This document shows, piece by piece, positions 1 to 64,000 of a stretch of 64,000 bases of DNA. The position numbers were made by a program, and so were the translations under genes. This stretch comes from Dicyema japonicum (Eukaryota; Animalia; Dicyemida), in assembly GCA_011109175.1 (NCBI GenBank), contig RDEW01000001.1:1626360-1690359 (forward strand), in the 5' to 3' direction. The first letter of the stretch is position 1; every line of letters starts with the position of its first letter. The notes beneath the pieces were generated by a model. That model did no database searches and was not told the origin of the DNA. It saw only the letters and a program-made list of their open reading frames with translations.

Positions 1-29
1 TAAGAATTCAATTACTTCACCTATGAACC

Positions 30-720
30 GGAGTACTTTCCGAGGGTATCCTATGTCCTGTTCTCCGCCAATTTGATAGCCTTCGATAAGAAGGGCGGCG
101 GAGTACGGCCGTTCTGGTTCGTCTTCAGAAGGCTGGCTGCTTAGATTGCCTCCAAACATTCTATTCCACTCGTCACACAATTCTTGAACCCACCTCAAGT
201 AGGCGTCGATGTTCGCCTGAGATGGGAGAATCAGGGACAACTTAATCTTTTCGTACTCCGGAGTTCAACATGGAGATCCCCTTAGACCCCTATTGTTTTG
301 TCTTTGCAGCAGAGAAAATCACCAAGCTTCCGCGCTAGCCCCTCAAGCAATGGTATCTGGATGATGCGGCCCTCAGATGACCCCCAGATGCTGTTTTCCA
401 GGATATGGAGGTGATGATTCCAGCATTGGAATTAAATTACACTAAATGCGAAATCTACAATTATGGACTTTCAAAAGAGAAGTATTCAAAAGCTTTGACA
501 CCCGATGAAGATCTTATATTCCTCGGATCCTCTATCACCATGCATACAATGGGGAGAGCTATACGTGAAAAACGACTGTTAGTTGGAGAGACTATGAACC
601 ACCTGTGTCTACTTGACGTGCATATGTCATTATTCCTCCTGAAAAACAGTCTCAGTGTACAGAGGCATACAATCCTCCCTTATGTTAACCTGTCCGAAAC
701 TACTAAAAAAATATTTAAAA
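30..720 (+). mobile_element. Degenerate CRE-like (RLE) non-LTR retrotransposon reverse transcriptase fragment
   Basis: Broken frames give LIAFDKKGGGVRP, QVGV, GVQ.GDP and WYLDDA RT motifs, with many stops and frameshifts. Confidence 0.7.
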
Positions 721-1329
721 GTGCGACCTCAGACTCTTGGATCACACACCTTGACCTAGTTATCTCTCTTCTTTAAGAGATTCATCTTTGGGCTTCCTAA
801 ACTGCTTTAAACAATTTATAGGTACGTCAACGCTAACATTTTTGTCATGTTGATGGAATTAAAGTCTTCAAAACACTTGTCTCGTCAAAAAAGAATTATC
901 TTACTTAGAATAAATCACCAAAATTTAGGGTTGATAAAGGCCAGGATCTGCAAATTGTTATATTTGAATGAGGAATCGCCGAGGATCAATTTACGCCTTA
1001 AACTGAATAAGGATATTGAAATACAGTGGGTTGCAGATTGTCTTCATTACTGGGGGAGTTGAATCCATTTGGATAATTATTTATGACCATTCAGTTCGAC
1101 TCCAGTGGGGAGATGTCCGACGTTGGTTTCTCCACTCAGCAATCGTAGATGGGGCTACATAATGGTTAGTAAAATTGGTGTAACTAAAAATCATGGAAGT
1201 AATGGTAAACTTACAATTTTAGTAAATCAAGTGTAATATATTTCAAAAATTGATTTATTAGTTTTTTGGATTATTAACATAATTGTGTTTCTCGTTTCTG
1301 CATTCCAGATATATTAAAATGTTGATAGC

Positions 1330-2050
1330 AGGAAAATGTTGTCTCAGACATCCTATTTAGGAAACTGAAGAAATACTCCGTCCTTAGAGATTATTTACGA
1401 GTCATCCCTATCACCTTCATAACTTCTAAAACGGTTGGAAGAATTAACTTAAAAAAGAATCTGATTGCTATTCTGAAATGAGTTATTACTTGGAGTCAGT
1501 CTTTGGTATATGCAAAAGGTGAAATGCCTCTCCAATCTCCAGACTTTATCATGCCAGGTCTGCTTCCTCGATACCTAGGAGATCAGTGTCAAAAAAGCTC
1601 AATTTGTCTATGTAGTCGAGTGGATCAAGACTGAGGCATACTTCCTCGATACCAAAGAAGTTATTGGTCTCACGAAAATCGAAGATTCAGTGACCTAGAA
1701 AAGTATCGAGGTTAAGGCGAAAAACCGAGTTCCAAGGCATAACTTCTCAGACTAGTAAACCATTAGTTCTCCTTTGACATAGACATCAGAAAAGCTCAAA
1801 ACGTGTGAACACTGTTTAAAATCTTTAAATTCTTGAAAACCTCAACATTTCCAGAGATTTACAATTCTGGAAAACCCGTGTTGTGAGTTGACAAAGTTAT
1901 TGCTATGTCTCCTCCTAATATGTTTTTTTGATTAGTGAGATTCTCAAAAGTGTGAGATAGAATACCTTAATAGCCATATATAGAGGGTAATTCTTCTGCA
2001 ATGGTGGGACACTATTTACTTGCCTTCTGACGTCCTTGTCAACTCCTGCT
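1330..2050 (-). mobile_element. Highly decayed LINE RT relic (CR1/L2-like)
   Basis: Minus strand gives FVNSQHGFSR and remnants of the IVP..K...NY.P region; heavily interrupted. Confidence 0.4.
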
Positions 2051-2215
2051 TCACGAATGTCGAAGATCATTACAGGTTTCCGCGTCAGAAAAGAGGTTGG
2101 AGAAGTAGATTACCTTAAGGACTCGTAGTCTCACGGGTGAAATCTGTTTGACGAGAATTGACCTTCATTGAAAAATCCATCTTTCGGATTCGAACATAGG
2201 ACTGTCAGATCTGAA
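2050..2215 (-). mobile_element. tRNA-derived SINE family B copy
   Basis: Reverse complement has B-box-like GTTCGAATCC followed by GAAAGATGGATTTTTCAATGAAGGTCAATTCTCGTCAAACAGAT, matching 61685-61760. Confidence 0.55.
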
Positions 2216-2257
2216 TAAGATATTAAATTCAGGCAGAAGACTAATGATAATTATCAT

Positions 2258-2365
2258 TTAATATCCCAAGACCACGGTAAAACCAAACTAATTATCACGT
2301 GATCCCGATTTTTGCCCGATGTTCCTCCCTTGTGCCCGCGCATGGTCTTACAGGACGGCTTGGAT
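2258..2365 (-). repeat. Dispersed retroposon 3' end (GGGATCAC stem-loop family)
   Basis: Similar to 25852-25975, 31130-31218, 32910-33080 and 46151-46295. Confidence 0.7.
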
Positions 2366-2699
2366 TTTCCATTTCAGGATTTTACATTTTGCATGTTTGG
2401 TACTTTGTCTTTTCTTCGCCAACTAATTTGAGTCTGTTAGCTATTCTGTGGACATGATCGCCCACAGGTATTCCTTCTGACCTGTTCCATGTTATATTTT
2501 CATCACCAGATTTGCAATTTTGGTCACCACACTTTCGGTTATAAGTTTACTCACCAGGAAATTTACAAAGTTCACTGACCTTACTGAGGATATCTCCATT
2601 CAGTTCATTAATAATAATTGAGGTTTTTTAAAGATGTATTAAGTTTTTTTAAAAATAAGAAAAAAACTACCTTTGCAAACAAAACTGGATGAATTAATA

Positions 2700-4272
2700 T
2701 GCACATTGGGCCAAGCGTTACCTATGGGCAGCCTGTTACATTAACCTTGAACCAAGATTAACTTCAATTAATTTTATAACCTTGAACCAAGATTAACTTC
2801 AATTAATTTTATAAATGATTTATTAACCACAAAAAATTAAATTTAAGTAACTTTTTTTAGTCTACTCATTAATACAGTCGATATTTCTCCTTTCGAATTT
2901 TTTATCTATCAAATTAAACTATTTAAAACTACCTCCACGCGATTATTCGATAAAATATTAATTATTTCTGCAACTGGATAATACTGAGACTCAAACTTAT
3001 CCAGTCGCAATGAGGGATTTGTTCCAAAGTCCTTTTTAGCCCGAACCTATTTATTAATGTTTTTGATTCATACTTTATCTCCCATGTTAAAAGTATATTT
3101 ACTATTATGAACATTCATTTTCCTGTTCATAGCTTTGTAATAATTGAATTTTCTTCAATCGATTTAATTTCGAATTGAATCTCTTCGCATTCGGACACAA
3201 ATTATCTGACTGGGAATTATCTATATATAAATTTTTTAAATCAAACTACGTGATTTTCAATAGATTCTGGAGTCGAACAATTAACCAAATCGTCAATTTG
3301 TTCTGGAATCGCACACTCATCACTTAAATTATCTAAGTCATAATGATATAAGTATAACCATTAATTATTGAATTTATTCCCTTAATTCCTCGATATCTTT
3401 CGAAAGGACTTTCGTTAGAAAATGAATGGACCGATATGTTGTAACTGTAGACAGCACTTTCTAATTTATCAAGCCACTTTTTTTCACTGTTATCCAGCAT
3501 TTTTGACAACTTCCTCGTGATCGTCTGATTAAATCTTTCTACAATTCCTTGTGCCCGTGGATTGTTAGGCCTTCCGTGAATTTGCTTAATGTTAAAATCT
3601 TCGCAAAGTTTTCTTATTTCTTGAACATTCATACTCAATTTTATTGACTCCTCCGTGTGAAAACTCGTGCAACGATTTCGCAACATGCTCCATTTCGGTT
3701 TCATTATCCAGGATATGACTAACTTGGAATCAGTTGATTTAAGATACAGTCTAAAATTATTGAAAATTTACAATACCTGTCATTGATAATAGAAAAATTC
3801 TCTATCTTCTTTACAAGCCTATATTTTTGGTGCCTCGGAAGATTTTCGGGAAATTTACCATGCAAAGCATCTTTTAAAGTTTGATATTCAACGCAATCTT
3901 TCACAAAACCCTTGTAAGAAGCCATTGCAACAAAATAATCTTCCATGCTATAAATCACGCTAGAAATCTAGGTTTACCGCTATAAAAAAATAAAATCTTT
4001 ATAATCATAACATTTATAAATAAAAAACTAATTTAACAGGATTAAATCAAGATATAAATCGGATATATAAAATTAAATGTCGGATAATCCAATGAGGGAC
4101 TCATCCTCATCTTTGTCGGTCTGGGATCACTTAGTTAGATGAGAACTTTTATTTCTTTCTTTTGACCCAGTGATCCGACATTAATAATAATAATGTCGGA
4201 TAATCAAAAGACCTTTTCAAGGTCGAAAAAATGTAACAGGCTGCCCATGCGTTACGCGCCGCCCATGTGACA
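2700..4272 (-). mobile_element. Ginger/Tdd-like DNA transposon with gypsy-type integrase, internally deleted
   Basis: Imperfect ~42-bp TIRs (core ATGGGCAGCCTGTTACATT at 2724-2742 and inverted at 4230-4248), TG...CA termini, TAATA on both flanks. Integrase motifs IKQIHGRPNNPRAQGIVERFNQT and YNISVHS...SPFE at 3333-3704; H-x3-H-GG zinc-finger remnant; 26-nt intron at 3751-3776. Confidence 0.8.
2744..2813. repeat. 35-bp tandem duplication inside the left end of the transposon
   Basis: ACCTTGAACCAAGATTAACTTCAATTAATTTTATA occurs twice. Confidence 0.9.
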
Positions 4273-4629
4273 TAATATTATTTCGAGTTTCCTGAGATAA
4301 ATTGGAACATTTACTGTATTGCAAAAACGGGTGTGCTTTTTAACCTGCTAATAGCTTGGGATGTAATCTAGTCCTTAGTTTGCCACGATGACATAGCTTC
4401 AATAAGTATTTGATGACGAAAGTCAGAAGGAAAGACAGAATTATCGGTAAGCATACGACAACCAATTAAATCAACGGGGGTTGATTTGTCCCTGCGCATT
4501 CGCTGGATTCATTAGAAATGCTGTAAGCAGAGATCCATTCACATTAAATAATTTTTATCAACAATTTAAAAGAAATATAAATTTTTGTTTACAAGGACTG
4601 CAAGGAGTTGAATGTTTAGATATTTACTA

Positions 4630-4915
4630 TTCTTCCTACTTTATCCCTGACCAAATCCTCTGATGAAGATTGCATTATGAAAACCATTCCGCTAAAGAAT
4701 AGTGATGTCCGCGACGGTAGGACATGGGACAAAAATGGAAGAGGGCGGACCTACTTTTCCACCTCTCTTCGTAAGCGGAAGCCTGTAATGAAGTATTGGA
4801 AGATGGATTTGGTCGGCACAAGCAGATGTTCTCCCTTTGGTTCCTTCCGTGGATTAATTAGTTATGACTGTTTGTGCTGGGCTTACAATGGTAAGCCTGG
4901 GGTTAATAATAATAA
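4630..4915 (+). repeat. Dispersed retroposon 3' end with (TAA)n tail
   Basis: 4728-4915 is nearly identical to 61872-62060 and similar (inverted) to 35070-35185; ends GGCTTACAATGGTAAGCCTGGGG-TTAATAATAAT. Confidence 0.85.
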
Positions 4916-5184
4916 TTGATCCTTCAAAACAGCCTCAATTAGTACAACTCTACTCGAGTAGAGATATCAACTACCCGAACCAGCAACAATAAGAGACCCT
5001 TCTTGATGTTCTCATGATCAAATATTTCTGAGACCATAGAGGCCCTGAGCTTGTCATAAAAGTCAGAAGCTGGAAATAACAGAGAGAGGACATTTAATGA
5101 ATGAGCTCTTCCTTCTTAGCCGTGCGTGAACTCCATCGAGCTGTAGGCATGCTCCTGTGGAAGGCGAGTCAAAAAAGTTTTGAT

Positions 5185-5375
5185 TTTTTACCCACGTGAG
5201 TTGTCTCCCATTGTTCCCCATCTCCGGGATCTTGTATTAGTGATTAAAGTAAAGATTAAAGTAAAAAGTTTTTGAAATTAACATTGAGGTCACGCCACTT
5301 GACAGGATGATATTGATCGAATTTTCGGAAACTCAAATTCTTCATATCTGCTTCGCTCACTTTTTTGGCAATGTT
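5185..5375. repeat. Dispersed repeat with an inverted copy at ~15975-16150
   Basis: Shared blocks such as GGTCACGCCACTTG, GATATTGATCGAA and CTCACTTTTTTGG in opposite orientation. Confidence 0.7.
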
Positions 5376-7443
5376 TTTATTTGATAAAAACTTTTTTAAG
5401 ATTAAAATCCGTCCATTTATCTGCGAGTTATCGTATCTATTGATTTGTAAATTTGGAAAATTTTATGTTAATTGTCACGTGTTTGATTACATAAATAAAG
5501 TAAATCATTTAAATTTTATTATAAAATATCCATAATGACAGTTAACTGACTTGGAATCCACAAAGCGCGTTTTTTGTTAATTTTATGGAGATTTTGTGTC
5601 GTCGTTATTCCATAGTGAAATTCCTGCCCTATGAAGCTATTTTTGAGCAAATTGACAATTCGTCACGGACTCGTTTTTCGAGGATCTTCTCCACCACTTG
5701 CATTTCTTTGGCTGACAAATTGTAAATTAGCGTGGCGGCATGCGGTTCACCTGTTGTTGTGGTGGCGCCCGGTAATGGTGAGGTTGAATTGTGAATGCGT
5801 TTATCAGGTAAGCAAATAAATTTTGATTAAAAAGATTAACTTAAACCCCCTTAAAGATTAACTTAAACCAAAATTTACCGCTTTATCAATAATTTTTATT
5901 TTTTTCAGGTCATCTTAGAATTTATTTTAAATAGAATTACTTAAAATTTTACTAAAATAAAATTAATAATGAATAAAACTTTTACATAGTGAATAAAACT
6001 TCCACATCTGGTCTATTTTTTTCTACGGACAGCCTCCTGTTTCAACCTTCGACAAGAGGTTAAGGGCTGACGTAGAAGAAACATTTAATATTTCATTTGA
6101 TGAAACTGGCTGGATCCAATGCAAATTACCGCTTCAATTTGGAGGGGGGATTGAGATTCGCTCGCCACTGTAACTCGCTTTTACAGCTTTCCTGTCTTGT
6201 CTGTCTCATACGCCAGATCCTACCCCATATAAAAGTATCGCAAACCACCACGGTAGACGTGGAAGGATGATCGACGCTAAAGGTTTTCACGCCTTTCCTT
6301 GAAAACCTTGAGAGTCCAAGGCATAGAGTCAATAACAGAGTTATGCGTGAAGATCAGAAGTCTCCCGATTTCCGGTTCAGTTGGAGGCTCTAGGACTAGC
6401 TTCATCCAACAAAAGTACTAGCGGAACAAATCTTTTCCCACTTGAAAGCGGTCGATACCAGTCTGAAGCGCCATCTGTGTGGGTGGCCTTTCCCCTCCAA
6501 CCTTGCACTGATGGCAACTCATTTAGGATCAGTCTCGGAAAGGGCCAAGACCCTTAATAAAAAAATACAAAAGTCTCGGTGGAAAGTTCATTTTTGAACC
6601 AGTCACCGTCGTAGGTTATCGAGATCTTCTTATGCGAAAATTTTATCACTGATTTTTGTTATGCCGATGTTGAGAACAACTGGAGGGGATATTCCTTGTC
6701 TTCCTCGAAATTTTACGGATTCCTCCGTGAATTATACTTCCATCGCATAATTCGCTAGAGTTTTAGGATCATGGCCCAGTATGTGTCCGAAATTCCATCT
6801 TTTTTTCCCATTGATCACCAATAACCACACGTATTTACCTTCTGTGGAACGTGTCGAGGCTACTAAGTTCATTATTAATTTAACGATGTTGGAATCCTTG
6901 GTTCACAAGCACGATCTAGTCCGTCGGATTGGCTCAATGATCCATAGGGTCACCAAGGATCCACGTGAGTCTCGATAAATCTTTATTAGAAAATTATTAT
7001 ATGGCTTGTAGCATCCCAGCCATCTCGGTGTTCACCTGATGGATCTCTGGAAGCTTCTGTTCTTGGTTGTGACGTTTTTGTTAGCCACCGGTTTCCTTCA
7101 CTTAAAGAGAATGGGCAAATAAATAAAAATAAATAAATCTCGGTGTTCTTTCCTAGATCCTACGCACTCTCTGTATTCTCGGTGAATGGGTAGAAGCTTG
7201 TGTGAAATAAACTGGGCATCGTTCTGATTTAAAAGTGTCTCAAATGTGGTGAGGTCTTTTTTTTAAATTAAAGTGTCTTATGGGTGAATCGTTTATGAAT
7301 AGATTAAACATGACCGACAAAAAAGGGGATTTTCAAGAAATTTAGTAATTTGCTATTTTATTTCCTAGAACTCGGATTTTCTTCTTTATTCACGGGTTTG
7401 GTTTTTCAAGACCTTTGAGTTTGTATCTCTCAGTTTAATTTAA

Positions 7444-7860
7444 TTGGCATCCATTGACATTGATAAAGCTTTCGCCATACATTTAGGCACGTACCACCCA
7501 ATGGAGTCCCCAAGGCTCAGTTCTCTTCCAGTACTTTTTGACTCACATTTGTCCAGCTTGCAAACTAACGAGAGTACATCACTAATGTATGCTGATGATA
7601 TTGAAATTGCGTCACGTCACCATAATACAACCATTGCTTCTACATTCTTCAAGAACACCCTAATACTATTTCCTCATGGGTGGACCATAATCTCTCGAAT
7701 CCTTCTCCCGCCAAATCATTTATAACCATTTTACAACTGACCGTCCTCAGTATAACCTGGAACCTATGCTATGTCTTAATAACACTCCTCTTCATATTGT
7801 TAAAACCTTAAAATATTGTGACTGATGTTTGACACGTGTTTATCATTCTCGTGACGTTTC
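7444..7860 (+). mobile_element. Decayed I/Jockey-like LINE RT fragment; close inverted copy at ~30395-30880
   Basis: IDIDKAF, PQGSVL and MYADDI motifs; long near-identical stretches shared with 30395-30880. Confidence 0.75.
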
Positions 7861-8559
7861 ATATATATGGGACAACTCTCAGCCAAAAGCTCAACTTGCT
7901 CCACTAATAAAAAGAGGATAATACCTACTCTAGGAGATAGAACAAACACCCTCAAATCTTTTCCGGAAAACGAGGATAATTCTAAAAATATACAATACTG
8001 GGTGTCAGCAAATGCAATCCGAAGACTAGTGATCGCCCCCACCGGGAATTGATGTCAGTGAATCTTCTTTTCCTTGTGGAATTCGAGTAGACCTGGACGC
8101 CTCCGTTGCGGTCACCACATGAGCTTTAATGTCACCACCTATACAAGACTGGGATTGTAAATTCGCCACTTTGCCCTTCATGTACACTTGATGACCACGG
8201 ATAGATCACCTTTTCTCGTGTACTGGCCCGGCTTCTGTTTCTCCCCCGTAAGGAGTCAACCTGTTGGATTTCTGGGAACATACTTCATTGGTAGTTACGT
8301 TCTTGTTAGTTATCGATTTCTTTCACTTAAAGGGACCGAGGGTACATAAATAGAATTGCAGCCTAATACAACTATCAAATCCATAGGACTGAGCGAGCTT
8401 TGTGGAAGCTAGAATTGAGGAATCTGAATGTTTCTAAGGTTGTCGCACATAAAGCGCCCTCTTTCTGCATTAACAGGCTTTTTCATAAGATCATTGCTCC
8501 GATCATCGAATACACTTGTTCGCCTGGAGATTTTCCCATTCTTCCTCAGGATTGAACAT

Positions 8560-9340
8560 ATCAACTCACTCCATTGGAAAACCACGAGTATTCTTCCCTC
8601 ACACGTAAAAGCTATCATACAACGAAAGATATTGGCCACAATAGCAAAAGAATCAAAACACAATCCATTCTGATGAGAAAGAATCAAATTCCTACTAAAC
8701 TGCGATTACGCTTATATAATGGATTTGTCCGACCAGTCCTCATGTACAACGCAGGTACTTGGGAACATCAAAGAAAAATATGGAACAATTGAGGAAACTA
8801 AGAAAACTCCTTGGATACTCTTGGCCAAAGAAAATCTCAAAAAATAAATTATACAGACTGACTGAGTGTCTGAACGTACTTTAAGCCCGCTGGCACCTTT
8901 TGGGACATATTCTACGGATAGGCCACAGACACCATGAAATGCCCCCATGGAAGAATTTTTCGGCCACACTGTATCTCCTGCATTCAGAGGACGTCCAAGA
9001 AGTTGTCTTCCATGGACACTTGCAGGGATTACGCAGTGATCAAGGGCGACTGGACGATCTGGAAAAGAGCACGACAGCGAAAAGGATGGAGAACAAGCGA
9101 AACCATAAACAGTGTTTACTAGTAACGTGAATGTGCTTTAACTAACAAGAAAAAGCATCGATTGCAACTCTCCCTCATGGGAGTCGGCCAGAAACAATGT
9201 CGAGTTTTCCAACGTTCGAAAAGACATTTCTGGAAGACGGTGGGATCGCTGGCGAACCATGATAAGAGAGTTCAGGAGATGCTAGAAAATGGGATCACTT
9301 AATTAGTAGTCTTTGATATCTTCTTTCTAGAGATCATCCA
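8560..9340 (+). mobile_element. RTE-like LINE 3' fragment (RT C-terminus plus 3' UTR)
   Basis: KLRLRLYNGFVRPVLMYNAGTW, FGHILR and FRGRPR; the 3' UTR shares GTGGGATCGCTGGCGAAC with ~27846. Confidence 0.75.
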
Positions 9341-10316
9341 GCTTTAGAACGAGTCTCATTGTTCAGACAGTATAGGACAACCAGGGAGGTACCTCTAAAT
9401 GGATCTCCAACTTTTCCCAATCCTGTGATGGATGATCTCCACTAGAGTTTTTCAAATTCATATTTTAATCAAGAATAAGCTAATAATAAGCAATTGACTG
9501 TTATATTCCGACAAAAATCCAAATCCCGACTGAAAGAATTCACGACTTCGTGACATCCGTGCCATACGGACCTTTGGAGACAATAAAATACTACAATGTA
9601 GACCTCTTTAGATCGGTGTTTCAAAACATTAGTCTCAAGGACCATTAGTGTTAAACTTGCACGCCTATAGTGTGAACATTATTTATTTCTGGATGGAAGA
9701 GAAGGTCGAGATCTCTTCTTGCCCCGGACCACCAGGACTAGAGATGAACGTTGAAAAACCACTGGAATAACCTAAATCGGTTAATGGCCTCCAACTTCTA
9801 CTTGTTAGCTAATATGGGGTTGACAACTTAATTTAGTGTATTCACTATAAAGGGACAAGTACTTCCAAATAAAGACAAAAAAGAAAACCTCCGGGTCATA
9901 ACAGTTTGGAAGACCTTCCAAGGATTTATCAATAGACTGAGGGAGCAAATGGGCATTTTTCCTACCACTGACACAACAGTGATCCAGAGGACATGTCTGG
10001 GAGTTGAGGTCGAATCCAGAACTCGTTGCCTAGGAACGAAAGTTTCAACCGGTGGAATGAATAGTTGGATACTTTTGAATGCCGACCAGACATTGGGCTT
10101 CTCCTGAGTAGGTTGGATCAAATGACGCCACCAGAGGGAAGAAAGGAAAATCTTAAACCAATTAGCCACATTGCCCCACGTGGAATAATCCTATTTACCA
10201 ATAAGAAGAAATAATAAAAGTCGTATTAAAAAAATAATATTTAATTCATCATTTTAAATGAATTAAATATTATTTTTGATTTAAAAAACCGCCTTTTAGT
10301 TATTCTTCTTGGTGAC

Positions 10317-11025
10317 ATGAAGAGACTTTATATGCAAATCAGAATGATTAGGGGGCTTTCAATGAAGTCTTTTGCTAAGCAAATGTACGGTATTTACCAC
10401 ATGCCTTTCTATGATGACCTGGTCGAGAAACATTATGAAAACCCAAAGATTACGGAGATCCTAAAATCCCCATTTTCTAATACAACTGGAAAAAAGGAGT
10501 TGGATAACCCACCTTCAGAAACCACGTGCTATACTAAATTATGGGAAATACTTGAATGGACAAAACCAACTGATGCGCACGTGATCCTAAAGTCATGGCA
10601 GGCTTCAATGTGTCTAAGAAACGTCCAGTGGAGAGTAAAGCGGTAAACAACGGAATACCCGTGTCCCACCCGGTCCTCTCCTACTGTGGGGATGTCAACT
10701 ATCTACTCAAAATTGAGTAATCGGTGGACTTACTCACTAGTGATTCTTGGTGCGTCTCTTCTATTCGGGTTGGCAAGGGACTCTTTGATATTCCAGTCAA
10801 ACTGGCCGCACTGGCGGCTGCTGTGAACCACGATCCGAAATACTCATACATTGTATTTGAATATAACCACGTTTAGTGCAACCAACTGATGGTGATCTGT
10901 TTTGAAGCTGAGGGGGCGCCCCTACTTACCACATGTTTGATGAAACAAAGTGCAGGGCGTTGTGGAACACTTTCCTTTACAGATTGACAGCTTTTAGGCT
11001 TATGAGTGGCAGTTTGAATGTTTGA
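10317..11025 (+). CDS. MGME1: MGME1-like (mitochondrial genome maintenance exonuclease 1) homolog with degenerate catalytic motifs
   Basis: Removing 24-nt introns 10717-10740 and 10853-10876 and correcting two 1-nt shifts (~10601, ~10921) gives VSHPVLSYCGDVNYLLKIDDSWCVSSIRVGKGLFDIPVKLAALAAAVNHDPKYSYICNQLMVICFEAEGAPPTYHMFDETKCRALWNTFLYRL. This is collinear with the remembered MGME1 C-terminus (FDNPLQVVAYMGAMNHDTNYSF...GSPAHPHFMD..LC...W..WL.RL). The N-terminus is R/K-rich, acid-poor and presequence-like. Confidence 0.72.
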
Positions 11026-11976
11026 TCTGTATTTTTACTATTTGTGATTTTTGAATAAACTTAATTATTAGCTTATTAAGTTTGTGTTTTAACCAGTTGT
11101 CTTGAGAAGAGTTACCCACGTGGGTTGGAATTGTCGCTAAAATATTACCCACGTGATAATAAAATTAGTGATGACTGGTCATTTTCTGCTGAATAAGCAT
11201 TTAGGGGAAATGTGAAGGTCGAGGTTCAACCCACGTGTGCGATCGGTTAATGGTAGTCTCTTAGAGGGGAATTGAATATGATCGTATTTCATGGGGAAAT
11301 GCGAATGATGAGGGACCCATTTGAGCAACAAGTTTGCTGATTGTCGTGTGCGGTATGCAGTGAATATATTTGCTTATTCATCATTATACGGGTATTAAAG
11401 AATTGATTGAAATAGTACCTTCCATTACCCCTTACCATTTCTCATCCAATTGAGAGTTTATTCAGAAAAAAATTTAAAAAGGTTGTTTTTACCCTTAAAT
11501 ATTAGTGACGCTAATATTGGGGAAACCCTATATAAAACTGCATGGAGACCTTAAAAGGAGATAAAAGATCTAAGAAATTTTTTTTATTTGAAAATTTGAT
11601 AATAAAAATTAAAGTAACCAATGAGATGAAACTCAAAACTCTAATTTCAAGTAATTTAAATTCCACAAAATTGGACATTATGACTTTTTACGGATAAAAT
11701 GTTAAGTTATATTTGCCTGTCTGTTGATTTTCTGATAAGTAATATTTTGAAAGCGTTTTGCCAAAATGGGGAATCAATGTACTGAAATTCCTCTTAGAGT
11801 TATGGACAAGTATGGTAGAGACTATCTAAAGCTAACCATGCGTTTCTTACGCATGTGTCTCATGGTACGCTCATTTAAGGGACAAATGTCCTTAAGATCA
11901 TAGCCAGCCAGAAAAGAGCATTCAAAGTTACTGAGTGATGGACTTCTGGAAAGGTCTCTTCTCTTAAATCCCTAAG

Positions 11977-12150
11977 ATGGGAGTAGTGGAGTGTCAAAAG
12001 TGCCAGACAAAATACATATAGTTCTGGGTTCAAATCTCGTTGCGATCCAATTCACGCATAAATGATACTCTCGAATTGACGTGTTACGGCGTCATCAGTG
12101 TGTCATTAATTGGGAACCGGATTGTTACTACATACCGGCAGAAGAGCTGA
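11977..12150 (+). mobile_element. tRNA-derived SINE family A copy
   Basis: GGTTCAAATCTCG B-box; body TTGACG..GGCGTCATCAGTG..GGAACCGGATTGT shared with 42650-42845 and 50265-50440. Confidence 0.6.
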
Positions 12151-13321
12151 CTAAAAAATTTATAAGAACCGAGTGACGTGCCCGTTCAACTATGAGCATC
12201 CGGTTCTAAACCGTGTTTGTGTGGGCTCGAGTGGGGAGAATTGTGCCAAAATAAGGCCTCTGCTGGAGGTCGTCGTGATCACACGAGTAGTTAGATTGGT
12301 GTCACCGTGGTCTGAAATTTTCATTGATCTTCAGTAACAGAATAGGAATAATTATCAGGTGCAGCGCAGTTTTTATAGCAGCTAAATTTAAAACATAGCA
12401 CTTAAAAATAAACCAAAAAATATGGCACTTAAATTTTTAATTTTTGAAAAAAGAAACATTAATTTTTTTTAAAAAGGAAACAAAGTCTTTTATTTAAGAG
12501 GCCAGGATTGCGAAGGAGTTCCCACTAATCATCGGCATTTCGAGCCTCTGCCTCAAACAGAGTCCTTCGAAGGGCTCACATCTCTTCGAAGAAAACCTTC
12601 GTCCGATACTGGATCCTCCACATTTTTCTTTACTTCCGTTGGATCATCCATAAAATCCAAATATTTCATCCTATTATGCTTTGTGTAATGTTTTTATGCT
12701 GCGACTCTGAGCAACTGATCTAATCCAGAATAGTTCAAAACTATTCTTCTTAATGAGCGTAGATTTTGTGATAGAACCCGACCCCGAAATGGGGCAAAAA
12801 TTCTCCGATTTTGAGGTTTTCCCTAAAAATGAGGGTCTTCTTAAAAAGCTTAATACAAAATGTGGAAAAATTATTTCTACAATAATAAATTACTATAATC
12901 ATTAGATTTTATTTGTTGATAAAAATGTGTCATTTTCGTCTTATTTTGTTCTTTTTTCGTAGTGAATGCGAAATATCTGCTTTAAATCTTTTTTAAGAGC
13001 ATTTTCAGGTGTTTCTTGTTTGACTACATTAATGTGCATAGTGAAAGCACGTTCCTATCTTTGATGACTTCATACTCTAAAATCTCAATGTAATCATAAA
13101 GATCTCTAAATTTTCATTTTCCAATTATATCCTGATTATTGGGCTGTTTTCTTTATCATGTTGTTTTCTAGTAAATTTCAACTTACAAGGTTTTTTCAAA
13201 GCAATTTCGTATTTTTATTTCGTCGCAGGCCACAAGTAAACAAGTTGCATTATCTAATTTAAGAATTGTCACCCAAATTTCCCCAATTTGGGGTTTATTA
13301 CTAAAGAAAATTTCATTATTA

Positions 13322-14130
13322 CAGTGCGACCCCGAATTGGGGAAACCCTTTTTTAGGGAAAACCTTGCTTTTGGGGAAATATTTTCGCCATCCCTATAAA
13401 ATTCGCTATAATTTTTGATTTATTATTATTTATTTATTCTAACCTGTTTTACCAAATTTATTTAACCAAAAAAGTTAGTTAATTATCAATTTTTGAAGTT
13501 ATTCTATAAATTTTAGAAAGCGAATGCCTAGAAAACTATATCAAAGCGAAAAGATCAGAATTTGCGAGGATATACAATCATGTCTCTATAAGGATAAATT
13601 GATTTGTGAAAGATTTAACATCTCTATAGGAGTGCTATACCGACTAAAAAAGAAAGGGGAAGGAATCCTAGCTCAAGGGTTCTCAATATCCGAAGAGACA
13701 ATTGGATACGAATTGAATGGCCAAGTTTACGAGATTTTTCGTATTCTCAGGTCTAAAGGTTTCCCAATCAATGGGCCAACCTAAAGCTAATTGCACGTAA
13801 AATTGCATATAAAAATACAAATCATGTTTCACTGCTTCCAATGGATGGCTACAGATTTAAGAAGCAATTCGAAATAAAATTCAGAATCACAATCAGCTGA
13901 TAAAGGAGGTGCGGAAAACTTCCATCGACTCTCAATGATTTGCTTGAGAAATATGAAGAAAACATTTTCAATTGTGATGAAACTGCATTATTTTATAAAG
14001 CCGTTTCCAAAAAGAGTTTTGTTGAAAGAAATGAGTCACACAGCGGACATAAAATAAGAAAAGAACGTCTTTTGTGTTGCAGTTACACAGGAGAAAATAT
14101 AAACCGCTTATAATTGGCGTGCGAAAATTT
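13322..14130 (+). mobile_element. Tigger/pogo (CENP-B-like) transposon 5' part, decayed
   Basis: TA|CAGT terminus; ORF 13524 FRILRSKGFPINGP, then FTASNGWL..FKK and NIFNCDETALFYK. Confidence 0.8.
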
Positions 14131-14879
14131 TTAATAGTGATGCCACGTTCGAAATCATCACATTTTACATTAAAAAACGATATAGGTTGGTTTGAATAAG
14201 AATTTTGGTTTCTTACTGCGATCAAATTTTTGGCTTATTTGTAAAAACTATATTTTTGAAATTTTATTGTTAAGGGACTCTAAAAGATATTCCTTCCGCA
14301 GTCCTTCAAGCTGACCAATCAGCCTGATAAACCTTGTCGTGCTGGGGCCAAGCATATTGAAGAATATTTTTGTTTATCTTGAAAGCAGATCACTGACCCT
14401 GCTGAAACGTATCGGATCGGCTATTGCAAGGAGGAAGAAAGATATTAGAGAAAGGAGCTTGCTTATTGAGGGAATCGGTTTTCAATTCCGAGAGGCCAGC
14501 CTTTACTGAAAGACACTTCTAGTAGTTGTTAAGTGTTTTTGTAAAAAAATAATTGTCTGATTTTGCTCAGAAAGTACTTTACTTACCTCAATGTTCAATG
14601 TCAGACGCATCAAAGACTTTTGTGGCATTAAATTATTAACCCCAGCTCAACTAACATGGACAGGTAGTCGTGTACTTTTTCAGTCCATGTTCTGTTTTTG
14701 GAGACAAGTGTGATTTTTCTGAAAGTTCTTTGCAGATCAGTGAGGATCCTACATATGTGTCTGCGGTTAAAAATTTTTAACAGTGGGAAGATTGGGGATT
14801 AGGGTCAAGTGATTGTTGTAGGTATTGTAAGCTTCGCATTTCCGGGTGAAGCCCAACTGAAGGATCTTCAAGTCCCAGC

Positions 14880-14950
14880 GTAATGGTCCCCAGGGGTAGA
14901 TTTTAAACAGCCCGTATGTAATGGTCACCAGGGTAGATTTTAAACAGCCC
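14880..14950. repeat. ~38-bp tandem duplication
   Basis: GTAATGGTCnCCAGGG(G)TAGATTTTAAACAGCCC occurs twice. Confidence 0.85.
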
Positions 14951-16510
14951 TTAAGGCTGAGTGTTGCACTTTTGTATGAGTATGAATAATATGCATTGGG
15001 TAGGCATAATTAACCCCCGTCCTGATTAATTGTTTTTCTAAGGGGGTTAGACATTATTTAGTCGTTTGAGTGACCTCAAAAACCGGTTATGTAGGGATAG
15101 ACTATGACCATTACTGAGGACTTTGGAGGTAAATAAGATCGCCAAGATAGAATAGAGAAGGTTGCATGAGCTACATGTATGCCAATGACGCTAAGACTGA
15201 AATTAAGGGGAGACCTGATCCCCGAGAAGCACAAATGAAAAGATAACGGAAACGAGACCTATGGGAGTGTAAAATGGTTCAAGTCAGTCTCCAGAGAAAA
15301 TATTTGCGAGCTAAGATTTTTAGACATAAGGAATAGTGGAAGACTTAGTCTTGTTGGATAGAACCATGGGGGAAATAGGTTTTATTTAGCCAGGACATTT
15401 CCTTCAGGTAAGGGAGTATTTTCGAAATCGATTAGTTGTTTCTTGTTCATGGGGGATAGTTATGTACAGAGTTGATGATTGTCTTTGATCTCTTTACATG
15501 TCTTCTTTCATGGATGAGATCATGAAAATTTTGGTATTGAATTTTTTTCTGACTGGCAAAGTTATAGAGAGGATAGACTCAATTGAGTTAGTCAAATCGT
15601 TCCATCTTGCTTTCCTTTACTTACGAAGATCCTTCCAACTGCAGCACGCGAGGAAAATAAGGGAATGTCGATGACGACCGGGTGTGTCGGGGAAAGAAAT
15701 GGTCAGGGGTGATCAGACCATCCAGGAAAGAGTCACTCCACGTTACGACACAAATACTGAGTAATCGAGATTTTAGGAGGAGTGAAGGTAGAAAGTCTGG
15801 ATTCCAGTAGTAATATCAATTAGGTTCTTTGAGGGGTAGTCATTGAGCTCGGAGTGTTTGGGCGTGTATACCAGTGTCATCTTAACCACTTACCGGTGGC
15901 ATTAGTATGAACCCAATCCCTTAAGTTATCATGGACGGATTTTAATTAAAAAAAAACTTTTGAACAAATATAAACATTTCCAAAAAAGTGAGTGAAAAAT
16001 TCGAGTTTCGGAAAATTTCGATCAATATCACTCCTGCAAGTGGCGTGACCTTTAATGCTAATTTCAGAAACGTTCAACTTTAATCATTTCTAGGCACTGA
16101 TACAGGATACAAGAGATCCCAGAGGGAGACACCCCAAGTGGGTAAAAATAAAAACTTGATTTTTTAAAACTGCTTATTTGAACATTCTTCTTACAAATGG
16201 AATAATAAAAATACTTACTTCAAGTCTCCTAAGTAATTTAACACATGCACAACAAATGCTAATGAAGAATCAGCAGAACAGAATAGCAGTCGGTTAACTG
16301 AATTGAGAACACATGCCTAACAAGTCCGGGCTGTAGAGGTCACAGAAGAGACTCATCGTCGTTTGCAAAATAATCGACGCTCGCGATAGCCCCCCACGGG
16401 TGTCTAGTATATTTTATAATTTGTGGCCACAAAGAATACTTATTTATTTTAATTTTAAATTAAATTTAAAAATTGTTTTGCTCGTTTTATTTCTTAATAA
16501 AAAATTCCAA

Positions 16511-17704
16511 ATGCCAATTTCAAAATATAGTTACGGCTTCACTAAAAATGGGGAGGAAATCATAAAGTCTGATCATTTTGTTCATTGGTAGATTTACTTT
16601 GGTGGACAGTCACGGAAAGGTAGAACTGATAAACTATGGTGCCACGGTGACTTCTATATATGTACCAGACAAAAATGGGGAATATTCTGATGTTGTGCTA
16701 GGTCATTCCAACTTGTCAGGTACAGTGATGACGTAATCAAAGAATACGAAGAGAGTAGTGTATACTTGGGAGCTGTTTGTGGGAGAGTGGCCAACAGGGT
16801 CAGGGAGGGCCGGTTTTCACTGGACGGGAAAGTCCACCAGTTGTCACAAAATGTGAAGGACTGTCATCTTCATGGCGGAATTGTCGGGTTCAATAAAAAG
16901 TCCTGGGATTATAAGGTGGATGAAGAACATAACCGAGTCACTTTTATTTTGCGCAGTTGTGACGGAGAAGAAGGGTACCCTGGGGACGTGGATGTGTCAG
17001 TTCAGTACTCACTGGGGGAAGCCTCAAATTCCCAGTCTCCTGGAGTTGTGCTACGTGCTGAATACTCCGCCATTTGCAGCTCACCAACAATCGTCAATCT
17101 GACGAATCATTCTTACTTCAATTTGGGGGGACACGTTGATTTCGGGTAACAATTAAGGACTCGGGGATGATCTCAGATCACCATTTTCAGTTTGGAGCCT
17201 CGTTTTACACTCCCCTTGACGATTCTTTAGTTCCTAATGGTTCCTTACTTTTCTTACCTAATTAGGGGAGATCAGGACCGTGGAGAATACGGTATTCGAC
17301 TTTAGAAAGCCACGTGTGTTTTCAGAGGCGCTTTTAGCTAATGATAAGAGTGGATTCGATCTCAACTATTGCTATGGAAATTCAGGGACTCTAAAAACGA
17401 TGGCAAAGTGCAGAGTCTTGATATTTATTCCAGGGTGGTCCATCCTCCTAGTGGGAGAGCGCTTACAGTTGAAAGTACTCTACCGGGGATGCAGTTTTAT
17501 ACAGGAAACTATCTTATTGATATTCCTGGAAAGGGAGACGTCTTGTATCAACCACAAGGTGCCTTCTGTTTGGAGACACAAAATTATCCTGATGCCATTA
17601 ATAATGTATTCGTGGGTTTGATTTAGCCTCACTGTTTTCCTTCCCCTGTTCTGAGACCGGGAGAAGTGTACCGACATGAGACTACCTTCATATTTTCTGT
17701 TTGA
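16511..17704 (+). CDS. GALM: Aldose 1-epimerase / galactose mutarotase
   Basis: Six introns (16567-16591, 16720-16742, 17135-17157, 17240-17265, 17408-17433, 17606-17626) give a continuous frame with INYGAT, DVVLG, GRVANR, HLHGG, NLTNHSYFNL, QFYTGN and FCLETQNYPD. Confidence 0.95.
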
Positions 17705-17859
17705 ATTAACATATTTTGGTTATATTTTTTGGGTGTGACTAATTGTGGTTAATGGAATGTTAGTATCAAAGACTGGTGGTTTATCAGTCAATTGGTGGAT
17801 GGTTGTTGAGTTGGTGACCTTCTTCAAAAAATGTCTTTATTTGACCAACAGACTAATCA

Positions 17860-19285
17860 ATGGTACTTCGACCCTTTGATCAGGAACATTTTCTTTAGCC
17901 CTCTTTTATACACATTCAACAAACTGGGCGGGGTATTCGCTTGAGAAGCTTGGTGTCTTAGATTTCGGGGAGACTCACGAAACCGACTGAGATGTCTCCG
18001 GCTCATCTAGGCGTTGGTATCTCTCACGGCTGTGAGGTTGACATACATTCGACACACTGTTTGCCTTCTCGGGAAATTTGTGAGTGTAAATCACCTGTGG
18101 AGCTGGATATCTTTAACCCGTTCTATTCCCTCAGGCGTGATCAGGATGTCTTCGCTAATCTGCTCATGAATTGGAGAGATTGCTTATTTTCGGAGATCAT
18201 ATTGTTGGCTCTTTTACTGGTGTGCAGTGAGGTAACCGTCTTGGACCTCTTCTTTTCTCCCTGACTATTGACCATGTTAGATATACCGCTTTTTCCCAAT
18301 TTTGTTCCCAAGGTGGTTTTCTCGCTACGAAGTTCCCTCTGTTTCCACGATTCTGATTCCCTCAAAATTCTGGAGCACCTTATTTGACAGAGACTGCAAA
18401 AATGATGAATATTCGATTTGATAGCACTGTCTGGTATCAGGATTGGGGAAATAAGCTTAGGATCTTCTACTTTCTTGGCTATTCTTGTCACCCCTTGGCT
18501 TGCCGTTCAATCTAATATTTCTGCCTCGGGTTGAGTCTGGACCCTATGCTTAACAAGGTTGTGCAACAGGGACAAAAAACGGGTTAGATGTCCCAATGGA
18601 CTATAATTCCAAAGAGATTGAGATAAATCCAATGAAAAGACGCTACAGGAATTAGAAAGGTCAACATATACTCATTCTGCACATGTCCGTAGAAAATTCG
18701 CGGTCCTGGCTCAATGCCTTCCCGGTTCACGCAGTTGGTACTCAGCTGGATAACGATACTATTCTTGTTGGAGTTGCTCTTTGTCTAGGCCTCGATATCT
18801 GCTTGGAACACCTATGATGACGGGGTGGGACGGTTAACCACTTTCATGCTGACGATGTGCCAGGAAATTCCGTCTCCATGCCATGCTAAACGTAATTGAC
18901 ATGAGGTTATCGAATTGCCGTCTGGAATCCGTCGGACTTGACAGAAATAATGGCAAGAGGTCGGATCGTGTAACAATCATGCCATGAAGCTGTCTCTTAC
19001 GGTGTCTCATTCGGGACATAACCTGCACGGATACATTTTTAAAACGTGAATCTGTTCAAGTCATCGCTATGTGTAGGTTCCACAACGAATACTGCTGACG
19101 ATTCCTAAAAGAGAAAACATCGTAGCACTGGGAATCTGTTCGCTTTCTAGCCGATGTCCATTGAGCCGTCTAGAGTACTTGTCCCCAGCACATCAAAGTT
19201 TATAGGGAAAGCCTTGAATGACGCGATGGCTCTTCCAGAACATTGAGCTCGCGACCATGAGAAGTAACTCCCATTACGTTCTCAA
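17860..19285 (+). mobile_element. Decayed CRE-like non-LTR element (RT, zinc knuckle, RLE)
   Basis: HLGVGISHGCE, GLDRNNGKRSD and terminal ATMRSNS remnants. Confidence 0.7.
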
Positions 19286-19384
19286 TTCCCGCAACCCATA
19301 GTTGAGCCCTTTGACTTTCTTTGACATTTTCTTTGATTTAAGTATTTTTAATGATATATATTTAAATTTAAATAAATTTATAAA

Positions 19385-19862
19385 ATGTTTTTTGTTCCAT
19401 GTTGCACTTTGTTGTCATCTTTCAGTAAATCAAAAATTCACATGGTTTTATCCGAAAACAACAATTTCAAGAATATCTATCGAGCTCTTAGCCAAAAGTG
19501 GTACTATCTTAAAAGTTGATTAAAGTTCAGAGCAGGAATATCTAACAGCCCTCAAGAAGGCCTTTATCCACCTTGGAGATATTTTTTACAAACTCGAGGA
19601 CTCTGGTATAGTCAATCCCGACTTCTCTGCAGATATCCAAGATTCCTCAATTTCCGTTGAAATTTCTAAGAAAATCGGGACTTTTGTGATAAGTCGTCAA
19701 CTGCCTTCCAAACAAATATGGCTTTCATCTCCCATAAGTGGTCCCTCCCATTATGACTTGTTGAAAAATGATTGGGTTGATTTAAGAACAGACAGAAGAC
19801 TCTATTCACTGCTAAGTCACGAATTCTCCTCTTTGCTTAAATTCGACGTAAATTTTGATTGA
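19385..19862 (+). CDS. FXN: Frataxin (mitochondrial Fe-S biogenesis)
   Basis: One 25-nt intron (19501-19525). The spliced protein has GTFVISRQLPSKQIWLSSPISGPSHYD (family signature GTYVINKQ.PNKQIWLSSP.SGP.RYD) and an S/K-rich N-terminal leader. It is not represented correctly in the ORF track. Confidence 0.92.
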
Positions 19863-21284
19863 CCCTGAAATATAAAATTTTCTATTTTATTTTGAATCGT
19901 AAAAAAATTAATTGGTTTACTATTTATTTATTTGGCGTTCAGGGGTTATCAATGGTGACTTCTTTGTATGGGGCTCCATGTTGTGGGTTTTATTTGGGGT
20001 ATTTTACTCTGCTGTTAGATGCTGGTTGAAGGAACAGAAGAAAATTTTAGCGACTCTAAAAATTAGATTTTCCCCACATTTTATAATGGGGGTTTGTTTA
20101 ATGAAAATTTGTCAGAGGTCAATTTAAAAAAATTGACATTATGTGTCGACTCCCTGTTTCCTACAAGGATCAAGGCACTATCCGCCGCAGAGAAGTCTAA
20201 GAGAAGAAACACCAAGGGATTCTCGACCGATTCACATTTCTTGTGAGTGTTGTCTTGACAACTGGAGCGTCAAGAAGGCGGGAGTTTCTGTCATATACGA
20301 TCATGCACCAATTTTAGTAGAATTCAATCTTTTATGCTACAGGGGACCTTATATCTTGAATTTTTAAGTATTCTAACCCCCGTGATAATAGAATGATTCT
20401 ACGGCCCCGATGACATGTGTTACCATGTGGATAAGTGGTTAAAGATATCTCTTCCTTTTCTCTGGTGACGTCATTGGATCCACCTTACTCAGGTGACTCC
20501 GAATGACTGGCCGGCATTCAAAAGGATCCTCTATTCATTCCACAGGGAGACAATTTCGCTCCCTAGAGACAAGTTCGAGTATCTCCTTAGCTTCCAAGAC
20601 GTCGTCCTCTGAACACCAACAATAGTAAAGTCACCAACCTTTAGGTTCCTCCACCAAGTGATTTCTCACTTCATATATATTACTGTCTTCACATTCATTA
20701 AATAAGTTCATGAAAGCGCAACTTTTGTCGTGAAGGCTTATCGTCATGTGATGAGTTTACATTCGATTTAGCCTCTGGTGAGACCTTGGAATTTCAGCGC
20801 TAGCTTGTCCTCGTTTTTGTACAAAATCAAACATCTAAATAGAGTTAGTAACTATGATTTTTTCGCCATACATAAAAATTGTACGAGTGAGAATTATTCT
20901 CAAATAGAAATTATCACTGCGTTAAATTACTAACCCCGGATACACCGAGAAAAAAGTTTAAAGTAAAAAAACTAGTTATGTGTATCCATTTCCATTGCTG
21001 TAGAAACAGAATCCATCCGGAACTTGCAGTTGTGGAAACCCCTCCAGTGGAGTGGGGGAGAGCAATGATATTAAAATTGTTCAAAAAATAAAAACCCGTT
21101 TCCTTTTATGGGCGAACCATTGATTATAACAGGACGTCCTCGGGAATGGGATATCTATCCGTCTCGGGATCGACCTGTGCCAGCCTTATCCATGCCGTTG
21201 TGGATCTGTTGTGGAATGCAAAAGACTTCACCCGCTGTTTGCCGTTCAGCAGAGGCCGGTTCACTGAGTCATGAAGCCATCAAC

Positions 21285-21690
21285 GGGGTTGTGAAGCGCT
21301 CTCCTAAGGCGGCTGGATTCCCGTCGTCTCTGGAACTGGTGGGCCTGGATAGTGGATATGGAAAGCGCCCAGACATGGTAGCTGTCTTCCTCTACTCTCG
21401 GGGGAAATGCTTGATTAGGGATGGCCTGTACCAACACCTTTCACCAGTCGAGACTTGCTGGTTCCGCTTTGAAAGCTGCGGAGGCGGCTCAAACATTCGA
21501 GAATTTCAATATTAAAAAATACGACAGTTTCTTTAAAAGATTCCATTTACAGCCCGTTGTTTGGAATCCAAGACGGTCTCTTTTATAAAGTCACTTGGGT
21601 CAATGATATCGAAAGTGAGCAATAAGCGTCTAGAAACCAAATGGTTGTTCCAAAGGATTTCTCTGGCAGTTGTCGGGAAACAGCCATTCC
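21285..21690 (+). mobile_element. CRE-like element RLE domain fragment
   Basis: HEAINGVVKRS..AGFPSSLELVGLDSGYGKRPD and ETKWLFQRISLAVV. Confidence 0.8.
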
Positions 21691-22229
21691 ATCCTATCAG
21701 CTTGATTATTTTGATCGTCTTGTTATGTGATAAATTGTTTTCACTTGGAAAAAAACTAATAAAAATTCAATTTTAGCGTTATTAATAAAAATTATAATTT
21801 TGAAGGCTGGGATCACCTAAGTGAGTTAACTTTTCTTTCTTGGTGGTCTTGGAGTTTAAAAAAAATTATTAAGTTTTAAAATAAATAATAATTATGACAT
21901 CAAAAGTCCTAGTAAATTCTATTGGCATACAAATGCCTTTAGAATCTGTCCTAGGAAAGACACTTACAAGGAAAGTTTTTGTCTCTGATATTCTGAACAA
22001 ATTGAAAATATGGACAGAGAGGTGGGGTAGTAGCACGTTCTACAAAATCCGTCACTAAGTTTCTGCTAAACGAGGTTCCATTAGGATCTCCTCTGTCACT
22101 ATCTCGGTCAACCTCTTCCAACCCATACCAGCGATAATGCACTATTTTTCGTATCTACCTATGTTTTCGCTTACAAGATTTATTAGACTATTTGAACAGT
22201 CAGCATATAAAACCTATTATACACAAGCC

Positions 22230-22700
22230 ATGAGAAATCAAGCACTTGTGTCGAAAAAGTGCAGAACGATTCCCAAGTCACAAGGCGATTAACGGATTTG
22301 TCAAGCAAGCCTTGGAGTCTGCGGGATACCCCGTCATACTTGAGCCAGTTAGCCTGGACAGAGGAGACGGAAATGTCCTGACGAGATCACACAATCTTCC
22401 TATTCGAAAAGGGGAAACCTTTGGTCTGGGATGCTAGTTGTGTCGACCCACTTTGCACATCCAACATTGTCGGAGAGAAGTAGACACACTCCATGCCGCT
22501 AAAAAAACAATGAAGGCATAGGTGAAGAAATACGAAGCGCTACGCGACCGATTCGCGTTCTATTCCATTGTGGTCGAGACAACTAGAGTAATAAGGTGTA
22601 AAATCACTTCGCTTCCAAAGCCACGACACGCGTGAGACCCGTTGGCTTCTCCAGTTGATCTCTGTTGCAATCGTGAGAGGCAACACAACGTCGATAATAC
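22230..22700 (+). mobile_element. CRE-like element RLE domain fragment
   Basis: CRKSAERFPSHKAINGFVKQALESAGYPVILEPVSLDRGDG, LVWD and AIVRGN. Confidence 0.8.
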
Positions 22701-24029
22701 GGCGGGGTCCACCATGGATGTGCTAATTATTGTCCTAACAAGTTTTCACATAATATTGTGGAAGTACGGATGTCAGATAGAACTAAGAAAAATTCAGGGT
22801 CCTTTTAATTAAAAAATCATATTTATAAAAATTAATTAAAATTAGTTGTGTCAAGTTCAATCATGTCCCCGGTTTTTCTATACGGCTCAAAATAATAGAT
22901 ACTGCAAAAGGCGGAACAATTTGAAGGGTATTTAAACTTTTTCGATAATATAGATCAGGTTTTAATTTCAAATATTTTCCACTAATAGTAAACGCAGTGA
23001 TTGTGTCTAACTTTTGCAACATCATTGTTCACATTAATTATTAAATTTTATTTCCAACTCGTTGCCATATAGGTCCCGTGGACGATATTTTTACAAGTTT
23101 GTTAAGGGTGCAATAGCTTGAATAAGTTAGAACTCCTGATATAGATCGACAACATTTAGCCAACAAAAATTAATTGAATCTGAAATTGGAAACTAGGATT
23201 TGAAGGTAACACTAAGGCTCTTAAGAAATGAGACGTTTCACTTAACAAATTATATATGCCTTTGTTCATTGTTCTATTCAAATACAACCAAATTTCCTTC
23301 CTTCGCAATCACAAGCAAGGATCGTGCCAAATATGTTAAAAATGAATAAATAGCTTCGTTCAACGCAATATTCAACCATATTTGAAGTCACATTAATTTT
23401 GTAGTAAAATAAACGTCAAATGTCGTGAAACGCTGGACTTGGGGTTTATTTAATATTTTCATACAAATTAAGGCATAGGTTATTGTTCGAAAATCAAAAG
23501 TATAGCAAAAATACAAAGACCTCATTCTTCACAGTCAAAAAGTTTGTGCATTAGCATATTGGGGAATGTAACACTAGATATCGATTCATTGATTGTGCTG
23601 ACATAAATTCTTGCTCCACACAATCACATGAGATTCCTCAACAGTGATACAGTCATTAATCATATAACATGTCGGATTATTAATTCTTTGTATAGAAACG
23701 ATAATTAATGGCATGTGACATGTATCCACCACCTTGTAAGGGACAACATAAAAACATTTTTTCTCTTGTGTGCTTTTTGGTATATTTTTGGGATAAATTA
23801 TGGGAAAATTTAATCTTGTGAAATTGGAATATTCGGATAAATAAAAATTTAGAATTACAAGAAATGTCAAAGGAATTGGGCAAAGTAGAATTCTGGAAGA
23901 AAATAAATAAAATAATGCTGAAATAAAAAAATAGTCTGTAAGGCACTAATAGTCAAGAGAATATAAAAATGGATTGAAATCACGAGTTCATACAATTCGA
24001 TGGTCCATTCAAATCTAAATTGGTTCTCA

Positions 24030-24805
24030 AAATTTCTTTAGTCAGACAATACAGAAATCGAAAATAAAAAACTTTGCACTGACTTCAAAATCAAGCAAAT
24101 TCACAGAAAACCTAGCAATCCTCGGTGACAAGGGATTTCAAAAGATTCCATCAAACAAATGTATTTGAATTGTCCAAAATGGTGGATAACAGTGAAAAAT
24201 AGTTGCTTGACAAATCAGAATCAAATGAGGAGCGGTATTTTGACGAAATTTATTAATAAAGATCGTAACTTTAAACCTATAAATGTTCAGGAATATTTAA
24301 TTTCGTATTACAATTAATAATTTCGCGTTGAGGTTGTTTTAAATATTTTAATTTGACGTCCGTAAATACGAGTCCCTCGGTGTGTAACAACTGGAACCGG
24401 GATACGAAGACGGACGCCTTTCTCTCCTGCATTGATCCAAACTCGTTCAAAAGGTGTAAGCGAAGGGAGAGATTTTCAATTTAATAGTAAAAAAATCTGA
24501 AAGTAAAAATATCGACTGTAGGAATGAGAAACTAAAGAAATAGTTATTCAAATTAATAATTCTTTGTTGTTAACAAATCATATGACATCAATTGAAGTTA
24601 ATATTAGTTCAATGTTAATTATTCTTTGTTGTTTGCATATTGGCTCCCCATTGGTATCACGTTGTCCAAAATACTAAATAACAATGAAGAAATGTGGCCT
24701 GATTCAATAGAAAATGCTGTTCTTTGTGTTTAATGAATAAAAATGACATCGATTGAAGTTAATCTTAGTTCAATACTGTATATAGGTATCGTCGCGTTAA
24801 CATGT
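24030..24805 (+). mobile_element. Second Ginger-like integrase transposon relic
   Basis: L*SDNTEIENKKLCTDFKIKQIHRKPSNPR...LSKMVDNSEK matches 3333-3704; 24710-24805 matches the end sequence at 51820-51930 (inverted). Confidence 0.7.
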
Positions 24806-25289
24806 GTTTTAATATTCATGAAAATAATCTTGAGGACGACGTAGCAACTTAGATCGAATATTCTGGAAGACACATATAGTCGAAGAATATAAAAAGGGAG
24901 AAATCAAATAGTGAAAAATAATCCATTTTTATAGGTTACCAAAATATAAAACATATATTAGACATTTTAATAACAGCTTCTACACTATTTGATGAATCCA
25001 ATAATATACTATTGAAGAAAATATATCACAATACTAAAATGAAATACCACAAACAACTAACCACAAGAACGTGCTAACCCATGCCAAATAATATATAGAT
25101 GTTAAAAGGTTCGCCATATTGTAAAACAATTTTTAAAAATAAATAGGTATTAAATTAATTTAAATTAGTCAAAATTTGACATTAATTGTTAAATCTACCA
25201 TAATTATTGTTATTCTTTTAGTTTTGCGAAGATCTAACATTCCCGGAGAAAATCCTTTGCCCATCGAAGAGAAAAGCACTTTCCGTCTC

Positions 25290-25723
25290 TTCAGCTAAAC
25301 ATAAATGGAATTAAGGAAAAATTAGGGAACTCCACTCACTCCTGGCTTGTCAAAAGATTAACGTTACGTTGATTCAACAGACTGTCTTTTAATGACCCTA
25401 TTCATACATTCTCAGGATACAAAACTATCAGGAAAAACCGTAAAGAAAAAAGAGGTGGAGGTCTGCTCACTCTATTCAAAAAGAACTTGAAATGCAGAGC
25501 CATCTCCTCGGAAGTGAGGAAACTTGTTGGGGATGATGATGTAACAGAAATAATTGGAATCTCGCTCGGGACAACTTGTGAATATCTAGGAAGACTATGC
25601 CTTGTGAATATCTACGTTCCGCCTCCTGGTTCCTGTCCGAAGAGCTATGTTATGCCATACCTATCACTACTGTTTTCCTTTGATGAGATCATCATCTGCG
25701 GGGATTTGAATGGACAAATATGA
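25290..25723 (+). mobile_element. LINE apurinic endonuclease domain relic (I/Jockey-like)
   Basis: QLNINGI, GYKTIRKNRKEKRGGGLL, VNIYVPP and IICGDLN. Confidence 0.8.
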
Positions 25724-26319
25724 GGAAAGGCAAAAGAGGGCTTAGAGTAACGGAGCGTTGGATTTGTGAAGATCACCGACCCGGACCTACGCCTCTGGAG
25801 GCCCTTCTGAGACTAGACTCCAGATCACGGGAAGGTGGCCCTGAAAATTCTGGCAGCCGTCGTGTACGTTCATGCGCGGGCACGAAGGAAGAACACCGGG
25901 CAAAAATGAGGTCTCTGTTAGAATGCATCGGGATCACGTAATAATTAGTTTGGTTTTACCGTGATCTTGAGTTAAATACTTAAATAAAAATTTTTCCAGT
26001 GAGCTTTATTCTTCACTAGAAAATTGAGGTCCTTCTATTTCTCTTATCAAACCAAAACGTGACTCAACCACAAATAATATTTTTATGGAAGGCGATTAAG
26101 ACCAAAAATCGTCCTACTCGAGCAGTCCAGATGGATTTCTACAATAGTATTGAGGAAGACAGGCCCTTATGCTATCATAGCTTTTCAATCTCTCCGTCAG
26201 CAAGGACTCCATCCCTACCCTATGGAAATTATCCGATATACGACCAATCTTAATACCAGGACGGCCGAAAAACTCACCTTCCTTTACAGACCTGTCAACA
26301 CATCAAAACAGTTTAATTC

Positions 26320-27910
26320 AGTTGGGGTGAATATACCTAAATTTATTGGAGATCCAAGACCTCTTACTAACAAAATTACAATAAAGGAAGTAACAAATGC
26401 ATTCATACACCTAAACGGCAATCGTTAAGCTGCCTATGATGGTATCCCGGGCGAGTTACTAAAACATGCTCCGGTTATTGTGGGAATATAATCACGGATA
26501 TATTAACGAGTCTATGGAACTTCAATGTTCACTTCCATTAGGACATGGAGTCTTAATTCCGATACACAAACCTGGGAAAAGAAAGGGATCACTGGATGGA
26601 TCAAGGCCTATTATTCTACTGTCAACTATCAGGAAACATTATCGATCATAGTGCTTAACCGGGAGCCAGTGGAAAAATACCTTTCCTAAAGACAAAGTGG
26701 GTTTAGAAGTGGAAGGTATACCTCAGATATCATGTGGAGTCATCGATGGCTTACATCAATATGTAAAAAATATACGAATGTCATCTACATCCTAGGAATT
26801 GATATAACGAAGCCTTTTGACAACATCAACAGAGAAAAACTCGAGTATCCTAAAAGAACTGCTCGATGAGGACTGCCTGAAACTAAGTCTATTACTGTCT
26901 GAACTAGACCCATACGTGAGAATAGGAAGTAAGCATTCAAAGAGTTTCAGTACCAACATGAGCACTCCACAGGGAGATTCATCATTGCCAATTCTATTCA
27001 TCATATACCTTAAAGCTGCCATAGGGAGCTGAGAAAAGATACGGGTCCCAAATACGAAGACATAATCGAATCACTATATGCGGATGATGTAGACTTTGTG
27101 TCTACTGACCTGGAAACACTTGACTAAATATTACTCCAAGCCAAACTTATTTCGAATAAATGAGATCTGTGCAGAAACATTACAAAAAATGATTATACAC
27201 GAATCGAACAAGCAAATCAAAAAATGATGAATGCTGGAGACATAGAAATAACTCGGTTCACTACTAGGTGACGCCGAGGATATTTGTCTTAGGAAAATGC
27301 TGGCAACCACTTATATAAGAAGCATGTATCACTGAAACTTCGTGTCAGACAATACAACACATTTTTAAGCCAATATTGCTATACAATTCCGGAACACGGG
27401 GAATTTCGAAAAACGATTTGAGAAGCCAGATACTTTTCACAGAAGCCAACTGCGCATACTGAATTTTCTGGCCAGAAAAATCTCAAACGATAAACTACAT
27501 ACTCTATGTAAATCTAGACCAGTTAGCATGGACGAGATGGAATCTATTTGACACATTCTTAGACTAAACCCGACTACCCCGTGCAACAGAATAATGGAAG
27601 AATATTTCTACTGCGCCGGAAATCACGGATTTCGAGGCAGACCAAGAAATACACTTCCAATTTGCTTAAAAGATGATTACGAAAGATATCTAACTAACTA
27701 CCTAATTAATACCATACTTCTATCATATCGGAACAATCTCTTCATTGCCGTAATGGATAGCTCTCCCTCAGTTGTTGATACGGTGGTTCAGTCAGACCTT
27801 AACTTGGTGTATGATTGATTATCTTTCGACATATTTCAATCAAAAGTGGGATCGCTGGCGAACTCATCGGCAAGAGTCCGGGAAGTGCTTATTTGGAGAT
27901 AGCCATGGGT
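26320..27910 (+). mobile_element. RTE-like LINE RT relic with 3' UTR
   Basis: LIPIHKPGK...RPIILLSTIRK, QSGFR, PQGDS, YADDV and FRGRPRNTLP; many stops. Confidence 0.85.
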
Positions 27911-28031
27911 CTGTTGGGTGAGCCAAGAATATATAAACTTCATTTAATAAGCTAAAAAATAAATAAGAAATTAAAATAAAATCGAAATTTAAAATTTTCG
28001 TTTAAATACGATTCCTTCCTTGTGGCGTATA

Positions 28032-29265
28032 ATGGGTAAAAAGTCACTAAGCAGGACCAGAAGTGGAAGATATATCAATCCAACAGAACAATACAGTAAA
28101 TTTTCCCCATAACAACATGCAGGGAAGTATATTAAACAGAAGGAATCTAAGAGGAATAAACAACAACGAACATCTGCTCGAAACAACCCCATCAACGGAA
28201 AAGATCCTCACCAAATACTTAACGAACTGGAAGAACTTGACAATCGAGGTTTTCTGACCTTATCTTTGTAGAATTTGACCTTGATAGACTGGACTCTCAA
28301 TTGGTTTTTGTGTGGCGTGAAAAACGAAAGAAGCTGAGGGAAAATTTCGACAAGATAATCAAATTTTTAGTACTTAAAACATTAATTCCAGGAAAAAGAG
28401 GACACTTTTCAATGTGAAAACCTTAAGAATCTTCTCCAAATCTACGAAATTAAGCGATCTCAACGAGAATTGGCTTTTGGTTATGACGTTTACAATTTAC
28501 TTGCAGAACGAGCTAAAATGGCTCAGGATATTCCACTTGAAGAAATCCCCATACCAGAATCAATTGAGGAACCCATAGAAGAGTTTCAGGAACACCAGGT
28601 CTCCGTTCCTGAGGAGACTGAGAGGACTGCGAGAACCCAGGAATCTGAGGAGGAGTTCGACCTGTCTGATTTCGAATCCACATACGGTGATCCTCCTGCC
28701 CCTCCCCCAGGGTCTCCTCCAGTTATAAGTAGTGAGGAGGAGGATGAATCACGTAATGAATGTATTGCGATCTTTTATTTAGACTGGCTACCTTACCAAG
28801 AAGGCGGTCAATTTCAGCAATATCCCGCCACCATGCCTGCCTCATTCATTCCCCACCATGACGAGGCCTACTACATCCCCCAGCAGAATTTATACCCTCA
28901 GTCCTTCGATCAACCCTACAGTCTGTCCTCCTACAACCCCCCAGTGACAGCATACAACGCCCCAAAAATATTCAGTTTTCTTACATACTCAGCCTAGATT
29001 ACGAATATGGGGGTCATGCTACGATAGAGGCTAAACCAAAGCTGCGGAATCTGCGGGAGGCAGCCACGTGCTTTACCCCCACTGTTTTAAAGGTCCATCG
29101 ACAATACAAGGATGCCCAAGGCCGACTAATCGACAAACCAAGTCTTTAATAGTCTAACAAACAGAATCTAAGCCCATGGACCCTTTGGAGGTGACTCAGC
29201 AAGAGAGTGAATCAAAAGAAGAGGCCTACGAACAATTCATGGAGGAGATTAAAGACTTGATATAG
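28032..29265 (+). CDS. WBP11: WW domain-binding protein 11 (splicing factor)
   Basis: Spliced N-terminus MGKKSLSRTRSGRYINPTEQYRK...KRNKQQR...KDPHQIL..LEELDNREF...EKRKKLRENF; PPAPPPGSPP segment; C-terminal KPKLRNL...FTPTVLKV and EAYEQFMEEIKDLI*. About 7 introns of 21-30 nt; two are in-frame and their boundaries are less certain. Confidence 0.88.
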
Positions 29266-29279
29266 TTGATAACGAATTG

Positions 29280-30159
29280 TTAAGTATTATCATGAGTGTC
29301 CACAACATACTCAAGTACATCCTGTGCTACCTCTTGTTGGAGGTCCAACTTTAATACCCCCTACAGTCAACCTGAGAATAACTGATTTCCCCGTTACCCC
29401 ACTTCTTATGCACGTAGAAATTAAATTCATCGATTTCTTCCTAAGATAATATCGGTGGTTATACGCTATCTTCTGACGTGTTGGTAGATGGGAACACAAA
29501 TTCGTTGTCGTCTACCAAAGGCTAAGGTTATATTAGAGTTTATACGCTATGTACGGTGTCACTTAAGCCGTTGGTGGCTGTGAGGTTGTTGTTGCCTGAG
29601 GTCGAGTAATCACTGGTGGATTGATCTCTGAGTTTTTTGGCACGTGGCTAAAATTGTAATATGCTTATACGATGTTGTATAAGCTTGGAGTTGTTGGGGG
29701 CAAAATGTCTATAAGGAAGTCGAAGTAGTTCTCCTGTCTTGTGGCAGAAATCATGTCGGTTATCTGAAATACCGAAAAAACTGGGACCTGAAGAGTTTTG
29801 CGGTTCTTTAGGCACGTGTTGTACCAGGACCGTTTTGTGAGGTCTCTTATAAAGAGTTCGGAAGCCTTTGATAAGAGGTAAGGGACGCTGGCTGCTATTT
29901 TTCGATATTTTTTGTCCGCTTTGATGATTCGTTTGATCCGTGCCGGGGGAAGAATGCACTTCCTGACTGACTGCTGACAGATTAGAAGTACAATTACACG
30001 TGTTTGTTGTTGTAAGTCGAGGACTGTTTCGGTGAAAAATTGGGTCATTTCTTGTCCAATAGAAACACGAGATCCGTTTTTTTTGTCATAAAAGACCTCA
30101 ATCACCTCGTTTTGATTAGGTTCTTGGTCCACATCTGGTGTGTCAGGATTGGAGGACAT
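29280..30159 (-). CDS. NFYC: Nuclear transcription factor Y subunit gamma-like histone-fold protein
   Basis: LPPARIKRIIKAD...IAASVPYLLSKASELFIRDLTKRSW...RKTLQ|ITDMISA...FDFLIDILP. Six predicted 23-24 nt introns; the 3' exons and stop at 29280 are less certain. Confidence 0.8.
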
Positions 30160-31229
30160 AATCACAAAACGTCTGGGAAAATAAATATTAAATTTTTTTT
30201 AATATTTAAATTAATTTTTTATAATCATTTCTTTAAAAATTTGTGATCTTTTTTTGAATGCCGTATTTCTAATGTATTTAAAATAATTATGTAATTGAAA
30301 TCTGTTTAATTTGTCCCCATCGCGGTCCGGATCAAGTTGAGATTTTTCTGATATTTGTCGCATATATACAAAACATGTTTCGAGAATGATAAACACGTGT
30401 CAAATACCAGTCACAATATTTTGGGATTTTTGACAAAAGGAAGATGAGTGTTATTAAGACATAGCATAGATTACAGGTTAAACTGAGCGGTCAGTTGTAA
30501 AATGGTTATAAATGATTTGGCGGGAGAAGGATTCAAGAGATTATGATCCACCCATGAGGAAATAGTATTAGGGTGTTCTTGAAGAATGTAGAAGCAATGG
30601 TTATTATGGTGACGTGACGCAACCTCAATATCATCAGCATACATTAGTGATGTACTCTCGTTAGTCGGAGCTGGACAAATATGGGTTAAAATGTGCTGGA
30701 CGAGAACTGAGCCTTGGGGTCTCCATTGGGTAGGTATCTGTAACGTGAGTTGACATGATAAAGGAACGTCAAGACGGCTACACGGGAACGTGAACAACCA
30801 CTGTTAGCCCGGTAAGGGATCTCCGTATCGAGGACCTTGTTGGTTCTGTCGATGTTCTGTCGAAAGCTTTATCAATGTTAATGCAACAATTGTTCTCTTT
30901 GGAGGATTTGTAATAGTCGCGGTATCAGTCTGTTTCCAAAACAACCAAGATATCTCCTCATCCCCGACCCTATCAAAAAAATCAAACTCCTGCTATTCCC
31001 TTCTCTCCGTGGTATTAAAGATTTAGGAATCTAATTGAATGATTGCTGAGTCTACATTTATTTTGTTTTAATGACACATAAAGCTGACATCATTTGAAAT
31101 TTAAGTACAAATTTATTAAGGAAAAAAATATCGGCCAAGATGAGGTCCTTGCTTGAGCGTGATGGGATCACGCGATTAGCTAGTTTGTGTAACCGTGGTC
31201 TCTAGTGTTATTATTAAGTGAGTAAATGA

Positions 31230-32900
31230 TCATATAGCGGCCGCCTTGATGCGTGGCTATTCCCTCTCATGGTAGCGAGCGAGATTCACACAAATAACCA
31301 CCATCGCTCACGGGGGTCTCCTGGTCGTGTAGAAATCCGATTCCCTAGACGACTCAAGATTTCAGCTTTGCATTGCGACTCGAATTGGACGTATGCCAGC
31401 GATATAGATGCCGTTGTGGAAGATACGTTGACGCCAAAGGAATACATCCTCTGTCTTGAAACGTGCACTGCGCTACAGAGACGTTGTTCTACGGGCCCTC
31501 AGAGCCACAGGGTTCAGGCTTAACTGGAACTTTTAGGTTTTGGAGGGAGACGAAGGGAAAAGGTCAGATACAATGTCATTATTTCCATACTCCCATGGAA
31601 AATAATTTGTTTGGGACGCCATGTGTAGACACCTTTTTTGGACAAGATAGTTGATGGCGACCATTACCCTGAGACGCCGCAGAGTAGACGGAGGTCAGGA
31701 AAATTCGAAAGTACCTAGAATCCCCAAGGTTTCGGGAAAAAATAGTCTTCTCTGACTTTTTGTCCTGTTGTAAAGTCCGAGGCGCTACAGTTGTACGGTA
31801 CATCCCAGCCCTCCCGTTACTACTTCATTATAGCCCTTCAAAAACTCAATCGACAGGAGAAGCGTGAATTCTTTAACGTCAACCCCCTTGAAGTGGTTGC
31901 TTGCATTTGGATTCAACCAATTTGTCAAAAGAAATGTTCAATAACTTCTCAATAGACGACCTCAGTGTCACATCAATGGTCTTCAAATATCCATGTCCAT
32001 AGAACACAGGGCAGTCCACGTTGAGAAACGGAGGTGCGGGATGGGAGAAAAGTTCCGTAGAAAAAAACACAGTATGTTTGTCAAAAAGAAGGAAATTGTG
32101 TGCAAAAAGCAGTGCGGAGTTATTGTTTGTAGGAGAGTTGAGATTTTCCTGATGGATCGAGAAGAGCCAATGAAAATGGAGTCTTTAGCTTGGGGTGGGA
32201 TATTCTAGAGAGAAATGAGATATCTTTGATAGCGTTTGAGAAAAGTCATCCTCCAAGCATGCCTTGTTTATGATTTCGCATTTGGAAGAAAACCCTAGTC
32301 CAAGTGCAGAGATAACGGAAAGGGCGGATCTGACCTCAGTCGTCACAGGTTCCCAATCTCCTCTAATAATAGCGACGTTTAAATATCAGACGTTACGCGG
32401 TGCCCTCGTTGCGGAAACGGGTGAGTCAACCCCAATGCAAATACTAGAAGTCATATCGGATTTCCTTATTGCATCGATTCTGGACTTGAGAGTGTCCTGG
32501 CAGTTTGCCTAAGGAAAGGTTTGTAATTCGTCCATTTTTGGATCCTGACAATTCGAACCTCAATTATGAAATTCCAAAAAACGCTGAAAATGCCCATCTT
32601 CACAACGACGGTATCCACGTCTGGTAGGCAGTTCAGGGTTTAAGAGATCATAGGCAGTTTTGGTAACAATTTTGGGAGATAGGCGTCTGAATACACTTCC
32701 AATATCAATCGGCCAAATCCCTACACAATGTTTTCTATATCCAAGCAATTTGGAGGAAACCAATAGGTCGTGAGCGTATTTGAAAATTTCAATTTGTCAA
32801 ACTTGGTTAGTGAGAACCTCATAGAGTTGGTTAAAATGTTCCTCCTATCGACAGCGGCAACAAGAGTAAGATCCTTTATATGGCTTGACCAACGCCTCTA
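31230..32900. mobile_element. Cluster of CRE-like fragments, mostly on the minus strand
   Basis: Minus strand SSKLLGYRKHCVGIWPIDIGSVFRRL, KDIIAIKDI and GTTVAPRTL; terminal ATMRGNS at ~31255-31280. Confidence 0.65.
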
Positions 32901-34049
32901 GAAACCCTTATGAGACTAGACTCCAGAATGCGGGGATGCGACCCCATAAATCAATTCAGCCGTCCTATACAATCATGCGCGGGCACAAGGGAGGAACACG
33001 GGAATAGATGAGGTCACTGTTGGAACGCATCAGGATCACGTGATGATTATTTTGGTTTTACCGTGGTCATGGGTTATTAAGAAACGGAACAATTTCAAGG
33101 GTATTTGAATTAATTTTGTTCGTAATCATGAGAGGGAATAGCCACTCAGTCAGGGGGTTACCGTATGACCCTCGGAATTTTTGTTTATTAATATAATTAA
33201 TACAAGTGGCATTAACCCTATTAAACTATCCCAAATTCTCTCTGTGATAAAACACGTGTTCTAATAAGGTGTATCACATATTTTGTTAAAGACAGCACAA
33301 AATGTGCAATAAGTTGTGGATGACATTTCAAGCATCTCACTGAATCTAGATTTTTTTATTTTCATATAAAAAAAAGTGAAAGTCAGCACCAGCTGCCAAG
33401 AGACAGTGACTATTGCGACGAATGGCGGCACTCCAAGACGTTCAAGGAACCAATGCCGCTCCCAATGGTCTCCGTGCCTTGATGAGATTAGTTTCCAATC
33501 TCTCGGATGACATATGATGATAGCCCCGGCCACATCCGAAGTCTCAAACTCCTGAGTTGTAATGCTATCTTTGTTGAATATCCCCCAGTTTGGGAAACCC
33601 AGGCATAAACGATTATGGTAATGAAGAAAAACATCTCAATAGATTACAAGGATAAACATAAAAATGAGTGAAAAGACTCGATAATTGGAAAAGAAATCAA
33701 AAGTTCCTTCAGTCTGATGACGTCATTTGATACACCTTACTAGGAGACGTTCAATCCCTGGCCGGCACTCAAAAAGATCCAACTATTTATTCCAACGAGA
33801 AAGAATTTCTTTCTCTGGCGACGTGTTATGGAATCGATATCAGCTCCCTGGACAACATCCTCCAGATCACTGTTCTTGGGTGAAGGTCCTGCTGGAACGC
33901 GTCCAGCATCAAGGATTAGTTATTTTGGTTTCACCCTTGGTCTTTAAAACAATCTTATTTTTTTAAAAAGCTTGGGTTATGGATTTATTAACAATGAGAT
34001 TCTTGTGCATTAGGCATGGATCTAATTCATACGATTTCCCGATCAATAG

Positions 34050-34660
34050 TGTAACTTAAAAATCACCCCCAAGTTAGGCAGGAAACATGCTCACTAGGTG
34101 ATTCCAGCTTCTCTTAGTAGCCTTCTCAACTTTTCTCAATGTTATACCTGCGACCAACGCGCTTTCTATACACTCGGTATCACATCGGTGGTTGGGAGAT
34201 ATCATGTTGGAACCCGTCTTCTTTCAGAAGGATCTGGAATGGTGTTGGCCGTAGCAGAACAGCCGAGAAACGTTGAAGAGTTTTGTCAATGTTGCTTAGA
34301 AGTTGGCAATCTTCTTTACGTTTGTTTTAGATAGGCTCGTACCCCATGCAGCGCATCCATAGCTGATCTTGGTTATGTGCATTCTGCGTAAGTGAGTTTA
34401 TTGATGAGTTGAAGCAACTTCCATAGTGACCCAGGAGAGCCCTTCAAAACTTACTTTTTGAGAGGAAGATATGGTATTGCTGACGTGTTTGCTAATTGTT
34501 ATGAGTGAGTCGAACATGACCCCCAAAATCTTATTTTCACACTTCCATGGAAACATGGTTTTTCCGTCTACTGAGTACATTCTCAATTGGATTGAGGGAT
34601 GCTGAGTAAGGGGCACATAAAGAACATGGAGATTTGTTGTTTTAATCAACTCTAACACGT
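34050..34660 (-). mobile_element. I/Jockey-like LINE RT C-terminal relic
   Basis: KILGVMFDSLITISKHV and ISYG...W remnants. Confidence 0.55.
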
Positions 34661-36046
34661 GTATAATGATAATACTTAAATTATTAAGAATAAAGACTAG
34701 GTCTTCAAGCTTTTTTAAAGATTTAAAAAACCCTTAAAATCTGGATGACCTAAAACAACAGGAATTGAAACTGACGTCATCATAACTTACGTCGATGATA
34801 CCACACGGATTCGGGACATCCAAGCAACTAAGACAAAAATAAAATTTCATCTGGATCGACTAAACGTTTTACTAAGGACATCAGACAATCAACTACCGCT
34901 AAAAAGCCCATCAACTTAAGACTTGTAAGAAACCCTCACAGTAAACGAACCAACATTGTATTCAAAAAATTCCAAAAAATACAATAATAATTTTGATAAT
35001 TTTCTATAACATTAAACTATTAAATTCAGACAAAAAATTTTCTATAACTATGGCCAAACGAAGTAAAATAACCCCAGGCTTACAATCTTTGATAAGCACA
35101 GCACAAACAGTCACGCCTAATTAATCCAAGGAAGGAATAAATGAGAGAACGTCTGCTTGTGCCGACTAAATCCATACTCCAATCGCAATAATACATTTGC
35201 AATCGTCATTCTCCTCACAATGTCTTTTTGGTCTCCCAGGAAGGCTCCTAACTTCTTGGTCTTGTGCCAGATTTCGTCTCTTTTGAGTTCGGTCACCTAC
35301 GTTTAGTGCACGTGACTTCATACAGCATCCGACTTAGATCTTCCCTTTCGGAGTCACTATGGTATTCCGATAGGATTTTAGTATAAGTAATTTTTGTGAT
35401 TGTTTTAAGTATATGTCTGCCGCAGTGTGCATGATTTTCTGAATTAGATACCATGATTTTGAGGTGGCAATTTTATGATTGATCGCTGAGTTCCGTATCA
35501 ATATATATTTTGTCTGCCAGAATGCACAAAAGTCGTGTTGCAGATGTGTAAGTTATTCACTTGCAGAAATTGGTGAGCAAGGTTCCTGGCAGGTTCCATC
35601 TTTCCATAAATGTTTATTCTATGCTGATCTGAGTGCCCACTTTGGCATTCAGGTTCCCAACAATAAATATCAACGAAGAATGTTTGTGTTCACAGCACAC
35701 CATTGAGAGTTCAGTGTAAGAACCATCTATTTCTTAAAGATTCTCATCAATCAATCCAATGTGGTGTGCTTGCACGTTTATAATTGTTAGGTAGCTATTG
35801 GAGAGGGCAAGTTTAAGGACCTTGCACAAGGTTCTTCTATTACAGACTATAGATGGCCCTTGAAACTGGACGTGAGAAAGGAAATGTCCGTCACGGGTAG
35901 CTTCTTGGGATTTATATCCACTATGTTCAGTAGAAATGAGAGTGTTCACCACAAGAAATAATATTTATTTTCAATTAATAAAATAATAACAATAATATTT
36001 TAATTAGTAAATATTTAAATAAAGTAAATCTTTAACGTGTTTCAAA

Positions 36047-36835
36047 ATGGTATCTTGTGGAACATATAAATTATTTTATAATTATTTACCATTGTAGTCT
36101 AAATTAAAGAAGACGAAGCGATTCGCCGCCAAAAAGCGCATCATCAATCAGAACGACAGCAGAATGTAAGATTTAAATTTTCAATGTCTAAGAAAAAAGG
36201 AAAATCGTCCCAAACCAAAGCAAAAAACTACCCCCGAGGACGGCCAGCAACTGACTGTTCGGCACGTGTATCCTTAATTTTTTACAGACAGCAACAAAAT
36301 CTCATCGGCCATGTTTCTGAGTTATAACACCCAATTGGGTCCACCCTACCACGTGATTCTTGACACAAACTTTATAAATATTTCCTACAAATATAGACTA
36401 GATATTATGGAGAATCTGACGATCTGTTTGAATGCCAAATGTAGTTTCCTTTGTACATTCAAGGTGTGGCCTACATCACAGACTGCGTGATTGGGGAACT
36501 TGAGAAGCTGGGGAAGAAATTCAGAGTCGCCTTAAAGTACTTTGGTGGTTATATTGCAGAATGATAAAGGATTCCAACTTCCTTCGACTCCACTGTATCC
36601 ATAAAGGGACGTACAGTGATGACTGTCTAGTGAAGAGAGTGACTGAGGTACTATATGGTGGATCAATGTTAGCATAAGTGTTATATCGTGGCCACGTGTG
36701 ACCGGGAGTTAAAGAGAAGGATAAGAAAAATCCCCGGAGTACCGATTATGTATGTCTCTAATTTCAAGTTTGTTGAGTCTGGGATTGTTTAGGTATTTTA
36801 TCGAGAGAATGCCCGATGAGTGTAGTCTTAGATGA
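36047..36835 (+). CDS. FCF1: rRNA-processing PIN-domain protein FCF1/UTP24
   Basis: ATG-only first exon and seven introns (48, 27, 24, 23, 23, 25, 25 nt). Spliced protein has [45 protein letters not shown] and [22 protein letters not shown]. Absent from the ORF track. Confidence 0.95.
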
Positions 36836-37969
36836 CTTTTTTACTTTTTTTTATTCTCATTTATATTGTGCCACCTGGTAATGTTGTTATGAGTAATGGT
36901 TGATTTATTTTTTTGTATTTTTTGTGTTTTGATGTTAAGCGAGAGGTTAATTGGGTTGAAGGTGGTCCCGTACTTTTATATTGCACGAAATGACTGAATC
37001 GCTTCGTGGGGGATAGTAGCTCCCGTATGTGGCTTTAAGTGACGTCATTAATGTCCCTCCAACACGATATTTTTATCAGGTGTTTTAGACTCAGACTAGA
37101 TAAATCTCTCCTTTGATGCTTCTTTAGTTCTTTTCTACTCCAAACAGAAGAAACCAAATCGAAAGTGGCAGGCCCTTAATAAAAGCATCGTCATTCTTTT
37201 GAATAGCCACAACTCAAGCTCCACCTGGTTTGACAGATTAGTGAATGAGATTTGTTAACTTACCCGTTCGCTTTGTTCCCCGTCGCCTATCTCACCTGCG
37301 ATCATTTATTAATTTTCCTCTCATATGAATAAAAGAATTGAGAATATGCGGGTTACTTCTAAATCCCGGGGTCCTCTCTTCCGTAAATGCTTTAAAGACG
37401 CTTTTTATTGCGCAAAAAGGCGTCAAACCTTTTGTGGTGGTTAACGTTACTTTTCTCGTCTTTCCAAAATAGAAATTATTTTTTCTCTTATCTTCATCCC
37501 TTCATTAACATGAAACCATGTGATCTCGTGTTCACGTTTCCTACAGTACCAGGTCACACATAATTTGCTCTTTTCCACTTCATTCTTAGAGGGGTCTTTA
37601 CAACTGTAGTTCTGGATAGATCATTGCTCTGCAGTAGATGAGCCCATAGGCATAGCTTTGGCTTAATTAACAAAACCATACACTCATTCATGCTTTTTTG
37701 AAAGGTCACTAAACTACGGACCATTGCATGCTTCCGAGGATTCCGTATGTCCTCAGTCGGAATGATCAAGAAAGCCTTCGCAGTCATTACTGACTGGCAT
37801 TGCCAATCATACCTCTCTCCTGGCAGAACAACTCCCCCAACTTAACGTTTGGCATGCGATAATATGTTGAGAGGGCTGTCTCCTCCAACAAAGTTGAAGA
37901 CTGGATATTCCTATTCTGCTTCGCTCTGTGTAAACTTAACGTACTCCCAACAGTGGAAAGAAGTCTTTT

Positions 37970-38750
37970 ACATCCGCCGTAAAAGAAACTTTTTCTTTTG
38001 ATGCCATAAGAGTTTACTTGAATGAACAAAAATACAAGAAAAAAGTATATGGGAAAGAATCGCCAGAGATTCGCCTATTACGAGATATCATACACTACAA
38101 ACTGTCAGAAAGTGGAATCCGTTCGGCTATAAGGATTCTCTTCCATCAGAAAGGAAGAGGAGTCCAATTGCTGTGTATTTAGTTTTCTATTGCCTAGCGT
38201 CAAAACTGGTATTCTAAGAAGACTAATACTACAGCTCGAACACCAAGTCACGTTTCCCAATGGAAGTCGATCGTATAATCGTTCCATTAACTAATTCCTA
38301 TGCCCGCAGAGATTCCAACCAACCAGCTCGAAATAATTGGATGCCTCCTAACAGAGGAAGGAATCAACGATGCTTTTTCAAAAAGAGAACAACAATCAAA
38401 GTCAACGTTCACACGGTTGGAAATGTTAGATCCACTGAAGAATGCAACATCTAAACTGAACCACATACTTCGTGGTGCACCTTGTTTTTTGAGCATACAA
38501 CACCTCGAATCGATAAGTTCACTTTTCCGTTCTATTCCCGAACGTTTTACCAACGTGAAATTCCACGATCAAGGCTGGATCCAGACAACCCTACCCGACA
38601 GATATAGCATTCCTCTCCTTTCTATCCACCTAATCGTTGGTCAAGATGATTCTTCATCTCCACCAAAATTATCTACCAATAAAACGGAGTATGCAGTTGC
38701 GTGGCTACCAGATGGGCTGGAAGAATCAGAAACCCTGATGTAACAGGAAA
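37970..38750 (+). mobile_element. CRE-like non-LTR relic
   Basis: DGIRSAIRIL, LEIIGCLLTEEGIN and HILRGAPCF resemble the thumb regions of the other CRE-like copies. Confidence 0.55.
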
Positions 38751-38924
38751 AAATTAACAATCTTTCTGTTCGAGGAGAGGAAACCGTTAGCTTGGGATGC
38801 AACATGTTTCGACTCTTTTTCCCTCCGCCAACATCGTCGAGACCCCGGTAAAGGCACTTGCAGAGAATGCAGAGCGAGCTAAAGAAAAAAGTACAAAGGA
38901 CTCCTCGACCAATATACCTTCCAC

Positions 38925-39038
38925 TCTCAGAAGCTACAATGTCTTCCTCAAGAAACTCGGACGTATTGCCTCTCTTAGAAGCTACGATGTCTTCCTCAAG
39001 AAACTCGGACGTATTGCCTCTCTTAGAAGCTACGATGA
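38925..39038. repeat. 51-bp tandem repeat, ~2.3 copies
   Basis: CTCTYAGAAGCTACRATGTCTTCCTCAAGAAACTCGGACGTATTGCCT repeated. Confidence 0.9.
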
Positions 39039-39618
39039 CTTCGAGAGCTTAGTGACATGCAAAAAAATAAATTCATTAAAGATAACACAGAGAAGAATAC
39101 CTAATTGAATTTTATAAAATTATTTTCCAAAAATAATCCAAATCGCCCAAAATAGAATGATCATCTGTCACTGTAAAATCTAACTGTAATATTAGCAGGA
39201 ATTAGCAAAATTAGGAAACCGCATGTGATTGGATAAAAGTTTGAAAATTGAAAAGTAATTGATTGCAAATTTCTAAAAGGCTTAAACGAGTGATTGATTG
39301 CAATTTTCATCGTCGAGTGATAATTGAAAGATTTGTTGTAATTTGAACATTTTTACGAAAGCCATAATACTTGAATCCCGCACTTGCAGCTAAAGAAAGA
39401 TTTTCGTATGTCAACCTCTTCCACGCACCTCGATTATTAGCTTAAAAACTTAATATCAATAAAATTTAATAAAGTTTTAAAATAATAATTTTGTGAACAC
39501 ATTAATCGAATTTATTAAAAATTTATAAATATTTTTATTTTATAAAATTTAATTAAAATTTAACGTTAGATTAAACGTTATATTAAACGTTTTACGATAA
39601 AGTGTAGCTTTGTATGTT

Positions 39619-42532
39619 ATGGAGGATCCAATCAACGATAAGAAGAAAAAGTAATAATAATCACATTTAAACGTAGAAAACAAAGCAAAAACCAAGTTGT
39701 AATGGAACCCCCACCAGAAGAGGAGCCACCTACTCGTGCAATGAAAACAGCAGCTCAAAAGAAGCAAGAAAAGAAACTCAGAGACAAGGAAAAGAGAAAA
39801 AACGCGAGAAACCAAGACCTAATCACTAATATCATCACAGAAGAACCAAATCTTGAGGAAGCTAAACCAGAGGACGAAACCCTTCAGGATCCTCCCCAAA
39901 CTGAGGAACCTACTCAGAAAAAGTCTAAAAAGAGAAACGCAGTATCTTTGTTCCTCTATAATCCAGATGGCAGCCAAACTCAGGGAGGCGATCATCATAA
40001 AGGAAAGAGAAGAGGAAAGGTTGCGTGCTGAAGCGGAAGTGAGGAGACTGAAGGAAGAAGAAGAGGAGAGACTACGAAAGGAAGCTGAGGAAAAGGCCAG
40101 GATCGCTTTGGAAGAGGCAAAGAGACGGGAAAAGGAGCTGAGAAAGAAGCAGATTGCCGAGAACAAACTGGCAAACAGTAAATTGTCCAAAGACCGTCAA
40201 AGGCTAAAGGAATTGCTCCAAAGAAGAGGTTATGTCATTTTGCCTATTTTTAGGACAGGATGCCACTCACTTAACTAAACTTCCTGGGGTAAAGTCGAAT
40301 TCTGTGGTCCCCAAAGTTGAGAATACAACAGTTTCTACGTATGAGGCCGTAGTTGAGGAGGAATTAGTGAGTGGTGGTAGATTATTGTGATGTTTTAGCC
40401 GAGGAGGAAGAATTTGAGGTTTATAAGGGGAACTCCAATCTGCCTCCTGACGAGAGAATCAAGGCAGATATTTTTAGCAAAGACGTGAGTGTAATAAACA
40501 GGGGAGATCCACTGACAACTTGAGGGCCCCTGTTGTGTGTGTTTTGGGGCACGTGGACACAGGAAAGACTAAAATTCTGGACAGGGTTTGCTCTGTTTCT
40601 TTTATCTCTTAGCTCAGACAAACCAACGTGCAGGATGGTGAGGCTGGGGGAATAACTCAGCAGATCGGGGCCACAAACGTGCCAATGTATGAGATTGTCA
40701 AAAAAACGGCTATGGTGAAAAATGTCTGTTTATTTGTAATTTGTTAGATTGATTGCTCAAAATACATGTTTCCTGGATTACTTATAATTGACACACCTGG
40801 ACACGAATCTTTTAGGTTAAGCGGGCTTTTTATTGCAGTAATTTGCGCTCTCGTGGGTCGTCTTTATGCGACATTGCTATTCTCGTTGTGGATGTTATGC
40901 ATGGGATACAGAAGCAGACTATTGAGTCAATTAAACTGCTTATCAAAGGCAACACCCCCTTTATTGTGGCTCTTAACAAGGTTTTTACTGTTTTATATTT
41001 CTAGGTGGACAGAATCAGTAAATGGAAGGTCAATCCTGACGCTGATATTAGAGATTTGATTAACTCTCAGGAGGTCAACTCTAAACTTGACTTTGAATCC
41101 AAATTTAATGAGATTTTCTGTCAGTTTACTGTCCAGGTATCTTATTTTGTAATTTCAGGGATTAAACGTCGCTATTTTCTATGAGAACGATGATATGAAT
41201 AATTGTGCTTCCGTTGTGCCCACTTCTGCCTGTTCTGGTGACGGAATGGGTAACCTAATCACCCTCGTGTGCGACATTTGCCAGGATAAACTAGCCAAGA
41301 GGCTCAGATATTCGGAAGAAGTGGACGCCACTGTTATGGAAGTAAGACAAAGTTGTTATTTTTAGGTAAAGACAATTACTGGATTGGGGACCACTCTGGA
41401 TTTGATTCTGGTGAACGGGAGAATCAATGAAGGGGATACAATAGTTGTTGCCGGACAGGATGGTCCTATTGTGACTTCCGTACGTGCCTTGTTGACTCCC
41501 CCACCAATGAAGAATTGAGGATTAAAGTTTTGCCAATTTATTTCATAATAGTCGAACTATATCCACCACAAGTCACTGAAGGGAGCCAGAGGTATGAAGT
41601 TAACAGCCAAATCTTTGGAAGGAGCCATTGCTGGATTGCCTCTCTTTGTCGCATATCACGAGGATGAAATTGAGATTTGTGAGGTAGTCAGAAATCGTTA
41701 TTTGTGCAGAGAGAAGTCGCCAATTGTCTGAAAAGTGCCTTAGGGAAGATTAAATTGTCTGAGCAGGGTGTCTACGTCCAAGCGTCTACGCTGGGTTCTC
41801 TTGAAGCTCTAACAGATTTCCTTGAGTACTGAGAAGATTCCGGTATTCATATTTATTATTATAGTTCTGTGGAATTAACGTCGGTCCTGTTCACAAGAAG
41901 GATGTGGTCCACGCTTCCGTAATGTTGGAAAAATGTAAAAAGTGGGCAGTAATATTGGCATTCGACGTTCCCATCGATAAGGCAGCTCAAGAACTGGCTG
42001 ATGTCAACGGTGTACAGATCTTCAAAGCTGATATTATTTATCATTTATTTGACAAACTCACAAATTATATAAAGCAAGAATATATCAGAGTCAAGAATTT
42101 GTACCGTTCACGCGCTGTTTTCCCTTGCAGATTGAAAATTCTGCCGGATTATATAATAAAGACGAGGGATCCGATCATTTTGGGAGTCCTAGTGGATGAG
42201 GGCACAGTATTTGTTGGGACACCGATTTGTGTTACCACGGGACTTTTCCTTGGTCATGTGGCTTCTATTGAGTCTGGGAATTGTCCTGTTGATAATGCTC
42301 GTAAAGGATCCGAGGTTTCAATAAAGATCGTTTTCAATGGGAGTGAAGGAAAGAAGATGTATGGACGGCATTTTACCGATCAGAACTGCCTTGTTAGTCA
42401 GGTGATGTGTTTCTCTGATTGTAGGTTACGAGAGAGTCTATTGATATTCTTAAGGAGTATTTTAGAGAAGATTTGAATAAGAGTGATTGGAAGCTTGTAT
42501 TGGAACTTAAGGCAATTTTCGGGATAGTTTAA
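39619..42532 (+). CDS. EIF5B: Eukaryotic translation initiation factor 5B
   Basis: Charged N-terminus; G domain [43 protein letters not shown] and ALNKVD; [11 protein letters not shown]; VFPCRLKI. About 15 micro-introns; two apparent 1-nt indels (~41511, ~41821). Confidence 0.95.
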
Positions 42533-42534
42533 CA

Positions 42535-42641
42535 TTTTTTTGTTTTTAAATCTTTATTTAAATTAATTTGTTATTTTTTAAATCTTTATTTAAATTAGTT
42601 TTGTTTTTTTGTTTTTAAATCATTATTTAAATTAATTTGTT
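42535..42641. repeat. Three ~35-bp AT-rich tandem units right after the eIF5B stop
   Basis: TTTTTAAATC(T/A)TTATTTAAATTA(A/G)TTT repeated three times. Confidence 0.85.
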
Positions 42642-42649
42642 ACATAACA

Positions 42650-42845
42650 TGTAGTCCTTTGTGTGTGGGTCCTTTCTAGACAATCCAGTTCCGCAGTGAG
42701 AGTCCACTGATGACGGCGTCACTCGTCAAGCCTTGTTAGCATCGTAGATGCGTGGAACCTTCCACCAGGTGAACAGCAGCGAGATTCGAACCCGTAGCCT
42801 AAGCCACTTAAGCCCGACACCTAACCACTAAGCCACCCAGCTGTA
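42650..42845 (-). mobile_element. tRNA-derived SINE family A, best-preserved copy
   Basis: Minus strand A-box TGGCTTAGTGG and B-box GGTTCGAATC, no intact cloverleaf, body shared with other copies. Confidence 0.75.
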
Positions 42846-43639
42846 GTAGGTGAGGACCAGAAATACGCTTCCAGGCGAGGTGGCCCTTCAATTCTAAATC
42901 GAATTCTTGCGGTTTAGATAGGATTTTTTAATCAAAACGAGATTTTTCAATGGTACTAATAGAACGTTGGTTCATCCGATGGACCTTTATTCCGAATTTT
43001 TCATTTTTGTTGTTAACAAATTTAATCCCCTAGAAATTTTAATTATTACCAACATAAACACACTCCATGTGAAAACCCGGAATTTCAGTTTCTTGAAAAT
43101 TGTCTACCCCCAAAAAGTTTGGACAAGTGGTTTAAATCCTAAGAATTGGTCCTCAACGGCACTCTGAAAAGTGCTTATTTTAGGCCCAAAACCGCATTTA
43201 TAATAATTTTGTTACATAATTTTTTAAATAACAACAAAATTGATTTTAATCTAGGGAGTTGAATGCTGTTTCATCTGGATGTCATCCAGTCTAACATAGA
43301 TCCTTGGTGACTCTTTGGATCCGATTCGACGGACTAGGCGTCCGCTAGTGGAACAATGATTCTTGATGTCTCAACAGAAAATAGGACAAACAAATGATCC
43401 TCTGAAGTGCTCTGATACTTCCATGGTCTGAGTCCGAAGCTGAAGCGGTCAATTTTTTGGAGAGTACGTTTCAACACACAACGTCCCAAACCAGGTTTCG
43501 ACCACTAGCTTATAAGAAAGTCGTCATCCCTTTGGGGGGTTCGCCATCGCTCCGCAATATCCTATTGTATTTTTAATTTTTCCGATTTTGTCATTTTTTA
43601 TCAATCTTTTTTCCCTCTTATTTTGTAAAGCTTTAAATT

Positions 43640-43750
43640 CTCCCTTCTCAAGAAATCTTTCAGATTCCATAAATGTTGAATAGGAAAAAGCAACCCCAAC
43701 AACAACTTTACCACCACCAAACTTCACTGTGGCTATGATATACAGCAAAC
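43640..43750 (-). mobile_element. Tc1-type transposase fragment
   Basis: ATVKFGGGKVVVGVAFS matches the Tc1 TVKHGGGSVMVWGCFS motif. Confidence 0.6.
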
Positions 43751-43779
43751 CCTCATTAATCCTAACAAAAAATTTGGAT

Positions 43780-44600
43780 GCCTTTCGGATTGTGAAAAAA
43801 GATTTCGTTCTATCATCAAAAAAATATTTCGTTCTCGTCGATCATTTCTGTTTGAATTATTTTCTTCTAGCAAGTCCTTCCAGTTTTTTTTGTACTCATT
43901 CAAAGTGACTTCCATATAATCAAAAATAAGCCTTTTCATAATAATGCCTAAAGTTCATGATTATCCCGAATTGATTAGTTGTAGATGAACAGTTGTGTTT
44001 TTTGTAAGGAATATAATTTTAATTTTCAAAAAATTTCGTTAAAACGTGCCTTGGAGCATCTATCAGTAAAAATAACTTTTTTCTTTAACAGTTTATTTCA
44101 TCGCTAAGATGACAGATGATAACACTAAAAAGTTTTTTGTCATCCAAACCATTTTGTTTGCATATTAAATTATTTTTTAAGTCAAAATCTTTTAAACATC
44201 TTGGCCTTTGACTTGCCAAATAGAAAAAGGTTAATTTTTATTGTTCCAGTAGCATAGCTATAGTGATTCTCACTTTTGATTGCTTATTCTTTTTTACATG
44301 AAATTGTTGTAGAAAGGAGAGATTGAAAAAAGATTCCAGTTTCATCCATGTTTAGCAATACGTCAGGTCACTTCTTCTAGCTTATCAAATATATCAAGAT
44401 CATTGACTCCAAGCTTTTCACCAAATACTTTTTTTTCGAAATGATGACCCTTTCAGTAATAAAACCATTGATAGCATCCACCCTTTAAATCCATTCAACA
44501 CGAGAATTATCAAGTTCACAGTTTTCCAGTTTTTCACTGTTTTTAAGAATTTTTGAAAGCTTCGATTTCACAAATAAAGGTTAATTTTTATTTCACAGAT
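43780..44600 (-). mobile_element. Decayed Tigger/pogo transposase
   Basis: KVFGEK, LNMDETGIFF, KQSKVRITI, PRCLKDFD, WMTKNF and GIIMNFRHYY remnants. Confidence 0.7.
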
Positions 44601-46150
44601 ATGGGATAATTCTTTAATCTAAGAATTAGGAATATATTTTTATAGTCATTTTTTATTTCGCAAATCTTTCTTTCCCGTGCAATAGAAATTTCGGTCCTCT
44701 TTCTAAGCCTAAAAAGACTGCCAAAAGGAAAATCTTTTCGTGAAGTCTATTTTGTTCAATTTCATCCTTTCCTGTTAGACGACATACATCCTTTTTTAGA
44801 TCCAAACGATTTTTTGATTTTCTACGACCAGATCTACCAACATAGATTTTTTGCTTTTAGTTAAGATCCTCGACCTTTCAGAGCCTTGACGAACTTCGGT
44901 GGCCCCGTATTTTTGCTTGTCAACAAGAAATCACCCAGAATTATTAGAGGTATCTGTTTTTTTAATTTTCGACAGGGAGGATTTGAACAAGCTTAGTTGA
45001 TGTGTCCACTTTTCATTTGCTCAAAACATACCGATTTTGACTCCTCCCGAGTCCATTATATATTTCATGTCTGCAAAGGGAGGACAGGGGATCTCATTCA
45101 TGTTTAATTACTTAAATGCACTCACACGTTGCCCATAAGCATGTGAATACTGAGGGTTCCGTGTTCTTCACTATCCGTTCTACCAACTTTCTTCTCGTCT
45201 CGACATTAATGGCAGACATAATCGATTTCTTTTTACAATATCCAATCGAGTGATAACGATTATGTCAGTAACTCTTGAGTAGCCGATTGATAGATGAACT
45301 GCAAAGCCCATTCCATAGAGACGGCAGCCGGACGGTAGTAGTATTAGCCGAAATTTCCGTAGAAAACACCCCTGGTGACTGTGGTTTGAAAGATATTGAT
45401 TGTTACAAAAAATCAATATTTTAAATTTTCTAATAAACACGTCAATGATTAAGAAATTAAATGAATAAATAAATCATTATTCTTTTGAATAAACTGACGT
45501 CATTTAAAAATTTTAATTAAATAATAAATTAGTGATTTTTAAAAAAAATGGCTAAATACTGATTTACGATTGATATCAGTAAATTGAAAAATTAATGCTT
45601 TGTACTGAAGAAAACTCTAAGAGTTTATTTATTGAACGAAAACATGGAACCACATAAGTTTAATTTGCCTCCAGCTAACACATTGGCATGATCCGATGAA
45701 GTTTCCGTAACCTGGAATACTTTTTTTTAGTAATGAACTCTAATGATTGACAACCCACCTACGATTTGTTGGAAAACGCGTTCTCAATCAGCCATCCCCT
45801 CTTGCTAGGAAGAAAATGTCCTAAAATACTCCTCTAATATAAAATTGGCGATCAAAATGAGACGAAACTCGATCAAAGTGAGACTTTTTATTATTAATTC
45901 GTGTGGGGTGCCACATGTATCGACTGCTTTTCTCATGCCAACATCATCGAAAGGGCTGTAAATGCATTGTTCGTGACAGAAAGAAGAAAGTCTAAAGGAA
46001 AAAATGTGAATGATTCACGTTATGCGCAAACTCAAAAGCTCTGACGTCCGTAAAACCTAATTAATTTTCCAGTTGATCTAAATCGTTATCGTGTGAGGGA
46101 ACGCCGAGTAATTCTTCATTTCTTTCCTGTTTCTTTTATTTATTTGTTAA

Positions 46151-46297
46151 TAATAATAATAATACCAGAGACCACGGTTACACAAACTAACTAATCGCGT
46201 GATCCCAGCACGCTCTAACAGGGACCTCATCTTGACCCGATGTTCCTCCCTCGACCCCAAACAAGCACGTATCGGTCGAGTGACTGGATCTTCGCAG
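46151..46297 (-). repeat. Retroposon 3' end with (TAA/TTA)n tail upstream of aconitase
   Basis: Inverted close match to 31130-31218. Confidence 0.75.
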
Positions 46298-46464
46298 TCC
46301 CAAATGACAGTGCTTCAGTTCATGTCATTTGAATGTTATATGCCTCAGAACTCTATAAAAGCATTTTAATAATAAAAAAATATTTAATTTATGCAATATT
46401 AGAAAGAATTATTAATTTTAAACATATAAATATTAACTTTCAGCAGTGACTGATTCGTTATTGT

Positions 46465-49105
46465 ATGCGGCTTTTGACAGTAAACCAATTAATGAGACAA
46501 AATTTTGTGCGATATTTATCCTCAAAGGTGGGTTTTAATAGTAATCACAGATCCCCTTGAGCCAGTATGAGAGTAACGTCTACCTCTCCTTTGATAAATA
46601 CAGAACTAACGTTAATGTCGTCCGTGACAGGCTCAACAGACCGTTGACACTCGCGGAGAAGATTATTTACGGGCATTTGGATAACCCTCACGAACAATCG
46701 ATAGCACGTGGGGAGAGTTATCTCAAATTACGCCCTGACCGTGTTGCCATGCAAGATGTTACCGCCCAAGTTTTAAAATCTTAACATTCCCAGATGGCAG
46801 TGCTTCAGTTCATGTCTTCTGGTTTGCCACGTGTCCGAGTGCCTTCTACTATTCACTGTGACCACTTAATCGAAGCGGTAGTAAATAACGAGAAGGATTT
46901 GGACAGAGCCTTGGTCACAAACAAGGAGGTCTACGATTTCCTCAGCTCAACTGCTGCCAAATACGGGATTGGGTTCTGGAAACCCGGTAGTGGGATCATC
47001 CACCAAATCGTCCTGGAGAACTACGCCTTCCCAGGAGCTCTTATAATCGGGACTGACTCACACACGCCAAACGGGGGTTTCTTTTATTGTTGAACTGTTA
47101 GGTGGACTTTGCTCTATTGCCATTGGAGTTGGTGGTTCTGATGCTGTGGATGCCATGGTGGGAATTCCTTGGGAGGTGAAGTGTCCCAAGGTTTGGCTAG
47201 GAGTTATTTCAACAGATTATGGGTGTCAAACTGACTGGAAGGCTTAACGGCTGGACTTCACCCAAGGATATAATCCTCCATTTATTGGGAATGTTGACTG
47301 TGAAGGGAGGCACTGGCTATGTGTTCGAGTATTTTGGGGAGGCTGTGAACTCGATCTCTTGCACAGGTTCATCGTTTGTTTAAGATCAGGAATGGCCACA
47401 GTCTGTAACATGGGAGCCGAGATTGGGGCAACGACTTCTTTGTTTCCCTACACAAACTCAATGTACAATTATCTGCGGGCTACAAACAGAGAGGCCATCG
47501 CTGAGTATGTCAATGAGAATAGGGACTTTTTGAAGGCTGACGATGGCTGTTCTTATGACCAAGTCATCGAGATTGACCTCGACAAAGTTCAAGTTTCTCT
47601 AATATTAGCTCGAACCCTATGTGAATGGTCCCTTCACTCCTGACCTAGCGACACCAATCTCAAAAATGAAAGAAGTTGCCGTCAAGGCTGGCTGGCCAAT
47701 GGACATTTCTGCAGGTTCCCCTGTCCATTTATTTCAGCGTTGATTGGAAGTTGTACTAACAGTTCTTATGAGGATATGACGAAGGCATGTTCAGTTGCTA
47801 AGGAAGTCATCAAAAAGGGGCAGAAGTCAAAGATCTACTTTGGAGTGACCCCCGGATCCAACCAGATTCAGGCAACCATTGAGAAGGATGGATTGGTTTT
47901 ATCTCCAATTAATAGCAGGCGGATATTTTCTACGAGTTCGGGGCCACGATGCTAGCAAACGCCTGTGGTCCTTGTATTGGACAATGGAAAAGGGAGAATA
48001 TGCCAAAGGGGACACATAATCGATTGTGACGTCTTATAATCGCAATTTTACTGGTCGGAATGACGCCAATCCTCAAACCCACTGTTTTGTGACCTCCCCT
48101 GAGATTGTGACTGCCTTTGCCGCCTCTGGTAGACTCGACTTTAACCCTTATACCGATGAAATTGTTTCTTCTGATGGTTCGGCTTTTACATGTTAATATG
48201 CAGGAAAAACACGCTTCAAGCTTTCGGAACCAAAAGGAGTTGAACTACCGAAGTCATTCGACCGCGGAGTGGAGGGATATTTATCCCCTCCCGAAAGCGG
48301 CTCAGCCTTGGACGTTGTGATTGACCCTGAAAGCCAGAGACTTCAAATATTGAAGCCATTTAAAAAGTGGGATGGAAAGGATTTTACCGAATTGGCGGTT
48401 CTAATAAAAGTTCCGGTTTGTAGTTACTCAAAGGTAAGAGGGAAGTGCACGACAGATCACATAAGTGCTGCTGGACCGTGGCTGAAGTACAGGGGACATT
48501 TGGACAACATAAGCAATAATATGTGCATAACGTGAGTCCCACGTGATTTGTCGTAGAGCTACCAATGATGATAACGGGGAACTGAACTGTGTGATGAATC
48601 AGCTGACTGGAGAGTATGGAGGTGTCCCCGAGACGGCGAGGTACTACAAGGTGGTGTATTGGGGGTATTAGAGGCCAATGCACTTCGGTGGGTCATCATT
48701 GGAGACGACAATTATGGTGAAGGGAGTAGTCGGGAACATGCTGCACTGGAACCGAGGCATTTGGGGGGTGTGGCCGTCATTGTTAAGAGTTTTGCTAGAA
48801 TTCATGGTTTTTTGTGCCTTATATTAGAGAAACCAATTTAAAGAAGCACGGAATGCTACCATTGACATTTAGTGACCCCAAGGATTACTCTAAAGTCCAG
48901 CCTGAAGATCGTCTATCCATAATTGGCCTCACTGAAATGACTCCTGGAAAGGTTGTGGTCATTGTTAATGCAGGACCTCAAATGCTTGGTTGCTCATTCT
49001 AATGGAGAGACGGAAGAGGTTTGGCTGAGTCATTCCTTCAGTGAGGAACAAATAAAGTGGTTTCGGGCTGGAAGTGCTCTCAATTTTATGGCTACTCAAT
49101 CATAA
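46465..49105 (+). CDS. ACO2: Mitochondrial aconitase (aconitate hydratase)
   Basis: Presequence [20 protein letters not shown]; [58 protein letters not shown] and [16 protein letters not shown]. 14 introns of 22-27 nt; one apparent 1-nt deletion at ~48020. Confidence 0.97.
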
Positions 49106-50264
49106 CAATACTAAGTGTGACTAATAATTTTAAAATTAATAATTTGACTTGTGAACTATGTTTTATTAGTCTCCTTAGATCTCTGGTTGGTTTGCTGTTA
49201 TTACTTAAAGGTTTTAGGCCCTACGTGAATAATCCTTTCGCTGTGGTTTTTTTGATAAGAGATTGAGAACCCGATATTGGAAAAGATATGATAAGAAATG
49301 TGTTTTTTAGGTCTCACGTGAAGGTGATTCCTGGGAAAGGGAATTAAAACAAAAATGTTTAGACGCTGCATGAATGGACTTGTTAATCCGATTAGATAAT
49401 TATTCAGTAATTCCCACAACTACTAATTAAAAATTTTAGGGGATAGTTGTGTTTTCCCCTGTTTACGTTAAACTTGAACGTTCTTGGAAATAGTCGCGAT
49501 TTCGCTCAACCTTGTTTTTCACCTACAACTTTGTTTCCTTATAATCAATCACTAATGTTTTGTTATCATCCATGTATTTCTCTATTGGTGCTACTTTCTA
49601 TAAAAAAGGTGTAAGTGACTTTGGTTCCTCTGTGGCGGTTGACTAGGGATCATTCAGATCCACGTTCTTTCCAACCAGTTACATGAGATCATCGAAATAC
49701 TTCTCATTTATCTGTGGATAATTTGTTCTAATAATTTGGAACTAATTCTCAGCAAAGTAGTTTGGATTAGAGTATCAGAGTCGCATATTTCTAATGTCGT
49801 TAGCCACGGGAGTGATAATGCAATGATAAATACAACCACTGTTGTTAGGTTGAGGGTGAGAAGGGACGAAAAGAACAAGTCAGTTGATAAAAGTAGGAAT
49901 TTCGAAGGCTTTAATATAAATTAAGGACACACATTCAATTTACTTGAATAAAGGAAGACTCTCAGCCAAATCTGTGTGATAAGACATTCAGCAGTCACGT
50001 GTCTAATGTGGTCAATACGGAAGCTAACTTTGTAAAAATGCTGCTTCCCAAATTCAAAAAATTTTTTAACTCAACGATAGGACCTTTTAAACCTCAGAAA
50101 ATCCAGTCAAGTGAGTTATGGTTGCATCACGTGGGGAATGAAAAACTAGCGAGAACACATCGAATAACTCGGCATCAAAGGTACCGATCAATCTACCAGA
50201 TCCCTGGCATTATGATGCGGGAAACCCCTTTCTAATTGTACTTTGAGGGATTGTTAGGATATAA

Positions 50265-50440
50265 TTGGAATGGCGCAGTGTAATGAGTGCCGGAACAAAT
50301 GGTCCCAAGTTCGAATCTCATTGCTGTCCGCTTCAGTCGAAGGTTCCCAGTATCTATGATGTTTCTGGGATTGACGAGTGACGTCATAATCAGTGATTAA
50401 TGACCGCGGAATCGGATTGTCTCAGGGACTCAAGCAAAAG
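50265..50440 (+). mobile_element. tRNA-derived SINE family A copy
   Basis: TGGCGCAGTG A-box, GTTCGAATC B-box and shared body TTGACGAGTGACG...CGGAATCGGATTGTCT. Confidence 0.7.
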
Positions 50441-50929
50441 AAAAAAAGTTAAGAAATCCTTCAATGTCTTGGATTACTTAACATGACTGTTCTTTCCTTC
50501 TTAAATAAAGTGTGAGTTCTGCCTAAGCTGAGATGAGTAATGGAAACATTACTGGTCGTCGGCGGAAGGGCTCAATTAATGCCAAAAAAGGCAAGTTAAT
50601 TAAAATAGGCAATGCTGAAGGATCTGCCAAAATACCCAGAAGTTTATTTTAGAGAATTTGAAAAAAATATTAAATTTTATGTTTCTAATGTGGCTTTAAG
50701 TGACAATTTAAAGGTAACAAACTTCTCTTCACAAAAAAACCAATATATCACTTTGATGGAGGTCGAAATACCATCAAAGCTCAAAAGTTAACCTACCTGG
50801 ACAAAATACTCATAAAATTGGGTTCCTTTGCTTTCATGTCTTTAACACAGATATACAATTTGTTCAATCAAATCTCTATATCAACCATCTGGAAGCTATC
50901 TGATACACTTCCGATCTTGAATCCTGGGT

Positions 50930-51500
50930 GACCGTATCCATACTCTTATGAAAGGTAATTCTCGATATGATCCTCCCATATCTCTTATATGGATTCAAGA
51001 GTGGTCTCTTAATGGGAACCCACCACACAGGATTCATTTCCTACAATGCAAACGGGAACATCAAAAGGGCTTCATCGCAATAACTACGTTGATTGCACAG
51101 TGTCTTGGACACCTTACTGCAATCCTTCGACAGGAGAGAGCATGAGACCTTTCGTCGAACATTCTTCCATGGGTCACGCAGACATCCACTCCGAGGCAGA
51201 CCCAAATTCTCGTGGCGTCGTCATCCAATAGTATCCTAAGTGAGTTGCATGGAAGACTCTGAGCCATTCGCCACTTTAGTTCGTCGATCTGGCGAATAAG
51301 ACCAGTAGAAGCATTGAACAAAGATGATTATTTAAATATTCAAGTTCGTTGGAACTCCCTCTGAAGAATTCAATATCTTTTCCTAGTGATTGAGGATGCT
51401 TGCGTTTGCATGTTTAATAAGCTAGATGACTTCATAGCCTCGTTAGAAAAATCCGCACCACATTGCATACATAAGGCTTTTAGTGGATCCTTTGGATTTT
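50930..51500 (-). mobile_element. CRE-like element zinc-knuckle/RLE relic
   Basis: SGEWL...LDDDATRIWVCLGVDVC...HALSCRR..RCPRHCAIN. Confidence 0.75.
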
Positions 51501-51819
51501 GAATAAAACCATAAGACATATGGTTCTCTTCATAATCACTTATTTTTTAACAGGTCACATCAAAAAGTTGCACGGTTTATTATTTAAATTATTTAAAATA
51601 AATTTATTTGTAAATACATCACAATTAAAAAAATCCTTAATTAAAAAATCGCAATTTCTATTAATCACTTGGTATTCTTCTCTCTCAAAAAAAGATTATT
51701 TTTAACTATTTGATTTCTCCCTTTTTATATTCTTTTGACTATATGTGTCTTCCAGACTATTCAATCTAAATTGTTATGTCGTCTACATCATCTCAAGATT
51801 ATTTCCATTAATAATAAAA

Positions 51820-52010
51820 CACATGTTCACGTGACGATACCTATAAACAGCCCGTACATTAACATTGAACTAAGATTAACTTCAATCGATGTCATTTTTA
51901 TTCATTAAACACAACGAACAGCATTTTCTAATTTATCAAGCCACTTTTTCACTGTTATTTAGTATTTTGGACAACTTTCTCGTTATCTTTTGATTGAATT
52001 TTTTGACAAG
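51820..52010 (-). mobile_element. Ginger-like element end fragment
   Basis: Matches 2720-2770 (terminal region) and the FNQKITRKLSKILNNSEK integrase tail. Confidence 0.65.
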
Positions 52011-54530
52011 GACGTACAAATATCGCACGTAAATTCGGTGGGAAAACGTCTTAGCGACCCGCACTCTGAGGTTCGTGTTAGATAGCAACACTCTGATCAT
52101 ACTGACAGAATCAGGGTCCAAGAATTGTTCCAGTATCCTGAGAAGTAGACCACGGCGGACAGTGTCAAGGCCCTAGAGATTCTATTAGTGGACGTAGGTT
52201 TTCAACAGGCCCAGCATGCTTGTTAGGTTTTTATATTAAAAAACCGGATACAATGGCGAGGTATTCTTTTTTTATAAACATAGAGTTGAGTAGGTAGTTC
52301 CGCCAGTTTGTCGGTTAGTGCAGGCGGCCTGTATTTGAAAAGTTCAGAATTGATCCCATTCGCTCCAGGGTAGCGGGCAATCTTATGTTTGACCATTGCA
52401 TTCGAGATTTCGCAAGGTGTGATAGCTTTATCCAGTTGGGTGGCGTATCCACATGTATGATCTGATATTTCTCCGTGGACAGTTATTATATCCTCGAAAT
52501 ACGACGGAATATATTCAGCCTGATCTTTGAGATTTGTTAAGAATCTTCCATTCCCGTCATGGAGTTTGAGTTTGTTCGTTTGTTTTTTTCTGTTGAGCAG
52601 GCGGATTGCAGTGAACATTCTTGATGAGTCCTTGAACTGTTCAACTTCTGCACTCTTAGATCAAGTAGGTTAGTGACGTGCCTCTTATTCAAAATATTAA
52701 TGGTTTTATTTGGTGGATGCTCTTCTAGACATCAAGATTTGTTTTCTGTTCGGATCAGACGTATTTTCCAGCTGTAATCTTAGTTCCCTTCGTTCTTTAA
52801 CGAGGGCGGGGACATCTGGATGTATACAATTTTTAAGCAGTGCTGGGGACCAGGTTTCGATACTCCCATTTGCTGCCGAAAGGATCCCTTTCATTGTCTC
52901 CGCCCAGGTGCCTCCTGGAGGAAGTCGGCATCCAGGTTCCGAAGGAATCTCGTAATTGACATTTGGTAGTTGTCTCTGATCGATGTAGAGGAGGGGTTCC
53001 CAACCAGTGGTGCTCGAGGAAAATTTTAAGGGGTGCGAGATTTTAAAAATTTATAGTTAATTTTTTAAAAGGAAATTTTTTTTAAAATCATAAATATCTA
53101 TTATTTTTTAATTAATAACTACCTAACTACTTTTTTTGGTTGGAAACTAAATTTATATGACTACATTCTCTAACGTGGTTTTGCTCTGAACCATCGAATT
53201 TTTAAAACAATTTTCAGTGATCTTGGCAACCATCATTCTACTTTATTATATCACACCGAAATTCGCTGATTCAAGCGAGGTCAAGCCTTAACCCGCTTTT
53301 TTGAGTTAAGAAAAATAAAATTATTTCTTCATGAACGTATCATGATTTGCTGTAAGATTTGGAATCACTTGAATTTATCCAAATGCTGGCTTATTTGGTC
53401 GACATTTTTACTCACATGAATAATTAGAGTTTATCTCTTCAAGTGACAGATGTTAACATACTCAAGTGTCGCAAAAAATGGATGCATTCAAAATAAATTA
53501 TCTCTTTGGCGTCGACGAATAGAAACATGCAATTTTGCGAATTTTCAACCCTAACAAATGGCCACAATTCAATGAATATTACTTTTCGTGAAGAAATTGT
53601 CTCATTTAGACATATTGTCCAAATCTTTTAAACTAAATAATTCGGAGGAATGGATTTTGACCCCATTTTGAAAAGTATGTCTGATGATCATGAACTCGAG
53701 GGAAATCTGATTGAGCTTCGAACAAACCGTACACTTCAAATAGAATTTCGCAATTGTACATTGGAGGAGTTTCGTAGTTCAGTAGTGAAAATGTATCCAC
53801 GATTATCTCAAACTGATTTATATGAACTTACTCCATTTGCAACGACATACTTGTGTATATCAGGATTCAGCTCTCTTTTGGCAATTAAAAATAAATACAG
53901 AAATCGCCTGAATTCAGAACATAAAATTCGTATTACGACTAGCAGCAAAATCCCAAGATTCGACAAAATCATGAAAAATAAACAAGAACAAAAAATCCAT
54001 TAATTGTTCACTTTTATTGTGTTTGATTGTTACATTTTTTATTTTTTTTATAGATTAGCTAACTGCTGGTTAAATTAAAAAACAATAATATAAATTGAAA
54101 ATGAATTACAACGGAAACTCTTAAAGGAGGCTAGTTTACCGAGCTGCCCTCTATTCCATGCACTATCGAAATATCTACAATCATACAGAAATTTTGAGCT
54201 GATGCCATGTCCAATGAGAAGAGCTGTTCAGGATTCTCGACCCCGCCGGACTCGTCCTCTTCTTTATCGGTCTGGGATCACTTAGTTGATGAGAACTTTT
54301 ATTTCTTTCTCTTTGACCCAGTGATCCTGGGGTAATAATAATAAAATGTTCTTTGGGTGCGAAACTTATGAAAAAAGAATTATGGGTGCGAGCCCTAAAA
54401 TGTTGGAACCCCTGATGTAGAGCAACAAGATGTTCCATTTTGTAGCTTCTTATTACATCTACGTTTGGCTCTCTTCGTCGTAGGTCAGTTGATTTTTTCG
54501 TTGTGAACTTGGCAGAGACTATATTGTGAT
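52010..54530 (-). mobile_element. RTE-like LINE relic interrupted by a hAT element
   Basis: MFTAIRLL...ITPCEISNAM...PGANGINSELFKY; the reading frame continues across the hAT insertion. Confidence 0.7.
52991..54414 (+). mobile_element. hAT (Charlie/Buster-like) transposon, internally deleted
   Basis: TIRs (G/C)AGGGGTTCC(C)AAC; perfect 8-bp TSD ATGTAGAG at 52983-52990 and 54415-54422; LLYHTEIR*..RGQALTRF, LAYLVDIF and PFATTYLC.SGFS...IKNKYRNRL. Confidence 0.9.
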
Positions 54531-54821
54531 CACTATCGATGGCTGCACCCCCATAAGTCCTCGAGGCACGTAGGAGTGATTTTTATTTGACTCGGCAAAT
54601 GATGTAGTCAATTTTGTTGAAAATGCTAATAGAGCCTTTGGTAGGGAAGAATCGTTGTCAGTCAATGTCGTTTTATGACGCGGGGGGTGTTGGAAACCAA
54701 TATTACATAGGAAGAGAACAAATGCCTGGGAAAATTCTGCCAAGATAGTTCCCGGAAAGTTTCTGATTCCTCTTACGTGCAGGCCATTGAAGCTTTCATT
54801 TAACCAACGAGTTCCCATTTT

Positions 54822-55123
54822 CCAAGGATTTTTAGTATTAGAAGGCATAGAACAATAAGAAATCATTTTACAATGTAGGCAGAATTCCACGCAAATTGAT
54901 TTGTTCTGTTCCGAAGATGTTTAGTTACATTAGCAGTTTAAATTATCACTTTCATCGAATTTGTGTCGCTGTAAATTATTTTAGTCTTTTATAAAAAAAC
55001 ATGCCTGGTTAGCTCAGTCGGTAGAGCATCTGACTTTTAATCCGATGGTCGCGGGTTCGAGTCCCGTGTCAGGCTTTTTGTTTCTTTTCAAATATCTTTT
55101 GCTACATTTTTTCTACAGTATTG
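54822..55123 (+). repeat. ~300-bp duplicated unit carrying tRNA-Lys; second copy at 63712-64000
   Basis: About 180 bp upstream and at least 45 bp downstream of the tRNA are collinear with high identity. Confidence 0.9.
55003..55075 (+). tRNA. trnK-UUU: tRNA-Lys (anticodon TTT)
   Basis: GCCTGGTTAGCTCAGTCGGTAGAGCATCTGACTTTTAATCCGATGGTCGCGGGTTCGAGTCCCGTGTCAGGCT; cloverleaf with two G-U pairs in the acceptor stem; T-run terminator. Confidence 0.85.
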
Positions 55124-55279
55124 AAACTAAGAAAAAGTTTTATCTAGCATCTTGGTTCGTTTCGCTCACAGCCTGCTAGTTCCTGCCAGAGCTATTTCTC
55201 GACGTTTCAGGTCCTATTTGTCGTTTTCCTATTTATCTTTACCAAAAAAAGCATCTTACAGAAAGTTTAACTTCAAAAG

Positions 55280-58000
55280 TCAATTATTATTATTTAAGCA
55301 CTTCACGAGAGCAATACTAACTATATGCAAAAGAAACAAGGTTAGATGTCATCTTTTTCCATGCTCCCCTGTTCCTAGCCAAGGCTCTCATGTTGTCCAG
55401 GTCGTCGGCATTTTTTAGATTTCTTTTGATAGTGACCAGGTCTTTTAGTAAAACTATTGGCAGTGTTGTTCTAGGTCTTCCACGATAGCGGCCTTCTTGT
55501 CTAACATAGTATGTTTCCATAAATATGTTCGGTGAGGATGTTAATTCCATCCTGTTTGTTTCAAATTTTCTTGAATAGGTCTTTCCGACTCTCACATGGA
55601 GGAGCTCAGTGTTGGAAAGTATAATTCGGGTCATCCTTAGACTCGACTCATTAAGAAATCAGCTCAGTACCCCCATTAACTTGTTCTTGTTAACCGTATC
55701 AAAAACTAGGTCAATTCCAGAATATTGGTGACGTTACGGTATCTTTGATGTGTTGCACGCCTCCATCTGTGATTCCAGACTGCATCAGTTGTGGATTTCC
55801 CTTCTCGAAAACCACTTCGGCTATCTGGTAGGTATTTGTGTTAAGATCCTTTTATTCGTTCAAGCACAATGTTTGCCAAGACTTTGCGTAATGAATTTAG
55901 TAGTATGATGGGTCGCAAATTTTCGAGCGATCCTCTGGTTTTGTTGATCTTTTGTATGGGGATTAGTAGTCCCGTACCCAGAGGTAGAGTTGAGTTAGTT
56001 GAAAACATTTCATTTAGTAGTGTAGGGATTTTTTCAAAAAGGAGGTGTTTATCGCATCAGTTTTTCGGCAGGCCGTTTTGATTTCCTCGGCCGTGATTGG
56101 TATCTCCAAGGGTCTTGGCCTTCCATCAAATGGATGGATTTCTATGGTTTTGATGTTGTAAAGCTTCTCAAAATGAGCCGCGATGGCTTCAGTTTGTTCT
56201 TCGGTGTTCAGTATCAGCTTACCGTTCTCGTTTTTATGGTTAGTCGACTTCGGTTTGTTCGCCGCAGCAAATTATTAGTCTTATGCGGCCTGGACACTTC
56301 CGATGCACCTCGTCTCCATTTTAATCAAGTCCTAGCGTCGTATCCTATGAATCCTCTAAACGCCTCTATATCAATAACGTAGTAGGTAAAAAGCTAGTAA
56401 ACCCATCTCCCGTTAGTTCTCCCATAGTAGGTCTAGAGATTTTGACCCTTTGTCTACTGCGCCTTTCGATAGGTTCTTTCGTTTGTAATATGTTTCTTCA
56501 CCCTGTAATAGATTTCTCCACTTTGTAATAGTTTCCATCGTTTGTTTCTTCGCCTGGGGAGATTCCCTCGCAGTGCAATAGATTCCTTCGTTTTGTAACA
56601 TGGCCCTTGTAATGTGCATCTTCTTTTTGGAACTCTTTCGACTTGAGAACATGACAGTAGCACCAATGTCACGCGTCGTCGTGGTGCCTGGTATTTATAT
56701 ATAATTGTATCCCTGTAGCATTGTAATGTTGGTTTTTTTCACTTTAGTCTCGATGACCACCAGGATGTCAATCTTGGTGGACGACAGGAGTAGTGCCAGG
56801 GCATGACGCGACTTCCTCAGGGATCGGGCATTCACCAGCACTATCTTCAGGTTTTTTTCAGTTTTCTTTAGGTGGCCCGGGCTCTCCATTATGTCTTCCA
56901 GTTCCTTTGCAATTCTCCCTGATATCTTTCCTCTGGGTAGCCAGGCCGATTTTTGTGGATGAGAACTGGTTCATTCTTGTTAATCCTTGGGCTAATTATT
57001 CTTTTTTCGGTTGGTGGTTGCACTTTGTTGGTTACAACATTTATCTGTTTCGGTTCCATATTGTTGATTCGGGGACTTAGGTTTCGCCTAGCCTCTACTA
57101 GCACAGGGCATCCTCCATATCTGGCACCGTGTTTGTTGATCCGCAGTTAACGCACTTAGGTTCGAGACCCGGGTCCGTACTGCACTTGGAGGTGTCATGC
57201 TCTCCCGCACAACGGAAGCATTTCTTCTTTCCCTCTCCAGCACTGGTATGCAAAGTGAACGACCTGTTGACAGTTGTAGCAGATCGGCGGTCCTCTTCTC
57301 ATCCACTCACAGGAGATCTTGTTAGTTCCAATGTAGCATATTAGCGATATGGCCTCCGATTTACTATTAATTGAGGCCTTCGCCATTGGCATGGGCTGCG
57401 ATCCTTTGGACATTCGGGTAACTTTTGTAGTCGAGAGAGCCATCTCCTGGAGGTAGTCCAAGAGGTCGTCCTCCTTCACCCAGAAAAATAGGGTGCTGAG
57501 GACAATCTCAGACGGTTTTATTGAAAGTGTTTGAATCGGTGGTTGTCTGGATCAAAGGGACAGGTCTCATTCACGGCCTCCATATAGGTGGTCATATGGA
57601 GGTTGTCTCGGAAATCCAGTCGGAAGGAGCCCGATCCTCTATGGCTCATCCTCATACATCCGTACCGGTCATAGAGGTATGGAATGTTCGAGATCCTTAT
57701 CACTGGTAGCGGAATTGACTGTTATCAATAGAGACAAGTTGTCTGTGGGATTATCTTTCATGGGTTCGTTTGCTTGTTTGGCAATTTCTGAGGAGTCGTG
57801 TTTCATAGGTTCATTGGCAGGTTTAGCAGCTTCTGTCTCGCACGGCGTTTTGTTGTCCAATTTGAAGGAATCAGCCATAGCACTTCCCGGAGGACGAGAA
57901 GAGCCGCTGGTTTTGATTGATGCAACTTTCGTTGTCGTCGCTCGTTTAGATCTTTCGTACTAACTTTTTGTACCACCATCGATTGTGTTTTCAATTGTTT
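55280..58000 (-). mobile_element. Near full-span decayed LINE: gag-like ORF1 with zinc knuckles, APE, RT and (TAA)n tail
   Basis: PPICYNCQQVVHFAYQC, CFRCAGEHDTSKC and CVNCG; LVNARSLRKS...DILVVIETK; LIPIQK...NLRPIILLNSLRK; GRYRGRPRTTLP. Confidence 0.85.
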
Positions 58001-58038
58001 GTCGTGTTTAGCGTTAAAAAATATACGAATTCAACGTA

Positions 58039-59560
58039 CAGTAAAGTCTCTCGAATCCCCCAATTATAACTAATAAGTTCTCTAATCCGCCATTTTGTCT
58101 AACAAAATTTCTCAAATCCGCCAGATTTTTTTAAATGAATCTTTATGTCTTCTAATTTTAAATAATTTTTTAATAATTTTATAGGTAAATGATTTTTTTA
58201 AATAAAATAATTTTTAAACAAAAAAACAAATATCAGTTGAAGAAGCCGGCTGCTTGGATTGCAAACGAGTTCCCTCAGAGTATGGCCATTCCAATCTTTT
58301 GTCTCAGCCATAACCCTTATCGTTGATCCCTTTTTTTCTGGAAAGCATTCCTCCGAGTTCTCGCAAGAACTCAGCCGTCCTTGGACCAACGGCTCTCGAT
58401 GTTTCAGTCGCAACAGGAGTATATCGGTAGCGGTCCCCGAAGCAAGAATATTTCTTGATTTTTAGGTTCTCCGCAGTCGACTTAACTCGTTGTTATTGCT
58501 TATTGTTGTTAACTTATTAACACGTTGTTATTGCTTATTGTTATTTTCATGAAACGTAACTGTACACGATTTAAAATCAAAAAATTGCCATTTTAAAGTT
58601 TATTGAATCGAATATTGAACTATTTTCGATAAAAATTTCAGAAAATTTTCCAAAAAATATAATGCACCTATTTCTCGTAGATCTATTGATGTTCTGAAAG
58701 GAAAGAGGATAAAAGATGTTGAATAACTTACGATCTGACATTTCTCGCAAAGAATATTTAAAGTCTAGTGAAGTCGATTATGATACGATTTCTTGGGGTA
58801 ATTCAATGGATGTAAAAAAGCCATTTTGAACGATGAAATTATTACTGAAAGACAAAACATTTTCATCGAAACGAAGGATCACTGATTTCAAAAAAAGCAA
58901 GGGGTGGCTTGTTAAATTTAAAAAGAAGAATGATTTGAAGTTACGAAATATGCATGGAGAATCTGCAACTCTAAATTTTGACCCTAATTGGTATCAGATT
59001 TTATTGAATTGATCAAAAATAAAATCAATCTTTACGGAGCTCAAAATATTTATAATGCCGACAAACTGGTTTATTTTACAAAATGATACCGTCCAAAAGT
59101 GTTTGTAAAAAATTTAAATCAGGTTATAAAGTATTGATAGGCAGAGTTTAGTCATGTACAAATGTGGACGGTACAGATAATCGAACACCCTTACTAATTG
59201 GGATGTTTAAAAATCCTAGATGTTCCAAAAATTTTGATATTAAAAAATATGTCACATATTCTAATTCAAAAAAGCATGGATGGATAGCCGAATTTTTAAT
59301 CAATTTCTTTTGAAATGGCAAATAGAATTTGATTTGAATGATTCGGAGAAAATAGAACAAAAAATTGATAGTGAAAAACCCCTTGAAGAAAGTCAGAAAG
59401 GTGTAACTATAAACGAGGATTTTCTAGAATTAAATAAATTAAAAGAATTCTATAATCAAGAAGAATTCTATAATGTCGATAATCTTGAGTCTATTGAAAA
59501 GTTTGGATCTTCAATGATCTATAAAAAGAAACAAATCAAAACTTACTGATTTTTTTGCTT
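58039..59560 (+). mobile_element. Tigger/pogo transposon 5' part
   Basis: TA|CAGTAAAGTCTCTCGAAT terminus; SKGWLVKFKK...RNMHGESA, NIYNAD..GLFYKMIP, IGMFKNPRC and KAWMDSRIF. Confidence 0.85.
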
Positions 59561-59599
59561 ATAAATAATTTTTTTAATACGGTGACAACTAACTTCGAT

Positions 59600-60290
59600 C
59601 GGAGGCGATGTACACGTATATGCAAGACCGCATATTTTTTGGGGTCGATCAACAAATACATGTCCCCATTGTAAGTCAAGGAGAATGTCGGTTGATCATT
59701 TAGCCATCGATATGGATCCATGCTCTGCCACGACTATGTGTGGAAGCACAAGAGGTAGTAAGGAATCTTCGTCTTCTACTATGCAATAAGTATGGTATTC
59801 GCCACACCAGAAAGTTGCGGACTCATAAGGTGCAATCTGTAGTAGAGAACACCAGGGTCCAAATTAAAGTAGAAGTGTTATCCGTACCTCCATGCTAGTC
59901 AAGCACTATAAACCGGATATTGTCGTACACAATAAGGAGCCTGGCCAAGTCCTTATCATAGAAGTTGGCATTATGTCTCAAGACCGTTTGCAGACTGTGG
60001 AGATGGAGAAAAAAAGGAAGTATGACTTGCTTGCAAACGAGATGGAGCAGATGCTTAGTTGCAAGGTCCTCGTTATTCCAATATAATGACGTGGGAAGGA
60101 ATTGCAACAAAGTACCACAAGGGTTATCTGAAACAGTTGGGGGTAGATAGGAAGCTCCAGCTTTATCTACAGTCCACTGTATTAAAGCGGACCCTAGAGA
60201 GCCTGACACTGGAGTATAGGAGGTCGAACCTGCCTGAGGAGGCTGGCGAACAGGCAGGCGAGGAAGGTTGTTGATTATTTAATATTAATT
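59600..60290 (+). mobile_element. RLE non-LTR element 3' fragment (R4/NeSL-like, distinct from the CRE-like copies)
   Basis: CPHCK...HLA.R zinc knuckle; KPDIVV...LIIEVGI...EKKRKYDLLA PD-(D/E)xK nuclease. Confidence 0.85.
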
Positions 60291-60344
60291 TTTTATTGTT
60301 GGTTAAATAAAGTGGGTTATCTTAATGGATGAAAAAAATCAATA

Positions 60345-60990
60345 AGTCTCTCGAATTCGCCAAATTTGAGACCTGGGAAATTACGGCGGATTCGAGAGTT
60401 TGGCGGATTTGAGAGGCAATTTTGAATTTTTTATTAATTAATAAAATGCATTTTTTACATTTTAAAGAATAATTAAAAAATGAAAACATTTATTTCCTTC
60501 AAAAAAATCAGTTATTCTCGTTTTAATGTTCGTTTTGATGTTTCTACTATCATCATCAAGGATATTAAAGACTTTTAAGTTAACTTCATCCTTCTGTATG
60601 AGATACTTCCTCTATGTATAGACAGCATTCATTGCATCATAGCCTAAAACGACTTGTTCATTATTTTGTTCTTTATCATTAATGCATTCTTTGTCTTTAT
60701 CATTTTCATCAAAATTTTCCAGGATCTCTTCATTCTCTAAACTCATAGAGAAGAAACTCATCTTCTGAATTGGATCATTTATTTACAGTCTTGCATGAAT
60801 TCTTGATAAGTTTTAGGCGAAAACTCGTCATTAATTTCTTCAATAAAGTCTTCGGTTCATTTAGCATGTCAAAAAGTTTTTTTATTTTTGCACTATTTAG
60901 TTTTTTCCACGCTTGATAGATATAAATTGTAGCATCATTAAGACTTATTTCTTTACATGCCTCGGTTTATGATTTTCCGAGTTCAATTTT
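60345..60990 (-). mobile_element. Tigger/pogo 3' part, inverted relative to 58039-59560
   Basis: AAGTCTCTCGAATTCGCC terminal motif with GGCGGATT(C/T)GAGAG subterminal repeats; ISLNDATIYIYQAWKKL. Confidence 0.65.
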
Positions 60991-61684
60991 TTCAGTTTTT
61001 TTAATTAAAAAAATAAGAAAATGAAAAATGCCGAAAACAGACATATACAAAATGTATCGGTTCAGTAGAGAAACACGAGGAAATGATGAGGTCGCTAATA
61101 AGAGATGCAGAATTCCTGGCAAAAATTCTGCTAAGATAGTTCCCGGAAAGTTTCTGATTCCTTTTCAGTGCAGGCCAATGACGCTTTCATTTTCACTACG
61201 AGTTCCCACTTTCGCATTCCAGTCTCCGGAATGAACAATAATTATGATGAATTAAAGTCTGTTAATGTCCTTCTCAATTCCTTGTAGAACAGGTCGAGTT
61301 CTTCAAGATTTTTCAGGATACGTTCACTGTGTGGTGTGTAAACGTTGATAATTGAGATTAGTCTCCTCGAATTTCTGTTTGATCTTGTACGTAGTTGTAA
61401 GACACTGATTCTGTCATTGACTTTCCAGTAACAATATAATCCGGGAATATAATTTTTGTCTATTACAAAGCCTTGTCCATAGTACCTCGATTACGAGGAA
61501 AGCAAAATTAACCGGTAATTTCCATGTATTTCATCGAGTCCATTATTTATTTTACTCTCCTGCAAGCAGCATACAGAACCTTTGTATTTCTCAACATCGG
61601 AACATACAAGGTGCCCCTTAGCCACTTATTTCAGGCCACTGATTAAAAATATGAAATTTCATAAATTTTTCATTGAAATTTAAT

Positions 61685-62060
61685 TGGATCTGAAGGTCGT
61701 GGGTTCAAATCCGAAAGATTGAGTTTTTTGCGAAGGTCAATTCTTGTTAAACAGATCCTACCTGAGGAGACGAATCCTTCTGGCATGACACAGTAGTTAA
61801 AAGGGCTTTTCCTACCTTTCTCCCTGACCAAATTCTCTGATGAAGATTGCATTATGAAATCTATTAGGACTTAGGACAAAACTAGAAGAGGGCGGACCTA
61901 CTTCCCCACCTCTCTTCGAAAACGGAAGCCTGTAATGAAGTATTGGAAGATGGATTTGGTCAGCACAAGCAGATGTTCTCCCTTTGGTTCCTTCCTCGGA
62001 TTAATTAGTTATGACTGTTGTGCTGGGCTTACAATGGTAAGCCTGGGGTTAATAATAATA
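61685..62060 (+). mobile_element. tRNA-derived SINE family B head joined to a (TAA)n-tailed retroposon 3' end
   Basis: GGTCGTGGGTTCAAATCC B-box; 5' part matches 63160-63330 (inverted) and 2050-2215 (inverted); 3' part matches 4630-4915. Confidence 0.75.
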
Positions 62061-63159
62061 TAGTGAAATTAAATAACTTAAAGAACATAAGCAACAATCC
62101 TGACTTAGGGTGAGAGATTAGTCCACATGAAGGTTTCGGCTTAGGAAACTCTGAAAAATTGTTTTCGACCAAGAAAAGGCCTATTTTTAATTGATAATAA
62201 AAGCCGCGTGCGCTATGTGGCTACTTGATTGATGATTTTTGTTTATTTCTTTCTTCTTTTTCCCAATAGAGTGGTGTCATGTTTCATATGTCTCAGGTGG
62301 TGCCCAGTGCCAGGATGGAGAGAAGCTGCTAGTACAAATCCGTAAGATTGCGGAGGATCGGATCAAGTTTCAGGAGATCAAATAGCACCAATTCATTCCT
62401 CAACAAAAATCACTTTCTACATATTTATGGATGTCGAGGGAAACAAAGAATATGAAGTTGATCAATTGACTTGAGACTTAAAATTAAGACAGATTTTGAA
62501 AATTTGTTGGATGCAGCCTAAATATGATTATTCGACGAATTTTGACAACTCAGATGTTGATATCGAAAATGAGTGCTTTTAAGGTTGTGTACAATTATTA
62601 ATTTTTAGACATAAAGTGATCCGAATATTCCCCAGTATCCGTTATACGATGGACTCATTGTATTATGCAAAATACTGTGTAATAGAAAGAGATGACATAT
62701 ATGCACTTGAAATTGAAATTGTGGAGCTTATTGAGGGAATACATGAATATAGATCCGGCAGGTTTCAGAGGAAACAACCACTCCATTCTTTGATTAATTA
62801 TCTTGATATCGAGAAAACACTCGGTTTTTGAGAAAACACTCGATCGACGTTACGTTTTTCGAGAGTCGAAGTTCTCTCTCACGACTCCTCATTTCCTCGG
62901 CCATGATTGTATTCAGGTAGGTCAACGAAGATATGTAGATAACCATTTCTCATTGTAATCCAGAAAGGCTTCAAATTTGAAGATATTTACTTGGTGATAG
63001 AGAGACTTTCGAAAAAAGAAGTCAATGAGATCATTAGGTTATACATAAATATTACAAAATGGAAAATGTCCTTCGCAAAAATCTAAATGTCCCCAGTCCT
63101 TGCTTGAAAATCTATTCAATGACCAACATGTTTTTATTCTTAGGTAGAAGAGTATTCTC

Positions 63160-63330
63160 ATTTGTAATCTTCATCAGTTGAATTGGTCAAGGAATAGGTA
63201 AGAAGATCCCTTTCATGAACTACGTAATGCCAGAAGGACTCGTCGCCTCACATGTGGTATCCGTTGACGAGAATTGGAATCTGCTAAAAACTCGATCTTT
63301 CGGATTGAACAACGACAATCAGATCTGATG
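63160..63330 (-). mobile_element. SINE family B copy
   Basis: Inverted match to 61685-61860. Confidence 0.65.
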
Positions 63331-63880
63331 TCATCAGACACTGCGTTCAGCCAAGAAGGCAAAGTGTTTTATAACATTTGAAAATTGACAATATGGATGG
63401 CATTGATTTGAGTTCCGTAGTGTAAATTTAGCTAAAGAAAAAATTTAAATAATTAAAAAAACAATGTATAAAGAATTGTAGAAATTAATCCAGGATTACT
63501 ATGAGAACCGTAAGAGGAACTAAGCACAGAGACCTGGATCATTTATTTAATAACAGCGGAAATATCGGAAAGAGAAAGAGTTGATTAACTCCTAATTAGG
63601 ATATATCCAGTTTTCATAGTCAAATTAAGGCTTGTCTTTAAGTCCATTCATATCTCCAGTTGTTAGAACACCTCGAGTAGAATAGGAAAAAAGATCCTTT
63701 CTGAACTCTGGCCAAGATTTTTAGTATTAGAAGGCATAGAACAATAAGAAATCATTTTAACATGAAGGCAAAATTCCACGCAAATTGATTTATTCTGTTC
63801 CAAAGATGTTTAGCTACATTAGCAGTTTAAATTATCACTTGTGTCGTTGTAGATTATTTTAGTCTTTTATAATGAAAGAT

Positions 63881-63953
63881 GCCTGGTTAGCTCAGTCGGT
63901 AGAGCATCTGACTTTTAATCCGATGGTCGCGGGTTCGAGTCCCGTACCAGGCT
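63881..63953 (+). tRNA. trnK-UUU: tRNA-Lys (anticodon TTT)
   Basis: Same as the 55003 copy but with a perfect acceptor stem GCCTGGT/ACCAGGC; T-run terminator. Confidence 0.9.
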
Positions 63954-64000
63954 TTTTGTTTCTATTCAAATATTTTTTGCTACATTTATTCTACAGTATT

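Follow-up and report, generated by a model that had tools for sequence, protein, structure and literature searches.

The closest described system to the locus analyzed here is animal MGME1, also named Ddk1 or C20orf72 (human structures PDB 5ZYT, 5ZYU, 5ZYV, 5ZYW, and 8XA9), which it resembles in the C-terminal core. In human MGME1, metal is liganded by H180, D238, D251, and the backbone of W252, and K253, E223, Q271, and Y275 are also used (PMC6237815). Activity of the human enzyme is dramatically lowered by the substitutions D238N and D251N, and also markedly by Q271A and Y275A (PMC6237815). A nucleotide cavity is formed by W152, L149, and F266 (10.1101/2024.01.15.575787). MGME1 co-purifies with PolgA (PMC4222359), and the dead D251N K253A variant, when overexpressed, still lowers 7S DNA (PMC3597694); these two observations make non-cutting roles plausible.

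Dicyemid mitochondrial genes have been described on circles of 344 to 1605 bp, beside ∼24,000 circular contigs (PMC6543705), and the data of another study gave only limited support for dicyemid minicircles (10.1101/282285). Among animals, introns of 22 to 26 nt are described in PMC13644364 as known only from dicyemids and myxobolid myxozoans. Here, we analyzed a 64-kb stretch of Dicyema japonicum DNA (the window), in which an earlier note made from the sequence alone had proposed an MGME1 homolog that had lost its chemistry. The GC content of the window is 38.2%, compared with 36.7% for the D. japonicum genome (PMC6736024) and 29.1% for Henneguya salminicola.

The proposed gene was recovered both in public sequencing reads and as an open frame (Table 1). 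Of the five runs that contain the stretch, four were compared, and each of the four carries one extra base behind position 10606 and another behind 10911. Both frameshifts are therefore errors of the assembled window, and the two 1-nt corrections assumed in the earlier note are present in the reads. Once corrected and spliced, the frame runs for 220 codons with zero internal stops. The ATG at 10317, the first of the frame, is the putative start codon; it lies upstream of the point at which the one intron-free contig begins (10389). The genomic layout, with introns present, was found in three runs, all from one sample. In run X5, which comes from a separate sample and study, a 576-nt contig covering 10389 to 11010 is without either intron and is otherwise identical. 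The gap at intron 2 in this contig was reported as 16 + 4 + 4 letters within 10851 to 10876, which fits a GT-AG intron at 10853 to 10876. The X5 contig is most simply read as a spliced transcript; it could be a processed DNA copy, since the run is labeled "DNA?". An additional candidate intron at 10610 to 10628 was rejected, as these letters are retained in X5 and the missing base accounts for the change of frame. As a control, spliced alignment of the neighboring gene for eIF5B (C-terminal part, 41300 to 42529) predicted five introns of 22 to 26 nt and two apparent frameshifts over ∼1.2 kb, which makes tiny introns and indel errors a general feature of the window. The eIF5B frameshifts are likely assembly errors, and the best matches of this protein are 45 to 56% identical; among the best 120 of 1869, part of which carry names, no myxozoan or orthonectid was named. 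Directly upstream of the MGME1-like gene lies a high-copy repeat (10040 to 10200), whose summed contig depth in run X1 reaches ∼85 times that of the gene.

Table 1. Features of the MGME1-like gene, in window coordinates
Feature	Position	Strand	Remarks
MGME1-like gene	10317-11025	+	220 codons, three exons, two introns
Exon 1, codons 1-134	10317..10716	+	Assembled window misses one base behind 10606
Exon 2, bearing degenerate motifs III and IV	10741..10852	+	Set by reads and intron offsets
Exon 3, through the stop codon	10877..11025	+	One base missing behind 10911; final strands and C-terminal helix kept
Intron 1, 24 nt, GT-AG, phase 2	10717..10740	+	Absent from X5; conserved MGME1 site
Intron 2, 24 nt, GT-AG, phase 0	10853..10876	+	Absent from X5; conserved MGME1 site
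Predicted mitochondrial presequence, residues 1-30	10317..10406	+	Composition only
PKITEIL, resembling the alpha1 start motif (P131 onward)	10443..10463	+	10.7 bits, p=0.01 versus shuffles
Residues 73-95, best fit to alpha1-alpha2 (L91=L149, W94=W152)	10533..10601	+	7.5 bits, p=0.009
E106, possible motif I Glu (E223) given a 7-residue insertion	10631..10633	+	Gap-free register gives G113
Motif II: D126 at L236, N128 at catalytic D238	10691..10699	+	Asp in 66/66 relatives
Motif III: S141-I142-R143 replacing D/E-W-K	10760..10768	+	Register set by intron
Motif IV: K154 and L158 for Q271 and Y275	10799..10813	+	Q, Y in 66/66 relatives

Direct searches gave little. Pfam searches with single exons and with the read-through core returned no relevant family and no PD-(D/E)xK match, and none of the 134 candidates scored when the read-through core was compared with longer proteins. 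A repeat-rich surface protein, the single match among 1.84 billion representatives, was rejected as chance, having matched partly through intron letters. In sequence searches of the PDB, no MGME1 chain was retrieved with exon 1 or with the final portion of exon 3, and all four matches of exon 2 alone were MGME1 chains, though weak (E 0.83 to 1.2). With the read-through core, an unrelated glycosyltransferase (E 0.67) ranked level with MGME1 (E 0.73), so PDB sequence matches alone are weak evidence.

Because these searches were weak or empty, a reference set was built. A motif scan of metagenome contigs yielded 116 loci comprising animal exons, continuous eukaryote-type frames, and bacterial-type genes; one of these loci matches human MGME1 with an E value of 2.5e-48, and the reference relatives match Pfam PDDEXK_1 (PF12705). 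An alignment of five sequences then led to 75 proteins, many of them named MGME1, and a profile was made from 66 of the first 69 (domain longer than 150 residues). As a catalytic-motif pattern was the first route to these relatives, the set favors active members. On the 66-member profile the window protein scored 50.8 bits, and the best of 2001 shuffled or reversed controls reached 11.7; an earlier profile had given 46.0 bits against a shuffle maximum of 9.2, and a mixed profile of 45 sequences gave 39.1 bits. Residues 115 to 214 align to MGME1 with an HH-suite probability of 97.8% over 99 columns, at a core identity to relatives of 19 to 37% (median ∼27%). In a scan of all 2145 six-frame segments of the window, the top two matches were two exons of this same gene. 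The best single match is an MGME1-like protein of the brittle star Amphiura filiformis (P0029, 42.5 bits), so the homology named in the earlier note stands for this C-terminal part and the best hit is MGME1-like. Within the reference set, a compact bacterial-type family of ∼200 to 250 residues (L006, L008, L023, L030, L044, and similar loci), which we take to be cyanobacterial, has the exact motif III-IV spacing of animal MGME1; this shared spacing may bear on the origin of MGME1.

The positions of the introns provided a second line of evidence. From 109 loci with the common spacing, 57 were without an in-frame upstream motif II and gave 37 distinct exon-type peptides. An AG ending exactly 22 nt before the W252 codon was found in 33 of these 37 loci, compared with 2 of 41 continuous frames, and a GT starting exactly 54 nt after the start of the Q271 codon was found in 27 of 37 and 6 of 41, respectively. 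The window introns sit at identical offsets (22 and 54 nt) from I142 and K154. Both introns thus lie at family sites, which, at the level of sequence, shows the gene to descend from animal MGME1 and at the same time fixes the register for motifs III and IV.

In that register, the catalytic site is degenerate. All 66 relatives have H180, E223, D238, K253, Q271, and Y275, with either Asp or Glu at position 251; motifs II to IV are present in 71 of the 75 matches, the other four being incomplete or frameshifted. In the window protein, N128 stands for D238, S141 for D251, R143 for K253, V144 for T254, K154 for Q271, and L158 for Y275, and none of these six residues occurs at its column in any of the 66 relatives. 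None of the six catalytic or phosphate-binding residues is kept, whereas 15 of the 28 remaining conserved columns are (p=0.024 by the Fisher test, a value that rests on six positions picked from the literature and on relatives biased to active members). The spacing from W252 to Q271, 19 in 66/66 relatives, is 12 here, corresponding to the deletion of 7 residues of the beta3-alpha5 loop. The exact place of this gap is uncertain; residues 136 to 149 contain neither Asp nor Glu, and motif III is therefore not restored in any register. The motif IV helix is also without acids except the conserved D150. One alternative placement, in which MAFFT took the letters of intron 1 as motif III, was rejected, since these letters include an in-frame stop, are missing from X5, and supply no Lys. 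Read in frame, intron 1 does match motif III places with Asp, Thr, and Ser in the MAFFT alignment, probably by chance. The Asp-to-Asn, Asp-to-Ser, and Lys-to-Arg changes at D238, D251, and K253 that the earlier note had proposed are therefore supported by the profile and by the intron-fixed register, and the damage is wider than was claimed there, extending to Q271, Y275, T254, and the loop. With its core metal- and phosphate-binding residues all replaced, the protein is predicted to lack DNA-cutting activity.

The N-terminal half behaves differently. The collinearity and the retained scaffold that had been described for the whole protein hold for the C-terminal core only; the N-terminal half has either become much shorter or diverged beyond alignment, and its placement is ambiguous. 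Residues 1 to 30 contain six Arg/Lys and no Asp/Glu, with a hydrophobic moment of up to 0.57, a basic leader that suggests mitochondrial import. Two segments compete for alpha1 (Table 1). The match of PKITEIL does not reach W152 (-5.5 bits over 22 columns). Residues 73 to 95 aligned pairwise with the brittle-star protein at p=0.002 and formed a helix-turn-helix in a single-sequence model. Over 66 pairwise alignments, W94 was placed on W152 in 28, the PKITEIL match stood alone in 22, the placement fell elsewhere in 16, and W76 or H88 was placed on H180 in none. On the family profile, W76 at H180 scored -4.6 to -10.9 bits and H88 at H180 scored -5.2 to -17.1 bits. Both assignments were therefore rejected, including the His-to-Trp replacement (KLWEILE for RFHEALE) of the earlier note. 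A G-x3-H setting for H180 was sought in the window protein, and no placement rose above chance (best p=0.54).

If W94 corresponds to W152, the distance from W152 to H228 is 24 residues here versus 71 to 119 in 65/65 relatives. About 50 residues of the DNA-threading arch would then have been lost, and with them alpha3 (which carries H180 and forms half of the ssDNA-threading arch) and alpha4. Given the modest signal, the two rival segments for alpha1, and the dependence of global alignments on gap cost, we regard this deletion as somewhat more likely than not. A third family intron, located near the alpha2-alpha3 junction and evident in animal loci from a break between exons, is absent here (none in 10389 to 10716), which fits either deletion of the alpha2-alpha3 region or intron loss.

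For motif I, the gap-free register places G113 at E223 and the register with an insertion places E106 there, with scores of only 1.4 and 2.5 bits, respectively. Close to the site, the acids that persist are D126 (at L236) and possibly E106. Other PD-(D/E)xK enzymes have migrated catalytic residues, and a nuclease with a rebuilt active site might draw on E106 and D126 as carboxylates and on K154 or R143 as the basic residue: D126 shares a strand with the canonical Asp, which it precedes by two residues, and E106 can be aligned with E223. K154, moreover, occupies a position that touches the scissile phosphate in human MGME1 (PMC6237815). Such a rebuilt site would have to do without any acid in residues 136 to 149, with D150 alone in the motif IV helix, and without the His of G-x3-H, and would use replacements seen in 0/66 relatives; we judge it the least probable of the readings considered here.

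Many DNA contacts have been lost along with the catalytic residues, including T254, the K257/K259 loop, Y275, and probably both H180 and F173; this loss speaks against strong binding of DNA. The DNA-binding role suggested in the earlier note is possible from sequence. Loss of both kinds of residue would also suit a protein repurposed off mtDNA altogether, such as a structural component of a different mitochondrial complex, with the fold alone kept. Modeled from its single sequence, exon 1 is helical and compact (pLDDT 74.8) and unlike any listed fold: Foldseek gave no match at E≤0.001, and the best Z score was 5.8, to generic helical bundles. (The model of the core, built with intron letters included, had a mean pLDDT of 47.5, too low for use.) We consider such repurposing very unlikely, as the alpha2-side DNA-stacking residues appear to be kept and there is no positive sign of another partner.

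We also asked whether the gene is decaying. In 1000 simulations of neutral substitution, the frame was still free of stops in 3.6% of runs at 80% identity and in no more than 0.1% at 60 to 40%. Given the median core identity of ∼27% with no stop or real frameshift, the frame has been maintained through most of the divergence. This result, together with the absence of the frameshifts from the four runs compared, speaks, as the earlier note did, against a plain pseudogene. Under relaxed selection, a relic gene would be transcribed and open yet jobless, its nuclease having become dispensable on small circles. Nearly all functional residues are gone, there are deletions and an N-terminal half that cannot be aligned, and in lice the loss of mtSSB tracks genome fragmentation, apparently as its consequence (PMC12797587). 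A relic sits poorly with the intact frame, with the preferential keeping of structural positions, and with the runs themselves, among which the sole coding difference (position 10938, in two of the four) is synonymous; we find it quite improbable. A very recent loss of function would still be compatible with the evidence, which comes from a single species; protein searches with the read-through core of the gene found no ortholog from a related species.

Duplication is a common origin of pseudoenzymes, and the gene might accordingly be a dead paralog that acts as regulator or partner of an intact MGME1 elsewhere in the genome, in which case MGME1 chemistry would not have been lost. The six-frame scan of the window (2145 segments) turned up no second MGME1-like frame. 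Genome reduction is strong in dicyemids, with 5,012 genes in D. japonicum (PMC6736024), and MGME1 orthologs are one-to-one in most chordate genomes (PMC3597694). We therefore hold a dead paralog to be unlikely, although it is the least unlikely of the alternatives.

Elsewhere in the window, Pfam searches on one piece each identified aldose 1-epimerase (16691 to 17626), frataxin (19524 to 19862), a CBF/NF-Y-type histone-fold protein (29665 to 30198), and aconitase (46785 to 48535). The presence of frataxin and aconitase points to a working mitochondrial matrix. Two tRNA-Lys(TTT) genes lie at 55003 to 55075 and 63881 to 63953. Five frames (3333 to 3767, 7444 to 7725, 25373 to 26428, 30471 to 30803, and 52223 to 52660) resemble integrase, reverse transcriptase, and endonuclease, and are presumably relics of mobile elements.

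Taking these observations together, we lean toward the hypothesis that the gene encodes a selected, mtDNA-related pseudo-nuclease, a non-cutting accessory of mtDNA replication that is likely mitochondrial. The core fold appears to be preserved in the C-terminal part, and the metal site is presumably gone. The apparently kept cavity, the basic R143 and K154, the co-purification of MGME1 with PolgA, and the 7S DNA effect of the dead human mutant favor a replisome accessory with weak DNA binding. In the mechanism that we propose, whose specifics taken jointly we put forward tentatively and at somewhat less than even confidence, the MGME1 descendant would keep its place beside the mtDNA polymerase, at the replisome, and would hold single-stranded DNA loosely and would neither thread nor cleave it. 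On the alpha2 side, W94, L91, and F149 would stand for W152, L149, and F266 of the nucleotide cavity. R143 and K154 would line the old active site and place positive charge where the scissile phosphate sat, and the arch and the loop beneath it would be shortened. Flap trimming and the removal of linear mtDNA would be left to other enzymes, or might be dispensable on very small mitochondrial circles. A bolder version, which we consider improbable, would make this protein the only MGME1 of dicyemids: its opened arch would need no free DNA end and would bind single-stranded DNA of the 0.3- to 1.6-kb minicircles as a loading or segregation factor, and the loss of trimming and clearance would be part of the reason why mtDNA broke into single-gene circles and why thousands of noncoding circles persist.

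Compared with known systems, the window protein shares with animal MGME1 the equivalents of H228, Y233, G235, D267, P269, N280, D282, and the last helix, two intron positions including their phases, and a basic N-terminal leader. It differs in that motifs II, III, and IV are replaced, H180 is unassignable, the 7-residue loop is deleted, and the protein has 220 residues rather than 344. The engineered dead human variants (D238N, D251N, K253A, and D251N K253A) are hit at the same positions, and N128 amounts to a natural D238N; in contrast to those variants, the changes here are natural, are spread over motifs II to IV, and come with deletions in DNA-threading parts. The score on the mixed profile likens the protein to PD-(D/E)xK or RecB-type nucleases (PF12705, including bacterial MGME1-like proteins), whereas its pieces match none of the PD-(D/E)xK Pfam families and its introns tie the gene to the animal lineage. 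As judged from these residues, it is an MGME1 by descent and, by the defining catalytic motifs, lies outside the active family. The literature matches listed, in which subscription journals are thinly covered, hold no report of a naturally dead MGME1 or of one from a parasite. The terms MGME1 and PDDEXK are absent from the text supplements of two dicyemid genome papers, whose image tables may bear on MGME1.

A lineage that keeps the gene but drops its chemistry would offer a natural experiment on a non-catalytic role of MGME1, a role hinted at by the human data. The gene is also a candidate for the change in replication machinery that accompanied the break-up of mtDNA into minicircles in dicyemids. 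The nearest precedent is the loss of mtSSB in lice with fragmented mtDNA (PMC12797587). As in these lice, a maintenance gene has degenerated in a parasite lineage with minicircles; unlike louse mtSSB, which was lost outright, the MGME1-like gene has been kept, open and spliced, with its chemistry removed. Judging by the louse case, a change of this kind may follow from fragmentation and need not have caused it (PMC12797587).
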